Shown here one piece after another: positions 1 through 64,000 of a DNA stretch of 64,000 nt. The position numbers and the translations under genes are program-made. This DNA is from Neoconidiobolus thromboides FSU 785 (lineage: Eukaryota; Fungi; Entomophthoromycota): contig MU626290.1 of the NCBI GenBank assembly GCA_025603075.1, positions 1 to 64,000 on the forward strand, in the 5' to 3' direction. Each line of letters opens with the position of its first letter. Position 1 is the first letter of the stretch. The notes below the pieces were generated by a model that did no database searches, was not told the DNA's origin, and saw only the letters and a program-made list of their open reading frames with translations.

Positions 1-156
1 TATTAAATAATTAACTCATATTAATAAAGAACAACATTTGTTCATGTTATTAAGTATATCCTTATACCTTCGAAAGTAATAGCTCAAAAGGTATATAAAC
101 AAATTGAAAGCTAGAAGTAAAAAAATAAAAACAAAAGTAAAAATAAAAGTATTAAA

Positions 157-1942
157 ATGATTTTATACCTTTTAACAACATTCTTCTTATATTACATCTC
201 ACAAGTAAAATAATCGTATATAATAAGAATATAAGGATGATATTAAAATTACCTTTATAGATCGTTTATCAATTATTTTTCAGTAAATTGAAAGATATAC
301 CTGGACCATTGATTTCAGTCCTATTTCCTGGTTACTTTTTTATATTAAGGGTTTTGGGAGTTATGCCATTTATAGTCAATCAATATCATGAGTTGTATGG
401 TCCTGTTATCAGAATAGGTAATATAGTAGCAATATAATAACTAATATAATAACTAATATAATAACTAATACTTATTATAATAGGATGGAATATGGTATTG
501 TTTAGTGACGAGAAAGACGTCAACGAAATTTATAAAAACTATAAATTTAGCAAAAGCGAATTGTATGCAGTATTTGATCCATTAGGAAATACAGTGTTTA
601 ACTGCCGTGATAAAGCATTCCACTTAAAAAGAGTATATTTATATTCCATGAACTAAACTAAATACTAACAATGGTAATAACAATATAGAAGAGAATATTA
701 TTAAAATACCTTAATAATCATTCAATGAAACATATGGAAGAAATAGTTGATAAAAAAATAGCAAAAATAATAACAAAAATACAAAATAATGATTCTAAAA
801 ACGAACTCAATCTAATTAAGTATCTTGAACTTATTGCTTTAGATATTATTTATGAATTATCATTTGGCTGTGATTTTAATTTAATTGAATCTGAAAAATA
901 TCACTACTTGATTAACTTGATTAATGAAAATCATAATAAATTAATGATTTCCAATATTCTACCTAGTTTTGTTAAACCATACTACGATACTAAATCAAAA
1001 TTGTTATTAAAAGTAAGTAATAACTATAACTTATAACAATAATAACAATAATTAAATATCATTATAGACTGCTTCAGAAATTATTGACATTTCATTAAAT
1101 AGCAATAAGAATTCAGATAGCTTACTAAATTATATGATAAAGTGTAATCAAGATGGCTTAATTAGTAAACAAGATATTGTTTCAGAAGCATTAACTCAAA
1201 TGTAATAATTATTCTATAATAGATAACAATAATATAACTAATATGTTCTTTAGTATGGCAGGAAGCGGTACAACTATAAATACATTAATATGGATATTCT
1301 ATTTAATATTAAAAAATGATAAAGTATACACTAAATTAAAACAAGAAATAAACAACAATGAAAACGATAATAATAATTATAGTTCAATCAAAACAAATCA
1401 TCCTTATTTATCTGCAGTTATTTATGAATCAATGAGATTGTATCCAGCTGCTGGTGGTGTTCCTGAAAGAGTAGTTAATGATGATAATGTACATATAAAT
1501 AACATATATCTACCCAAAGGAGTAAATATTTATTATTTTTATTTACTATTTTTATTAATATTATTTATTGTAGACAATAATTGGCTGTAATATTTATTCA
1601 TTGCATAATTTAAGTTCAAAGTGGGAAAATAGCAATGAATTTTTACCTGAAAGGTGGTTAGTTAATAATGAATTTGAATGTAACAATCCCAATTTTTTAC
1701 CTTTCTTGAAAGGTCCAAGAGTTTGTATTGGCAAAAAGTAAATACATCATAGTTTGCAATAATTATAATATTAATTAATATTTTTTAGTTTGGCAATGAT
1801 GGAACTTTATTTAATTATATATCACTTATTAAAACATTTTCCAATGGAATTGAGCGATAAAGATCTAGTTTTATCACCTAGATTTGTTGTTTTAATGGCT
1901 CCACATATTAATAATTTAAATATAAACATGAAAGATTTCTAA
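157..1942 (+). CDS. Cytochrome P450, multi-exon
   Basis: Spliced by eye: N-terminal anchor MILYLL, then LKDIPGP, I-helix AGSGTT (1258-1275), ESMR (ExxR), FLPERW and heme motif FLKGPRVCIG (~1702-1731). Stop TAA 1940-1942. Includes ORF-track pieces 725-1036 and 1243-1590. Confidence 0.92.
431..469. repeat. 12-bp tandem repeat (AATATAATAACT x3) inside a P450 intron
   Basis: Read directly: aatataataact aatataataact aatataataact aata. Confidence 0.8.
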
Positions 1943-2045
1943 ACAAAATCATAAATAAAAATAAATTTTAATATCATTATAATTATTTTATTATATATAG
2001 TCAATATATATATTATAAGATTATTAAAAAACTATATTTAATACT

Positions 2046-2855
2046 TTAATACTTTAATACTTTACAACTAGCATTAAACTGTGCTTTGGCCTTTTCAGTA
2101 GAAAGTTTGCTTTGAATCTTTTCGTAATTCTTTTTGTCTTCAACATATACATCAATATGATCGCCTCCAAAAGACCAAGATTTATCAATGATTTTAAAAC
2201 ATCCGTTATGTTTCTTACCATTTGGCAATACTAAATTAGCAAATTCACTAATAAACACATTGGAACCGACTTTATGATCATTAACTGCTACAGATGAGTA
2301 AATCTCCAATAGATCCCCTTTACTTCCAACTGGTTTACTTTTAAAGAAACAATTACACCCACCATCTCCGCAATTGATATATGTGCCATCCCTTAATTTT
2401 CCACTTCCTTCCATATGAACTTGATCCCAATATTCTCGTGATACTCTTGCTAACACACCTCCATCACAATTCTTGATAGCGACTTCACTGCCTAACTTAT
2501 AATCTTTTTCATTGGTAACCCAATAATAAGTAAGCTTTACGGTTTGTCCTTTACCGCTGCCTTTAACAGCATTTATCTCAACTTCATCAGATTCATTCTC
2601 AGAGTCCTCTGATTCTTCTGATTCTTCTGATTCTTTCTTGCCCTTCTTTTTTTTGGATTTTGGTTTTTTGATGCTTTTTTCTTCATTTTCCTCTTCATCC
2701 TCACCACCCATCGATCTACGATAGATGATTGGAGAGTCAGCATTATGGGCCTTGCTTAATGAATGTTGATTATCATTTGGTAAAGTAGCTGCAAGAGCTG
2801 GAGCAACAAATAAACCAGTAAGAGCTAAGCTATAAAGAAATTGTCCAAATTTCAT
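2046..2855 (-). CDS. Secreted 3D-domain (MltA-like double-psi beta-barrel) protein, paralog 1, intronless
   Basis: 269-aa ORF with signal peptide MKFGQFLYSLALTGLFVAPALA and an E/K/S-rich linker. Then KLTYYWV, HMEGSGKLRDG, SVAVND and IDKSWSFGGDHIDVYV, which resembles the three-Asp 3D motif (recognised by eye). Confidence 0.75.
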   Translation of the reverse strand: MKFGQFLYSLALTGLFVAPALAATLPNDNQHSLSKAHNADSPIIYRRSMGGEDEEENEEKSIKKPKSKKKKGKKESEESEESEDSENESDEVEINAVKGSGKGQTVKLTYYWVTNEKDYKLGSEVAIKNCDGGVLARVSREYWDQVHMEGSGKLRDGTYINCGDGGCNCFFKSKPVGSKGDLLEIYSSVAVNDHKVGSNVFISEFANLVLPNGKKHNGCFKIIDKSWSFGGDHIDVYVEDKKNYEKIQSKLSTEKAKAQFNASCKVLKY

Positions 2856-3513
2856 AGTAAAGTATTGAAAGAGTTAAAGTAAATAATTGATAATGTTATC
2901 TATTCAAGTTATGTCTATTTATACCTTTTTATATTTGTTTTGTTCTAACCTGATTTTTTTGTATATTCCTTTATTTATTTTTATCATTTTATTGCCTTCC
3001 CTTTTTTAATAGATATTTACCTTTTATATTTTAATCAATGAATTTTCTCAAGGTAATGAGCCAAACATGAATTTAATAAATTAAATTTCATTACCAAATT
3101 AAGGGATAGTCAATCACTTTAGAATTTTCTAAATAATAAAAATCAAAATTTAAAAGATTGAGGCTATTTAGTTATAAATTTATTACATTTAAAAATGATA
3201 TATCTATGTTATGAATTACAATATATTCGTTTAAGTATAAGTTTAACTGTATATTAATTCTAAATTAATATGCTCTTAGAATTTATAAAACTTATTATTT
3301 TGAAACTTAATTTTTATATAACTATAAGTTATAAGATTCTTGAGAAAATACCTATATAACTTTAAAAGCCTTTGCCAAGTGTATTTTTTTAAATATAGAG
3401 ACCAAAAGGCTTTACATTTCATTATTTTAATAAAGGGAGGTCAGGTATAAGATATTAGGGCGTAACAAAATCAAATAACGGGTAGACCTCACAGAAATCA
3501 GTGAAGGCGCCAA

Positions 3514-3989
3514 TTATAGAGCAATTGAAACCAACCATAAAGTTAAGATACCAGAAATTTGACCGTATTGATTTTTTTGTGTGTGATCCAAGTAATAGAG
3601 AATCTGAGTTCAGACAATACAAGGTTCAACAACCAGAGTAGAGGTTGATAGGGATCACTGAGTTTAACTGACTGATAAGTTCGGTATGTGATGAGGAGAT
3701 GAGCAGGAAGATGGAATAGGTTATTCCTACATAGTTTTTGTTATCAGCAGGAGGCTCGTCCGGCCAAAGAGGCAAGTGGTCTTCTAATTGTGTTAGATGA
3801 GAGCGAAGGTTATAGAAGACACAAAGTTTATGTTACTATACTAGGATTTACTAGTTTATTCTTTGATTTGTTAACTCTGGTTTTCTTTGTTATTTCAAAT
3901 TGTTGTCATTTATACTTCTTTTAATAGTTATAAGGTTTTTACTAGATTTTAAGAGATTTTGGCTTATTTCTAACTCCAAGGTTATAACA
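3514..3989 (-). mobile_element. Possible degenerate LTR remnant
   Basis: GC-richer non-coding island. The minus strand begins TGTTATAAC at 3989 and ends ...TATAAT, followed by PBS-like TGGCGCC (3512-3506). No second LTR or coding domain seen. Confidence 0.25.
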
Positions 3990-4804
3990 TGAGCTAACGA
4001 ATTGCTTTAATGTTTGAAAGTATCCTGCATTTTTTATAATGCTAGAAATAAGTTAATGTAAATAACAACTTAAAGAAACCTTAAAAAAGAAATAAGCATT
4101 TTAAAATAAGAAACATCATCTCAAAACAAACAAGTTTAATGTACAAATGATGTATTTCAATTAATTAATTTCTTTAAAAAAAATGTATAAAGATTTATTT
4201 AGATATATGCTTCCATTTTTAATATTTATCCGAAATACTTCAATTTTATTGCTATTTATTTGAATACAATGATAATAAATGATAAAGGTACTAAAATATT
4301 AATATTTAAACACCACTATATATAGTAAAGTGAACTGCTGTACTAAATCTTTATTTAAAAGCAAATAATTTTTCTTAAATTGTACTGGGCGAAAGACTAA
4401 CAATAAGCTTATATATAAATTCCAATAAGATGAAAAGATAAACACATGATCAATTACTGTCACATAATTGTCAAACTGGCTTATAGGTACAGGCACAAGA
4501 GCAACAAAACCATTCTTAAAATAGTATTTAAATTCTTTAAAACAATAAGCACTGTTTTATGATGTAAAAAATCTCTAGGAAGATAGCATTTTTTGATCAA
4601 GTTTATGAGAACATGTTTAAATATCTGTGTGATTTTTCTTTGAATGGTTTATTTACTTTAGTGTAAGCAATAGTAAAAAATAAAGTCAAAAAAGGAAGCC
4701 TATGATGATGTATAAAAAAATAAATTTCAAAAAAGTAGTATAAAAGGGCTCTAAATTCTCAACTACTGATTATAAGTTACTTTAGTAATTTAATAATTTT
4801 TGAT

Positions 4805-5413
4805 ATGAAACTTGTGTATTTCTATAACTTAGCTCTCACTGGATTGTTTATTGCTCCAGCTTTATCCTCTACTTTACCTGAAAATGTTGAATTAAAGGCT
4901 GCTATTAAGGCACAAACTGTAAAGCTTACATATTACTGGGTCGCAGATGAAAACTCTTATCCATTAGGCAGTGAAGTTGCTATCAAGAATTGTAACGGAG
5001 GGGTTCTAGCAAGAGTATCGCGTAAATATTGGGACCAGGTTCATATGGAAGGAAGTGGAAGGTTAAGAGATGGTACATATATTAACTGCGGAAACGATGA
5101 TTGCAGCTGTTTTACTAAAAGCAAGCCAGTTGGAAGCAATGGAGATGAACTACAGATTTATACATCTTTAGCAGTCAATGATCACAAAATTGGCTCTAAA
5201 GTATTCATTAATGACTTTTCTAATTTTAAACTACCAAACGGTAAGAAACATAATGGATGCTTCAAAATTATTGATAAATCTTGGTCTTTTGGAGGTGATC
5301 ATGTTGACCTATATGTTCAAGATGAAAAGAATTACGAGAAAATTCAAGAAACTTTTGATGCTGAAAAAGTTAGTGTACAATTTGAATCCAATTGTAATGT
5401 ATTAAAGTACTAA
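4805..5413 (+). CDS. Secreted 3D-domain (MltA-like) protein, paralog 2, intronless
   Basis: 202-aa ORF with signal peptide, highly similar to 2046-2855 (KLTYYWV, HMEGSGRLRDG, IDKSWSFGGDHVDLYV, C-terminal CNVLKY). Lacks the charged linker. Confidence 0.78.
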   Translation: MKLVYFYNLALTGLFIAPALSSTLPENVELKAAIKAQTVKLTYYWVADENSYPLGSEVAIKNCNGGVLARVSRKYWDQVHMEGSGRLRDGTYINCGNDDCSCFTKSKPVGSNGDELQIYTSLAVNDHKIGSKVFINDFSNFKLPNGKKHNGCFKIIDKSWSFGGDHVDLYVQDEKNYEKIQETFDAEKVSVQFESNCNVLKY

Positions 5414-6139
5414 AGTATTAAAGTATTAAATAAAGTACATTAATGAAATTACGATATATGTATTGCTATACACAACAAAGTAATAAACATTTTTCTATAA
5501 GATCATTTTTCTATTTGAACCTACTTAACTATTGCATATAGCTTTGAAGTCATACTTGTTAGAAGATTTTCATATAAAAGAGTTAACTGCAATATACATA
5601 GTTTCTATTATTTGGCAGTTCAAAAGTATTTAGTGAAAATACTGGGGCTTTAGGGGTAAACTTTGCGAATGCAAAAGTATCAATATTAAATGCCATAGAA
5701 AATATTTCTATTAGTATTAATTTAGAGCTAACATAATAGTTTTTAAAATCTATAAAGTTTGGTAACGTTCAATTTTAACCAGAGATAATAGCTATAATTA
5801 AAATGATAAGTAAACTAGTTGATGCTACTATAAGATAGTATTAATAAAGCACAATAAATTACTTTGCTTATTTAACTTAAATTAATTTGAGCTACTACAA
5901 CCTTTGTAAAATGTTTCGATTTTACCTATTAAGCAGCTTTTATTAAAACTAATAAACAATATCACTTTTTTAATAGAACAAAACAATTTGTTAGCACCTA
6001 TATTAGAATATTCTACATGTAAAATATAGGCAAAGGATAAATTTCAAAAAATAAAATTTTCTATTTAGTCAAAATAGAATATATTTGTTTGATTTTTCAT
6101 AGAATTCAGGAACATAATAAAAACGTTATAAAACAATAC

Positions 6140-6233
6140 GAGGATGTGTTTTTTTGTTTAAGAACTTTACTAATAATCTTTCCACTCAAATAACGCCTAA
6201 AAAATGAAGTAGTGAAATCAAAAAAACATTCAC
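6140..6233 (-). mobile_element. MITE copy a (orientation B)
   Basis: gaggatgtgttttttt...aaaaaacattcac; matches the ~97-bp dispersed consensus. Flanks ATAC/ATAT. Confidence 0.8.
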
Positions 6234-6240
6234 ATATGTT

Positions 6241-6790
6241 TCCCGTAGAGCAACCCCGTCAATAAATGGATCTACAGACACTTATCTTGAAAGTCTAGCA
6301 AGTAAGCTTACACATTACTGGATTGTTGATGGAGCTAAATCTTCTCTTGGAGAGGAAGTAGGGGTATATAATTATAATAGTGGAGTTATTTCTAAGGTTA
6401 GTCAGACATACTGGGATGAAATTCATATCGAAGGAAACAATATTCTTCGTGATAGAAGAACGATCAATTGCCACGACCATAGTTGAAACTGCTTTTTCGA
6501 ATCAAAAGCTATTGGCTTAAATGGGGATGAACTTGAAGTTTGTGTTTATATTACAGTAAATGACCGTGATATCGAGACCAAAGTTTACTTAAAGGAGTTA
6601 GATAGTTAAGCCTACCAAATGAAGAAGTTCACAATGGACGTACTGAAATCACTAACAAATCTTGGTCTTTTAATGGTGATCATGTAAGTGTCTATTCTCA
6701 AGACAAAGAACACTACGAGATTATTATGAAAGTATACTCCGATAAATATGTCAGCACAACCTATAATTCCTCCTGTGAGATTTCAAATAT
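6241..6790 (+). pseudogene. Degenerate third 3D-domain paralog
   Basis: Frame 1 from 6304 reads KLTHYWIVD..SKVSQTYWDEIHIEG..INC, then in-frame TGA 6484-6486, TAA 6607-6609 and a frameshift to LPNEEVHNG..NKSWSFNGDHVSVYSQDKEHYE..NSSCEI. No ATG or signal peptide visible. Confidence 0.85.
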
Positions 6791-6848
6791 GGTTAAACAA
6801 AATGTTTTATTTTTTCGATCAAAAATTTAGTATACTTTTTCAATATAT

Positions 6849-6945
6849 TGGGGTGTTTTTTGGCTTCATTACTTTTTTCATCTTTTAAGCGCTATTTGAG
6901 TGGAAAGATTGTTAGTAAAATTCTCAAATAAAAATATATATTTCC
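6849..6945 (+). mobile_element. MITE copy b (orientation A)
   Basis: tggggtgttttttggcttcattac...aatatatatttcc. Flanks ATAT/ATAT. Confidence 0.8.
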
Positions 6946-7295
6946 ATATATTATAAATTAGTTATGGTAGATTAGTACTTATAGTAAGCTTTTGGGCAAT
7001 AGAAATAAATTGAACAAAAAGTATTTGAAGTTTTTAAAACCCTATACATATAAATCTCACGTATAACAAAAAAAAAGTAAAGATAAATTTAATAAATACA
7101 ACCATATGATTTCTAGACTTTTAAACATAATAAGTAAATTTAGTTTTAATAAAATAATTCAACTAATAGTTCTAAAACTATTGAGTTTAGTATGGATGAA
7201 TTTCTATTATTTATTTGTTATAGATGCACTATCTCTTTTATCTTTATCTTTAGCATGATCCTCGTCCTTGACTTTTTTATATTTGGTATGTACTC

Positions 7296-7511
7296 TTAAC
7301 TGCTTTCTTTTGGATCAGTTATTTCATAATATGACCTTCTAAAAAACGATTCAGATATATCTTCGATGTCCTTGAATGTTGTCTTTCCTATACTTCTCTC
7401 TAAAGACTGACCGGGTCCTGGAAGAATATAGCCGTCATCCGAGCTGCAGCTTTTGGCATTTACTAAAAAGCCATAGACAACTAAAATAAGCGATGAGTTT
7501 ATAAATTTCAT
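7296..7511 (-). CDS. Putative small secreted protein; 3' end or splicing uncertain
   Basis: ATG at 7511 gives MKFINSSLILVVYGFLVNAKSC (signal-peptide-like) followed by a ~50-aa polar tail with a dibasic RR site. No homology recognised. Confidence 0.35.
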   Translation of the reverse strand: MKFINSSLILVVYGFLVNAKSCSSDDGYILPGPGQSLERSIGKTTFKDIEDISESFFRRSYYEITDPKESS

Positions 7512-8668
7512 ACTAAATGAATTTAAAAAAATATAATAATCGCTTAATGTAAGATCTATCAATATAAATATAGTTCTTTAGGTTCTTGGTTCCTCTAAAG
7601 TTCAAAACTATATATATTAATTAGCTGCCTTTGAGTAACAAGTCATATATAATTAATAAACATCAATATGAGTATAATGCTTAAGAACAATTCTCATTTA
7701 AAGTATGCTTGATTCCTTTTTTTTTGAAAAACTTAGAGTAATGCTTTAAGTAAATTAGTTAAAAATAAATAAACCTTGCTTTATATACTTTTACCATTGT
7801 TTATATGTATAGTTTATTATTTAAATTTGATACAAAGTCAATAAAATGTTTAAACCTTGTCATTAAAAATTAAGTATAACTAAGTTAAAATTTTTAGATA
7901 TAAAGTTGCCTAAAAATTCTATAATAATTTAATGATTTTTTAATTACTTAACAGAACTTTATGAAATATGACAATATGACAAAATGATATTAAATTACGA
8001 TATTATTAAATTTTATAGTTTCGTTAACTACTTGAAAAATTATTAGGAACTCTTTAGATACCCTCTTATTTTATTATACAAAGCTGAATATATATGAAAA
8101 GGAAGCTTATGTTTAAAGATATATAATTAAGCTATTAATTATCAAAAAATTTTAGTTTAATATTAAAAAAAGCTATCTGAAACATTTTCAAAAACAAAAA
8201 AGTAGGGATTTTTTAGTGAAGGTTTAAAAAATCCATATTCTTTTAATTATATCAAAATTTTTATACATAAAAATCCAAAAAAACATTACTAAAAAAGTGT
8301 TTCTCAAGGGCTATTATCATATATAATTTGATATTTTTCGAAGGTCAAATGACTTGGTAATAAAATAATGTTTAAAACTACTCCAGGAGCTAATTTTTGA
8401 AAAATTCAAAGTCAATTCAATTTTATAATGTTTTCATACTCATAAAAGAATAAAAAGATCTATATTATACTATATTTTTGCATCATTTGACTATTTGATT
8501 TTTTTTAAAATTCTACAATTAATAAGTAACCTTATAATAAAAAAGCCTGAAGGACAATACTTAATTCAAGATTACTAAGATAGAACAACAAAAAAATAAC
8601 TAAAAGCATGCTATTCAAATTTAAGCTTAAAGGTATAGCCACTAAACAATTTACAACGTTATACACAT

Positions 8669-8765
8669 GGGGATGTATTTTTGTGTTTAAGAATTTTACT
8701 AACAGCTTTCTCACTCAAGTAGTGCTTAAAAGTGGAAAAAGTAACAAAGCCAAAAAAACACCCCC
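8669..8765 (-). mobile_element. MITE copy c (orientation B)
   Basis: ggggatgtatttttgtg...aaaaaaacaccccc. Flanks ACAT/ATAT. Confidence 0.88.
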
Positions 8766-9026
8766 ATATATTATTTAAATAAATGGTAAATGTTTTTTAA
8801 CAATAATTATTAACAATTGGTAATTAACTATATGTATCGCACCAAAATTTAGTTAAGAAACATTTATAAAAAATTAAAGTAATTGGTTGTTCAAAGAAAA
8901 AAGGCCTAAATGATTACCAATAATTGTATATTTTGTTTATCAATCAATATAAACTTTTTAGAAAATACTACTATTGAAAAAATAATTGCTAATTTCATGT
9001 AGAATTTTATTTTCAATTTAACATTT

Positions 9027-9125
9027 GGGGATGTATTTTTAGGTTTAAGAATTTTACTAATAAAATTTCCACTCAAATAGTGTTTAAAAGATAGAAAAAG
9101 TGATGAAGCCAAAAAAAACATTCCC
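9027..9125 (-). mobile_element. MITE copy d (orientation B)
   Basis: ggggatgtatttttagg...aaaaacattccc. Flanks ATTT/ATTT, a direct and non-palindromic duplication. Confidence 0.88.
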
Positions 9126-9248
9126 ATTTAATCTAAGAATATGATAAAAATAACTTACCAGGATTATCAATGCAATAGTAACATTAACTATCTTTTAGAA
9201 TATATACAACTGAAATAACAATAAGGTATTTTTTTAAAAGGACTATAT

Positions 9249-9351
9249 GAGAGTGTTTTTTGGCTTTGTCACTTTTTTCACTTTTAAGCACTACTTGAGT
9301 GGGGAGAGACTATCTCTATGAGTAAAATTCTCAAATAAAAAATACATCTCC
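9249..9351 (+). mobile_element. MITE copy e (orientation A, small internal insertion)
   Basis: gagagtgttttttggctttgtcac...aatacatctcc. Flanks ATAT/ATAC. Confidence 0.8.
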
Positions 9352-9495
9352 ATACAATTTAGATGAAGCTAAATTTTGAGATTTTAAAAATATAATTACT
9401 ACTATCGAACATTTATCGAATCTGCCAATCAAAATACAAAGTTAATATTTAGTGAAATTCAAAAACAATAAAGTAAAAGCAACTTTTTTAAAAAA

Positions 9496-10284
9496 ATGGA
9501 TCAAAAAGTAGAGACAAATGCAAGAGGAATTCCAAAAGCACCCTTTGTGGTAACTAAAACAACTAAAAAAGAATTGCTATATTTTTAACCAACTTAATTA
9601 GGAAGAAGTAGAAGACTATATGTCCGTTGAGGGTAGGAATGCAGACAAAGTACTTAGAGAGTTTTCAGAAGCTATAAGGTATTGGAAAAACAGAGTTTAT
9701 ATTTTGATATATTGATAAGTTTGCTAGTAAGTATCGTTTTATGGAAGCAAATATGCTGCAGCGTAAACAAGGGTTAGATTCAAAGATTCCAGAAATACAA
9801 AAGTCGTTTGATATGGTTAATTATCTTATTGGAAAACAAGTAATTGAATGTTTTTATTTGTAAGTCAAAATTAAAGTTTAAATTTAGGAATCAGATGATA
9901 AAATTAACGTTAATTATGAATTAAATGATACACTATATGCTAAAGCTACAATTGAGCCCACTAATTCTATCTATTTGTGGTTAGGAGTAAATGTCAATTC
10001 GTTGAATAATGAATATATATTTAATCTTTTTAGGCCAATGTTATGGTAGAATACAATTTAGAGGAGGCGCATAGTTTATTAAAAGCCAAACTTGAGCTAG
10101 CTACGCGTTCAAAGGACAATGCAACTCAAGACTTGGAGTTTTTAAGAGAACAAATTACTACCATGGAAGTCAGTAAGTTTTAATTTTAATTTTAATTTAC
10201 TTCAATTAATATTGTTCAAAAGATACTGCTAGAGTTTATAACTGGGATATTATTAAAAGAAGGGAGGCAAAAGCCAAAGCTTAA
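9496..10284 (+). CDS. PAC10: Prefoldin subunit 3 (GIM2/PAC10/VBP1), multi-exon; missed by the ORF track
   Basis: Spliced translation: MDQKVETNARGIPKAPFV..SKYRFME..LDSKIPEIQKS..NYELNDTLYAKA..YLWLGANVMVEY..LEFLREQITTMEVNTARVYNWD. Confidence 0.95.
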
Positions 10285-10367
10285 AAATAAAAAAGTAGAA
10301 GGAAATAGTTTAATAAAGTTAGCAAGAAGTAAACTTGTAAAATTTAAAGTCATGTTTATCCATTTAT

Positions 10368-12038
10368 TTATAATTTACTCGAAATATTCCTAAATAGATA
10401 GGGATACTGTTGATGTTCAAAATATTCTTTAAAATAGATATCATCTTTGTTACCAGATATTGGGATGGTTCCATTTTTTAAGTAAATTCGGTTGTTTTCT
10501 TCAATATATTTCAAAATGTAGTTATAATTTATCATTATTCCAAACGATTCATTTAACCCTTTTTCTAAATAAAAATTAAATAAAATATATATTGATTAAA
10601 AAATGAGATACCTGATGTATTAGCCAACCAGTTAATACGATGAACACATGCCCCGTTTCTAAGATGAAAATTAGCTACTTTCCCTACAGCATGAATTCCT
10701 CGTTTGCTTTGTAAGATATAGTTAAGTGCCAACCTCATCAAAATAGGCTCTAATAAATCAACCCTTTCCGGATATCTTACCCATTCATGGGTACTAACAA
10801 GCGTATTTAATACCTGATAGGCATCTCCATTAGAGGAATAGTTTTTCAGGTTTTTTATTTCATTAGGAAGTAATGAATTTTTCTCTGCTAAATTACGAAT
10901 GACCCAAGTCCTAAAACTTGGCAGTGGAGAAAGGGTACAGAAATTTTTCAACATTGGAAACTCAACCTTTAATTCTTTAACTACCCTTTTAATAAGGAAA
11001 GAACCTAAATCAACTCCCGATAATCCTAATTTTAAATATCATCTATTATGAAGTAAACTTGTATTATATAAAATACCTATCTGTGAATTAATAGAATAAA
11101 AGATTGCTGATTCTATATTTTCAGGAGAAGGGTCTTCATATGGCTTATCATTTAAGATACTTTGTACATTATTACTTATCTCTTTTACCAATGCCACTTG
11201 AATATATACTAATGGATCATTAGCCATGGCCTTATGAAAAAACCCAAAACAGCGTCTACCTGGACCCACTCTCCTAAAAATAGGGAATAATTTAAAAAAA
11301 TGAAGATTATTAGTTGTTTTAAGCTATGATTTAAGCTTACTGTTTAAGGTCATTCCAGTCAGTAAAGGGGTGAACTCTTTCATAAGATATAACTTTTTCT
11401 AAAGTGGAGGCGGAAGAATTCCAAGATATTCTCTCCAAATTTAAAAAGTTTAATAAATTGGATTGTAATTTCAGCTTTAACTCTTGATTAAAATGAACTA
11501 AATTTTGATCCTTTTCTAACTTTAAGAATTCAATAACATCTTCCCTCATATCAATCAAAAATCTCAGCCCATTAGGTAGCTGAAGCACATGGTCAAAAAA
11601 TTGGTTATATTTAGGGGTAAGGTCCTGCCTTAAAATCTGCTGCCTTTTTCTTAACTCATTACTATCTAAATCAAGCTTAATATACTCTCTAATATCATTT
11701 AATAAAGTTTGATTATCGATATCAAAGTCTTGAATGAGTAACTGGATAAATTTCTTTTTTTCAGTCGTTTTCATTAGTTTATATAATTTACAACTCTCTT
11801 TTGTATAAAAACCAGGTAACAAGTCGCCCTCCTTTGGTTGCATTGACTTGTTTAATAGGTTATAAATATACAACGGATCCACCTTCATTAGATTAATTAG
11901 CTCTTTAGTATTATAAACTACCGTTCCAGATTCAAATTGTTCACTATTTAAGTCTTTCCAATACTGGTTGATCTGATTATCGCTTAATAAAGTGGCACTT
12001 TGCTTGTCTAATATTGGATCCCTCTTATGACTTGACAT
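10368..12038 (-). CDS. MLYCD: Malonyl-CoA decarboxylase, multi-exon, C-terminal PTS1 (SKL)
   Basis: Motifs YERVHP, RRCFGFFH, AIFYSINS, TLSPLPSFRTW and VANFHLRNGA. The last exon ends ...RNISSKL* (stop 10370-10368). Confidence 0.93.
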
Positions 12039-12790
12039 TCTAAATTTCTTTTATAATTCAATTTTTACAATTTATAGCTATGCTGTGCGTTTACCTTCAA
12101 TTGAACTATACTGCTTATCTTGGAATTAAGTTTAAATAAACTTGACCTCATTTGAAACTCTTATTAAAATTTATTCTTAAGTTAAAGTTGCCACCTTTTT
12201 GAATTAAATAAATACGTCAATTTATTTCGAACTTATTAGTTTAACATAGAAGCGTATCTAAATTGATTGGGTGAAAGGAAATAAAATTCTATTAAACTTT
12301 TAGTATAACATAAGTCTACAATAAATATGTCAAAAGCTAACTTTAACTACTTTCAAAAAATCAATGTCCTTATATCGTTACTAGTCTATAAGTAATATAA
12401 TCTCAAATTCATTTTTTATATCAAAATCCTTTTATAATACTATTAAGACAAAGTTTAGTCATAATAAAAGTGATCAGATTTACAACCTAATTCTATAACT
12501 TTACATAAAAAAATAACTTAGTTTTATTACAAAGAACTATAAATTAAACATCTAAATGCAACTTAATAGATATGTAACTAACCAGCATGGACTAATATTC
12601 AATTTATTGTTGATATTTAATAATAATTTTTATTACTTGTTTTAACTTAATTTATAAAAGTAATTATTATTAACAAAGTTACCGTTTTTAAGTGATGCAT
12701 TTTGTTGTATTATTATAATATCAATCAATTATTTAAACAATCGTTTTTTATAGAAAAAAATATAAAGCTGCTGCTTTTGCTTAACTATAT

Positions 12791-12885
12791 GGGAGTGTCT
12801 TTTTTGACTTCATTATTTTTTGTATTTTCTAAGTGCTATTTAAGTGGAAAATTTGTAAGATTCTTAAATACAAAACCACATCCCC
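12791..12885 (+). mobile_element. MITE copy f (orientation A)
   Basis: gggagtgtctttttt...accacatcccc. Flanks ATAT/ATAT; lies in the divergent MLYCD/Myb promoter. Confidence 0.85.
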
Positions 12886-13205
12886 ATATCATGACTTTTT
12901 AATTCCCGATCTAAACTAAACCCGATTAATATAGAAATTTACTACATATAATATCAAAGCTTATTTATTTCCTAGCTTAGATTTATAATTTTCAAGGTTA
13001 GGAACTATGAATTACTGTTAACTTTATCACCTACCTGATAATAATATTCTATTTTAAACAAAACAATATTTAGTCAAACTACGCAACCAATCAATTATTC
13101 AATTAGAAAACTTTATAATTACCCCCTTTTGTCAAAAAATCGCAGCAAAATGTAGATAAAATTGATTTTAAGCTAAACTTTGTTTTTAATAAGGAACATT
13201 GAACA

Positions 13206-15039
13206 ATGGAAGATCCCAACAAAAATAGTTATGCTAAGGATATTGAGTCTCAAGAATCTAGGCGCTCTGGAACTTCAATAACGCCAATTAAAAGTCCGGC
13301 GATAAAAATTACAAGGAAATCCGAAATTATGGAAACTTCAATTATTTTTAGTCCTGAGCTAAAGACCAATAACAACTTAACTGGTCTTAATTCTCAACTA
13401 CTCAAGAACGAAGAGCCCAGTAGCTCCAGTCCTGATGTAGGTATACATGAAGAGGATGTATTGGAAGCCTTATCAGAAATCGCGGATATGGAAACTATCC
13501 TTGAAAAAGCAGTTAAAGGAGAAATACCACCTGATGAGTTAGAAAAAATACATTCTCGTGTTTATAATTTGATTGAACAAAAAAGCTTTAGGAAAAGTTT
13601 TCATGAACAATGGTCAACTGGAGATATTAGAATTGACGCAATTGAAGATAAGTCCGCTGATGCTGTAAGTAATGAATTCCTTGCTGGTATGGAAGATGAA
13701 ATTAGAATAATCGACAATCCAGTTGACAAATTAAGGGCAGTCGATAATCCAGATAGTGAATCAAATAAAATTGATAATTTTGATGACCGGATAGAAGGAA
13801 CTGAAAAGCCAGAAACCGAGATGGCATCAAATAGTAGTATAGATAATGAAGAGTTATCAAGTAATAACCAAGGAAATGAAATAGGAGAAATTGGTAATCA
13901 AGAGATTCAAGAAGCGACAGTGAGTGTTCCAAATAAGGAAAGTGAAACTAACAATAACCAAAAAAATGAAAAAGAGGTAATTACTAATCAAGAAATTGAA
14001 AAAGTAACGATCAATGAGCCAGAAACCGAAGTCAAAGTTGAAGTCGTTGAAGGATCGATTAATAAAGTAAAGAGAAGGAAACGGTTTAATCATGAAGGTG
14101 GTGAGATAATTAATTGGCATAACGAAGTTGAAAGCACCGTTGAAACAGATGAGACTCGAAACAATAAGGTTGTAAATGAAGCAATTACGGATAATGGAAT
14201 TGAAAATAATGAAGTAGATAAAATTATAGCTGAACTAGCTTCATCTCAAATAAGTATGGCTAATGCTAGCAATTGTAGTATTAATAGCGATTCAGCATTT
14301 GAAGATGAAGAGAACAGTAAGTTTATCTTAAGAGTTTAAAAAAACAAAAATTTAATATTTTTAAGATCAACCTCGTTATTATTTTAGAAATAGAAATAAA
14401 GGCAGTAATGCACAAATTAAAATTGAACTGGCGGATGAAAAGGGTTCAAGTCATGAAGAATTTTACCCGGATACTGACTCAGTACCTGAAAAGTCTTCAA
14501 CTACCGAAACTTCCTCTGTTGTTATTTCCGGTTCTCATAATGAAGCCCATAATAGTAAAAAAATTAATCAAGAAGCACCTGAAGTGAATAAAGGGAATGG
14601 GTATTGGACAAATCAAGAAATTCAATATTTGAAAAATTGGATTAAACAACATGGGTTGAAATTTGATAAAATATTAGCCAAATATAATATGAACGATCAA
14701 CAGCATTCTATATTAAGTGGAAGAAATCGAGTATCCATAGCAAAAAAAGTAAAAGATTTAAGAAGGGATGGAGAGATCAAAAAACAAGGTAAAATAAGAT
14801 ATTCTCGCACTCCATGGAAAGAAGAAGAAACAAATGCTCTAGAAGAGGGTATTAAAATTTATGGTAAAGAATGGAAAAAAATTATTGAAGATGATAAGTC
14901 AAAGGGAAACAAATCTGTACTTTTTAAAAGAGATAATATTGCTCTTAAAGATAAAGCCAAAAATGAATATAATAGACGATTAAAGGAAAAACAACCTTTA
15001 GGAGTATATGCTATTATGAAGAAGAGGAAGAGAAAGTGA
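13206..15039 (+). CDS. Acidic protein with two C-terminal Myb/SANT domains, the second telobox-like (TRF/Tbf1/Tay1-like)
   Basis: ORFs 13206-14339 and 14584-15039 join in frame through intron 14317-14365 (GTAAGT..TAAG). Motifs YWTNQE..WIKQHG and TPWKEEETNALEEGIKIYGKEWKKI..LKDKAKNE. Confidence 0.8.
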
Positions 15040-15536
15040 GAAGATGTTGGATGGTGGATCCAAGTTATTTTTGTCAGTAAAATTTTTTTATTTAATTTTA
15101 TAATTTTTTTTGTTCAATTTATTTTGAAGTTCAATCTTAATTTACTCTAATGGTTTATTGATTTATTCCTTTTTAATATTTAATATTGTTAGATGATATT
15201 TTATATTGAAATATACGTTAATATATGATATCTTTAACTTACTACTCTAGTTTAAATTCATAAAGTTTAATCAAGAATAAAAACTATTGTAACATATTAT
15301 ACCTCCACAGTACTTCAACATCTCATTGTAAAGACTATTATTGACATTATATTAAAAAATAAAATTTATCAATCATCATAACTTCACCAAAGTAAATATT
15401 CGTCTATATTAAAAAATGCATTTATTTAACAAGTACATTCTATTTTTATACATTTGATTCTCTACTCTTACTTTACTTTTAGGCAACTCCATTATAAAAA
15501 TAGGGTGATTAAAAAAGCCTAATACGAGCGACCATA

Positions 15537-15607
15537 TGCAATGTCCGGGAATCGAACCCGGGGCTGCCGCGTGGCAGGCGGCAATTTTACCACTAAACCA
15601 ACATTGC
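15537..15607 (-). tRNA. tRNA-Gly(GCC)
   Basis: 71 nt GCAATGTTGGTTTAGTGGTAAAATTGCCGCCTGCCACGCGGCAGCCCCGGGTTCGATTCCCGGACATTGCA, with acceptor stem, GTTCGA T-loop and GCC anticodon. Confidence 0.97.
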
Positions 15608-16322
15608 TGATATACTACAACCATATAGTTAATTTTATCTTTATTATATATTTTTACGAAAAGTTTAAAACGGCAGTGGATGCATTACAGCTAGATTATT
15701 TGTAAAACGAGTTAGTATTTATTCTCTATTCAATAAATAAATGCTGCTGTCACTAAACTAGCAATGTAGATTGAAATTTTTGGTAAAAATGGCTGTTGTT
15801 TATGCAAGTACAGATATGATTTGAATAATATAGAGTTTTAATAAGTACTAATGTAACCCTAGATTTTAAAGTAGAACTTTAATTGCTAATTTTGAATATT
15901 AGAGTGCACCTTTTAACCAAAAATTGTATATTAATGGCATTTCATACCGAACACAGAAGGTTATTCTAATAATTAAGATTCAGAATAGTTGAACGTTAGT
16001 TCCAAGTTACATTTTAATTGGAGAACAATGATAAAAATCTAATTATTTGGACATTCTAATTTAAAATTTCTATAGATTTTTTGAATGGAAATTAGGTTTT
16101 ATACCACATTGTACTGAATTTTTACCCTAGCTTTTCTGTGCTGAATTTTTGGTTTTCTGAGTTTGAAGATGACTGACTACTCCAGATTTGTTAAATATGA
16201 TGACTGTAAAGTAATTTGGTTGTTTTTCTGGTAAATGCAATAGTGATGGTAGCTTAAATTTAATACTTTAAAGATAATGTATAAACAAGCCAGTTAAAAT
16301 ATATATTAAAATGTATATATAT

Positions 16323-16412
16323 AAAGATGTTTTTTTGGTCCCATCATTTTCTATCTTTTAAGCGCTATTTGAATGAAAAGACTGTTAGTAAAATTCTTAA
16401 AAAAAAATTCCT
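16323..16412 (+). mobile_element. MITE copy g (degenerate, orientation A)
   Basis: The core cttttaagcgctatttgaatgaaaagactgttagtaaaattcttaaa matches the consensus; ends are eroded. Confidence 0.7.
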
Positions 16413-16560
16413 ATGAACAAAAATTGATAAAAATGTCAAATAACATATAAGTAATACTATGTAAAAAAATAAAAACAAATACTGTTTTTAATGTAACTTT
16501 TATTACTTTTTAAATTAGCTCATCTAGCCCAATTTTATTAATTGATACCTATTAACAATT

Positions 16561-16647
16561 GAAAATGTCTCTTTTTAAGAAATTTACTAATATTTCTTCT
16601 ACTCAATAGTACTTAAAAGATGGAAAAATAAAACTAAAGACACCCCC
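16561..16647 (-). mobile_element. MITE copy h (degenerate, orientation B)
   Basis: tttaagaaatttactaa..actcaatagtacttaaaagatggaaaa..gacaccccc. Confidence 0.65.
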
Positions 16648-16787
16648 TAATTAATAAATTACAATATAAAAGATAAATCATTAGTTTTAACTCAAGTTCG
16701 GAAGCAATTTTTCAGTAAACCTGGAAGGATCAAATCTTTAACTCAGAAAATCAAAAAATTCGGAATAGAAAACTTAGGATAAAAATC

Positions 16788-16832
16788 CTGTATCTTGTAT
16801 CTCTTGTATCTCTTGTATCTCTTGTATCTTGT
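16788..16832. repeat. 9-bp minisatellite (TTGTATCTC, ~4 units)
   Basis: Read directly: ..tgtatcttgtatctcttgtatctcttgtatctcttgtatcttg.. Confidence 0.75.
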
Positions 16833-17541
16833 TAATAATCGTTTTCTAAATTTCAATCGTGATGAAATACTCGTCACAATTTTATTTTTCGATTTAGCTA
16901 TGATAACGTCTGATTTAGCTCATTTAACAATAAGCTTTTAGTTAAAGTGAGAGTGAGCTTGTTTTTTAAAAATAATTTTGATCCAATTAAACCTTTTTAA
17001 AATCTGTTTAATATTGAAAAAGTTAAAAAATAATGGAATTCCTCTTCTTTATTTGACAACGTACGATATAATTATTGAATTTTTCGATTTCTAATAGCGA
17101 AAATCCTGTGAGTTCTAAAATTCATATTCATCCTCAATTGAATTGGAACTAAACATTAATCAACTTTGAATTATTGATATTCTATTTTTATTTGTACTTT
17201 ATTTATTTATAACAAAAAATAATATTAATATTATAATAGATTTTAATTTAATTTTAATATAAGAGATAAGCTATTGATACTACTTTTTAATTTCATTAAT
17301 CAAGCTTCAAGTGTTTATTTGATTGGCTACTGTTGATTAAAGTGTGATAAAAAAAGCATTTTAAAGTATGAATTACTAAATAAGTACTAATCTCACCTAA
17401 TTTCGATCAACCAGAAAGTAAATTGAATTTAAATAAAGTAAAGATTTATTAAAAAATAAGATAAAGTTAAAACTTAAGGATTAAAAAGGTATAAAAATGA
17501 AATAGAATACTTTAAATTGTATTCTTTTTTTAAAAATAATA

Positions 17542-19001
17542 ATGATAAAAGCAAACGCTAATACAATATTAAAGTCCACTTTATTAGCTCATCTCATTAT
17601 TTTCCCAGTAAAATATTTTACATTAATATTATTTATCATAATTGTATACCGTCAATATATTTACAACTTTCAGGTTTATCCGTTGGACTTACTTTTACAA
17701 TCATGGCTTGTAATTGAGATTGGGTTCATTTATTATATTTATAATTTATATCAAAAATTAAATTTAAAAACAATCGGTAATGATTTAACATTTGAAAAAA
17801 GAAAATTATTAGTAGATAAGATTAAGAATGTAATGAGGAATCCTCATTCTATATTTTCAACTTGGTTCCTCCCAAAGTCAAATAAAATTTTACCATTAGA
17901 ATTGACTAAGGGTTGGTTATGTTGGGCTTTATTTTATAAAAAGCTAGAACAATTAACGGAAAGGGAAGTAGAAGAGTTTGAATATATTATTAATTTGTTC
18001 AAAGAAGAAAGGAAAGAAGATAAAACACAAGAAGTAATTAAAGATATTAAATGTATGAGTTTAAATTTAGATGATGTTGAATATGAACATAAACCATTGA
18101 TTAGTTATTTGGTAAGTTTAATAATAATAATTATATATTTAAATATATACTAATAGTACTATTATAATTATTATAATTATTATATTAATATAATTAGATA
18201 ATTTATATAATACAATCAATAGGTAGTATATTATTGAAATTAATTGGATTTCGTGAGGAATATTGTTCAACAAGTAATTTAAAAATATGGCTACTTGAAC
18301 CTAAATCGTATTATACAAAAAGTAAAGAAAAACCCATAGTATTTATTCACGGTGTTGGTATTGGATTAATCATGTATCTACGTTTTATCATAAAAATAAG
18401 ACTAAGTTATCCAGATCGAAGAGTAATATTAGTAGAAGTGCCTTATGTTAGTTTAACAATGACAAATCAAATTGGTACACGTGATAACACTATTCATTAT
18501 TTTGATATATTATTTCATCGTTATAATATACTTGATTGTCAACTAATTGGACATTCTTATGGTACAATAATAGCCTCTTGGTTAATACAAGATCGACCAC
18601 ATTATGTAAATCAAGTACAATTAATTGATCCAGTTTGTTTTCTAATGTGGGAATCAGATTTAATATATAACTTCTTATATAAACCAAGGGATGATCTCAT
18701 TTCTACTCTAGCTTATTATTTTTTATCTAAAGATTTATTTATGGCCAATGTTTTTTATCGTCATTTTAATTGGTATGAAAATTTATTATTTTTACAAGAT
18801 TTGAATAACATTCCTTGTAATGTTTATTTAAGTGAAAAAGATTGGATTATATCAGCAAATAAAATTCATAGTTACATTGAGGAATTCAATCATAATAGAG
18901 AAAATATTAAAGTTCATATAATGAAAGAATTCACTCATGGTCAATATCTGCTATGTGATAAAAGTATGGAATTCATTATGAGAGGTCTTGAAGTTGTATG
19001 A
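17542..19001 (+). CDS. Alpha/beta-hydrolase with N-terminal hydrophobic segments, paralog 1
   Basis: PIVFIHGVGIG oxyanion motif, GHSYG nucleophile elbow, IDPVCF and C-terminal THG. Exons include ORFs 17542-18153 and 18234-19001. Confidence 0.85.
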
Positions 19002-19363
19002 GTTTGGATTTTATTTGATTATTATTAATAAAAAATTATTTGGTTTTTATTTAGTTTTATATATTTAGTAAATTTTTATTAATTTGTTTTTCAATCTATT
19101 TTTTAAATTAAAACTTGATAACTTAATTTTAATGAAATAAAATGAAATTATTACAAAACAAGTTAAAATTAATATTAGTATTTAATAATGAAATTAAATT
19201 ATTGAAGATCAAATGTGAATTTTAATATTAAAAACAATATAATAATAATAATAGTAAATTTATTAATTTATTTATTGATTTATTTATTCATTTGTTTATT
19301 CATTTATTTATTCATTCGTTTATTTAGTATCCTTATTCTATATTGAATAATAGATTCAAAGAG

Positions 19364-20875
19364 ATGCAATTCCTTGAAGATAACATTTTATTAATAGAAA
19401 AATACGTTCAATTAATATATATTAAACTCCTTCAATTACCTAATAATAAGATAGTAAAATTATTAACATTTATCGATTTCCTTGTGATACCAATCTTAAA
19501 ACATTATACTCTTATTTATATCCTCAGTTTCTTATTACTTTTATATAATGGTATCAATCATATTTTAAGCTTAGTATTATTTTTATATATATTATTGGAA
19601 CTTAGTTTTAATCTATATTTGAGATATACCTTTTATAAACAATCTTCACAAAAACAGTCTTATTTATTAACAATCAAAGACAAACAACGAATGACTCAAA
19701 TCTTTTCTCAAACTGATAGTGCTCAACTTATCAATTCATGGTATAATTTAACTGAAGAAAATATTAAAGTATCTGCTTATTTTAAATTGAAATTTTTAGC
19801 TTGGTATATTTTTAATTGCAATATCAAACAATTAAATAAAGAAGAAAAAGAGTGTGTTATTCAATATTATAAAATAATAATGAAACAACATCAATTAACA
19901 AGTTATCAAAAAGTTTTACCTAAATATTGGAACCGAAATGAACCTTTAAATGTATATTTTAAACCTTTGATATTTTATATAGTAATTTATTAGTCTTTTT
20001 TTATACAGATTAAGTATTTATGTTCTATTTTTTTAGTGTAGTTATACATTTAAATCTTTCGCTATATTAAGTTTATTATGTGTTGGCTATCAATGTCATG
20101 AATTAAATGGAAACACTTATTATTATTATGAACCTGAGAACTATGAAAAGACAATAATATTTATACATGGAATTGGTAACAAATAATATATTTATTTCTA
20201 TTTCATTTTATTTTATTTCTATTTTTATAATTAGGTTTAGGTCCCAGTTTATATTTTAAAAAATTAATTCATTTACGTCAAAAATATATTAATTGTAAAA
20301 TAATTATATTGAAATTAAATTATATTGCACTATCGCCTACATTTAATGTAGAACCTATGGACTCTTTATTAAATTTCATTGATTCATTATATATCTTTCA
20401 CAATCTAGGAACTGCCATTTATTTAGCTCATTCTTTTGGTAGCTTAATTGTAAGTTGGATTATTAAACAACGTCCTCAATATATAAAGAAAGTGATATTA
20501 ATTGATCCTGTATGTTTTCAACTTTGGGAATCAGATGTTGTGACAAATTTTTTTTCTTCATCGACATCTAATTGTGTTCATTTATTTATTCGATGGTTTT
20601 TAGCTAATGATCCCTATCTAAAATTTAATTTACAATTTAAATTTCCTTTTTATTCCTGTTTATTGTTACCGGAGGATTTGAGGGGAATTGAATTTCATAT
20701 TATTATTGCTGATTTAGATTTTTTGATTAATGCTAAGAAATTAGCCAATTATCTTAAAATTCAAAAACAAACCTACAATTTATCAAATTTGAGTTTATAT
20801 TATTTAAATAATACTACTCATGGTTCTTATTTATTTAATCAATCTCAATTAAATCATATCTTTTCTTTATTTTAA
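19364..20875 (+). CDS. Alpha/beta-hydrolase, paralog 2 (tandem duplicate)
   Basis: Spliced FIHGIGLG, then AHSFG, IDPVCFQLWESD and THGSY; same architecture as the upstream gene. The start ATG at 19364 is an estimate. Confidence 0.82.
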
Positions 20876-21038
20876 AATAAGCATAAATAAAAATAAATAA
20901 AAACATAAGATATATTAATATTATATATATTCAAAACATAAAAAGAATATAAAAAAAAACAATCTGAAAATTTATATTGTGTATAAGTATTATAAAAAAT
21001 TCGGTCATAATATTAACTTAATAATGTTAATAAAGTAA

Positions 21039-22704
21039 TTAATGTTGTGCCCATTCAATTGTTTTGATATCAATACCTTCTTGAACCATTTCCCATAATG
21101 GAGACATTTCTCTTAGTCTATCCACATGACTAATTACTTTATCACATACAAAATCAATTTCTTCATCTGTAGTAAATCGTCCGATACCAAATCGAATTGA
21201 TGAATGAGCCATATCATCATCTGCACCAAGAGCACGAAGTACATAGGAAGGTTCTAAAGAAGCTGATGTACATGCGGATCCAGAACTAAGAGCAATATCT
21301 TTTAAAGCCATCAAAAGTGATTCTCCTTCAACATAAGCAAATGACAAATTAACACATCCTAATATGGTATATAAATAAAATTATGAATAAAGTATTAAAT
21401 ATTTGATTTACCTGGGTAATTTTGTTCACTATCACCATTACGTACTACATGAGTTACTTTTTCTGTAATTTTAGATACAAGTCGATCAGCAAGTTTTTTA
21501 ATACGTTGATGATCATACTATGTAAATATTAATATAAAAATCATTAATATATAAAAAATCAAAATCACCTCTCTTTCTTCTAAAGCCACTTTACAAGCTT
21601 CACCAAAACCTACTACCAATGGTGTAGGTAAAGTACCTGATCTCATACCACGCTCTTGACCACCTCCAGTTTGAATTGGCTCAATACGAACTCTTGGACG
21701 TCTACGAACATATAAAGCGCCAATACCTTTTGGGCCATACAATTTATGTCCAGAAATAGAAGCCAAATCAACATTCATTTCATTGACATTAATAGGTACT
21801 TTACCAACTGCTTGAGCAGCATCTGTATGAAAAAATACTTTATGTTTACGGCATATTTTTCCAATTTCTGCAATAGGTTGTAACACTCCAATTTCATTAT
21901 TTACCGTCATTATGGATACAATACTAGTATCTGGTCTAATACTTTCTTCTAATAATTTAAGATCAACTAATCCATTGCTTTGTACTGGTAAATATGTAAT
22001 TTCAAATCCTTCTTCTTGAAGTACTCGACATGAATCTAATACACATTTATGTTCCTATTTTAATATTTAATTTCATTATTCTAAAAATTTCAATCTCAAT
22101 TTCAATTTCTTACAGTTTGAGTAGTAATAATATGTTTCTTTTTAGCTTTATAAAATCTAGCAACACCTTTAATAGCAATATTATTTGATTCTGTAGCACC
22201 TGAAGTAAAAATAATTTCTTTTGGATCAGCACCAATTAATTTAGCAACATACTAAAAAAAAACTTTAATAAAGTTAAAATTGCTATATTCTTTATTTATT
22301 TTTACCTCTCTTGCCTTTTCTGTAGCTTTTTCACTTTCCCAACCATATTGATGAGTACGAGAATGAGCATTACCATAAAATTGAGTTAAATAAGGCAACA
22401 TAGCATCTAATACTCTTGGATCCATTGGGGTAGTAGCTTGTACATCCATATAAATTGGTCGACTTGATTCTTTAACTTTATTTACTTCAAAACCAGCTGG
22501 ATCTATAAATGTTAGTTTAAATTTTTAAATTATTACTTGATGAATTTTACCTTGAGTTAGATTATTTATACTCACTGGATCCACTTTTACTGCACTTTGG
22601 GCGGTAGCTAAGTTACGCTTTATTCCATTCGACAATTGATGTCCATATCTGAGGCTTTTATTGGACTTATTTAATAAATTTTTCAAGACTCGAGTGGTAT
22701 ACAT
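21039..22704 (-). CDS. NFS1: Mitochondrial cysteine desulfurase, multi-exon
   Basis: Basic presequence, [26 protein letters not shown] (PLP lysine), SSGSACTS (catalytic Cys) and C-terminal EWAQH. ATG at 22704. Confidence 0.97.
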
Positions 22705-23694
22705 ATTTTTTATCAAAAATTGTTTTCATCGATTTGAATTATTTTGGATTTAAATACTTCTGTATTTTCATACAAAATCGATCTTTTTTATTGGTTACAA
22801 GCTTTAAGCATGTTAATTCTGCCAATTAAAATCAGTAAATTGAAATCTGATTTTGCTTAATTTTTATTTCTATTTATGCTTGACCAAAGTTCTCGAAGTT
22901 AGATGCGAAGTTTATTAAAAAATGATTAAACTTTAGATTAAATCAATAATTCTCACTTTATTTCGTTCTTATTTAAGACTAATTAGTAATTCAAATAATT
23001 CGATTCAACCATCCTTTAATATTTGAAACATTTTACCAACATCGCTTAATTTACTATATAGTCCACTCACAAAAAGCATCATTTGATTACTCTTCTTAGT
23101 TTTTCAATTATTTTGTTTCATTTTTTACAAGGAGATATACTAGTATTCCATTTAATACAAATCGAGAGATTTTATTAAAAACTAATATTCAGTTTTTTAA
23201 AAACCGGAATAAATTTAATTGAAAAAACTCGGGAATCAAAAAAAGACCGGAATTTCGGCTAAAAAATGCAATAGCATTTTATCCTTCTCTAAATTCAGAT
23301 ATACTTGGTAGTATCCCAAGCTTATTAACCTTCTCTGTAGGATTTTAAATCACTTAGCTATAATCGAATTATTAATTGTATGATTGTTGATTTAACAATA
23401 ATAATATTTTAATCTAAAATTATCAATCGGAAAAATGAGCGCTTTTTAAGTTTCAGATTTGTTTAAAAGTGTAAAATAGAATATAAAACTAATAAGAGAC
23501 AAGTTAATGATAATATTTAATAACCATGAAGTTATTTATATTGAGTTTTTTAGAGTAATATTCAACTTCAGGTATTATCAAAATATAACCTAACGTTTAT
23601 AATATTATACTAAACTTATAATGATGTATATCAAACTAATCTACAGTAGTAATAATGTTATTAATTAATTATAACACGTATAACAACAAATAAA

Positions 23695-23765
23695 GCAATG
23701 TTGGTTTAGTGGTAAAATTGCCGCCTGCCACGCGGCAGCCCCGGGTTCGATTCCCGGACATTGCA
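23695..23765 (+). tRNA. tRNA-Gly(GCC), identical to the copy at 15537-15607
   Basis: Same 71-nt sequence, followed by a TTTT Pol III terminator. Confidence 0.97.
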
Positions 23766-24444
23766 TTTTAACTTTAGAACCTTTTTACTCATTTTTAGTG
23801 TTTCAATTAAAATATTAATTTTTTGTATACAGGAGCAATAGCTAGCATCAAAATAGTACTTTTCATGACTCAAATCTATATCAAATTAATATTTTCTGAT
23901 AAACATAGTCTATTTTTATAAGCTACTAATATAAAGGTTTAAAACGGCATTAAATATTTTTATTTTATAACATAATAATCATCTCGAAACAGTTTAATAT
24001 ATTATTACTTTATTTAGTAAAATACGAGGATAGTTTCACTAAATAGGGGAATAGTTTGGAAACTGTTTTGAGATTTTTAGTTGTGTAATGTCAATTTATG
24101 AATTGTTTTTTGATTCCTTGAAATATTTACTTATCTTACATTACTAAGATGTCGAATATAATCAAACTTTTTATTTTTCGTCTTTCATTTCAAGGTCTAA
24201 ATCATCACAACCCTTATCATTAAACCCCTTAGATGAAAAAAAGGATATATTAACGTTCAGATACGTTTAAGTTATTTCAGTAGTGTAAATTGATAGCATT
24301 CTACATAATTTTTTGAGGACTTGCAATCAATCTTACAAATCCCATAAAAATTCTAAATTCTAAATTTCCAACTAATCGATTAGATTATCAAAAATTCAAA
24401 AATGCGATCCATCTTTTAATTCAAGTTAGAACAAATCTATAAAA

Positions 24445-24704
24445 ATGCCAAGTTATCAAAACAATAGCTCATTCAACAAACTTTCCAAACCAATTTATAA
24501 CACCCTTTTCAAACGTAATTCCGTCTTCTTAATAGGTGTATTTGCTTCCGCTTTCGCTTTTGAAGTTGTATTTGACCGTGCTACTGATAAAGTTTGGGAT
24601 AGCCTTAATCGTGGTGTAAGTATTTTTGGTTTTTTAATTATTTTTTTTAATTATTTTTTTAGAAACAATGGAAAGATATTGAACATAAATACACTGAGGA
24701 ATAA
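24445..24704 (+). CDS. QCR9: Cytochrome bc1 complex subunit 9
   Basis: IYNTLFKRNSVFLIGVFASAFAFEVVFD..WDSLNRG, intron 24616-24662, then KQWKDIEHKYTEE*. Confidence 0.95.
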
Positions 24705-25863
24705 AGTTTCCAATAAAGTTTGTTGATGGAGTAAATTTATTTTAAAATAAATTAATTTTTATTGAATTATTTGTAATTAAAATTTAATCAAACTTTAATT
24801 ATCAGACGATCAATTATTTAACAATTTAACGATGAGCTAAATTTGATATTTTTGAATTAGCTTTTTAGCAGAATGAAAGGATCAGAAGCTATAAAATGAT
24901 TTTATTATTTAAGATGGTCTATTGCAAATTCAATCTATGTATAGTTCTTTAAATAGAGTGGGTATAAATTTAATTGATATTCAATATGAGTGCCAGTAGT
25001 AAGTAGCTTTTTCAATCAGAATTTCCGCTATCTAAACTTAAACATGTTACATTTTTAAAATTCTGAATTTAATTTAGCGCCAATTAATCGATTGACTTAT
25101 CATAACTGTTTTTTCCCTACGAATATTAATTAAAGAAATTATACTAAAGATTCAAACCAGTAGTATCACTTATATTTTTACTTCAAATATCTCCCATTGT
25201 TAAAACTTATCGCATCACTTAACTGTTTTATAATTATTTTACTTGCTTGTTTCTTTGATCATTATATGCTAAGTAACTTAGTTCAAAGCAGTTTATTAGA
25301 ATATTATAAAATTATTCACATGAGTATAAATGTTTATTACTTATAGAAATTAGGCTTGATATTTATTGTAACAAATTTAACAACATAAGCTATTTGATTT
25401 AAAATGTTTATCTTTACAATCTATAAATTAAAATAGAACTACTTATAACTACTTATAACTAAATTAAACAAAAATTGTTATATTTCATACTTTATAAAAC
25501 TTTAACGGGAACTATTGTATTGATTTTTAACATGTATTATGTGGTATAGCAAGTACTATTATAGCCATAATAAATGAATTCTAATTTAATTCCCGATGTA
25601 TGATAGGCTTAAAATTAACTGGATGAGCCAACAAAAGGGTCTAAAATGATTGGCTAAAATAATTTTTCCTAATGGAGTGTAGAAATGAATTGGGAGAGTG
25701 ACTTTTAAACAGTATTGAAGCCACAATTAACCACTTTTCTAGTGTTCCTTAAATTAAATTAAAACGAACTAGCCAAGTTTTAAATTGCGAGCATTTTTAT
25801 AATCTTTTCAATTTAGCTTCGATCAATAGTTACTTTTTTTGGCTTTAAAGAGCCCAGTTTAGT

Positions 25864-28800
25864 ATGGCTGGAAATAATATTCGAGTGTTATGTAGGTTCC
25901 GTCCTCAAAATAAAAGGGAAATTGAGGCCGGAGGTCAACCTTGCATCAAATTTAGTGAGGATATGACCACCGTTCAAGTTGATGTAAAAATTTAACAATT
26001 GTTTATTCATTCATACTAATGTTATATTTAGAGTAAAGAGTATCCAGGGGATTTTACCTTTGATGCCATTTACGATCATACAACATCCCAAAAAGACTTT
26101 TTTGAGTCTTCAGTGAAAGCAACTGTAGATGGTTGAATTGTTAATTATCACTTAAAGCCAGTATTAATATTTTTTTTAGATGTAATCAAAGGGTACAATG
26201 GAACAGTTTTTGCCTATGGGCAAACAGGTGCTGGTAAAACATTTACGATGATGGTAAAAAGAATTATAGTAAAAAGGAACAAACTAAAAAAAGCTTATAG
26301 GGAGCAGGAGGGTTAGATAATGTAGAATTAAAGGGTATTACTCCGCGTATCATTGAAACTATTTTTGAAAGCATTTATGCTTCTACTTCAAACATTGAGT
26401 ATTTGGTTAAAGTTTCATATATGGAAATTTACATGGAAAAAATTAAAGATCTTTTAAACCGTAAAAATTTCACATTAAGTTTGTATTTTAAATTTACCAA
26501 ATTTTAGCTGTAAATGACAATCTGCCGATCCATGAAGATAAAGTAAATGGGATTTATGTTAAGGGTATGACTGAGCTTTATGTAAGCTCAGTAGAAGAAG
26601 TATATGAAGTTTTAAATAGAGGTGGAGCAAACAGAGTTGTGGCATTCACAAGTAAAATATTATTATTAGCATATTAAATAATTGTTTAATATTTAATAGA
26701 AATGAATGCTGAATCTTCTCGTTCTCATTCACTCTTTGTGATAAATGTCGAACAAAAAAATCTTTCAGATGGAAGTCAAAAACGTGGTAGAATGTTTTTA
26801 GTAGATTTAGCTGGCTCAGAGAAGGTAAAAATAATCTATTCAAATATTATTTTTAACATTTTCAGGTAGGAAAAACTGGCGCTTCAGGCCAAACTTTAGA
26901 AGAAGCAAAGAAGATTAATAAATCACTTTCTGCACTTGGTATGGTGATTAACTCTCTTACTGATGGAAAGGTAATATACAGATTTAATAACAAATTTGGA
27001 TCATTGAATATTATTTTTAGTCAAAACATATTCCTTATCGTGATTCTAAACTTACTCGTATTTTACAAGAATCTCTTGGTGGTAACTCTAGGACAACTTT
27101 AGTTATTAATTGTTCACCTTCGTCATACAATGATGCGGAAACAGTCAGTACTCTTCGATTTGGTATACGGTAAGTTTATTAGAAGCCTATAAAGATAATC
27201 TTATTGTTTTTAGAGCCAAATCCATCAAAAACAAGGCCAAAGTTAATGCTGAACTCAGTCCAGCAGAGCTTAAAGCCATGCTCAAAAAGGCAAAGACTCA
27301 AATCCTTACATTTCAACAGTATATTAACTCATTGGAAGGAGAAACAAAAATATGGCGTTCTGGTAATTTATTTATGTATTTGTTCAAATATAGTGATTCA
27401 CTCCATATTTAGGCGGTTTTGTGCCTCCAGAGAATTATGCTGTTATTCAAAAAGGTCCCGTACGTGCTAATTCTACATCAGTAAATGATTCAGGACCTAC
27501 AACACCCACACAACAGCAAACTCCTCTTTCTCCTACTTTATCCCAAGTTCCACTCTCACCAACGTCATCCGTTTCGACGTTACCACCTAAACCAATACCA
27601 GAGCATTTAGCTGATTTGTCAAGACCTTCTACTCCTGGAACACTCGTTGAAGATGAAAGAGAAGAATTCATCAAACGTGAAAATTCATTATCTTCCGCTT
27701 TAGCAGAAAAAGTATTTATATCATTATTTTCTATCTTATCTAATATTCTAATTAGGAAAATGATCTCAATAATCAAACTAAAATGGCAACAGAGTACAAA
27801 AAAGAGCTCAATGAAGTTAAAGAGGAATTGACACAAGCTTCACAAGAAAATAAACAAATGTCATCCCAATTAGATGTTTTGAAAGCTGAGCTTGAGAAAA
27901 TCATTTTTGAAAAAAATGAAACTCAAATCCAACTTGATAGCATAACTGAGTCAAATGCAGAAATGACTTCCCAACTTCAAGAAGTTAAGGTAGGTTTATT
28001 ATCCTTTAATAAATCATTTACCAACATCAGTTTAGGAAGCCTTGACTACCTTAACTAAAGAAAAAGCAATTGAAGCAGAAGAGAAAGCTAAACTTATCAA
28101 AACAATTGAAATGATGAACAAGATTGAACCAAGCCTTAATTTAGAAAATTGGAATGCTAAAGAAAAAGAGTTGAGATCAGCTATGGCAAGCTTAGATTCC
28201 ATCGAAGGGAAAGATATTGTATCTTCAGAAGAAGCTGAAGCATTACGTGCTGAAGTTGTTCGTTCAAGGGCAGAGATTGAGAATTATGCTCAAATTATTG
28301 GTGATTTAGAATATGAAAATGATGTCCTTCTTCGTAAATGTCATGATTTAGATGAGAGGCTTTCAGCTGTTGAGCTTGAATATGCTGAAGTTTTAGGTAA
28401 ATTTTCATTATTATAATTGCTCGTTAATATTTATTTTATAGAAATTACTCTTGCCGAGGAAGATAACCATGGTATGAGTGAGGCGGAAGTTGCAGATCTT
28501 AAAGTAAGCAGCTTAATTTCAATTACTCTCTTATACTTACCCGAATCTAGGAAAAAATTGAATCCCAATATAATCAGAAAAAAGAGAAACATCTCCAAGA
28601 GATCAAAGAGCTTAAGGAAGTCGTAGAGCGCAAAAACAAAGAAATTCAAGATATGAATAGGTATTTATATTAATATTTTTTAGTGCAGATTAACTTTTAT
28701 AGTAATATCGTTGAATTAAAGCAAGTCAATGAAGAACTCAAGTTAGCTGTAGCTAAAGCTGAGTCAAATAAGCCTAGAGTTGTTGGAGCTGATAAAGAAA

Positions 28801-29380
28801 AGGATATTGAAGCCATTCGTAAAACAATGGTAAATCAATATAGTTAGTTTGTAATTATTATATGAATATTTCTTAGGCAAAGCAACTTAGTGATTTTGAT
28901 GTTATGAAAAAATCATTAATGAGAGATCTCCAAAATAAATGTGAGAAAGTTATTGAACTAGAAATTACATTAGAGTCCACTAGAGATCAACTAGGTGCTT
29001 CTTTGAAATCCAATAATACCAAAAACCAACAACAGAAAATGATGTTCTTAGAACGTAATCTAGAACAGCTTACTACTGTTCAAAAACAAGTAACTATATG
29101 TTTATTCTAAAAAATTATTTAATAATGTTTTTTATAGTTGGTTGAACAAAACACCAATCTTAAGAAAGAAGTGACTTTAGCTGAAAGAAAATTAGCATCT
29201 CGTAATGAAAGGATTTCAAATATGGAAGCTCTACTCAAAGAAAACCAAGAAAAATTGAATCTTCAGTCTCAAAAGTAAGCTATTATTGTTGGCATTATCA
29301 TTATATATTAATTTATTTTATTATTAGATTCGAGAAACAACTTAATAGCTTAAAAGAAAGATTAGAAGCTGTCATGGGTA

Positions 29381-29411
<31 letters not shown>

Positions 29412-30085
29412 TACTAATAACTTTATTTAGCATCAAAACAACAAGTAAATAATTCGACTCCCTTTAGCTTTGGAAGGATTGCCAAACCTTTACGCGGAAC
29501 AGCACCTGTTACAGAAGAACAAGAGCTCAAAAGGTAGCTATTAATTTTTTAAAATAACATGATTAATCAATTATAATTAGTGATTTCGAAAACTTTATCA
29601 ACAGCATTGGAGGGAGTAAACATGGTAAGCAAGCTAACTTTTACATAATGCGCTTAAGGATGATCTTGGATGTAATCCTATGTTTTGGGATTATGAGGTT
29701 GTTAAGTAACCAAGCGATACCTAGTCTGGTCAGATCTTGGGGGCCTCATGTTCGCCAATGGAAATCCAAATCCATTTCACTCTTTTCTTTGATCAAGCTT
29801 TTACCTGGTTGATTTCAATTATGTGTTCATCATCTCTTAACAAGGTTCTATTTATAATATTAAGGCCTCCATGATCTGCCCAAAGATGAGAGTGAAAGTC
29901 AATATTATCTTTTATGAACATGAGCGTCCCTAAGGTCCCGGCTTCGGTTCGCTTTCCTTTAAGCCTTTTTTAATTTTTGTTTATTTAATTATTATTTATT
30001 TATTTACTGGTTCTAAAACTATACTTTTTTATTAGAACGCTCTGGATCAGTCAATAAGCGTACCTCTTGGTTATGGGGTAAATAG
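25864..30085 (+). CDS. kinA: Conventional kinesin (kinesin-1) heavy chain, many exons
   Basis: [11 protein letters not shown]-loop [31 protein letters not shown], coiled coil, tail RIAKPLRG (IAK motif) and final exon [15 protein letters not shown]. Confidence 0.95.
29712..29954 (+). other. Structured RNA element inside the 411-nt last kinesin intron (29625-30035)
   Basis: 29733-29753 pairs with 29916-29937 (21 bp, 3 G-U, 1 bulge). 29775-29791 pairs with 29881-29897 (16 of 17). Outer pairing is 29712-29729 with 29938-29954. Confidence 0.7.
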
Positions 30086-31573
30086 ATACGATCTATTTTT
30101 TGTTTTAGCACTTTTTCATTGTTGGATTCTTTATTATGTTTTACAATAAAATGTTAATATCTTCATCTTAACCATGGTGTTTTTATAAATCATGATTATT
30201 AAAATTCAAATTGATTTACAGGTTTTATTAGATAAATTTAAAATAACCATTTTGAGAGCATTGACTTAAAATATGTTTTAAAACAACATACTTGTTTAAT
30301 ACAGATTAATAATATTCAAACTTAATAAATTTAGAAATTTACTAAATTCACTACAAAATTCAATCTAGTCAACCAAATAGGGGTGGGTTTGATCGTTGAA
30401 TTATAAGTACCAAAATTTGATAACACTAGTCAGCGAAAATTTTGTACTGAGCTGATATTTGAAAAATTCTCAAATAATAGATCTTAAATAAAGGCTAGTT
30501 TGTAAAATCTATTTGTACAAAACTTTTTGTCCTAAATATATTACAAAAGTCCTAATTGATTAATTTTCCCCTAATAATAAACTAGAACTATAGATATCAG
30601 ATTTTATCTCTTTGATATGTAAAAAAAGGTACATATCAAACTACTTTAATAATTTATATCAAATATCTTCCCTATCTTAAATAAAAGATTTTTATATTAT
30701 TTTTACATTGTATATTTTTAATATTTTTAATACTATGTACTATGATATTAATATACTTTCATAAATTGTAGAAACTTAAAGCTTCTCTTATTATTAGTTT
30801 AAGGTTGTATTTATTTTAATAAAAACTTACGCATTCAAACTTATTTAAGTTAATTTCTTGCTAAAATTTATGAAACAATTAGAAATGCTTTCTGTTCATA
30901 GAGTTTAATGTGGGTCTAATAAAATTTGATGAATTATAAATTTTTTGTAAATATTAATTTAATTTTTCTAAGACAATTTTAAATGTTCATTTTAATTTTG
31001 ATAGCTGTAAACTGAATGATCAAATACAGCTATTTAATTAGCCTATTGAATTTTTATAATGAATTTAGTGACAACTGTAATTTTGGTAAGTCTCCGAATT
31101 TATTTTGCTTAATTTGATCTTGCTCAAATTTTTGAGCTAAAAAATATTTTTTCAGTATTTTTACACTGAAGAAAGTAGAATTGTTAATTACTAATGAAAC
31201 ATTGAAAAAAATAACATCGTATGGATTAATTAATTTAATTTTTTAATTATTTATACACAAAACAACAATGATCATTGTATTTAATATAGTATAATCATCC
31301 CTGTTTAGAACTAAAATAAATTAAAATGTTCAAATTAAATATGGTGTAAGGGTAGCAATGATAGTAAAATTACATAAGCATGTGCAATTTAGTAGCAAAC
31401 CTAATTAAGCCAATAAACAATAAGAACCTTTATCAATGGAAAATTATAGTTGGTCACAAACACATATTTAGAAAATTGAGATTTTCTATAATTCTGACAT
31501 CACTTTAAAGAGGAGCTTTATAAAAATAAAGAATGACCTCAATGAAGTTTTGACATTTTAAACTTTTAAAATT

Positions 31574-34183
31574 ATGACGATAGAAGCTAGCAGCGAAACT
31601 AAAGAAAAGGAAAAGCCCAGTTTGTTGGATATATATTCTGAAGGTATTTATTGTTACTCTTTTTTTTCTTTAAATCTAATAAAGCTTTAGGTTTTGAGCC
31701 TTCGAAGATTCCTCCAACTCATTTGATATTTATTATTCATGGTAATTCAATTTTATTGAACAAATGTCAACTTGTTAAAATTTATATAAAGGAATCGGAT
31801 ATAAGATGTTTGATAAAAGCAAGTTTAATGAAAATAGTAAGCCTTTTTAAAATATAATATTATTCAACAATAAAACAAATCAAGTTAATACACTTAGTGA
31901 AACCGCAAAAACAGTTTTGGAGCAGAAATATACCGACAAAGAAATGAAGCTTTTTTATGCACCTATTGGTAAGTACATAGTGGTTATCTAAGTAAAAACT
32001 AATCACTCTTTTAGAGTGGGCGGAGGAATTCCATGCACTCACCACAGTTGATGGGTAATCATATTCTTTTTCATTTATCATAAATCTAAACAAAATAGGC
32101 GCATGAATAAAATTACGCTTCCAACAGTGCCAGCAATGAGAGTTATAACAAATGGTACTATAGTTAATAAATTAATATATATGCTTATAATCAATTAGAT
32201 TGCCTTTCGGATGTGTTATACTATTTCACAGATTATCACCGTCAACACTTGTTAGATATCATTTGCATGAAGATGAATAGGATATTTAAAGAGTTCAAAG
32301 AGGTATATCCTGATTTTTGTGGACCTGTTGGGATTATTTCTCATTCGCTTGGTGGTGTAATAAGCTATGACTTACTTTCAATTAAAAATCAAGAGGTGGG
32401 CTCAAACGACCAGATCTACTCTGTAGCTTTTCCGCGTACCAATTATCCTAAGCTTGATTTTGAGCCGAAATTTCTCTTTACTTTGGGGTCGCCAATTGGG
32501 GCAGTTATGGTTTTAAGAGGGCTTAAATATGAAGATTTTCGTTTATCTGAAGATATAGAGTTTATGAATATTTATAATCCGTATGATCCATTAGCATATA
32601 GACTAGAACCTTTAATTTCGCAAGACTATGAAGGACTCGAAGCTAAATCTATTGATACTTATGAAACTAATGAACAGTCATACTATTTCCCAAGAATATC
32701 CGCCCTTTTACCAGAAGCGCCATCTTTTATAAAGTCAGCAAAAAATTTGCTCCCAAATTTCAATAGACAATTAGAGGATGAGGACGATGAAGACTCATTA
32801 GGAGGTTATGAGAGTAGTGATGAAGGTAGCGTTGACTCTCTAGAGCTAAGCAATGAATCCATAACAGTTTTAAAATCCGAAGATGATATAAGTACACGTA
32901 GTTTAAGCGGGTTTTCCGTATCAGCTGTTGGAATATCTGGTTATAAAAGGGGGTCAGTAATTGAAAGATTACATGAAATAAAGTATAACAGATCATCACC
33001 TTTGCCCTCTGAATCGAATTCTGCAGTAAATTCACGCCCTTCCTCATTCTATCAAGGCGCAATTGATTCATTGTTTTCATATCCTAAGTTCAATTCATTA
33101 CCCAAACCTAGTCCTAAACCAAAAACACCGCCTAGGCGCCCTAAGATAGGGAAATACTACTCTCGCCACTCAATTGCTCATAAGCAAATTTCTCCTAAAC
33201 CTTTCAATAGAAACGTGAATTCTAAAGACATTGTATTCAGAGACAATAATTCTGAATCTAGCTCACATTTGTTGAGTCTAAAATATCCTTTTAGCGTAGA
33301 TATAAAAGAAAGTGAAATATCATCGTCTTATGAAGATGTTGGAACTTCCAAATATTTAGAAACTCATCAACACTCCAATAGTATAAAAGCGGAAAATGAT
33401 AGACATATTCAACTTTCTCGTAGTAAGACATGGAATCATTTAGATAGGCTGAAAGATGGCTGCAATGAGGAAGAAATCATGTGGCTATGGGGTTCTATGG
33501 CATTCAATATACAACAGAATAAGTTGAATGAAAAAGCTCAAACTTCAGCAATAGATTTGAACAGTTTCAAGGCAAAAAATGAAGAAGAAGAAAACGATAA
33601 TAAAGGAAATAATTTAGAAAGCTTATCTAACACAAAAAAACCCAAGAAAAAAGTAACTATGGATGATAGTTGTGGAGATGCCAAAAAAGATTTATCACAA
33701 CCCAGGTTAATTAGAAACCTTACACCAAGGTGGAATAGAAGCGTAAAATCTGAAACTAGTATCAATAGTTACTTTGATGATGTAAATAACCTTTCCCAAG
33801 AGAACAATGATTTGATAAGTAATACAAAGATCAATTTACCAGATGAGAACTGTCATAGCACAACAGTGGATTTAGAAAGGCATCCGGGGAATACGGAAGC
33901 CAGAGATGTCCTTATACAAGAAAAAAAAGCACTTGATCGGATAAATAGTGATGCACAGTTTCCACCAGTTTGTTGTAACGGAGTAGATAAGGTAGAAAAT
34001 CTTAAAAGGTATGATTACTGTATCCAAACCAAGGCAATTAGTAACCTGAGCATGGAATACTTTGTTGGGCTCGGAGCACATTTTAGTTATTGGGATAACA
34101 AAGATTTAGCACAACAAATGATAAAAACCATGTTGCATCTTAAAGACAAAAAAAGAGAAGGGGGTGAACCAGCCGAGGATTGA
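31574..34183 (+). CDS. DDHD-domain phospholipase A1 (PA-PLA1 family), multi-exon
   Basis: THLIFIIHG, DVLYY, SHSLG (GxSxG-type), LFTLGSPIG, NIYNPYDPLAYRLEP, RYDY and AHFSYW. ATG 31574 inferred by splicing. Confidence 0.9.
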
Positions 34184-34502
34184 AGTGTAGTTTTAAATAT
34201 TATTTAATCTTATATAGTAACATAATACTATTAAATTATTGAAATGCTTAGATCTTAGTATAAATTTAAATTGAAAACAGTTAATAAATTGAATTATTTG
34301 ATTACAACTTAGAGTTTTATTCCATGTTATTTAAATCAAAAAGATATATTGAATTGACTTTTTTCTTTCAGTGTTTTATTCACTTTTTAATTTAAAATCA
34401 AGAAACTAGATAATTTTTTTAAAAGACATGGCTATGTATTAAATATAAATATAAACTTCATTAAATAAAGGTTAAACTTATTGAGTTACAATAAATTAAA
34501 AA

Positions 34503-37500
34503 TCAAAATTTATTTAATCCAATCTCAGTAAATCGAAATCCACACTTGTTATCACTAAGATCTATAACGGCAACTGAATTGATAGAAGAAGCCTGACTTT
34601 CAGAGTCATCGCTATCTTCCGCGTCATCCTCCATATCATACTCATTTTCAGTTTCCGTGTCCATTTCCTCCTGATGCCTTGGGTCTGGGCTCAAAACAAA
34701 GATTTGAGTTCTTAAAATGATAAATAAACTTAATTATAACAAATGAGAAGCTTACTTTTTTGGATCCAAAAATTGTGTAAAATAATTAAGATAAGCAGCC
34801 CTTAGATCATTTAATGTAATTGTATTTAAACAATCTCTGGTGAGCTGGACAAACTCCTCAATTGTATTAAATCCCTAAAAAGGTATTAATCTTAGAAAAA
34901 ATAATTAAATATCAGCTTACACAAAGCCCTAATCTGAGAGCAGAATCTAAGATCGCGGATGGTGAATCGAGTAAATAAAAGCTATTATAAACAACAGACG
35001 ATTTAGCCAACTCTAACTCCATGGGATCAATCAGCTTGTCCCACTCATTCGCGTCTAACAAGCGTTCAAAAAAAGACCATATTTCATTTAAAGCCTTTTC
35101 TGGATCAATACTGTCACTCAACTCCAATACAAGCCCTCCAGTCCAAGGTCTTAGACTAAGCTGAATATGATATGCTAAACCTTGACCACGTATCAACTCA
35201 TAAAGATGGCCATTGCTTCTTGAAAATAGTTCAGATAGCATAGAGACACTCATCATCTCATGGAATTTTTCGTGTTCTTGAGTGGAGGCTGGTATGCTGA
35301 ATAGATGACATGGTACTATAGCAATGGAATAAGAAGAAGTAATGGATCCAAGATAGATGATACCAGCCGTTGGATATGGTGGATCTTTAGGGTGTTTGTA
35401 GGGGTGTCTAAAAATTATTGGCAGTGAGGAAGGGTTATAGGTTATATCTATAGTATTTGATTGATCTAAATCTAGCTTATAATCTTTTTTTTTAAGATTT
35501 TCATTTCTGTTTGATAAAGTAGAAGTAACTTTATTAGCCAATTCGTGATAATAAGTCTCAAATAAGGATTTAAATTTTTGGGCAGGAACTGAGTGATTGT
35601 CAAAGGCATTGGATGAAAATCCTATCTGCACAATACCTCCGTCTACGGAGGACAATAGAACTATGTCCCTCAGTTTGACCAATTTCTGTATGATGACATT
35701 AGTAGCCTCTTTCCCCAGCTTAGGATCCGATATAGAGGTTATAAGATCAGCAAGAAATTCTTCTTGCTTAAACAAATTAATTGCCATATCAAAACTGGTA
35801 TCTCCTTCTTTACCTTCTGCTATAACCCTTGAACAAATATAATGTATCATTGAATCTCCATCCCTTAGAATCTCTTCAAGTCCACTTAAAAGATTTTTAG
35901 CAGTAGACAACAGGCGAGATTTTGTAAATACACAGTCAAATATATTGGTTAGGGTCCATTTTAGCATGTCATCAAATTGACCTATCTCACATTTACTAAA
36001 TATAAAAAAGTAGTCACTTAACCAAGAGGTACTAAATGTTTTATTCCCTAAGCCTAAAGTAGCATACCTTTCTACTGTAGCTTTGTTTGTATTTTCAACC
36101 ACTTCGTTATATGGTATGATGGTTTGATCTTTTTTGATAATATCCAATTGGAACATCAAAGCTTGTAATAAAACAAAGTAAGGTTTTAAGTCATCTGGTA
36201 CTCTCTTTACTGGTAGGCCAATCATTAAGTGATTATATTGCGTATCCAATTGCATCAACTGTACATGATTAAATAGTTTTAATTCTGAGTTCATGCTAAT
36301 ATTATGGATAGTGCTCTTAGATATGGGCACTTTAGCCATATCTGGATGAAACGAAAAGTCTTCACCAGTAAGATCGATTTTATTACTATCAATTATAGTC
36401 TTCAGATCTTCATCTATCTTATTCAATTCTTTTTTACTTAAATTTTTTACAAATTCTGCTTCACTTTTGGCCCTGTTCATTTCTATTTTCTGCCCAAGTA
36501 TGTTAGAAGGTAAGGCAATTACTTCACTAGGTGATTGATCTAATAGCCAAAGTTTACCTATCTTCTTCCAATATGATAAATCTTTTTCAATTAAACTATT
36601 TATGATATCAAATGTATGGCACAGTTGATTTAATGATGCTTCAAATGGGGCATTATAAAACGTATCAGCGATAATAGCTGGGATAATGTTATCCACTAAA
36701 TCTTCCGTTGCATCCTCTTCCAAACTTCTTAATCTATTATTTCTATACCTTCTGATAGCTTCATGAAGCTTTTCTAACTTCATTTTATCAATGCTTTCTT
36801 TTATACAGTTTAATACTTTTTCTCTATAAACTCCAGCGTGTACATACTTCCCTTTGGCTGGAACCCCATAAAAAGTTAGCCATAGACTGGTTTCTGGGGT
36901 TAATCTTAATTCGTATCCAACGTCATTCGCTATTGGTTCGTTCAAGTTTACAAAATGTTGTTGCATTGGGGATGCTGGACTATCTGTCAAATAAAGTAAA
37001 ATGATCTCTAGAGTTAAAGACTGCTGATAGTCACTGAATTCTGGGCCTCTCCAAGCTAAATTTGTTAATGGATCATATAAATACTATTAGTACAAAATAT
37101 TTACCATAGCCTATTGAACCTACTGAAGTATCATCTGATGGAAAATGCACAGTTTTAGTGTTACTTTTGTTCCCATTTAATGGAAACTTTAAGCTCTTTT
37201 TAATGTTTGGGGTAATAGCCTTCTCTTCTTTTAACGTGATGGAGTGATTTAAGACATTCAAAATTTTATCTTTTGGAAGATCTTGGCCAGCTATTAGTAT
37301 AGTCACATTTTGCAAATGATAATAGGCTTGATGGTACTCTTTTATACTCTCAATATCAATTTTAGCAATATCTGGTGTTAATCCACCACATTCATAACTG
37401 TATGTGTTGTTATCCAAATATAACTCTCTCCGAAGATTAATATCAAGCTGTGATAAATTATTAAAAAATCAATCTAATTCTAGCACTAATTACCAAATCC

Positions 37501-38044
37501 TCTTCTGTAAATTCTCTACTAACCATTTCTGAAAATACAACCCCTCCTTGTTTTCCACGCCCATCTACATGGTATACCTAAAATTGTTTAAAAATCTTAA
37601 AAAAGTAAACATAAATCTCACCTCAGTTACAAAGTCTTCATAGCTCAGTCTAGGGTTGATTACATGGTCTAAAAACACAGGAAGTGTTTTTAGCAGTCCT
37701 TCATAACCCACTGTATTAAAAGTGTATGCAGTATGGTCTGAGGCAGTCCATGCATTAGTGCCGGTAGAAAGTGATCTTAAAGCTAAGGCTTCTAAGTACC
37801 CTCGTTTAAGGTAGTGTTTTGATCCGCAAAATATCAGATGCTCTAAAGTATGTGGTAGGCCCTTATTGTCGGTACATAAGGTAGGTATTAGGATGGTGGC
37901 TAAGGTGGTAGGTCCGGGTGTATTAATGAATAGCACCTTTAGATTAGTAGGATGATGCTTGTAAAGATTAAAATTAAATTGAGAGGTTGAATTAGGGGTT
38001 AGTTTCAATTCATTGTATAAAACGGGCTGGAAATTGGATACCAT
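34503..38044 (-). CDS. M16 (insulinase-family) zinc metallopeptidase, Sdd3/YOL098C-like, multi-exon
   Basis: GLPHTLEHLIFCGS (HxxEH), TNAWTASDHTAY, YSYECGG and later ELIRGQGLAY. ATG at 38044. Confidence 0.9.
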
Positions 38045-38617
38045 GGCGGAAAAGTGAATTGATATGTGTTTTAAAATGGTGCTATGTTTGTAAAAAATGA
38101 AATGGTAGGTCAATATTTTAAAATTAAAAACAAAGTTGAATTTTAAGATTCTTTTTACAAAATAATAATTAGGTATATTATTTTATTTTTAAGATTTTAA
38201 GTATTATTAAATGGAAAAAATTATTGAAATTCTTAAACAATAAGTGCCTAGTTTCCAAAATTGGACAGAAACTTAATCTAGATTGAGAATTTATTTAACT
38301 TGTCTTTTAAAGATAGGTATTTATATTCCATTATATGGGCAATTTGAGTTTATATGGCTTTAGTCACCTTATACTGCTGAGTATGTATTAAAAAAAAATA
38401 ACATAGCTTATACATGGTTTATAATTTTATCAAGTACATATTACATTGTTTTTTAATTTTATTATATAAAGCTAAAAAACATTAACTTGTTAATTATAAG
38501 GGATTGTTTTTAGTATTTTATGCTATAATAACATAACCTTAAGCTTTTTCTATAAGTCAATTAATAAAAGTTAGCTATTGTAATTTTTTTAAAACTTTAA
38601 ATTTAATTTTAATATAT

Positions 38618-38714
38618 GGGGATGTTTTTTGGCTTTATTATCTTTTCCATCTTTTAAGTACTATTTGAGTGGAAAAATTGTTAGTAAAATTATTAAGCAG
38701 AAAAATATATCCCC
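38618..38714 (+). mobile_element. MITE copy i (orientation A)
   Basis: ggggatgttttttggc...aatatatcccc. Flanks ATAT/ATAT. Confidence 0.88.
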
Positions 38715-39489
38715 ATATAATAAAAATATTTTAATTGTTTTTTAAGATAATAAAAGTATAATTTTATAATTTTTTTTAGAATAAAAATTAATATAGTTAA
38801 ATACTATAGCTAACAATATTAATTTCAGATTTTAAAGTTTAATTATAAGTATTTAATTTAAATATATACATTTAGTTTATTTAGTATATCATTAAATTTA
38901 ATTTTAAAATCATAACATTTAAATAACTATTTAATATAATTATGAAACATCCCAATCAGTTGTTACTTTAATCCAGTAATTAACACTGTATTATATAGAA
39001 TAAAAAATAAAAGTAAGAATATAATTGTGAGAAAACTAGCTTCAACAAAAGAGCAAAAATAATAACTTTAGCTACTAGAAGAAACCCTGAGTTCCATATA
39101 ATTAAATTTATTTTAGTAGAATTAATTATGATTGCAAAAATTTAATTTAAAAAAAACTGAAATTAAATATTAAATACTTATAAAAATATAAACAAAGATG
39201 ACAAAAGCAGAAAAGTAGATATACGATCAAACTAACTTATCATAAATTAAAATGGACTACTCCAACTAGTATTCTATAAATTGAAAATGGTTTTGTTTTT
39301 TATCAAAAGTAAATCAATTAATCGGTCGAAAGTTTTTGGAGTTCTAGTGATTAAATCTAACCCATTTTTCATACCTCAGATTGTGATGAAAATGTTTACT
39401 ACAAACAATTTCAACTACAAGAGTGATAAGCTTTTGTGTAGCCGGTTACATTTAGCTCCTTAGAGCAAATTTATCTAAAAGCAGCATAT

Positions 39490-39583
39490 GGGGATGTATT
39501 TTTTTGTATAAGGATTTTACTGACTTTTCGACTCAATTAACATTAGTAGATGGAAAGGGTGATGAAACTAAAATATCTTATCT
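39490..39583 (-). mobile_element. MITE copy j (orientation B, right end eroded)
   Basis: atat|ggggatgtatttttttgtataaggattttact..actcaa..gatggaaagggtgatgaaac. Confidence 0.72.
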
Positions 39584-39791
39584 AGTAATGAGATCCAAAA
39601 AAAATTCGATAATTTTTTTGGACTTTATTGGTTGAATGTTACTTTTAGGTTGAACAGGTATATATTCGTCTTAATCGCTTAACTGGTTAATAAAATTTTA
39701 CAATTTCTCACCATTAATTTGTAACAAAACAAATTAGAACTCAAAAGAAATGTTTTTGTATAAACAGTTTTCGAAATAATTAATAGCGAAA

Positions 39792-42055
39792 ATGGGAAAT
39801 AACAAAAAGTTGGAGGATAATTTAACAAGTATATTGAGTAGTAATATATCAAAAAAAAGGTTCAAGGAGCTCGCAAACAGGGGGAATGAACTTTTACTTA
39901 ATATCATGGAAGAATTAAAGTGTCCAATTTGTTTGGGAGACTTGGTTAAACCAATGATAACTACATGCAGCCATGAATTTTGTAAAGATTGTATAAAAAA
40001 AGTGTTTGAGAAAAGGAGCAAATCAAGTAAACGAAACACTAAGTGTCCATGTCCCATATGTAAAGAGGATATAACTATACGCTCATTATCTTTATCACAT
40101 ACTAAAGCTGAGTTGGTTGACCAGTTTAGTAGATTGAATAATGAATTTCAATATTTTTTAAAAACTCATAGTAATTTGTTCTTTATGATATTATTACCTT
40201 TACTAAGTTTGTTAGGGTATGCATCTTCACTGATAAAAGAAGTCAAATACAATGACTTGAGACAGTCATCTGAAAATAGCCCTGATTTGTTTATTAATGC
40301 TCGAGCTGCCAATCACCGAAATCCAGAATCAAATTTGAATGAAGCTGATGATTTCAATAGTACAAACAAACACAATTCTTTAAGGAGGAATAATAAGGTA
40401 TAGAAGTTTTGGTTAGAAGTTTGTGGTAAACTAATTTTTTATGCTTAGAATGATTTGAAAAATAAATATAGCTTGGATAACAAAAGTAAAGAAGTTTCCA
40501 ATTATACTAAAAATAAAAATGGCGAAAGTAAGCGTTGTTTATTGTTCTAATAAAAATATTAAATATGTATATAGCAGTGGACACTAATGATATTGGTGTT
40601 GATAATAACTCATCAACCGAATGTCTTCCAATCATTAATGAACAGTTGTCATGTAGTAACCATAAAAAAAGTGGCATAAGTAAATCCGCTAATAGAAGCA
40701 AATTCGATTTAATCGATAGTCCAGTTTTAAATATAAAGGATATCAAGTATAGTTTAATATCACAGGACAACTTAGAAAGTCATGATTTATTTAGCAAGAA
40801 TACGACACCTGTTTTAAGTCACCAAAATGAAAAGGTCTCAAGCCCTTTATATGATAGATCTAATTTGATCAAAAACAGAAATTTAAGTGAACAATACTCA
40901 CCAACACAGACGATAGCCGCTTCAGCTGAAATCGATACCCAATATTCATTACATCAATCAAAGGAACATAACCGAAATTACAATACTGAAAGAAACAATT
41001 CTAGTGATTTAAATACTGAAGATTATATTGAGAAATCACCCTCAATTTTGTATAAAAAGTTAAAATCAAACAATGTGAATTATAACAATCATTCTAAAAT
41101 GTCAAAAGGTTCAAATAATACAACTTCACAAGAATTCAAGTATCCTGATTCTGAAGCAATGGTAGCTCAAAAAATATTGAATACAAATAAAAACAAAGTT
41201 AGTCATGAGATAGAGCCTAGTTTTGACCTCCAGCTTAATAATATACCAGAGTTAAGTGATACTTTTGACCCATTTAATAATGGGAATTTAGATTATTGTT
41301 CTCAATTAACATTACCCACTCAAATAAGACCCATTGAGCGACAAGTAGGTTTATATGGCCATTTTGCGAATATGAGAAACATAAAACTTCATACTATGGA
41401 AACTCAGCTGTTTGAAGAAAATGATACCTTTAGAATAGTTGGTGAAAATTCCTATTTAGATACACAAAACTCAGGTGTTAATGTTAATATTAATTCACCT
41501 AGTAAGCAAGACTTAAATAGATGTTCTCAAATAACCTTACCTACTCAAATAAGGCCTATTGAAGAACAAGTAGGCTTATTCGGCCATTTTATTAGTATGA
41601 ATAATAACAAGTTGAATACTATGTATACTCAGTTGTTTGATGATGATGAAAATTTTAGAATAATTGGTGGCAGTTCCGATATAGACGATAGTGGCGCTGA
41701 AAGTAATCAGCTGTCGAACTTTAATAAAGATGCTAAAATAAATGGAAAAGTACCAGCTACAACGTATGATAAAAGTATTATAAATCAATATGTTAGTAAT
41801 TCTCAAGAGCTTAGCGAGTTCTCACCTGATTCATTAACTAAAAAGGGTGAGGTAGGTCAAAAAAAAAAGTATGTAAGTAATTCAATACCAAAGAAAGAAG
41901 ATTCAGTCATCAGTAAAAATTATAGATTTAATGGATCAGATAGTCATTCGGATAATGATAAAACTACTTTTTTAAACTCAAGCCCAGTTTATTCGCTTGA
42001 TAAAATTGATTCCCTTAAATTACAATCCTCCCCAGATTATTCTACTAAAGATTAA
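39792..42055 (+). CDS. C3HC4 RING protein with BRCA1-like N-terminus and a long disordered region
   Basis: LKCPICL..TTCSHEFCKDC..CPICKEDITIRSL with flanking helices. Joined by probable introns to ORF 40535-42055. No BRCT seen. Confidence 0.75.
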
Positions 42056-42072
42056 GAAAAGTTTTGATATAT

Positions 42073-42162
42073 GGGGATGTTTTTTTCACCTTCTTTTCCA
42101 ACTTTCAAGTGTTGTTCGAGTAGAACAATTATTAATAAAATTCTTTAAAAAAATCCATTCTC
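42073..42162 (+). mobile_element. MITE copy k (orientation A), 17 nt after the RING-gene stop
   Basis: ggggatgtttttttcacc...aatccattctc. Flanks ATAT/ATAT. Confidence 0.75.
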
Positions 42163-43143
42163 ATATAAAAAGAATAGAACTATAATTGGAATCAAGTACG
42201 TCTCTACTAATCAAAGTTTTATGTAAGAAGCAAATAAAAAAACGAAATTTAATATGGGTTTAATAAGCAGGTTAAACTCTCAAAGGCTTAATATTGTTCG
42301 GTCTAAACTTTATTTTTGTTTTTTATCGATGTTAAATTTTACGGTAATATTAAGAATAAACACTTTTAGTATATTTAGTTGATTTTTCTAAATATGAATT
42401 GTAAGCATACTACAATACTCTTTACCATATTGACTTATGAAACTATTCAAGTATGTTTCTATACATTAAAATAAGTTACGATTCCAAGTGTATAATGGCA
42501 ATTAATAAATTAAGAATATCTGTAAATTTGATCATAATTAAGCGAAAATATAGCAACCTTTACAGATGTTAGATCTTTATTATAGGCTCTAAATTATAAT
42601 AGTTTAATATATATCTACAACTGGTAGTGTAATGTTTAAACAAGATATAGATAAAATACTATTTACTTCAATTGAAATGCAAAAAAAATTCTTATAAAGA
42701 CTCTAACCTTTTACTAAGTACACTCTATAATACTAAATATGATAATTAAAAAAGCGTAGTAGAAATAATTATTGATGTTACTTTACATCTCTTTTGATTA
42801 TTATTTGAAAATAAGTGAGGTAAATACATCTTTGTTTTAAGTTTAGCCACATTTTTTTAGAATTTAAGCTTAGGAAACGACTAAATAGTTAAAAATTAGT
42901 TGATTTAAGTTTAGCCAGATTTAAAGTCAATTTAAACTAAAAACTATTAATTAAATTTCAACATGATTTTATAAACTTGTCAAATATACGGTCTTATCAT
43001 GTACATAGTCTAGTACTCTATAAAAGCTTACTAGTTAATGAAGATCTAAATAATTCGCTCTATATAGTTATAGTATCAATTATCATCGATAATCCCTAAT
43101 TATTGCCTATTTAAGTAATTGAGAATAGCAAATATTATAAAAT

Positions 43144-43193
43144 CATAAGCCAATAAACATAAGCCAATAATTTGACATTATCACCAATCCAAT
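43144..43193 (+). promoter_or_regulatory. Cluster of four CCAAT boxes upstream of SEC16
   Basis: CATAAGCCAATAA twice (43144-43156, 43158-43170), plus CCAAT at 43184 and 43189. Confidence 0.45.
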
Positions 43194-43328
43194 ATGAACA
43201 CATAAAACAAAAACAAAACTAAATATTTAGTTAAAAAACACTAAAATTTCAACTATTAATTTTTCATTTCAATTATACATAACCATATTTTTAGTCTATT
43301 CTAAATTAGCAGATCAAGAAACATTATA

Positions 43329-46300
43329 ATGGGCAAAAAAAAGAATAGAAATTCGATATCGAATCCAAAAAAAGAGACTACAAATGATGACTTGAAAGAG
43401 ATCTTTGGGGACCTTACTTCTGAATTAGTGGATACAAAACAAGTAAACAAAATGGAACCTTTAGATAACATTAAAGATATTGGCTTTTTTAATGGTAGCG
43501 GAAATGAAGAAGACACAATTTTTTTTGAACAAGCGGTTAATACAGCCTTACCATTTTCACCTGAAGAAAAGGTAAACGAAGAAGTTAAGGATGATAATGT
43601 AGTTGATGGTCAAGTTGATAACTCTGGAAGTGATAAAGTTGATGATAACCAAAAGGAAGCATTAAATTTAGAATTTTCTGAAAAGGAAACTGACTTAGAA
43701 GATATTTTAAAAGTTGATGAAAATTTAGATGCGCTAACCTTAATTCCACAAGAGAAAGCTGAAGTGGCTGAATTGGATAATAGCAAGCCATTAAATATAA
43801 ATGAAAATCAAGATTTAACAGGTATTTTTGATAATTCAAATAAAGCGAATGAAGTTGAGTTAGATTTAGAAGAAAAAATCGATAATCTAAAAGTGATTTT
43901 AGATAATCTTGAAGAAGAGAAAGAGGATGAGGAAGTTCCCTTTTTTGATGAATTTAATGGTTTAAATAATAACTCTGAGGCGATTAAATCCGATTTGAAC
44001 TTAACTGGTGTTAATTCGGATAATATAGGGCTAGCTGAAGAAAGTGAAACTCAAGTCGAAAAAAATTCAGTTATGGAAACTCAATTAAAAAATGAACTTG
44101 AGAAGTTTTTAGGACCTGAAATTATAACGAATGAAACTGAACAAAAGGAAATAGTAACTCAGTTTGATGGAAACGATAAAGTCGATTCAGAATTGGAGAA
44201 GAATATAGAAGAGTTGATTGATAGTGAAAATGATGGTTCTATTGAAGTAAATCTAAAGCAAGATACTACAGCTTTTAAAAACGATGGCTTTGATTTTTTT
44301 AATAATACAACAACTAATGAAGATGATGGGTTTAATTTCTTTAATCAAAATATAACAAATGAATCGGATCCTTCTGCTAATTTTTTTGATACAATAACTC
44401 AACCTTCAGTTCAACCTTTAGTTCAAAATGAATTTAAACCAGCTAATGTATTAGTTACTAATCAAACTAATGATTTTATTCAAGATTCTTCTACTAATTT
44501 CTTACAGGAAACGTTTAACGATGAAACTTCGGATGGAAACTTTTTTAATACAACTCAACCACAAACAATTCAGCAAAACAATTATGATCCAACTAACGTT
44601 AATTCAAATGATAATTACTATGATTATAATCAAGTGAATCAAGCAGGTATAAATAATAATTTGGAACAATATAATGAAGGAAGCTATCAATATAATAATG
44701 AGAATACAAATGAATATCATAATTATTATGATCAAACTAATCAAGCAAAATATCAGAATCAAGGGGGTTCTAATCAATATGATTATAGTTCTTATGATCA
44801 AGCGTATTACAATTCATCGTATCCACCTCAAGGAGAACAACAAGTCGACCCCAATTTAGATCAACAAGCTTATTACCAGAATACAGAGTATACTAACCAA
44901 GAATACGATCCTAATTATTATGTTAATAATTCTTATCAAACAACTGAAGGCCAAGATAATCCAATGTACTCTAATCAAAATGATCAACAATATTATGGCC
45001 AAGGATATCAATATGATCCAAATACTTATATTAATGAATATGGAAATGAAGGTTATGATCCAAATTATAATTATTATTATGAAAACTATGATCAGGCTAC
45101 TGAAGGTTATAATCAAACTACAGAAGGTTATAATCAGAATGCTGAAGGCTATAATCAATATTACCCAGAATATAGTTTAGGAGAACAGCAAATACCACAA
45201 ACAGAAGAATATAACATGGATTACTCAGGTAATGAAAAGAACTTAACTGATTACAATCAATATCCAAATCCAAATGAAAATGCAAATTCGATTACTGTAG
45301 ATACTTCAACTTATGTAGATACCTCAACTTATGTAGATAATTCAGCTTACAACTATAGTGATACATTGCAACAACCACCAACAAACAAAAATTCTACTAC
45401 ATTTGAATCACAAGCTCTAAACTATAATGAATATCAATATGACCAAACAATCCCAACAGAAACTCAAGATATTGTACCAATTATACCATCAATTAATACA
45501 GAAACTACTCAATTTCAAGCTGAATCTTCACCAACTGTATTTAATGTTAATACTCAAAAATCGCAATCTGAATTTAACTATTATAATCAAGATGTTTATA
45601 TTAATCAAACAGAAACTACTACAATTGAATCAGAAACAGCATTACCAAATTATTATTTAAATAATAAAACAAATGCAATAAACGAAATAGATTTAAATAA
45701 AGATAATCAAAATAAGGCAAATGAATTGAATGAACATAATTACACAAATATACAGCCAAGTATGAGTGAGTTGCAGGCATCCCGTGAGATTACTAATAAT
45801 TATTCATCCGAAAAAGATAACTTTATGTATCAAAATGAAAATAATATTTTATATAGCCAATATAATACACAATCAAATGAAATTGATAATACTCAGAATG
45901 ACCTTGATGATCTTATTTTAGAAAATATTGGAGCCAATAAAAATACAGCATTTACACATCAAAATGCATATGATGAATTTAATATTAATACTAATGAAGT
46001 AGCATTAAATCCAGAAAATATTCCATTACCATCAACGCCACGTGATGAAGATTCTTTATCACCTTCATTATTATTAAATAATCAAGATTTAAATTTGGAA
46101 GAAAATGATAAAAGACATGGGCGTAAAGCGCATGCTTTATTTAGTTTTGGATTTGGGGGTAAAGTTATCAGTATGTTTCCTAAAGTCGTTGAAACATTTA
46201 ATAATAATATAAAAGATAAAATGATTAATTTATATCCTACAAATATAACAATTTCGAAATTAAAAGATATTAGTGGAATACCAACATTAGAAAAGAATGG

Positions 46301-48676
46301 AGATAATTATAAACCTCTGATTGACAATTCAGCAAAAACAGTTAATTGGGAAATAGAAAATGTTAAAAAATTAGTTGATTTAAAAGTTAATCAACTAGAA
46401 TCCGAACTATTACATTTTAATGAAGGAATTGAAAAACAAAATCAATTAGGGATTATTATATTATGGAAATTAATTAATATTTTGTTATCAAATTCAGGTA
46501 AAATTGATGGTATTAATGAACAAGTCAGAGATATGTTATGTTTATACATAACTAAAAAGAATAATAATGATGATGAATTGAATGAAAATGGAACAACAGA
46601 AACCATAAAATATATTACTCCACAAATAAAACAACTTTTATTACAAGGTAAAAGAAAAGAAGCAGCTGAGTTAGCTATGGATCACCGAAATTGGGGACAT
46701 GCTTTGATTATTGCTAGTTGTGCTGGTAAAGATACATGGCAAGAAGTAGTTCAATCTTTTGTAAAAAGTGAAATTTTAATATCCAACTCCAATGAAAATG
46801 ATTCAATGGCTATGTTATATAGTTTATTTTCAGGTTTAGGAAAGAGTGCAGTCAAAGATAACAATCGAATTTTAGAAGATCATCAAGCTAGTCCTTGGAT
46901 TGAAAAACTAGCTATGATCTTTTCTAATCGCACACCAGGTGATGCTATTGCTTTATGTACTTTAGGAGATGAATTGAGACAAAAAGATCTATTAGCTGCT
47001 GCTCATTTTTGTTATTTATTAGCCCCAACAATGGCTGTTCAAGGGGGTTTTGATACTGTAGGTTTAAGAATGATGATGTTAGGTGCTACAGTTCATCCAA
47101 ATCAATTTATGAATACCAATGCCTTTTTATTAACGGAAATTTATGAATTTACTTTAAGACTTAATAGTACTAATACTACTAGACTTGAGTCATTGAATTT
47201 TTTCCAAGCATTTAAACTACATCGAGCAATTACTTTGCTAGATTATGGGGAGACTGAAGCTGCTTTAGAGTAATTTATTTATATCATTATTCTAATTGAA
47301 GTATAAATTAATTGATTTTTTATTAGATATTGTAATTATATTTTAGAATTACCAACACAATCTCAGACCCCAGTACAATATTTACACCCTATCCTTTTAA
47401 CTCAAACAGCTACTATTAAAGATAGAATTCAAAATCACCTAGGACAAAAGTAAATCGTTAATAAATAATGCTAGTTATTTATTTTAATATTTATTTTAGA
47501 AGCTTTGATTCCAAATGGATACCTAAGAAACCCACTTTAAATTCGTTTATGAGTGTAGTAGAAGGTAAAATTAATCAATTAGTTATGGGAGATGAGATGA
47601 CAGAAGAAGATAATCAAGTTAAGAGCAAATTTGAAATCCAAGCAGGACCAACAGTATTTAGAAATGGACCTTTATTTAGTCCTCAAGTAAATCCGTTTTC
47701 AGTGCAACCAAATTTAGTACGACGATCCAATTCTAATGAAGTTTTGCCTGATTTTTATAGAAATCAGTTAATGGATGAAGATTTATCTGGTAGAAGATCA
47801 GCTTCTCCAAATCTAATGAAATCGCCATTTGATTATTCAATGAATAATTCAAGTACATTAAATTCAAATGAAAATACGATCAATAATGATGGTTTGTTTT
47901 CTCCATTTGATAATAAATTGTATAGCCCAGTAACATTAAGTGAAAATACTTATCAACCAACTACGGCATCGCCATTGAAAACTCAAATCAATGAAACTTA
48001 TGACAAAGAAGAGGATGATTTAGGATTAGGAAATTCAAAGATGCCTAAGAAGAGCGGAATGGTTAATAATGATACAAATATGAACGCAAATACAAATACA
48101 ACTTCAAATGTAGATAAAGAAGAAGACAAAAGTAAAGCGAAAACTTCAAGTAAGTTAAATAAATAAGCAATGATTTATTCTTAATCAATAACATCCATTA
48201 GATCATGGTCATTCTAAAAGTTTACTTGGAGGCTTCTTTTCCTTTTTTTCAGGTGGAAATACAACACAATCCAAAGATGGGAAAACAATATATAAAGCCA
48301 AATTAGGTGAAGAAAATAGCTTTTATTATGACGAAGTACAAAAAAGATGGGTCAATAAGGTAATTATCTTTAAATTAATACTTAATACTTAATTAACTTT
48401 ACTTTTTGATAGGCAGCAGGTGATAGTGCCTCAACCTCATCTTTACCACCACCACCACCACCAAAAAATACACCCAAAACACAAAGTGAAAATTCAGGTT
48501 CGTTTAACCCAAGTCCATTTGGATCTGAAGTTAATTCGCAAACCAGTACCCCCTATGCGTCAGGTCCACCTTCGGGTGCTAGTACACCACCCATTGGTAT
48601 GGGTAAGAGTAATCCAAGAAGTAAAAGGAATGTGGGTAAAGGAAAGGGCAGATATGTTGATATTTTCAATCAATAA
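43329..48676 (+). CDS. SEC16: COPII/ER exit site protein Sec16, multi-exon
   Basis: Long acidic and Y/N/Q-rich N-terminus, [35 protein letters not shown] (central conserved domain). C-terminal [22 protein letters not shown], poly-Pro and RYVDIFNQ*. Confidence 0.92.
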
Positions 48677-49378
48677 TAAAAATGAATTTTTAAGTTTCAT
48701 TGAACTTCTGAATAAGGAAGTGTTGCTAAAATGGTTTTGTTTACTATATAATGGAATTAGCCTTAAGTGATATTAGTGAATGTGTTACATTATTTTTTGT
48801 AGTATTTCTTAAAAATTCTTGAAAATATATAGTTAAATGGTTTGTTGAAAATAAGTCTAAATAATATTTGTAGCGAATAATGGAGTTTTAAAATAAGGTA
48901 ATTGGTATAAATTAAAGGATGAAATATTAATCATCATTTGGATATCTTGGAGACTTCGAAAAGCAAAGTTTTTTAAAAGGTTCTTTCAATTGAAGAAAAA
49001 ACTAATTTAAAAGATAAAAGAGGCTCATATTATAACAATGATTTAATATAATTGAAAAATGTATTTTAAAGAAATCTACCAACATAAAAGTGAAAAAATG
49101 ATAAGATTGAAAAGGGAATATCTATTCGTTATCAAAGATCATAAACTCAACTGTAATAATGAACAAGTTATTAGCTTAGAAAAATGCTATTAGAGTTTTT
49201 ATATTTTATATTCACAATAATGGATCAAATAGAAGGTAAAGTCGAAAACAGCAATCAAATTGCCCAAAGCACTAATGAACTATTTTATGGATGTTGTACA
49301 CCTCCTTTAAAACTTTTTTAGCGTTGGTTTTTATAATTAAATTTTTAATATAATTATTTTATAAGGCCAGTTTTATAT

Positions 49379-49477
49379 GGGGATATATTTTTATGTTTAA
49401 GAGTTTTACTAACAAATTTTCCGCTTAAACAGCGTTTAAAAAATGGAAGAAATAATGAAGTCAAAAAAGACATCCCC
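49379..49477 (-). mobile_element. MITE copy l (orientation B)
   Basis: ggggatatatttttatg...aaagacatcccc. Flanks ATAT/ATAT. Confidence 0.88.
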
Positions 49478-50067
49478 ATATTTTGATAATTTTTTGAGTT
49501 AGTTTCTTTTCTCAAATGAGAGGTCAATAATGTTACAAAGGAGCTGGAATGGATTAGATTAATTTCTACTCATATGAAACCTTTATAAGGACTCCGGCAG
49601 TTTTATTGTCTGGTAAGGTATTAGATTCGTTTCATTTAATTTTTAATTATTTATGCAAAGTAAAATTTCCGAAACAAATTTTAGACAAATGCTGGAGTAA
49701 AAAACAACTTTTTATCTGTTTTTACTTTTATTTACATGCTAAAGAATGATTTATGTTTTTTATAAATCATTACCATAATGCAGTGTTAAAGTTATTATTG
49801 AAATTTCAATGAAGTGAAGCCAAATCTGAAATTAAATATTCAACTAGTTTGAAATTTAATCTCAATTAACTAATGTACTAAATATAGAAATTCGGCTTTC
49901 ATTTTTAATAAGCACATTTGATCAACTAAATATTGAAATTAAAATTAACTTTATTAAGTAAAACTAAAACTATAGTGCTTAAAATTTTTCAATTATAAAT
50001 ATCTTAAAGAAATTATTATCACTATTTGTAAATTTTGTTTTTTTAATTATCTTCCTCTATTAACAAT

Positions 50068-51642
50068 ATGGAACCGGATACACCATTAAAAATACAATAT
50101 GATTCAACAATAACGGAAAATGATTTTGATAATTTAAATTTAGCAATCTTAATAACCAATAGTATATCTTTATTATCAGCTACTATTATGTTCTTTATTA
50201 TAGTATTAAGTCGATATAAAAAACATAAAAGCGGGGAATTATATCATGTCAAAATTAATTTATGGATAGCATTAAGTGATATCTTATTCAGTATAATATC
50301 TTATTTCAATGTCGATGATAACTATATGTATTGTTCTACTTTAACTTATTTAACTTATAGTTTAAATTTATTTTATATCTTATTATCAAGTTCAATATTG
50401 TTAAATTTACATTTAACTTTTTTAAGTAATTGTAATAAGTTTTTATTTAATTTAAAGAAGTTAATATTAAATGAATCCCTATTCATATCGATTTTGTTTT
50501 TAATCTCTCTTCTACTTTCCTTACCCCCTTATCTTATTTCCATCTTAAATCGATCTTGTGTCTTGTTTCATTTATTTGATAGTTCAGCTATCAATATTAT
50601 TATGTTGTGGCTTACCATTGGCAATTGGGAATATCTATTATTTTTATATTGTGTTACAGTTAGTATTTACATTTATTATAAAATGAATACAAAAAGTAAA
50701 GAAATTTTAAATAGCAATAATAACAATCCAACTTCAAAATATTTCAATGAAGATTCTTTACTCCCAACACCGAATCCAGAATATCCAACCTTAACTAGTA
50801 ATTATCGAGCTCATCGACGACGACCATCGGAGATTTCTACAGCTAGTATTGAATTAGTCAACAAAATTCAATTTATTACTAAACGTATATTAATTTACCC
50901 CATCATCCCCTTATTTACTCAATCTTTTTATATATTAATCAATACTTATTTTTTATATACTGGTATACGTACTTTAATACCTTTATATCTTTTTTATGTT
51001 ATTCCTTATTCGGCTGGGTTTTTGAATGCTTTCTTTTTCTTTCTTTTAGATCCAACTGCTAAAGATCTATTATTTAAAAACAAACAAAATGAGACAAGTG
51101 AAGATAAAGGTGGTGTAAATGATAGCGATGGTTTATTTTTTAATAATAATAATAATGACAATAATAGAAGTTCAACTACAAGAATGAGTATGACTACAAT
51201 AAACGGTATAAATAATTGCCCTAATAATACATTAAATACAATGAATTATGTATTATATCCATTAAAAGATGAAGAAAATAATCAACCGGATAAAAACTAT
51301 ATGAACAGTAACTTAACCCCTTATTTTTCAACTTCTTTAAATTCTTCAACTTTATTTTCAGGGAATTCGAATAAAAATAGTGAGTCTTTGAGTAATAGCA
51401 ATGCTATAGTTGATGATAGAGGGAGTAATAGTACTAATAGCTCTAGTAGTCAAATCGTTATTAAAGTGGAAGATATTAGTGATAAAGAAGTGAGAGGGGA
51501 TGTTAAAGATGGTAGTGTAACTGAAACAGATAATAGTAAACTAAGACTCTATCAACTTAAAAAAGGAACTATTAATGAAAATGATATTAAAGTACCACTT
51601 TGTTTAAGAAGGAATAGGGATTTAAAATCATTGATTTTGTAA
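50068..51642 (+). CDS. Orphan 7-TM GPCR-like protein (cAMP-receptor/Git3-like), intronless
   Basis: Several hydrophobic spans consistent with 7 TM, including WIALSDILFSI, KRILIYPIIP and GFLNAFFFFLLDP. Long polar loop and N-rich tail. Confidence 0.75.
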   Translation: MEPDTPLKIQYDSTITENDFDNLNLAILITNSISLLSATIMFFIIVLSRYKKHKSGELYHVKINLWIALSDILFSIISYFNVDDNYMYCSTLTYLTYSLNLFYILLSSSILLNLHLTFLSNCNKFLFNLKKLILNESLFISILFLISLLLSLPPYLISILNRSCVLFHLFDSSAINIIMLWLTIGNWEYLLFLYCVTVSIYIYYKMNTKSKEILNSNNNNPTSKYFNEDSLLPTPNPEYPTLTSNYRAHRRRPSEISTASIELVNKIQFITKRILIYPIIPLFTQSFYILINTYFLYTGIRTLIPLYLFYVIPYSAGFLNAFFFFLLDPTAKDLLFKNKQNETSEDKGGVNDSDGLFFNNNNNDNNRSSTTRMSMTTINGINNCPNNTLNTMNYVLYPLKDEENNQPDKNYMNSNLTPYFSTSLNSSTLFSGNSNKNSESLSNSNAIVDDRGSNSTNSSSSQIVIKVEDISDKEVRGDVKDGSVTETDNSKLRLYQLKKGTINENDIKVPLCLRRNRDLKSLIL

Positions 51643-52443
51643 ATAAAAGTTTATTAATACTATTTAGAATCAATATATATTATTACTTAATGTCCATATT
51701 CCATATTTTATTTTTTTATCTATATTTTTATATCTTTTATATCTTTTATACATAAGTTTCTCTCATCATATACATTTATGCCAATCAATAAATGGAAAGC
51801 TGATAGTAAAATTATTACTGAAACTATATCAGTCTATTAAGCAACTATATCTGATAAATCCAGCTCTATCTTATAATGTTTTACCTTTTTGTTTTATAAA
51901 CTCTTAAACTTTGATATTTTGATTTCAAATCAGCATTAACTTAAAAATTTATTCCAAAAAGGTTTATCCGTTGCCTATGAAAAAGTGGTCAACAATCCAA
52001 AAGTTAAGCCGATGATCACGAGCATCTTCTAATTTCAAGTTCAAATTCAAATTCTAGCAGTGTTACAAAAGGTAACGAAGCTCTTTAAAACGTTCTGATC
52101 TTGACCTTTTGTTAAAGTGTTCCTGAATCTAAGGGGATTCTAAAATTAAATCTAATTTTTAAATTTCTTGGATTCTTAACTCAACTATCAGTTTATAATG
52201 ATGATAAATTTGTAAAAAAAATTAAGCCGATAATAATTACATTAAAATTTACATGAGTGACTAAAAATTGAGTATTTAAAAAAATTAATAACTGCTTCAA
52301 CTAACTAATTATACTACGACAACAGCAACAGTACTTAAGAATAAATTGAACAACATAAACTATAAATAATTAAAAAAAACTCATATTGTTTATTTTTATC
52401 ATTTTTAAACTGTTATAACACCACATTATCAATAGTATAAAAA

Positions 52444-53907
52444 ATGTCTATTTCATCTAATATAGCCACTACCACTTTAAGTTCCTGGATCTATACTTTA
52501 TCATTTATCATTGGAGGTTGTTGTAGTAATGCCTATGCATTAGAAATGATTGTACGGGATGCACCAAGTTCAGGTAAGCTTTGCATCCTCTTTTATTTAT
52601 ATTCTTTTATTAAACTTATTTTGTTATTCCTTTTAGGCAATCTCATTACATTTGCTCAATTTTTATTAGTAGCCACAGAAGGTTTATTAAATAATATGAC
52701 TTTAAGTAGTAATGGAATACCAAAATTAAAAGATCGAAAAATACCATTATATATTTGGTGTATAATGGTAGTATTGTTTTTTTCATCTTCTCAAATTAAT
52801 AATATTGCTTTTGCATATGATATTCCAATGAGTTTACATATTATTTTTCGATCCGGTAGTTTGATTACTAATATGCTGATGGGTGTTATTTTGTTAAAGA
52901 AAAGGTAATGATAGATGTTTATATATATAAGATGCAATCTGATGATATATTCTTTTTTAGATATAAATTAACTCAAATATTTTCAATTTTAATTGTTACG
53001 GCTGGTATTATTATTACCACTTTAAGTAGTGTGAATACAAAGGTAAAAACTTTAGTTTTATTATTAACTTTATTTATTTTATTTATTTATTTTTAATAGC
53101 AAAAAGAAGTTAATTCTACCTTTTCTCAACAAGTTATTGGGATTGGTATTTTAACTTTAGGTTTATTTTTAGCCTCTTTATTAGGTATATTAATTATTAT
53201 CAATTTAATTAGAACAAATTAATAACAACTCCTTTTGAATAAAGGTATTGTCCAAGAAGTCACTTATAAAAAGTACGGGAAACATTGGAGAGAAGGCTTG
53301 TTTTATACAGTAATTATCTGTTTTGATTTTAATAATATATCCAATTAATACTTTATAATCTTTAAATAGCATGCACTTTCATTACCAATCTTTTTATTAT
53401 TTTCTAAAGATATATTAACACAATGGAACTCTTATTTAACATCAGATAATTTACCTTTTAATGGCACTATTGCTAATTTATTAAATCAATGGAATATTCT
53501 TCATATACCAAAATTAGTATTTTATCTAGCATTGAACGTTGGTACTCAGTAAGTTATTATTATTTTATTCTGTAAATTGGTTTATTTTTTTAAATTTATT
53601 TGATAGATACTTTTGTGTTTCTGGTGTACAAAAACTGTCTTCTATGAGTACAGCTTTAACTTTAAATTTAGTTTTAACTATGCGTAAAATGATTTCAATC
53701 GTATTTTCTGTTTTATATTTTAATCAAAATGTAAGTTTCAATTTTATATTGGGTACTATTCTTGCTTTTTCAGGTACTTTAATTTACACCATGGCAAGTC
53801 GATCTAGTAGTAACTCGAATGATAAAAAAGTCAATGTAAAAGAAGAGAAGCTAGAGAAACAAGGGAATCAAGAAAAGATTAAGAAAAGTATTAAAAAAAA
53901 AGTTTAG
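52444..53907 (+). CDS. YEA4: UDP-GlcNAc/UDP-xylose nucleotide-sugar transporter (YEA4/SLC35B4), multi-exon
   Basis: IGGCCSNAYALE, GNLITFAQF, HIIFRSGSL, WREGLFY and LTMRKMISI; lysine-rich C-terminus. Confidence 0.9.
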
Positions 53908-53981
53908 AACAATAAATGAATAGAATCAAAGTAAGCAACTGTTTTTATTGAATAAAAGAATGAAATTTTTTTATATAAAAA

Positions 53982-55887
<1,906 letters not shown>

Positions 55888-56238
55888 TTCTTTAACTTTT
55901 TGTTTTTTATTAGTCCTCTGAAAAATAAAAAGATAAAAATAACAAGTTTGTTTTAAAATTGATTATGTGATTTTTAAAACTAAACCTTTTTGTGTTTTAA
56001 CTAAATCTAATTTCTTGGTAAGCTTGAGATTTTATTCTTAATAGAATTGTTCTTTAAAAAAACAGGTGAAATTACGTCAACATCTTAAATTAATAAAAAT
56101 TAATAAAATATAAATTTTGAATTTATTTATTAAGCCTCGGCAATATAAGAGTAGCTAAGTGTTTTATTTCTCAGTATTAAAAAAGGACAAGAGAATAGAA
56201 AAAGTAAGCATAAATCTCAAATAATAAAAAACTGCGAT

Positions 56239-58112
56239 TTATTTTAAAAAGAATTTAAAGATATTAAAATAATTTCCAAATATTTGATAGAAAGGCCTTA
56301 ATTCATTTTCTATAATAAAGCCAGATTGAAATTGCTTCAAATTGAAATTATTATAACAAATTAAATGATAACTTATATTTTGGTCTAATAATTGTATCTT
56401 ATTATTATTCTTCTTATTATCCTTTATCGTCGATTCAATTGTTTCTTTCGTTATTTCTATTTCATCGTTATTATTATAAAATAAATTTATTAATATATCC
56501 TTTAATAAATGCAACGTCAATTGAATTAACTCATTGTTAGGATATTCCATATTATCATCATTATTGCCATTATTACAATGATTGGAAATAAAATGAGCTA
56601 GAATAGATAATAATATTACTAACAATTGATCATTTATAATTAATTGTTTATAGATTAAATTATATTCTTTCTTTAAAACAATAAAGCTATTTTTGATTAA
56701 ATTTGATATTAAACTTTGTTTATTATTATTATTATTGACTTGATTAAAATGCAATTCATTTAATACTAATTGAAAATAGTTAATGAAATACGACATTTCA
56801 CTATCTACTTTATTATCTTCGATTGATTTAAATATAATGTTAAAAAACAAACTATCCATATTACTTTGTAATAATAACTTAATTAAAAATTGCCATTTGA
56901 CTTCGTTATTATCAAATATTATATTTAACTCTATTTGTTTCTTTATATAAACTTGCAAGTTAAATTCCAACATATCATAATTAAATATAATTTTAGTTAA
57001 TATCTCTCTTACTTTCTCATTATCTAGTTTACTCATCCAATTTTCCATTATTTGATTACTTACATGTTGATTTTGATTGCTAATTAATTCAATTAATTTA
57101 ACAAATTCAATATTTATATGATATAATGTTAATATTGTATCACTTAAATTAAAATAAATACTGTAAATAATATCTATATCATTTAATAATAACAATATTA
57201 ATTCATCTTTCATGATAAACTTATTATGATTAAGAAACTCTGGATAAAATAAACAAATATTTTCAATAATTATTCGGTTAAAAAATAACTGCATAAAATT
57301 CATCGTATAATGAATAGAAAAATACTTGATCAATTGTTGAATTAAACTTAATTGTTGGTGAAATAACTTGGATTGAAATATATTTTTAAAACTTTGCTTT
57401 AATTTAATAAAATTTTCTTCTTCATTTTTAATATTTACTTGTTTATCAAAATAAAATTGTAAGATTAACTGTTGGGTTTCAAGCTTTATAATATCATCTT
57501 TAGGTAAAATTACCATTGGTATTAAATTGTATTGATATTCTTTAAATTGCTTAGTTAACTTTAAAAATCGATGAAATTCCATTCTCTTAACTAATATAAG
57601 TTACAATTAATCAAAATTCATAGCTATAAAATTTCTAGTTTACCTTCTAGTTTACCTTCTAATTGATTCAAAAACCTTAAAAACCAAATAAATAATTGAT
57701 AATAGCTTTCTTTTGAGAAGACATAACTCTTGAACTTAATAATTTTATCCGCCAAATAATTTTGTTTTAAAACCCAAAATTCCAATTCCAGTTTTTCAAT
57801 CTCTGCTTTATCTTCTTGATACTCTACCAATATAACATCTAATAATTTAATTAAACTGTTGAAATCATAAGATATGATTACTTTAATAAATAATTCACTT
57901 AATCCTAGTTCATTTAATATTATATTTTTTAAAAACCTTGGAAACCAAGTTTGTTTTAAATGTTGATGAATAAAATCAACTACTTGAGATTCTATTTCAT
58001 CCGAAGAATGCTGTTGATCATATATAGTTCTCCAATAATTAACTTGCTGTTCCGTTTGTATTATATTGATTTCTTTTTTAAAGAGTTTTCTAGGTTTAGG
58101 TTGAACGCTCAT
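56239..58112 (-). CDS. Hypothetical helical protein (two long exons)
   Basis: ORFs 57624-58112 and 56239-57582 are in tandem and separated by a short intron-like gap. L/I/N/K-rich; no family recognised. Confidence 0.55.
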
Positions 58113-58296
58113 TGTTGATAGTTAAGTGAATTTAAAAATATACTAAATTGGAGAAGTTCAAATCGAATTTTATGAAAAAATAAAACAAAATTCAACGTTT
58201 TAAGCCAATAAAAGTAAAGAAGATAAAAAGATTGCATTAAACATTGAAATTGAAGCTTTATTATAAAAAAACATAAAAGGAACATCTGCATTCACT

Positions 58297-59400
58297 TCAT
58301 TGAAAGATTTTAACATCCCCCTTACTTGCTTTAATAATCTAAAAAATGTTATTAATTAATGTTCATTTTTATATACAAAAAACACAATTACCTTTCTCAA
58401 ATACTTAATATGCTGATAATGATAAGATAACTAAAAAAATAAAAACATATTAGCATCATTTCACAGTAATAAAAATTTATATCTACTTACAAAAAATTGA
58501 TCAAATTGTTTCCTTAATACATTGTTATTTCCATAAATAACAGATAAATCTTCTAAAATAGTGCCCGCTTCAACAGAACAATTGGCACTTACTACAGTTT
58601 CATTTTTAATTATACAACCTGGTTGAATTTTACCTAATTTAAAAATAAAAAGTTAATCTTATTGAAACGTTTGATATTGGACAATATTAAAGAGATAGTT
58701 GGAAAGATGAGATTATTATAGTAGCGTTATATATATAAAAAAAGAATATACTCACTTCTTGGTTCAAATTGATTACGATCCCCAATTTGAGAAGAATCGA
58801 TATCTAAATTTGAAATAAATAAATGTTTAAAATATTACAACTATGATGATTTACAACTACCGGACTCAAAATAATTATCGTTACCGATATGCATGGGTTC
58901 CGAAGAACTAAAGTTTAATATAGATTAATAAAGATAAAGGTAAGATAGATAATAATAAAAATAGATTTATTTCAACGACTTTCATTTAAAAAATTGATGA
59001 ATAAAAATAAATGAGATTTAATAACATACTTACTTATTAATAATCACAACATTTTCTTCAAATATATTATTATTACCAATAAGGATATCTCCTTTGTTAG
59101 CAAATACACTAGTACAACTTTGAAATAAATTATTTTCTCCTAAAAATTATTCATTGATATTATTAAAACATTATTATCTGGTTTTTAATATAGCATTTTA
59201 TTTCATAGTTTAAGATTTATGTATATCTTCTATCATTTATTTATTATCTCTTACCAATACTTATATTTCCATTAGCTTTAAAAAACTCTTGCACCATCGT
59301 GCCTTTACTTGCTGAAATGTTGGCTGTTCGACTGTAGAATTCGTCATTAATTGCATATTTAAAACTTTAATTTCTTCTATTGAATTTTAACCTACCTCAT
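58297..59400 (-). CDS. DCTN6: Dynactin subunit 6 (p27, left-handed beta-helix), multi-exon; 3' end approximate
   Basis: Spliced by eye: MSFKYAINDE..NGNISIGENNLF..DILIGNNNIFEE..EPMHIGNDNYFESG..QPGCII..VIYGNNNVLR..HIKYLRK. Confidence 0.8.
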
Positions 59401-59592
59401 TTAAAAAAAATAAAACTAAAATAAGAAAGTAATTCAAAAAAACATCAAAACTTATAGCCACTAAAAATATATATATCAAAAAAGGCAATTCAATATAAAA
59501 AAACCAACATCAAATTTTTCAAAGTAGATATATTTATAAATTAATTTATTTTCAATATTATAATTATTACAATTATAATGAATTATTAATTA

Positions 59593-62507
59593 TTATAAAA
59601 ACAAATCCCCAAGATAAGCATTAAAATCGAGCACTAATCCTTCTCCGCATTGTTCTGCTGCTATTATTTCTTCTTCTGTTAAATCGGAAGCTTGAGGTAT
59701 AGTTTGTAGTAAATAATCAATTGTTACTGGTGGTAAGCTTTGCTTCTTTAAATCTAATTCGGTCACATAAGGCTAATAGTTGAAATAATTATTAGTAAAA
59801 TGTTATTGTTATTTTAACTTAAGTTATTGATACTTCAATTCAATTGAAATTGACTTACTTTTCCATCCGCAATAATAGAAAAAGCTTCTAACAATTGATC
59901 CGCTGATACTTTATCTTCTGTATTTGAAATCATAAAATTAATATACTAAAAATGATTATTAATGTTATTATTGAATTATTAATATGAAGAATAAATAATC
60001 ACCTGTTCAAAAGAAACAAATTCTGAGTTATCTGATACATAGTAAAATATTTCTTCAAATTCTTCATCCTAAAAAAGTATTATTGTTGAATGACTAATAG
60101 TATAAAGTTAAATTTAAACTTACTGGAAATACATTTCCTAAAGCAGCCAAACAAGCTTTAAATTCAGATAATGAAAGTGTATTAGAATCATCAGTATCAA
60201 AATGGCGGAAAGAAGATTCGAATTCTTCTAATTGATCTGGAGTTAGATTACTTATACCTCGACTTATTATCTAAAATAAATTAAAATATAAACTAATTCT
60301 TATCATATATTATATTATATCAAATAGATTACTTGATTTTCAATAAAAGATATTTTTTTATTCAAACCATGTTTTAACAAATCAAAATCATATTGTAAAT
60401 CTTCATATGAAAAATTAATATCTTCTACTTCTTCTATATTTGCTTCTTGAAATTCATTAGATAATTTATTTATCTTGTCTAATTCTTCTTCTATCAAATT
60501 TAATTTTGAACTTAATGCTTTTACTTTCTCTAATTGTTCCTAAAAACCTTATTAGTATTATGTTGTTATTGTTTACTTTATATTATAACATATGTATATT
60601 ATAATATAGTATACTATTATCTTTACATTCAATTCTCCGTCAATTTTGGAAAATGCTGATGCTATTTCATTTAAATTCTTATTGAATTGATTGGTTAAGC
60701 GATTGAATTCATCAATCAATTTTTGCTTACTCCTAATAATTATATATTAATATTTTTGTATTATCACATATCATATTATAAACCTACTCTTTAATCTTAT
60801 TAACAATTTTGATTCTTCTATCTGCTTCTGCTTTAATTAACATGTTCCATTTTGTATCCAAATCCTAAATAAAAACAAAAATATGAGCACACTCTCTTTA
60901 ATAAATTCCTATTGACAATTCTTACCAAGAGAGTTAATCCTTTTGGAGGATTATAAGGTTTCAACTGATAAGTTTTTAATTTGATATGAATATTTCCTAA
61001 TAAAGTATCTAAATCTTGTTTTTCAGTTAACCATATCCTTTTAGTAGTGGATTTATACTGTGTAAATTCGATCAATTTCTTTTTCAATTCTTTATATTGT
61101 TCCGGTAATGTTATCTCTTTCCACGATGTTTGTATCTCACTGATCTCAGATAATAACTATAAAAATAAGAACTATTATTTTTGTAAGTATTTATTAATAG
61201 TTACTTGTCTAGCCCTCTTTTCATAATCATTTGTAGATTCATAGGTTGTCTGTGCTATTTCAATAAATTTGATCACCCTTCTTCCTGCTGTGCCACATCG
61301 ATCTTTTATTTTTTATTATCTGTATTAAAAAGATATTATTTAATATAATAATTAATTTACCTAACTCACTAAAAGCATGGAAATAAGAAGCGATATATGT
61401 CATCACTGATAATTCATCGGGTTTTGAAATATCACACAAATCAGCTACATCAAGTAATTGCTATTCATTTATTTAATCATATTATTAATACTGTGTCATT
61501 TTTATTATTACCGGTATTCCAATACACTCTTCCGCAACTTTGAAAGCTAAAGCTGTATTCCCACGATAATCATTCTAAGAAAGATGAATGTGCTATCAGA
61601 ATAGAATAAATTGAAATTACTTTATCTAATGAATGGTAGTCTAAAAGTTCTGGGTAATGTCGATGGATTAAAGCGCACCTAAAGCAATAAATGTTCTAAC
61701 ATTTTAATTATATTAATAACTATATATTTATTACAATGCAAGTCCATCCTTCCAACTAAAAAAATAAACATTAATTTATATTCATGAAAATAAGCTCCGA
61801 TTTACCTATAAGTAAAGTCTTGAACATTAACCCCTTGATACCCTGCAGTCTTTCTTTGACACCAAAGCAAAAGACCCTCTTTAGCACCTACACCTTCTTC
61901 ACTTTAAGAAATAATTAAACCCGATACTTACAAACAATAGCTTTAGCTTACCTAATATCATCAATAGTGAATCTTAAAACAATGGTCCAGATCATACCAA
62001 GGGTCAACTTAATATTACCATCCACAATATCTTCAGCCCCAATATTGGTCAAGTTAATCCCTCTTTCACGGATAAATTTTAATGCTTTGTTCAAGTTTTC
62101 AATCTTTTGTAAACGGTATTTCGGGTGGAAGTTATACTTGCCAATAGGTGCATCCGTTAAAGCTTCCTATTTTTATCAAAATAGTAAGCCTTTGTTTACT
62201 ATAAAAGTTGAAATAGTTGTAAACTATTTGATTACCAGTAACTGTATTAATGCTGTACCATCCGATAAACCATGATATAAGTCTTTGATATTTTCATAAT
62301 TTTTACTGCTTAATTGGATATTTACCCTACAATAAAATATTGTTATTTAGTAACGTTGGTATATTCATTCGTTAAAGTTACCATTTTGTAAAAGCTAAAT
62401 AAAAGTAGTGAATTAATATAGGAAAGGGATGAAATCAGAGTTTAATTTATTAATTGATAGTAAAAATAATTACTTTTTTGTTGGATTTGCTCCCATTCTT
62501 TATCCAT
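59593..62507 (-). CDS. ain1: Alpha-actinin, many exons
   Basis: [38 protein letters not shown] (CH1), [21 protein letters not shown] (CH2), spectrin repeats and EF-hand region ending [11 protein letters not shown]. Confidence 0.93.
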
Positions 62508-63518
62508 TTTAATATGATTGAATTGCTTCACTTCCCGTTTACAATTAAAACTTGAAGCATCATTTTTTAAATTACTTGATTTTATAGGCATAAAATTGAG
62601 CCAATTTTTTGCTTCATTTGATGGTAAAAATATATTTACTGCGTTGTTTCGATTCAGTCTATTTTATCAAATTTAGCATGAATTTTGTTACTATATTCTA
62701 TTGAATTATAAAGTTTATAAACAGGATACTCACCTTGCGCCTAACATTAGAAAATATTAATTATAATAAATAAAAGATAAAATAAAGCAGTAGTAACTCA
62801 TCCATCTTACATTTAAAAGGAAAATTTAAAAGGAAGATTTAAAAGTTGTTTTTCGGAAAATTTTATTTTTTGATTTTTAACTGTAAACTTTAAAATCTTG
62901 CTTTGTTTTTAATTTTGTAGCTTTTTCGAAAACGCTTTTTTAATTTCTGTTACACTAAATGTAGCTTATTTTTTTTGGTCAAGTTAAATTTTGAAAAGGA
63001 ATAATTTGAATAAAGATCAGTTTTATCGTTATAACTTGCTAATATTATCAAGGTCCTTTCAAATATTCTAGATGCTATGTGAACTTCAATCATTATATGG
63101 TTGTTTCAATAATGCAAAACTAAATACCAATCCATTGTTCTTCAAAAGAATTTTTAATCAAAAATTATTAGATCTATAAAATAGTTATTAACATTTTACG
63201 TTATTAAATAGGTTGAAGTTTAAGCTAAGGATTCTATAGAATCGAAAATAATATTTATTAAGTAATGATAATAAGAGTCAGCTTTTATTTATTTTTCTTT
63301 CGACTATATTATTATAATCTTTTTTTACTTATTAAATAGTAAGCAGAAAAAATGAAAATGATGTAATTTCGAATTTATAAAAACCACAACCAAACAAGAT
63401 AGAAAAATGATGTCATCTTCACTCAATCGAGATCTGATGTCATAAGCTATGTTTCTACTAAAAGCACAACAACTTTTGCTTCTTGCTAATTTAAAGCTTT
63501 TAAAAAAACAAAATAAAA

Positions 63519-63788
63519 ATGAGTAACAATACAGTGTCTTCCGAAACCCCAAATATTAGGGAGTTCATTCAACAATCACCAAAATCCAAGTACATTTTAG
63601 ACGATAAAAGGGGGGTTATATGTAGGGTGAATCCGGATACAACTAAGAATCATTTACAAAGAACACAGGAGTGTATTCAAGTTAAATTAAAACAAAAAGA
63701 AATGTTTAACGTTATGCAAGATTTGGGTTATATCTGTGGTCTAGATGTCGATCCTACTAATACTTATTTGATTTGTAAAGGTATTTAA
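63519..63788 (+). CDS. Hypothetical small protein
   Basis: 89-aa ATG-initiated ORF with coding-like composition in otherwise AT-rich DNA. A possible donor at the end (AAG|GTATTT) could extend it. No family recognised. Confidence 0.4.
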   Translation: MSNNTVSSETPNIREFIQQSPKSKYILDDKRGVICRVNPDTTKNHLQRTQECIQVKLKQKEMFNVMQDLGYICGLDVDPTNTYLICKGI

Positions 63789-64000
63789 TGGCTAATGAAG
63801 TGGAAATAAAAATAAAGTTTTTATTAGGATTTTAATATTATTTTTGATCTTGAACTACAATATGATTATAATTCATGTTTCTTAGTTTTTTAATCTCTCT
63901 ATATTTTCAATGTGTTTGTTTAATATTCAATATTTTATGTTGCTTTTCAAATATTTTTGATTTTAACTATTTCTAGAAAAATTTTAAAAGACTATCATTT

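Follow-up and report, generated by a model that had tools for sequence, protein, structure and literature searches.

The 3′ end of a kinesin-1 gene

The window, a 64-kb stretch of Neoconidiobolus thromboides DNA, carries on its plus strand an exon 100% identical to P0014, the kinesin heavy chain of N. thromboides FSU 785, which we used as the full-length query for host-protein searches. When the stalk exon (28057-28404) was searched exhaustively against proteins, it led to the Massospora cicadina kinesin P0001, and P0001 used as a query returned P0014. Judged by its predicted product, the host gene is a kinesin-1, with a Kinesin motor domain (the Pfam Kinesin domain was found on the kinesin-1 orthologue), a coiled-coil stalk and an IAK tail motif, GRIAKPLRG, which is encoded in the window (29475-29501, plus strand). 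The protein collection contained no relative nearer than that of Entomophthora muscae (66% identity).

The deposited N. thromboides model P0014 (850 aa) ends prematurely at …QKQVTICLF because it runs on into an intron (29096-29137); transcript contigs instead splice to 29138 and add about 100 residues, encoded by five further exons, beyond the end of P0014. The penultimate mini-exon (29581-29624, plus strand) is 44 nt long, ends in codon phase 1 and is bounded by the joints 29531/29579(+2) and 29623(+1)/30035; its translation matches the tail of E. muscae P0012. The last coding exon (30036-30085, plus strand) encodes the canonical tail up to the stop codon TAG at 30083-30085, an ending that is conserved in P0012 and in the transcript-derived protein P0013, and the 3′ UTR extends to a poly(A) site near 30171, marked by a poly(A) loose end in the transcript contigs. 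Deposited kinesin-1 models are thus wrong at their 3′ ends in both N. thromboides and Massospora; the NCBI Massospora model P0001 ends wrongly at …KCLRVQSPR.

Downstream of the kinesin gene, the segment 31109-31173 (plus strand), ending …CUGAAGAA, gave a weak match to the C/D-box model SNORD78 (30.6 bits, where the gathering score is 38; E 0.016 for 2.7 kb searched).

Splicing and retention of the last intron

The last intron (29625-30035, plus strand; 411 nt, GT..AG) starts with GTAAGC and ends with TTAG, and is facultative, being spliced from some transcripts and retained in others. The spliced joint 29624|30036, which skips the 411 nt, was found in transcript contigs of two runs, X6 (depth 504) and X11. 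Neighbouring introns in the same contigs measured 53 and 47 nt, with a third of about 57 nt, placing the last intron at seven- to eightfold the local norm. The original prediction, made from sequence, had singled out this intron for its length against short typical introns and for its higher GC content, and was right on both: the GT..AG joint and the neighbours of 47-57 nt were recovered from transcripts, and GC content was 35-44% across 29650-29950, versus 18-25% in the flanking introns and spacer. The in-frame extension of 62 codons described below, which went unremarked in that prediction, accounts for this higher GC content.

The prediction also overlooked that the intron is frequently retained. 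An X9 contig of 3443 nt, from which the two upstream introns are gone, runs unbroken over 29579-30064 and represents the retained form, and X6 contigs covering 29603-29899 and 29957-30064 span both intron borders at depths of 69-90. Depth within the intron in X6 was about 69, against 504 at the spliced joint, a rough isoform ratio since the runs were analysed as transcript contigs rather than reads. The X6 depth inside both small upstream introns was 0, which rules out DNA carry-over as the source of the intron coverage. Retention is specific to the 29625-30035 intron and was seen in two independent studies. In E. muscae, each of the two kinesin-1 loci is annotated with two isoforms, one spliced (P0012, P0183) and the other retaining the intron (P0185, P0184); that annotation was built with RNA-seq, Trinity and PASA and gives alternative isoforms for only ~7% of genes (PMC11105155).

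Two of the runs gave additional observations. X11, guessed to be a DNA run, contained a contig over 29252-30078 with three spliced joints, so that cDNA or RNA of N. thromboides is present in it. X4 held two haplotypes over 29236-29632, one equal to the window sequence and a second that diverges by about 10%, with indels as well, in the small introns and shows few differences in exons; its sequence suggests a divergent allele, nucleus or sibling strain.

Orthologous introns

We compared the 3′ ends of kinesin-1 genes among related fungi. A long last intron was present at the same codon and phase in N. thromboides (411 nt), E. muscae (351 nt; L004:7427-7777 and L005:7065-7415) and Massospora cicadina (307 nt; L002:7318-7624), and the preceding introns were 34-36 nt in E. 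muscae and Massospora (34-57 nt across the three genera). Two Basidiobolus species have no intron at that position. On the gene structures compared here, the long last intron is a common feature of the three entomophthoralean genera sampled.

The intronless Basidiobolus kinesin-1 tails (L006:6100-6869, L007:6150-6906) end …NKRSSWLASWRNAP, and a porin gene lies downstream in both. In E. muscae, kinesin-1 occurs at two loci with nearly identical introns, which differ at 3 sites in 351 nt: the alternative stop (TAG/TAA), a G-U pair changed to G-C, and one position in the 3′ flank. The E. muscae genome reportedly has a high duplicate-BUSCO content, and two kinesin-1 loci are consistent with this.

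A long hairpin in the N. thromboides intron

The N. thromboides intron folded at −103.6 kcal/mol, with z −4.16 against shuffles (z −3.76 with 200 shuffles; z −4.89 for the core, 29668-29972). All nested stems described originally were recovered, namely 29733-29753 with 29916-29937 (21 bp, 3 G-U, one bulge), 29775-29791 with 29881-29897, and 29712-29729 with 29938-29954. In the 21-bp helix, the G-U pairs fall at 29735, 29739 and 29743, position 29925 is bulged, and the pair probabilities from the partition function were 0.99-1.0. The 5′ arm of the long hairpin (29712-29754, plus strand), which includes a 27-nt block (29728-29754) identical in E. muscae, pairs with the 3′ arm (29916-29954, plus strand), downstream of the alternative stop, at a probability of ~0.99, looping out ~245 of the 411 nt. 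The proposal of a sense-strand structure acting as RNA also held, the antisense fold reaching z −1.25 versus −3.8 to −4.9 for the sense fold, and the structure is evolutionarily constrained, as detailed below.

Other elements of the fold (all plus strand) are specific to N. thromboides or variable. The inner helix 29775-29791/29881-29897 and its apical region (29775-29897) are lineage-specific, with a polymorphic apex, and correspond to an insertion of ~120 nt relative to E. muscae and Massospora. Ahead of the long hairpin, on the side of the 5′ splice site, the fold has two small local hairpins (29672-29694 and 29697-29711, together 29672-29711), at a position not conserved in E. muscae or Massospora. 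An alternative 16-bp 3′ partner for 29728-29745, at 29863-29880, is similar in sequence to the 3′ arms of the E. muscae and Massospora hairpins (AUCUGCC), and a covariance model derived from E. muscae chose it as the partner. Imposing this pairing made the fold 16 kcal/mol weaker (−87.2 versus −103.6 kcal/mol for the MFE); the segment is transcribed ahead of the MFE partner. This segment may be a duplicated 3′ arm, or may reflect a co-transcriptional transit through alternative pairing.

After regression on GC content, the fold energy was compared with those of 310 windows of 411 nt from the 64-kb window; the residual of −2.9 SD was the fourth most extreme, so that the fold is notable, not unique, by energy alone, and it is its conservation across genera that places the hairpin beyond chance. 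A rank of only fourth of 310 is also a point in favour of a relic: the hairpin would be what remains of an inverted repeat or fold-back insertion in the DNA and have no function as RNA, retention would simply reflect poor splicing of an intron that is too long, and the open frame would be a by-product of an A-poor arm. Likewise in keeping with a relic, the E. muscae hairpin folds well in antisense too (z −5.05), and with this composition an open frame is not especially improbable. Against it, the element is single-copy: its sole match in the 24.6-Mb genome was the element itself, so that a MITE or fold-back transposon, which would have explained the structure as a repeat, was rejected for want of a second copy, and a repeat search returned short chance repeats and the inner inverted repeat only. 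The comparison across genera, given below, weighs more heavily still against a relic.

We also considered whether the intron hosts an independent stable ncRNA, such as a snoRNA or a member of another known class, for which a GC-rich, structured, intronic region would be a natural candidate. In line with the original reading, which recognised no C/D-box pair, TPP-riboswitch core or RNase P/MRP motif, a scan with Rfam 15 gave no match in the intron at E <= 10, and the E. muscae and Massospora loci gave none at the gathering score; a literature search found no earlier report of the hairpin element. C/D-box and H/ACA snoRNAs were rejected specifically, with no such box arrangement in 29625-30035 and no snoRNA model match there. 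Intron coverage is moreover continuous with both exons, the region being seen as part of an mRNA, and an independent ncRNA is therefore extremely unlikely. Among the functions first offered for this intron, that of an independent ncRNA is thus not supported, given contigs crossing both borders and the lack of Rfam matches and snoRNA boxes, and that of a splicing regulator provides the best fit, with an effect that we infer.

Compensatory change across three genera

We characterized the pairing of the hairpin in three lineages. The 5′ arms were aligned by codon alignment, and the 3′ partner was taken as each species' own MFE partner; pairs were tabulated from independent per-species MFE folds, avoiding an alignment with E. 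muscae reverse-strand self-matches, which would fake compensatory changes. Independent folding gave z −6.3 at both E. muscae loci, −3.8 in N. thromboides and −1.8 in Massospora, the last of which is not significant by energy alone. Each of the three introns, folded separately, formed a long imperfect hairpin of the same architecture, which begins 70-87 nt past the 5′ splice site and ends 53-81 nt ahead of the 3′ splice site.

The 3′ partners are collinear across the three genera, and eight columns (93, 95, 97, 102, 122, 127, 129 and 134) have changed on both sides with pairing kept, for example from A-U to U-A, or from C-G to A-U or U-A; many other columns toggle between G-U and G-C. For E. 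muscae and Massospora, the alignment of 3′ arms implied by pairing agrees with that from plain MAFFT, UCUGCC and GACCUUGUG being aligned. In a 3x3 matrix of duplexes, no row or column had a mixed pair as stable as the cognate arms (−51.2, −62.4 and −48.5 kcal/mol for cognate arms, versus −25 to −53 kcal/mol for mixed arms); the cognate arm duplex of N. thromboides, at −51.2 kcal/mol, compares with −43.6 and −34.7 kcal/mol when its arm is paired with those of the other genera. The helices contain 19 G-U pairs and no A-C among five single-base mismatches, a bias that favours selection acting on the sense RNA over the decay of a DNA palindrome. Alignment of the orthologous introns thereby bears out the structure first read from one genome, with eight two-sided compensatory columns and a preference for cognate arms in three genera.

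A covariance model built from E. muscae alone recovered the full-length Massospora hairpin (E 1.3e-6). On N. thromboides, the same model gave a partial match only (7.1 bits, E 0.027) and did not recover the whole hairpin because of the lineage-specific insertion. A scan of metagenomes with a degenerate 28-mer of the conserved arm found no relatives.

Variation within the species complex follows the same pattern. Seven of the variants seen in X4 and X6 fall in the apex (29817-29841) and two in an internal loop; two lie in helices and both preserve pairing (29707, G-U to G-C; 29937, G-C to G-U), and only one, a synonymous change, lies in the 186-nt ORF. These results indicate that the RNA helix is very probably under selection. 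They also bear on the relic explanation: the eight two-sided changes and the cognate-arm preference in three genera, at synonymous divergence above 0.8-1.4, exclude a neutral origin, and the excess of 19 G-U pairs over A-C mismatches, of which there are none, and variants that avoid helices or keep pairing point the same way. We consider a relic very unlikely.

The two arms differ in conservation. The 27-nt block 29728-29754 is the same in N. thromboides and E. muscae, all synonymous sites included, and its 3′ partner has undergone about seven changes; in Massospora, 9 of the 27 positions of the conserved arm have changed, and the opposite arm has compensated. Between N. thromboides and E. muscae, the identity of one arm over 27 nt, the drift of its partner by G-U/G-C exchange and the variable apex together form a profile resembling that of a miRNA precursor, and the imperfect duplex of ~60-75 bp could suit a substrate of Dicer or another RNase III, making the hairpin a small-RNA precursor of the milRNA or hpRNA type. 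Massospora, the closer relative of E. muscae, speaks against this, since a trans-acting guide should not tolerate a compensated "mature" arm that differs at 9 of 27 positions. A mirtron was rejected outright: the hairpin base (29712/29954) lies 87 and 81 nt from the splice sites, and the hairpin ends do not coincide with them. A small-RNA precursor is accordingly quite unlikely, and a structure acting in cis remains our preferred reading.

A probable alternative C-terminal tail in the retained intron

We then examined the coding potential of the retained form. Reading through the 5′ splice site, the frame stays open for 62 codons up to TGA at 29810-29812 (29624-29812, plus strand), so that transcripts keeping the intron would encode a different C-terminal tail. 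The translation of 29624-29809 shows 51% identity with the retained-isoform tail of E. muscae (P0185/P0184); the two tails align with no indel across the first 47 codons and have in common R-x-R-M-x-L-D, C-x-G and a 10-residue segment followed by x-WK. Nei-Gojobori estimates between the N. thromboides and E. muscae ORFs were dN 0.43 and dS 1.44 (dN/dS ~0.3). In codons 1-28, outside the long hairpin, the differences number 17, 5 and 14 at the first, second and third codon positions, and this sparing of the second position is expected of a conserved hydrophobic peptide. Codons in the hairpin arm show substitutions without codon periodicity, indicating that the constraint on the 5′ arm is mainly structural. 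The constraint specific to the 5′ arm beyond pairing is consistent with coding as its simplest explanation.

Composition sets the chance of an open frame at 0.02, 0.09 and 0.14 in the three species. The Massospora homologue of the ORF is open for 55 codons and, as assembled, is shifted by one relative to the upstream exon (L002:7318-7345); the frame break adjoins a run of seven T (L002:7328-7334), and could be an assembly error or a true loss of the alternative tail. The core of the Massospora peptide has diverged, with the helix kept through compensation. The alternative tail belongs to no Pfam family and had no usable look-alike in a protein atlas, and a metagenome scan with the peptide alignment found no relatives. 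On balance, we regard the alternative tail as slightly more likely than not to be functional in N. thromboides and E. muscae, where it may be produced as protein.

Such a tail could in principle explain the region without the helix, if the protein alone matters and the segment is an alternative last coding exon in which the hairpin is incidental. The homology of the ORF between N. thromboides and E. muscae, the conserved second position in codons 1-28 and the dN/dS of ~0.3 are what this predicts. The 3′ arm, however, lies outside the ORF and yet co-varies with the 5′ arm, all synonymous sites of the 27-nt core are frozen, and arm codons lack periodicity in their substitutions; coding alone is highly improbable as the full explanation.

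The hairpin could also act after splicing decisions have been made, in the retained mRNA, where pairing between the end of the ORF and the 3′ UTR would form an element that governs translation, stability or localisation. Retained transcripts are abundant and of the polyadenylated type, and should escape EJC-dependent NMD, having no junction past their stop; the alternative stop lies near the hairpin apex in all three genera, and the helix straddles the ORF/UTR boundary. In Massospora, however, the hairpin is compensated even though the ORF is out of frame as assembled, for which a pre-mRNA role fits better, and no localisation or protein-binding motif was identified. A role confined to the retained mRNA is rather unlikely, and we favour an action of the helix on the pre-mRNA.

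A proposed model for isoform choice

The results above establish the intron, its retention, the hairpin with its covariation and the homologous in-frame ORF; on this basis we propose that the hairpin may act on splicing, in one direction or the other. Removal of the intron would give an mRNA for the canonical conserved tail. On retention, the frame would run 62 codons further into a basic, hydrophobic alternative tail, and the retained mRNA should be stable because no exon junction lies downstream of the stop at 29810-29812. The hairpin would join the 3′ half of the alternative ORF (29712-29754) to the segment past its stop (29916-29954), and the loop-out of ~245 nt would bring the 87 nt after the 5′ splice site beside the 81 nt in which the branch point and the 3′ splice site lie. 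Zipping of this kind may let a spliceosome adapted to ~50-nt introns remove one of 411 nt, and the helix, when formed, melted or bound, would shift the ratio of the two tails. In yeast introns, stems are known that draw the branch point nearer to the 5′ splice site and make splicing more efficient (PMC2536676). The zipped N. thromboides intron would still measure ~170 nt, above the lengths of its neighbours.

With a predicted −50 to −60 kcal/mol, the helix is too stable to be a simple thermal switch or thermometer. We put at about even chances a cis-acting helix that influences splicing versus retention and overlaps the probable coding segment of the alternative tail. A stronger version, tentative and rather doubtful, would make this a bifunctional element of the Entomophthorales: a riboregulator toggling between the canonical tail and a basic hydrophobic tail of 60 residues, with the same 27 nt constrained as codons and as a helix strand. 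If so, the second tail may have different cargo, membrane or autoinhibition properties.

Significance and comparison with known systems

To our knowledge, almost no cis-regulatory RNAs have been described in this early-diverging fungal lineage. The kinesin-1 intron provides a clear, covariation-backed case in which three genera of insect-associated fungi have conserved an RNA structure within an intron, and it links that structure to a choice of two C-termini, likewise conserved, in the main anterograde motor. It also offers a testable hypothesis, that of a second kinesin-1 tail, and if the hairpin sets the splice-to-retain ratio, it would be a simple element through which isoform control could be altered by mutation in fungi whose introns are very short.

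The closest parallel is with the zipper stems of yeast introns (RPS17B/RP51B type; Rogic et al. 2008, PMC2536676), in which, as here, most of a long intron is looped out by two complementary arms, one past the 5′ splice site and one ahead of the branch point, and the pairing is conserved. Hosts of both kinds otherwise have short introns. In N. thromboides, by contrast, one arm is also in-frame coding sequence for the retained isoform, retention is substantial, and the effect on splicing is inferred; the duplex is also much longer, with a conserved core of ~40 bp and up to 75 bp in E. muscae.

Long-range RNA structures regulate alternative splicing in Drosophila and mammals. Like the kinesin hairpin, these involve covariation-supported pairing linked to isoform choice; unlike them, the kinesin hairpin has both arms in a single intron, and the choice concerns removal or retention rather than exon skipping or mutually exclusive exons. 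Retained-intron and exitron C-termini resemble the present case in that an in-frame intron swaps the last 16 residues, as annotated in E. muscae P0185/P0184; the kinesin segment differs in overlapping a conserved RNA helix, and its protein is a predicted one. With miRNA-like and hpRNA precursors and mirtrons it shares a long imperfect intronic hairpin, unequal conservation of the arms and a variable apex, whereas its ends lie off the splice sites and, in Massospora, compensated divergence has altered the conserved arm. In sum, the element is of a known kind, a conserved intronic pairing tied to a splicing choice combined with a retained-intron C-terminus, to which the kinesin-1 intron adds an arm probably constrained both as codons and as a helix strand.
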